A stretch of DNA of 11,282 nt, from NCBI GenBank assembly GCA_043228905.1, contig JBHGNT010001172.1, positions 1-11,282 of the forward strand, written 5' to 3'. Position 1 is the first letter of the stretch. Every line of letters starts with the position of its first letter. Under the pieces are notes generated by a model, which worked only from the letters and a program-made list of their open reading frames with translations, made no database searches and was not told the DNA's origin. Source of the DNA: Azolla caroliniana (Eukaryota > Plantae > Polypodiophyta). This document shows, in pieces, positions 1 to 11,282 of the stretch. Made by a program: the position numbers and the translations under genes.

Positions 1-141
1 GCCTCTTAAAAGACGTTAATATGTCTTTCTTTCTTCTTTTCTTGGCTCCATTCCCATCCCATTTCTTGTTTACAGTAGATATACTAAATCTTGTTCTAGA
101 ATCAGTATTTAATTGGATTTATATCTTCCTTTGAAGAGCAG

Positions 142-299
142 GTAGATTTTTTATTGCTAGGTGGAGATCTTTTTCACGAAAACAAACCCTCACGTGCAAC
201 ATTGGTTCGAGCACTGGAAATTTTACGCCGATATTGTCTCAATGATCGGCCTGTGCAGTTCCAAGTTGTGAGTGACCAAACAATCAACTTCCCTAACAG
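142..299 (+). CDS. MRE11: MRE11 exon ([53 protein letters not shown])
   Basis: CAG acceptor at 139-141, AG|GTAGGT donor at 300; phosphoesterase motif II GDLFH. Confidence 0.96.
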
Positions 300-382
300 G
301 TAGGTAAAATCTCCAGAAGCGAAAATAGTTTGTATGAACTTATGATAAAAAATTATTAAGGCCCATCTCAACTTCTCAACAG

Positions 383-473
383 GTTTGGTCATGTAAACTA
401 TGAAGATCCCCACTTTAATGTGGGGCTACCTGTATTCACAATACATGGAAATCATGATGATCCCGCAGGAGTG
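383..473 (+). CDS. MRE11: MRE11 exon ([30 protein letters not shown])
   Basis: CAG acceptor ending 382, GTG|GTAGGG donor at 474; catalytic motif III GNHD. Confidence 0.97.
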
Positions 474-571
474 GTAGGGTGGGGGACTATTCGTATGTGG
501 GGATTTTGTTTAACCCAGCTGAGAGTTGGTTGAATTCCTAACTGACTTAAGCTTGCATAATACCTCTGCAG

Positions 572-691
572 GACAATCTTTCTGCCATTGATATTCTATC
601 TGCTTGTAACCTTGTCAATTACTTTGGGAAGATGATCCTAGGTGGCTCAGGTGTAGGGCAAATCACGCTGCATCCCATTTTGATCCAGAAA
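572..691 (+). CDS. MRE11: MRE11 exon (DNLSAIDILSACNLVNYFGKMILGGSGVGQITLHPILIQK)
   Basis: TGCAG acceptor ending 571, AAA|GTAAGG donor at 692; 40 codons matching plant MRE11. Confidence 0.96.
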
Positions 692-909
692 GTAAGGTTT
701 TTTGCTAAGGATTTTGTTTAAAAAAAACTGTTATTTGCATATGTCTGAGAAAGGCCGTATTTGTGTTTGACATATAGATTAGTAGATTATATTGACCAGT
801 TTCAGTTTCATTATATTATAATGAGTGTGGTACATATAGCTAGATTTAAATAATAGAAACATTCATTACATGTGTGTTTCTCATATAGATTGAGAGTCAT
901 ATCGACAAT

Positions 910-1222
910 TGTTAGTACCGAGAGAACATGTCTTTATGAGGAGTCATGAGATCCAAAGGGGCAAAATAGGACATATGCATGAGTGGCGTGCATGAAGGAT
1001 ATGCAAAGAAGCTCCAAGGACTGTTAGCACTAAGGGAACATGTCTTTATTAAAAGGCATGAGATCCAGAAGGGACAGGTGCATTAGTGGTGTGCATGAAA
1101 GATGCACAAAGAAGCTCCAAGGACTGTTAGTATTGACGCAACATGTCTTTATTAAAAGTCATTGAGATCCAGAAGGGACAAGTGCATGTGTATGAAACAT
1201 ACTCAAAGAAGCTCCAAGGACT
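910..1222. repeat. Degenerate tandem repeat, 3 units (910-1021, 1022-1124, 1125-1221; 112/103/97 bp)
   Basis: Each unit starts TGTTAG and shares AACATGTCTTTAT (925, 1037, 1140), GAGATCCA and an identical 19-mer CAAAGAAGCTCCAAGGACT (1004, 1107, 1204). Confidence 0.92.
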
Positions 1223-1500
1223 AAAACTGTCTGAAATTAAAATTAATTTGGATCTATGAAGTGGTATGATATATCTGATAGGATATACAGAATGTGAAAG
1301 TCTATACAACTAAGTCATTTTAGGATGGCTGTCACTTGGAAGATGGTCTTGAGTGGAGTGCTTTTCTGAAGTCAACAATTTCAAGCCGAAACTGCCTATG
1401 GGTTTCGAGTCTCTCTGTTTCCAGAATCAGGGTGAAGTTATGCTCAACAATTCTCAATTGATGGCTCCCTGTGGGTGGGCATATCTATTTAAATCACCAG

Positions 1501-1732
1501 AACCTAAGTGTGTCTTGGTATTGCTTTGCGTTCAGCTTGATGGGAATTTTGCCCAGCACAGTACAATGACTTGACTGTCTCTGATCCCAGCACCAATGTA
1601 CAATATTGCTGTGCCTCCATCACACCTGTCAGTAATCATGTATTCACCGGTATAGAATTCTGGTGGGAACCACGGATCTCTATTTCCAGTGCCTAATCAT
1701 AATACAAGTTTGTAGTAAACTGCCTATTTAGA
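1501..1732 (+). repeat. 232-bp direct repeat, left copy (host intron sequence duplicated around the copia element)
   Basis: Identical to 6527-6758 except C1626/T6652 (constant offset 5026). Confidence 0.96.
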
Positions 1733-1966
1733 GGGATGTTTGACGGATCAGCTATTGAGAGATGACGTTCAGCAAACAGGACTGTAGTAGAGATGAGAGT
1801 AGAGACACACAGATCTTTGGTGTACCCAACCGTCTTGATTGGTACACAAGAAAAAAGAAAGTGGTGTGTTCACATTATAAAAGGAGGTGTCCTGTCCAAG
1901 TGAACAATGTGTTCACATATACGAATAATTACCTAATTTGTGAACTACGGGCCTTTACACCTAACA
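1730..1966 (-). repeat. 3' LTR (237 bp; about 11 nt missing at its outer U5 end and a 30-bp internal deletion)
   Basis: Matches 6260-6526 with no substitutions apart from one 30-bp gap; begins TGTTAG on the - strand next to the PPT. Confidence 0.95.
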
Positions 1967-1977
1967 ACCTCCCACTT
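1967..1977 (-). promoter_or_regulatory. Polypurine tract
   Basis: The - strand reads AAGTGGGAGGT immediately before the TG of the 3' LTR, about 20 nt after the pol stop. Confidence 0.88.
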
Positions 1978-1996
1978 AAAGGTCTGATGTGAACAT

Positions 1997-4900
1997 TCAA
2001 GTAACTCCCACTAACTGTATGCAATGCTCATGTTGAGCTTTGCCAAGACTTTTAGTGAGAATATCTGCAGGATTATCATGTGTTTTGATCTTGGTCAATG
2101 TGACTAGACCATCCTCCAAAACTTGTCTGATAAAGTGATGTCGCACATCAATGTGTTTGGTGCGCGAATGAAACATGGCATTCTTAGCCAGATACACAAC
2201 ACTCTGGCTATCACATCCTAACACAGGAGTACTAACAGACATGCCAAGATCTTCACCAAGTCTGCTGAGCCATATAGCTTCCTTTGAAGCTTCTGTAGCT
2301 GAAATATATTCAGCTTCAGTAGTACTCAGTGCTACAATCTTTTGCAATTTGGAGCACCAAGACACTGCTCCACCAGCAACTGTAAATATATACCCGCTAG
2401 TAGACTTACGTGTATCCAAGTCACCTGCCATGTCTGCATCACAATATCCCTGCAAATTTAATGCACCCTTCCCATAGCATAAACATTTTCTCTGTGTACC
2501 TTTAAGATACCTGAAAACACACTTGACAGCCTCCCAATGTGCTTTCCCGGGATTAGACATATAGCGACTAACAACTCCCACTGCATAAGCAATATCTGGA
2601 CGAGTAGCTACCATAGCATACATTAGAGAACCACATGCTGATGCATAAGGAATTCCCTTCATAGCATTGATTTCCATCTCATCCTTTGGACAATCAGCCT
2701 TGCTGAGTTTAAGATATGACGGCAAAGGAACTCCAAGAGACTTTGCTTCTGCCATATTAAATCTGTTAAGCACTTTTTCAATGTACTTTTCTTGTGACAA
2801 AAACAACAATTTGTCTTTTCTGTTTCTATTGATTCTCATGCCCAAAATATGCTCTGCATTTCCCAAATCTTTCATAGAGAAGACCAATTTCAGTTGATCT
2901 TTTAGAGCATCAAGACTAGTCTTTCTTTTCCCAGCTAGCAACATATCATCCACATATAGAACAAGTATGATAGGATTGTCATCGATATCCTTTTTCGTGT
3001 ATAAACAATGATCTGCATAGCTACGATCAAAGCCTTGAGAAAGCATAAAAGTATCAAACTTCTTATACCACTATCGTGGTGCTTGTTTTAGGCCATACAA
3101 GCTACGTTTTAGTTTGCATACCAAATGCTCCTTGTTAGAGACTACAAAACCCTCAGGTTGTTTCATGTAGATCTCTTCATCAATATCACCATGCAAAAAT
3201 GCGGTCTTTACATCCATTTGGTACAACTCCAAATTAAGCATTGCAGTGAGAGCAAATAGCACACGAAGTGTGGTCATCTTCACAACAGGAGAGAAGACCT
3301 CTTGGAAGTCAATACCTTCCTTCTGTGCATAACCCTTGGCAACTAATCTTGCCTTGTATTTTGGTTTCCCTTCAATTTCCTTTACCTTATAAACCCACTT
3401 ATTTGGAAGAGCTTTCCTTCCTTGAGGTAAGGACACAAGATCCCATGTATCATTTGCATATAAAGATTTTATTTCTTCTTGCATTGCAAGCTCCCACTTA
3501 CTACTAAGTTCACATGACATTGCCTCCTTATAAGTAAGAGGTTCACCCTCATCTGACAGCATGACATAATGCAAAGAGGGGTCATATCTATATACCTGCC
3601 TCCTTGAACGATTAGACCTACGTACCCAATGATCAGTATTTTCTGGGATTGGTTCTAAATCTGGAGGAAAATCATTTTCAGCACTTTCTGGCTGTTGCGA
3701 ACCATGTCCAGCATGTTGTTCGACATCTATATTTTGTTCTTCAGTACCTTCATCTTGTTGACCAATATCTTCATGAGCATCTCTTTGCTGTCCAACTTCT
3801 TCTGGCTCAAAGATAACCGGTTGACCATCATATTCAACCTTTGGTATAGCATCATGAGGTTTATTTTCAGATTTTGTGGATGGCTGTAATTGCTGAAATG
3901 TAACGCTCTTAGAGTTCCCAACAGAGGAACAAGCATTTTTCAGCAATTTTTCTTCATTAAAAACAACATCCCGGCTGCGTACAATTTTTCTGGACTGAGG
4001 TAACCAAATCCTATAGCCCATAAAAATGCCCATGGTGGACTTAGCATCGAGCTTATTTCTCAGCTCACTTCTAATGTGTACAAACGCATCACAACCGAAA
4101 ATTCGTAAATGGTCATATGAAGCTGGTTTGCCAGACCAAACCTCCTCAGGGATTCCATTTTTTAAGGACTTGTTGGGAGAACGATTACTCGCTCACACAA
4201 GGTCCTATTATACCTTTCTGCCACCCCATTTGATGAAGGGTTATATGGAGCAGTAAGCTCTCTTTTAATACCATGTAAGTCACAATAAGACTTAAATTCT
4301 GCAGATATAGACTCACCCCCATTATCTGTTCTGAGACATTTCAGTTTTGTCACTTTTTGAGTAGTCACAAATGCATGAAAAGATTTAAATGCATCAAATG
4401 CATCACCTTTTCTTTTCATCAAGTACACCCAAATCTTCCTAGAATAATCATCGATAAAGGAAATAAAATATGCAGCACCGCCCAAGGATTTTACAGGCAT
4501 GCTACATACATCAGAATGCACCAAATCTAGCACATTTGGTTTACGAGAGATACCAGAATAATAAGAATTTCTCACTTGTTTGCCAAATAGACAATCATTA
4601 CAAAAAACCAGCTTTGATCCTTTAACATCAAATCTTTTTAAAGCAAAAAGGATTTCAAGTCCTTTTTGGCTCATATGTCCTAATCTCTTATGCCAAAGCT
4701 CTAAACGAGAGTCGAATTCAGCAATAGCAAGAAACTTTCCAGGTAAAGCTTTGCATTGCAAACAGTACAGAGTGCCCTTTTTGCAACCTTTCACAATAAC
4801 CATAGATCCTTTCTTTAGTTTCCATAATCCACCACCGAATAATGTGGTGTAACCATGCAAATCCATCTGTCCTACAGATAGCAAACTTTTCTTTATGCCA

Positions 4901-6084
4901 GGTACATACCTAACATCTTTGAGCACAAGCTCTTGACCATTATCCAAAGACAAGTGTATGGTTCCAATACCATCAATATTGCAAGCACTATTGTTACCAA
5001 GATAAACTTTTCCATAACTGCCTGCATCAAATGTGGTAAAGCACTCCAAACATGGAGTAACATGAAAAGAAGCCCCAGAGTCTACTATCCATGTCTGTGT
5101 CAATCCATCATCGATTGACAATAAAGCATCAATAACATCTGTTTTGGTGATTTGCATGTCTTGAACATGAGCTATAAAGGCATCATCTGTAATACAAAGT
5201 ACATCACCATCTTCACCAGATAGGTCTTCAATGATAACATTTGAAGCCATATTAGCTTTCTCTGTTGTATTAAACTTATCCTCTTTGTTTTTCTTCTCTC
5301 CAACATTCTTCTTCCTTTCTAGTTCCATCTTCCAATATCTACAATCAGGTTTCTTATGACCTTTACGGCCACAATGATAGCAAGTGATATCTTGTTGTTT
5401 TCCTTTCCCTCTACTCTTACTTCTATTTCTTTGTCCTACATTTGGGTTCCTCTTATCATATCTCCCCCTAATATTGTATGCTGAACCACTACCTTCTCCG
5501 CTAGATTGTCTTCTAATCTCTTCACTGAGAATAGAGCCCCGCACACCATCGAAGGTCAAGGTGGGGCTATTAGATAGTGAAACAACTAATGTTTCCCACG
5601 AATCCGGTAAAGTCATAAGTAGGAAGATAACTTTGAGCTTGTCATCAAAAGCTGGTAATCCTGAATCTTGTAGTTGGGAGAGAGTACCTGTGAATAAAGA
5701 TAGATGCTCTGTTGCACCTTTCGACTCATCAAGCCTCATACTGACAAGTTTTCTCATCAAATGCACCTGATTCACAGGAGTAGTATTCTCGTAAGTTTTC
5801 TTAAGTTTCTCCCAAACTTGATGGGCAGTAGTCAAGCCCTTTACATCTACAAGAATTTCATCAGAAACAGCCATTTTAATATATGTAATGGCTTTCTTAT
5901 TCAGAGTGTTCCAAGCATCATTTTCCATGCTCTCTGGTTTCTTTTCTACAAGAGCATCTTCACAATCTCTTAGAAAGAGGATGCCCAGCATACGCTCTTT
6001 CCACAATTCGAAACCTTTTCCATCAAATCTCTTGATTTCAAAGAGGTTTTTCACTTCAACTGAAGTGGAGGCCATTGCTCCCAA
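1997..6084 (-). pseudogene. Copia gag-pol polyprotein, disrupted (ORF pieces 4162-6084, 3071-4033 extendable to 4186, 1997-3046)
   Basis: Frameshifting junction at about 4186 (LCERV joined to NRSP in another frame, with the usual intervening integrase helix absent). Premature TAG at 3071-3073 in GLKQAPR*WY; the frame continues after it through RT YVDD and RNase H. Confidence 0.94.
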
Positions 6085-6234
6085 GATTTATGACAGATGC
6101 CTTCAGAAATTGAGCAGAATACCAATAGGAAAGGGTCTGACAGATTTTATTTTATTTTTTATTTTTATTTTTAAATCTGTGTTTTCTGCTGATTCTGAAT
6201 CTAAAGAAAAACAGCAAAGTAGAGGAAAGAGATT

Positions 6235-6248
6235 TGGCTCTGATACCA
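6235..6248 (-). promoter_or_regulatory. Primer-binding site for initiator tRNA-Met
   Basis: The - strand reads TGGTATCAGAGCCA, complementary to the 3' end of plant tRNA-iMet, directly inside the 5' LTR. Confidence 0.95.
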
Positions 6249-6526
6249 GTTAAAGGTAAAGAGGGATGTTTGACGGATCAGCTATTGAGAGATGACGTTC
6301 AGCAAACAGGACTGTAGTAGAGATGAGAGTAGAGACACACAGATCTTTGGTGTACCCAACCGTCTTGATTGGTACACAAGAAAAAAGAAGGTTATTATAT
6401 TAGTTAACCTTACATAGAAAGTGGTGTGTTCACATTATAAAAGGAGGTGTCCTGTCCAAGTGAACAATGTGTTCACATATACGAATAATTACCTAATTTG
6501 TGAACTACGGGCCTTTACACCTAACA
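6249..6526 (-). repeat. 5' LTR (about 276-278 bp)
   Basis: The - strand starts TGTTAGGTG at 6526 and abuts the PBS at 6248. The inner boundary is uncertain by 2 nt because there is no terminal CA. Confidence 0.93.
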
Positions 6527-6758
6527 AACCTAAGTGTGTCTTGGTATTGCTTTGCGTTCAGCTTGATGGGAATTTTGCCCAGCACAGTACAATGACTTGA
6601 CTGTCTCTGATCCCAGCACCAATGTACAATATTGCTGTGCCTCCATCACACTTGTCAGTAATCATGTATTCACCGGTATAGAATTCTGGTGGGAACCACG
6701 GATCTCTATTTCCAGTGCCTAATCATAATACAAGTTTGTAGTAAACTGCCTATTTAGA
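6527..6758 (+). repeat. 232-bp direct repeat, right copy
   Basis: Identical to 1501-1732 except one base; starts immediately after the LTR end ...CCTAACA (6526). Confidence 0.96.
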
Positions 6759-7051
6759 ATTAACAATCCCGCTGACTGCACATATCAGTGAAGAGATAAG
6801 GGCATCAATTAATCTCATGACCGTCATGTAATTTAGCTGTGATTCCCCATGAACATCACGTGAATCTGTGTTTTCATATTGAATTGGTTTTATACATCCA
6901 CCTTTATTCCTTATTCAGTCATTTCAAAATTCAACCAGTGCCTCCATGTAAGCTTTCATTTAATCTTTCCTTTTGTATGTGTGAATATTTTGTGTTATAT
7001 ATTTGATTATTGCATTATTTTCCATCTGATGTCCATTTGCCTTTTGTTTAG

Positions 7052-7120
7052 GGGGGAACAAAGTTGGCATTATATGGATTTGGAAACATCCGTGATGAGC
7101 GTCTGAATCGTATGTTTCAG
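7052..7120 (+). CDS. MRE11: MRE11 exon (GGTKLALYGFGNIRDERLNRMFQ)
   Basis: Pyrimidine tract plus TTAG acceptor ending 7051, CAG|GTTTAA donor at 7121; conserved ALYG.GNIRDERL. Confidence 0.95.
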
Positions 7121-7163
7121 GTTTAAAATTCTCCCTTGTTTTTTGCGTGTAAATGCCTGAGTT

Positions 7164-7213
7164 CACATACACATACACACATACACATATACATGTATAT
7201 ATGTATATTATAT
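7164..7213. repeat. Compound (CA)/(TA) microsatellite in MRE11 intron
   Basis: CACATACACATACACACATACACATATACATGTATATATGTATA...; includes the 14-bp palindrome ATATACATGTATAT at 7187-7200. Confidence 0.85.
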
Positions 7214-7285
7214 GCTTATGGAAGTTATTCTGAGTATTTAATATCAATTGGTGTTTGCCGCTACTTATACTTTTGATACAAATAG

Positions 7286-7377
7286 ACACCTCATGCAGTA
7301 AGGTGGATCCGCCCTGAAATTGATAGTGGCTCTTCAGTTTCTGATTGGTTCAACATATTAGTGCTCCATCAAAATAG
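7286..7377 (+). CDS. MRE11: MRE11 exon (TPHAVRWIRPEIDSGSSVSDWFNILVLHQN-R)
   Basis: TAG acceptor ending 7285; motif IV LHQNR; the donor that preserves the protein is AG|GCAAG at 7378. Confidence 0.93.
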
Positions 7378-7458
7378 GCAAGAAAATCTGTTGATTACAG
7401 ACTGCAGTATTCAATATGAATTGAAAGGACATGACTCATTTTTTCTTGCTGTTTATAG
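7378..7458 (+). other. GC-AG intron of MRE11 (81 nt)
   Basis: Begins GCAAG after exonic AG, the strong context typical of GC donors, and ends TTTATAG. Removing it restores HQNRVKTNPKN. Confidence 0.88.
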
Positions 7459-7561
7459 GGTGAAAACTAATCCGAAAAATGCAATCAATGAACATTTTCT
7501 TCCACGTTTCTTAGATTTTATTATTTGGGGGCATGAACACGAATGCTTGGTGGATCCAGAG
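7459..7561 (+). CDS. MRE11: MRE11 exon (VKTNPKNAINEHFLPRFLDFIIWGHEHECLVDPE)
   Basis: TAG acceptor ending 7458, GAG|GTTGAA donor at 7562; motif V GHEH. Confidence 0.96.
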
Positions 7562-7647
7562 GTTGAATCTTATAGCCGTTCAATTTATATTTGCCTACTT
7601 TACTTAAACAGTCTTTATAAGCTCTACATACGTGTGCTCATGTGTAG

Positions 7648-7755
7648 GAGGTGGCAGGGATGGGATTTCACTTATCTCAACCTGGATCTTCTATAGCAAC
7701 CTCGCTTATCGACGGTGAAGCAAAACCAAAACATGTTCTTTTATTGGAGATAAAG
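7648..7755 (+). CDS. MRE11: MRE11 exon (EVAGMGFHLSQPGSSIATSLIDGEAKPKHVLLLEIK)
   Basis: TGTAG acceptor ending 7647, AAG|GTACAT donor at 7756; conserved QPGSS.ATSL..GE. Confidence 0.96.
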
Positions 7756-8077
7756 GTACATATGGAGACAAAGGCTATGTGTCAATTCTATGCATCTCCA
7801 TGCTGCACTTTGCACTAGGAACATATGAGTATAAAGAAATATCTTGGAATTTGCGTATGAATAGATTTTTCTTACGTGGGAAACTTTATTTGAATCCACA
7901 ACTTGGTTTATATTTTCTGAAATCCATTTGAGTGATGGTGGTTTTCTAGATTATTTTCTTAAGCAATAGGATGGGTTCTAAATTTTTAATTATTGTGTGA
8001 CACGAAAAGATGTCATGTTACCAGAGAATATCAAGGATACTGCATAAAATTTTAAGTCTCAAAAGGGAAATTAAATC

Positions 8078-8161
8078 TGCCAGATGTGATGAATCAGAAG
8101 AGAACAAATAGTCATCTCGAATGACGAGTGCCCAGAGGAGGGCCAACTCTGCTGATTGGCG
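8078..8161 (+). ncRNA. Candidate intronic box C/D snoRNA-like element (unverified)
   Basis: Box C GTGATGA 8086-8092, C'-like ATGACGA 8121-8127, box D CTGA 8152-8155, terminal stem GCCA(G)A/TTGGC. No clear D' box and no convincing target recognised. Confidence 0.3.
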
Positions 8162-9056
8162 TCATAACCCTCCTCTGTAGTTTATTGAACATACCGCCTG
8201 TATGCCACTTAAGCTGTATTAATTTCATCAGTAAGTTAATCAGCACATTGAACTTTGAGTATGTCTATCAGCAGTTTCCCTCATAGCATTGAGGGTCTAG
8301 CAAGAATTTGAAGCATATTTGGTTCATGATGTCAATAATACAGTGTAAGACTCCAAAACCTTCTGTGAAAAATGGCCATCTTCTTCTGACAGAACAGTGA
8401 CCTATGTGATGTTCCTTTGTCTCAGCTTCTGAATTTTTTCCTTTTCCTTGTTTATAGATAAAAGAGTACTCTACATGAACATAATAATGACTAAGTTGAT
8501 GGAATCTAGGCTCATTTTTTTATAGCCAGATGCATCAAAAGCTTAATGTTTTAATTCCCTAAATGTAGGCTTTATAATAAACTTGCCACACATCTACGGA
8601 TAATTTACTGTTTTTTAGAGAGAAGGTGCAAATAGGCAAAAATAGATGTATAGGTTTAACTTGTAAGAGAAGTAGAAACCAGCATGGTACAACTCTAAAT
8701 AAAGTCACTTTTGCATGAGCATTTGTTAGTGACAGGTTATAACTAATGCTATTGAGATATTGCTTGCTTGCTTTTTTGAGTGCTCCATTGGAAGACAGTT
8801 TGCAATAGAAAAGTAAGCAGTTTTCCTTGTCATTGATGTTATTGGTATTGATTGATTAAATTTTCTTCAGTTCAATGACCATGGTTTTTAGGGAGGCTGC
8901 AGGCACAAGTTCTCTTTTATCAGGTGTCTATATAATGTGAATATAAAACAAATTTGATGGAGATTTTAAAATTTCCACTTCGAGCATGAAACATTAATGA
9001 TCGTTGCTTTTCAGCATAGTTGCATGAAAAAAGGAGATTGCATTCATAGTTGTTTT

Positions 9057-11240
9057 TGGCTACAATTTGGGAAGGGCCAAGATCATGATGGATTGGTAGG
9101 TGAGCACTTTATCTATGCCCGTGACACCTTGCTCCCATTGCTAGCACACATCTTTAATAGAGCCATGTGGGAAGGTTTCCCTACTAGATGGACTCAGCAT
9201 ACCATTGTGCCAATCCTCAAGAGTGGAGACCCCATGATGCCAAGCAACTATAGGACAATCATGATTGGCCATTACTTAGCTAAACTATATGGGTCGATTC
9301 TAGAATCAGAATTGAGTATATGGGCAGAGCAGAATGGCTGCCGTTCAGTTGGATAGGCAGGCTTTCGGAAGGGGTTCACAACTTTAGATCACATATTCAC
9401 CCTCCGGGCCCTTATTGAGGAGGGCAGAGCCCACAATAAGAGGATTTATTGCTGCTTTGTGGATTTTCGAAAAGCCTTTGACACTGTGCCATGTGCATGG
9501 CTTATGCAGCAGCTAGAAGCCCTTGGTGTTCCTATAGATATGCAATGGGGAATCTATGCACTCTATGAATCCGTGTCAGGAAAAGTGTTGTCTTCTAGGG
9601 GCTTGTCAGAGGTTGTGGCTAGAACAATTGCAGTAAAGCAAGGATGCCCACTATCCCCCACTCTCTTCGGTCTCTATATAGATGAGGTATCACATTACAT
9701 AGAGAGATTCGGGGGTTCCGGAGCACACCTAGCAGGTATAGCTATACAAATATTACTATATGCTGATGAGATTGTGCTGATTTCTGACTCTCCGGAGGGA
9801 CTACAAAGACATCTAAATGCCTTAAAACTATTTTGTACGGACAAAGGTTTGTCAATCAACATGGACAAAACTAAAGTGATGGTGTTTAACACCACTCAAG
9901 CATGGGTAACGAGATCAGAACCAGAATTCTTCTTGGGGAAGGAAAAGGTGGAATACACACACTCCTACACATACCTAGAAGTAACATTTATAGGACCTAG
10001 GTTCTCCTTACAGGAGGCTGCTTGTGCCCGACTTTCTCGGGGATATGCAGCCCTTGGTGCTCTTGAGAGACAATGTGAACATTTGCAGTTCCAAGAGCCG
10101 CGGACTAAGCTATGGTTATTTGATACACTTGTCACACCACCTCTTCTCTATGGAGTAGAAAATTGGGGACCGAGTCTTAACAAGGAAAATCATTGGAAAG
10201 ATTTAGAGAGACCTTTAGTGTCAATGATTGCTCACATGATAAGGAGCAAAGCATCTGTGCCCCACGATATAATCCGGGCAGAGATGGGAGCAGCACCTAT
10301 AATAACCGAGGCATTGTTCTGATCAGTGACATTTATCCAACGTCTTTGGGAGCTCCCTAAACGAAGGTACCCAAGGTTGGCACTTATGTCATCAAGACAA
10401 CTGGCTGAAAATAGAGACACTCACTGTTGGTATGCTGAAATGTAGCAATGGTTCGAGTCACATGGCATGAGTATAAATGCACTACCCCCGTTCCAATATA
10501 GCTTGGATTGTCCCCATCTAAATATGACCACTAGACCACTATAAGACACACTTCTTACATACATCGGAGGATGGATTCGTCATCAAGCCACCTTATATTG
10601 ACATACATCTATCCTATGCGCTACGTAGTGTGATAGGGCAGTTGCGAACTTCATCAGATCAGCTATAGATTGAGGTAGGTAGATATACACGACTACCTCT
10701 AGAAGAGAGAATTTGCCGATTGTGTCATCAAGGAGTGGAATTTGAGGAACACTATGTTTGTCATTGTAGTGTCTTTTATGAAATTAGAGGGAGATACCAT
10801 TGCCTCTTTAAACAAGGCTTTGGCCCACTACGCAAGGTAATGGAATATGAGGGCCAACGATGCCTAGGACTTTTCTTGCTAGAGCTCAAGAGACATCGGG
10901 AAAAGTTGTTGAAGAATACAGCCACACAAACTCATCCACAAAGAACAATCACAACTTTCTTTAGCCTATCACTCCTACTAATCCTACAAGTCCATCACGG
11001 GATACACAAATGGGCTCCAGGCCAAGACATAACAAAGGGGTTACAATTGATCGGGCTATAGCAATTTGCCGTGCACGTAGGCTCCGGCCCCATGGACCAC
11101 GACCTCGACACCCTTGTCATCGACAAATAAAAGCCATTATCTCCCGCCATCGTAGGTGCTTCCCTCGCTTCGGAGGCATTTCCATTCTGGACCAATCTAT
11201 GCTAGAGATCTTTCGAAGACAAAAGCTACAATATACCTAA
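9057..11240 (+). pseudogene. LINE ORF2 remnant (RT + CCHC zinc knuckle + C-terminal tail)
   Basis: In-frame stops at 9354, 10320, 10443 and 10666; frameshifts near 10530 and about 10966; catalytic YADD changed to YADE (9759-9770); zinc knuckle at 10714-10767; terminal TAA 11238-11240. Confidence 0.88.
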
Positions 11241-11282
11241 CTTGAGAATCTCACATGTGCCAAAAACCAGATTCCCTCGTTT
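9057..11282 (+). mobile_element. 5'-truncated non-LTR retrotransposon (LINE, RTE-X-like), decayed, sense orientation in an MRE11 intron; 3' end beyond the window
   Basis: Non-LTR RT motifs GK..D.DG, KSGD..PSNYR.I, G(Q)AGFR, VDFRKAFD, KQGCPLSPTLF, YADE and KTKVM, and a C-terminal IEVGRY...CRLC-x8-H-x4-C. No endonuclease domain upstream. The 5' boundary is approximate and the clade call is from motif recall. Confidence 0.9.

What the first reader, a model, noticed from the sequence alone, without database searches (positions are those of the whole stretch)
1501..6758. Copia element flanked by a 232-bp target duplication: probable fossil of one-ended integration finished by host end-joining
Seen: the order is D-LTR-internal-LTR-D, where D (1501-1732 = 6527-6758) has one mismatch and no separate 5-bp TSD is evident. 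The right junction is exact (LTR TG end at 6526, then D). At the left junction the LTR lacks its outer ~11 nt, and AGA (1730-1732) belongs to both D and the LTR, a 3-nt microhomology. Established: copia integrase makes ~5-bp TSDs, and retroviral cDNAs with one defective or blocked end give one normal junction plus one aberrant, often microhomology-joined junction with large target duplications. Inference: this is a natural plant example, inside a gene for the MRE11 repair nuclease.
Basis: partly seen in the sequence, partly recalled or inferred. Interest (0 to 1): 0.8.

Follow-up and report, generated by a model that had tools for sequence, protein, structure and literature searches.

The report
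Half-failed retrotransposon insertions duplicate host DNA
A young plant jumping gene sits between two copies of a 232-base stretch of host DNA instead of the usual 5 bases, and two other copies of its family show the same pattern, likely because only one end was inserted by the element's own enzyme and host repair joined the other end.

Summary
A copia element lies antisense in an MRE11 intron, flanked by a 232-bp duplication D (1 mismatch). The U3 (TG) junction is exact; the U5 junction lacks 9 nt of LTR and has a 3-nt microhomology. A second haplotype (C13) has the same structure, and short-read contigs of two studies hold the D-to-LTR junction, so misassembly is very unlikely. Of 51 two-LTR family copies with readable ends, 41 have 5-6-bp TSDs and 3 have long duplications (232, 236, ~109 bp), each with the U3 end complete. 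Best explanation (0.68): one-ended integrase joining finished by host polymerase and repair, as shown for HIV/ASLV. Integrase-free capture at a break and post-insertion repair from the empty homolog are not excluded. The empty allele is not proven, because graph pruning gave a false 'empty' contig in a carrier sample. The family has non-canonical TG..TA ends, but canonical sister families show a similar rate (1 of 17). Long duplications are known around HERV-K; my ten searches found no plant report. The scan noted similar cases in other genomes. The MRE11 location looks incidental.

The parts
692..7051 (+). MRE11 intron that holds the insertion (6360 bp; 1334 bp without element and one D)
   Evidence: GT..AG ends and flanking exons read from sequence; upstream exon 142-297 matches MRE11; only this locus and its C13 haplotype found
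1501..1732 (+). Left copy of the 232-bp host duplication D
   Evidence: isolated 232-nt unitig in run X3
1730..1732 (+). AGA microhomology at the irregular (U5-side) junction
   Evidence: shared by D end 6756-6758 and LTR 6260-6262
1730..1966 (-). 3' LTR, lacking its outer 9 nt (U5, TA end); 30-bp internal deletion private to this haplotype
   Evidence: 0 substitutions in 237 aligned bases against the other LTR
1967..1977 (-). 2-nt spacer and polypurine tract
   Evidence: sequence; conserved next to 3' LTRs across the family
1997..6087 (-). Copia gag-pol (gag, protease barrel, GAG-pre-integrase, integrase, SH3, RVT_2), broken into three open frames
   Evidence: ORFs 4162-6087, 3071-4192, 1997-3070; Pfam hits in copia order
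6237..6250 (-). Primer-binding site (initiator-Met type, label recalled) and 2-nt spacer GT
   Evidence: sequence; spacer GT in 41 and AT in 3 of 44 family LTRs
6251..6526 (-). 5' LTR, complete, 276 bp, TG..TA termini; exact junction to D at 6526/6527
6527..6758 (+). Right copy of D, continuous with the rest of the intron

Best explanation
This copia element is flanked by a 232-bp duplication of its target, with one exact end and one trimmed, microhomology-joined end, likely because integrase joined only the U3 end and host enzymes inserted the U5 end. Inferred steps: (1) integrase joins the CA-3' end of the + strand to the target at D's first base; (2) the free U5 end is trimmed by 9 nt of LTR (11 if it was unprocessed); (3) its 3' end pairs with AGA 232 bp further along the target and primes host synthesis back through D; (4) the copied D anneals or recombines with the upstream flank, giving D-element-D. 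Shown: the structure, its presence on two haplotypes and in read contigs, its recurrence in the family, and similar ages of D pairs and LTR pairs. Not shown: the order of events and which host enzymes acted.
For: The structure matches the HIV/ASLV one-bad-end products: one normal junction, a truncated end with short homology, duplications of hundreds of bp (PMC5041404). 3 of 51 family copies have long duplications (232, 236, ~109 bp); all three keep the U3 end complete to CA, with U5-side changes of -9, +2 and -12 plus filler. All three U5-side joints lie within 12 nt of the terminus, which suits a free cDNA end better than a random later break. In the C15 copy the 2 extra nt (AT) sit where the unprocessed spacer (GT or AT) would be. 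Ages agree: D vs LTR differences are 1/232 vs 0/237, 7/236 vs 6/274 and 12/109 vs 17/261 (Fisher p 0.49, 0.59, 0.14). The two haplotypes each carry a different single D1/D2 mismatch, so both D copies and both LTRs were identical in their ancestor. Losses of 1-25 nt at outer ends: 5 on the U5 side, 0 on the U3 side (p 0.06).
Against: The C15 copy's 'exact' junction can also be read as an unprocessed end joined by a 3-nt microhomology (3 of 43 family right flanks start with AC), which fits integrase-free capture. In the window the first base of D is also the next cDNA base (1-nt ambiguity). A sister-family case (C2, ~57 bp) has both ends imprecise. The end asymmetry is not significant once the window itself (p 0.125) and the gap-adjacent copy (p 0.25) are dropped, and one copy lacks 82 nt at the U3 end. 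Repair from the empty homolog soon after insertion would give the same sequence and ages. The empty allele is unproven.
Confidence: 0.68

Rival explanations
1. Integrase-free capture: a linear cDNA patched a staggered chromosome break whose overhangs were filled in, giving D-cDNA-D with both ends joined by host end-joining.
For: The C15 copy can be read with both unprocessed dinucleotides kept. The sister-family C2 case is imprecise at both ends. The window has 1 nt of ambiguity at its 'exact' end. Tandem duplications at staggered breaks in plants are recalled (search listing only).
Against: In the window and C9 the U3 end stops at CA (0-1 nt ambiguity) while the U5 end loses 9-12 nt of LTR. 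Symmetric end-joining would need that by chance twice.
Confidence: 0.13
2. A normal insertion with a 5-bp TSD was later broken at its U5 junction and repaired by copying 227 more bases from the empty homolog or sister, then rejoined through AGA.
For: It gives exactly the same final sequence, and the same ages if it happened while the insertion was hemizygous. The family's copies gather repair scars quickly: the two haplotypes differ by internal indels of 1-163 bp, and one copy has a local 357-bp junction duplication.
Against: It needs a break within 0-12 nt of the same terminus at three loci. It does not explain 2 extra spacer-like nt in C15. Both haplotypes already share the final junction.
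Confidence: 0.13
3. Two normal insertions 232 bp apart recombined, or the element entered a pre-existing D-D tandem repeat.
For: This is the standard plant explanation for TSD-less elements (PMC4668562, PMC3701649) and the 'pseudo-TSD' model for HERV-K. D pairs are slightly, not significantly, more diverged than LTR pairs at all three loci.
Against: It predicts two complete termini or a separate 5-bp TSD; neither is present. Paired insertions within 110-240 bp at three loci, for roughly a hundred LTRs in 523 Mb, are very improbable. D is single-locus.
Confidence: 0.04
4. Assembly artefact at a heterozygous insertion.
For: The window is a whole small unplaced contig duplicating a C13 locus.
Against: C13 is a separately diverged haplotype with the same junctions. 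X3 resolves D as a 232-nt unitig with a D-to-LTR branch, and X4 and X6 also hold that branch.
Confidence: 0.02

Closest known systems
Aberrant one-ended integration of HIV-1 and ASLV DNA (Varadarajan et al. 2016, PMC5041404; abstract, passages and whole Discussion read)
   Same: One normal integrase junction; the other end often truncated, with short homology and host duplications of hundreds of bp; one poor DNA end is enough to cause it.
   Different: Those were induced by drugs or mutations in cultured cells with the target site known. Here the events are natural, inherited, in a plant copia family, and the route is inferred from the end product.
HERV-K (HML-2) loci with long TSDs (Kahyo et al. 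2017, PMC5488345; parts 1-3 of 4 of the text read, supplements not read)
   Same: Natural LTR insertions flanked by 61-450-bp duplications, including 250 and 206 bp; 8 entries over 10 bp among 451 putative TSDs.
   Different: Animal endogenous retrovirus, mostly solo LTRs; pre-integration alleles PCR-validated for two loci; in the text I read they discuss recombination models, not end asymmetry.
Non-canonical Copia LTR elements, TGTA motif class (LTR_retriever, 10.1101/137141, passages) and tomato TARE1 (TA..CA; PMC3701649, passages)
   Same: Short LTR (276 bp against a mean of 272), non-TGCA termini, 5-bp TSD, genic insertion.
   Different: No long flank duplications were mentioned in the passages read; TSD-less copies were ascribed to recombination and set aside.
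Plant 'intact elements without TSD' (PMC4668562, passages)
   Same: Two LTRs, no 4-6-bp TSD; this locus would be filed there.
   Different: Here 3 of the 9 gap-free copies without a short TSD carry a long target duplication, which inter-element recombination does not predict.

Membership tests
Ty1/copia LTR retrotransposon | gag-PR-IN-RT order with RVT_2 | tested here: met
   Pfam hits in that order on the minus strand
Ty1/copia LTR retrotransposon | Two direct LTRs with PBS and PPT | tested here: met
Ty1/copia LTR retrotransposon | 4-6-bp TSD from concerted integration | tested here: not met
   Not at this locus; met in 41 of 51 family copies
Non-canonical TG..TA Copia | LTR termini TG..TA directly flanked by 5-bp TSD in most copies | tested here: met
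   sister families have TG..CA after the same 2-nt spacer
One-ended (aberrant) integration product | One junction exactly at the CA-3' end | tested here: met
   6526/6527, with 1 nt of ambiguity
One-ended (aberrant) integration product | Other end truncated or unprocessed, with short homology to the appended host DNA | tested here: met
   9 nt lost, AGA shared; chance about 4%
One-ended (aberrant) integration product | Duplicated DNA was single-copy before insertion | tested here: inconclusive
   X2 has a one-D contig on an outgroup haplotype, but the same join appears falsely in X1, whose sample carries the junction
One-ended (aberrant) integration product | Duplication formed during integration, not later | tested here: inconclusive
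   Ages agree at three loci, but early post-insertion repair would agree too
One-ended (aberrant) integration product | Dependence on integrase for one end and host polymerase or repair for the other | not testable with these tools
   Needs de novo insertions in integrase and repair mutants

The most novel reading that the evidence does not exclude
The family's mutated U5 terminus (TA instead of CA) is a natural 'bad end' that integrase often fails to join. A few percent of its insertions are then finished by host repair, and a sizeable share of plant 'LTR elements without TSD' are half-failed integrations that duplicate or delete host DNA, not recombination products. Hints: 1-25-nt end losses 5 U5 vs 0 U3; large truncations 10 vs 5 on the same side (p 0.30, uneven ascertainment); TARE1 is also more often deleted at its TA end (67 vs 45, my p 0.047). 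Against: canonical sister families show 1 of 17.
Probability: 0.22. Interest if true: 0.65.

Novelty: new member of a known kind. Interest (0 to 1): 0.42.

Why it matters
Plant LTR finders require a 4-6-bp TSD, and an Arabidopsis long-read study collected only TSDs under 15 bp, so this outcome is systematically missed or filed as recombination. If about 4% of insertions (2 of 50 without the window; 95% CI 0.5-14%) end this way, retrotransposition itself makes 0.1-0.2-kb host duplications and probably deletions. The flanking repeats could also allow precise loss of the element, which would mimic an empty allele. The family offers a ready test of whether non-canonical termini cost integration fidelity. 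The mechanism is known from retroviruses, so the surprise is moderate.

Tried and rejected
Empty allele from read contigs: X1 and X2 join 1626 to 6653, skipping 5026. X4 and X6, from the same sample as X1, hold the D-to-LTR junction, so X1's join is rejected as graph pruning and X2's is only a hint. Zero shared D or LTR differences would still have P 0.22-0.37 if the insertion predated X2's split (rough estimate). X3's ~10%-diverged allele lacks the stretch around the insertion point and cannot show the pre-insertion site. 'TA end raises the rate': 2 of 50 vs 1 of 17 in sister families, Fisher p 1.0. Dropped from the long-duplication count: C17 0.50 Mb (63-bp match beside an assembly gap, kept in n as unresolved), C12 0.09 Mb (normal TSD in a tandem array), C8 10.85 Mb (match is an older LTR), C22 8.97 Mb (later tandem segmental copies). 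No flank duplication was found for 21 truncated, solo or otherwise irregular copies within 2-23 kb of held flank, nor for the C11 copy, whose right flank is single-copy. Many PPT hits had no partner LTR in the held DNA and were not scored; 9 and 6 pattern matches were not listed. No causal link to MRE11 was found. Literature searches found no plant LTR element with a 100-bp-scale target duplication; most subscription journals and all supplements went unseen.

Full report
Observation. D (1501-1732 and 6527-6758) is 232 bp with one mismatch and sharp edges. Between the copies lies a minus-strand copia element with gag, protease, integrase and RVT_2 domains in copia order, broken into three frames. 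It sits in a 6360-bp intron (1334 bp without the element and one D) of MRE11 (exon 142-297, E 5e-22). Family copies fix the LTR at 6251-6526 with TG..TA termini and a 2-nt spacer between PBS and LTR. The left LTR therefore lacks 9 nt of LTR, or 11 counted from an unprocessed cDNA end. AGA is shared by D and the LTR; a microhomology this long has about 4% chance at a random joint.

Is it real? The window is a whole small contig. D and the MRE11 exon occur only here and on C13. C13 is a second haplotype: 10 substitutions in the flanks, 24 in the element's internal part, and several private indels, but the same two junctions. Each haplotype has a different single D1/D2 mismatch, so the D copies and the LTRs were identical in their ancestor. 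In read contigs, X3 has D as an isolated 232-nt unitig at depth 18 against 9-14 for most flank pieces, with loose ends matching the upstream flank and window 1733 onward. X4 and X6 also carry the D-to-LTR joint. These are two studies, and either may be the source of the assembly.

Empty allele. X1 and X2 have single contigs that skip exactly 5026 bases and keep one D. X1 shares its sample with X4 and X6, which carry the junction, so contig simplification can fake this join. X2's haplotype is an outgroup to both carrier haplotypes (it shares some sites with each and has about 12 private ones), which fits a pre-insertion allele but does not prove it.

Family survey. I located LTR, PPT and PBS matches, fetched about 1.6 Mb around them including N-filled gaps and read both outer junctions. 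The tally below is by hand from those outputs. Of 51 two-LTR copies of the TG..TA family with both ends readable, 37 have a 5-bp TSD (one with a mismatch), 4 a 6-bp TSD, 3 a long duplication, 6 neither, and 1 lies beside a gap. The long cases are: this locus; C15 3.92-3.93 Mb (236 bp, LTR complete, 2 extra nt AT before it); and C9 17.63 Mb (~109 bp, 12 nt lost, 7-11 nt filler). All keep the U3 end complete. Without the window the rate is 2 of 50 (CI 0.5-14%). D and LTR divergences agree at each locus. In 17 scorable copies of canonical TG..CA sister families, one has a ~57-bp duplication with both ends imprecise, so the rate is no different (p 1.0). Losses of 1-25 nt at outer ends are 5 U5 vs 0 U3 (p 0.06; 0.125 without the window; 0.25 without the gap copy as well), and one copy lacks 82 nt at U3. 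The survey is incomplete and biased to copies matching exact patterns.

Mechanism. For HIV and ASLV, when integrase can insert only one end, the free 3' end is often truncated, primes on a short homology in nearby host DNA, and is joined by recombination. This gives duplications of hundreds to thousands of bp or deletions, depending on the side (PMC5041404). The window fits this point by point, and the C11 copy (3 nt lost, no TSD, no duplication) would be the deletion outcome. The steps are inferred from end products. Two rivals remain. Integrase-free capture at a staggered break fits C15, whose U3 joint can be read as an unprocessed end with a 3-nt microhomology (3 of 43 right flanks begin with AC), and fits the sister-family case. 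It fits the window and C9 less well. Post-insertion repair from the empty homolog gives the same sequence but needs breaks within 12 nt of the same terminus three times. Paired insertions with recombination, and misassembly, are close to excluded.

Comparison with the known. Natural long duplications flank HERV-K loci (250, 206, 111, 450 bp; PMC5488345). TGTA is a listed non-canonical Copia motif. Plant studies ascribe TSD-less elements to inter-element recombination; a 9-bp TSD was called unusually long in Arabidopsis; three Drosophila LTR families gave somatic TSDs of median 23-26 bp. Ten searches found no plant case at this scale, within a library lacking most subscription journals. Earlier notes of this scan describe similar single cases in other genomes; I did not test them, and my reading was set before I saw them.

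Verdict. The feature is real and recurs within its family. The mechanism is likely a known retroviral failure mode seen in a plant copia element. The MRE11 site is probably incidental: non-canonical Copia favour genic sites, and no data link the event to MRE11 activity. Interest 0.42.

Noticed in passing
window 8970-11282 (continues on C13, L037): A degenerate non-LTR (LINE-type) reverse-transcriptase element lies in a later intron of the same MRE11 gene (RVT_1). Both assembled haplotypes of the only MRE11 locus found carry large intronic elements.
   Followed up: partly
window 910-1222: Three degenerate ~100-110-bp tandem units in the same intron.
   Followed up: no
window element vs C13 927700-932783: The two haplotypes of one young insertion already differ by internal indels of 1-163 bp, and the element diverges about twice as fast as its flanks (0.5% vs 0.26%).
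   Followed up: partly
L044, L076, L089, L104: Four family copies have 6-bp instead of 5-bp TSDs; three end in T, the base that precedes the U5 terminus in the cDNA.
   Followed up: partly
L056 (C7 16.92 Mb): Complete element without TSD whose flanks are 9-nt inverted copies of each other; unexplained.
   Followed up: partly
L075 (C13 14.48 Mb): Very young copy (LTR 99.6% to the window's) nested in an older element and lacking its whole 3' part, with no flank duplication in 23 kb.
   Followed up: partly
Runs X1, X4, X6 on window D: Logan contigs of one sample prune different edges around D, giving a false 'empty allele' in one run; a caution for presence/absence calls from such contigs.
   Followed up: yes
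Run X3, window 1364 to 6703: X3 holds a ~10%-diverged second allele with no element and without the stretch equivalent to 1365-1676.
   Followed up: no
L095 (C19 5.58 Mb): Local 357-bp tandem duplication spanning the flank and part of the 3' LTR of an element with a normal TSD; a post-insertion event of a different shape.
   Followed up: no
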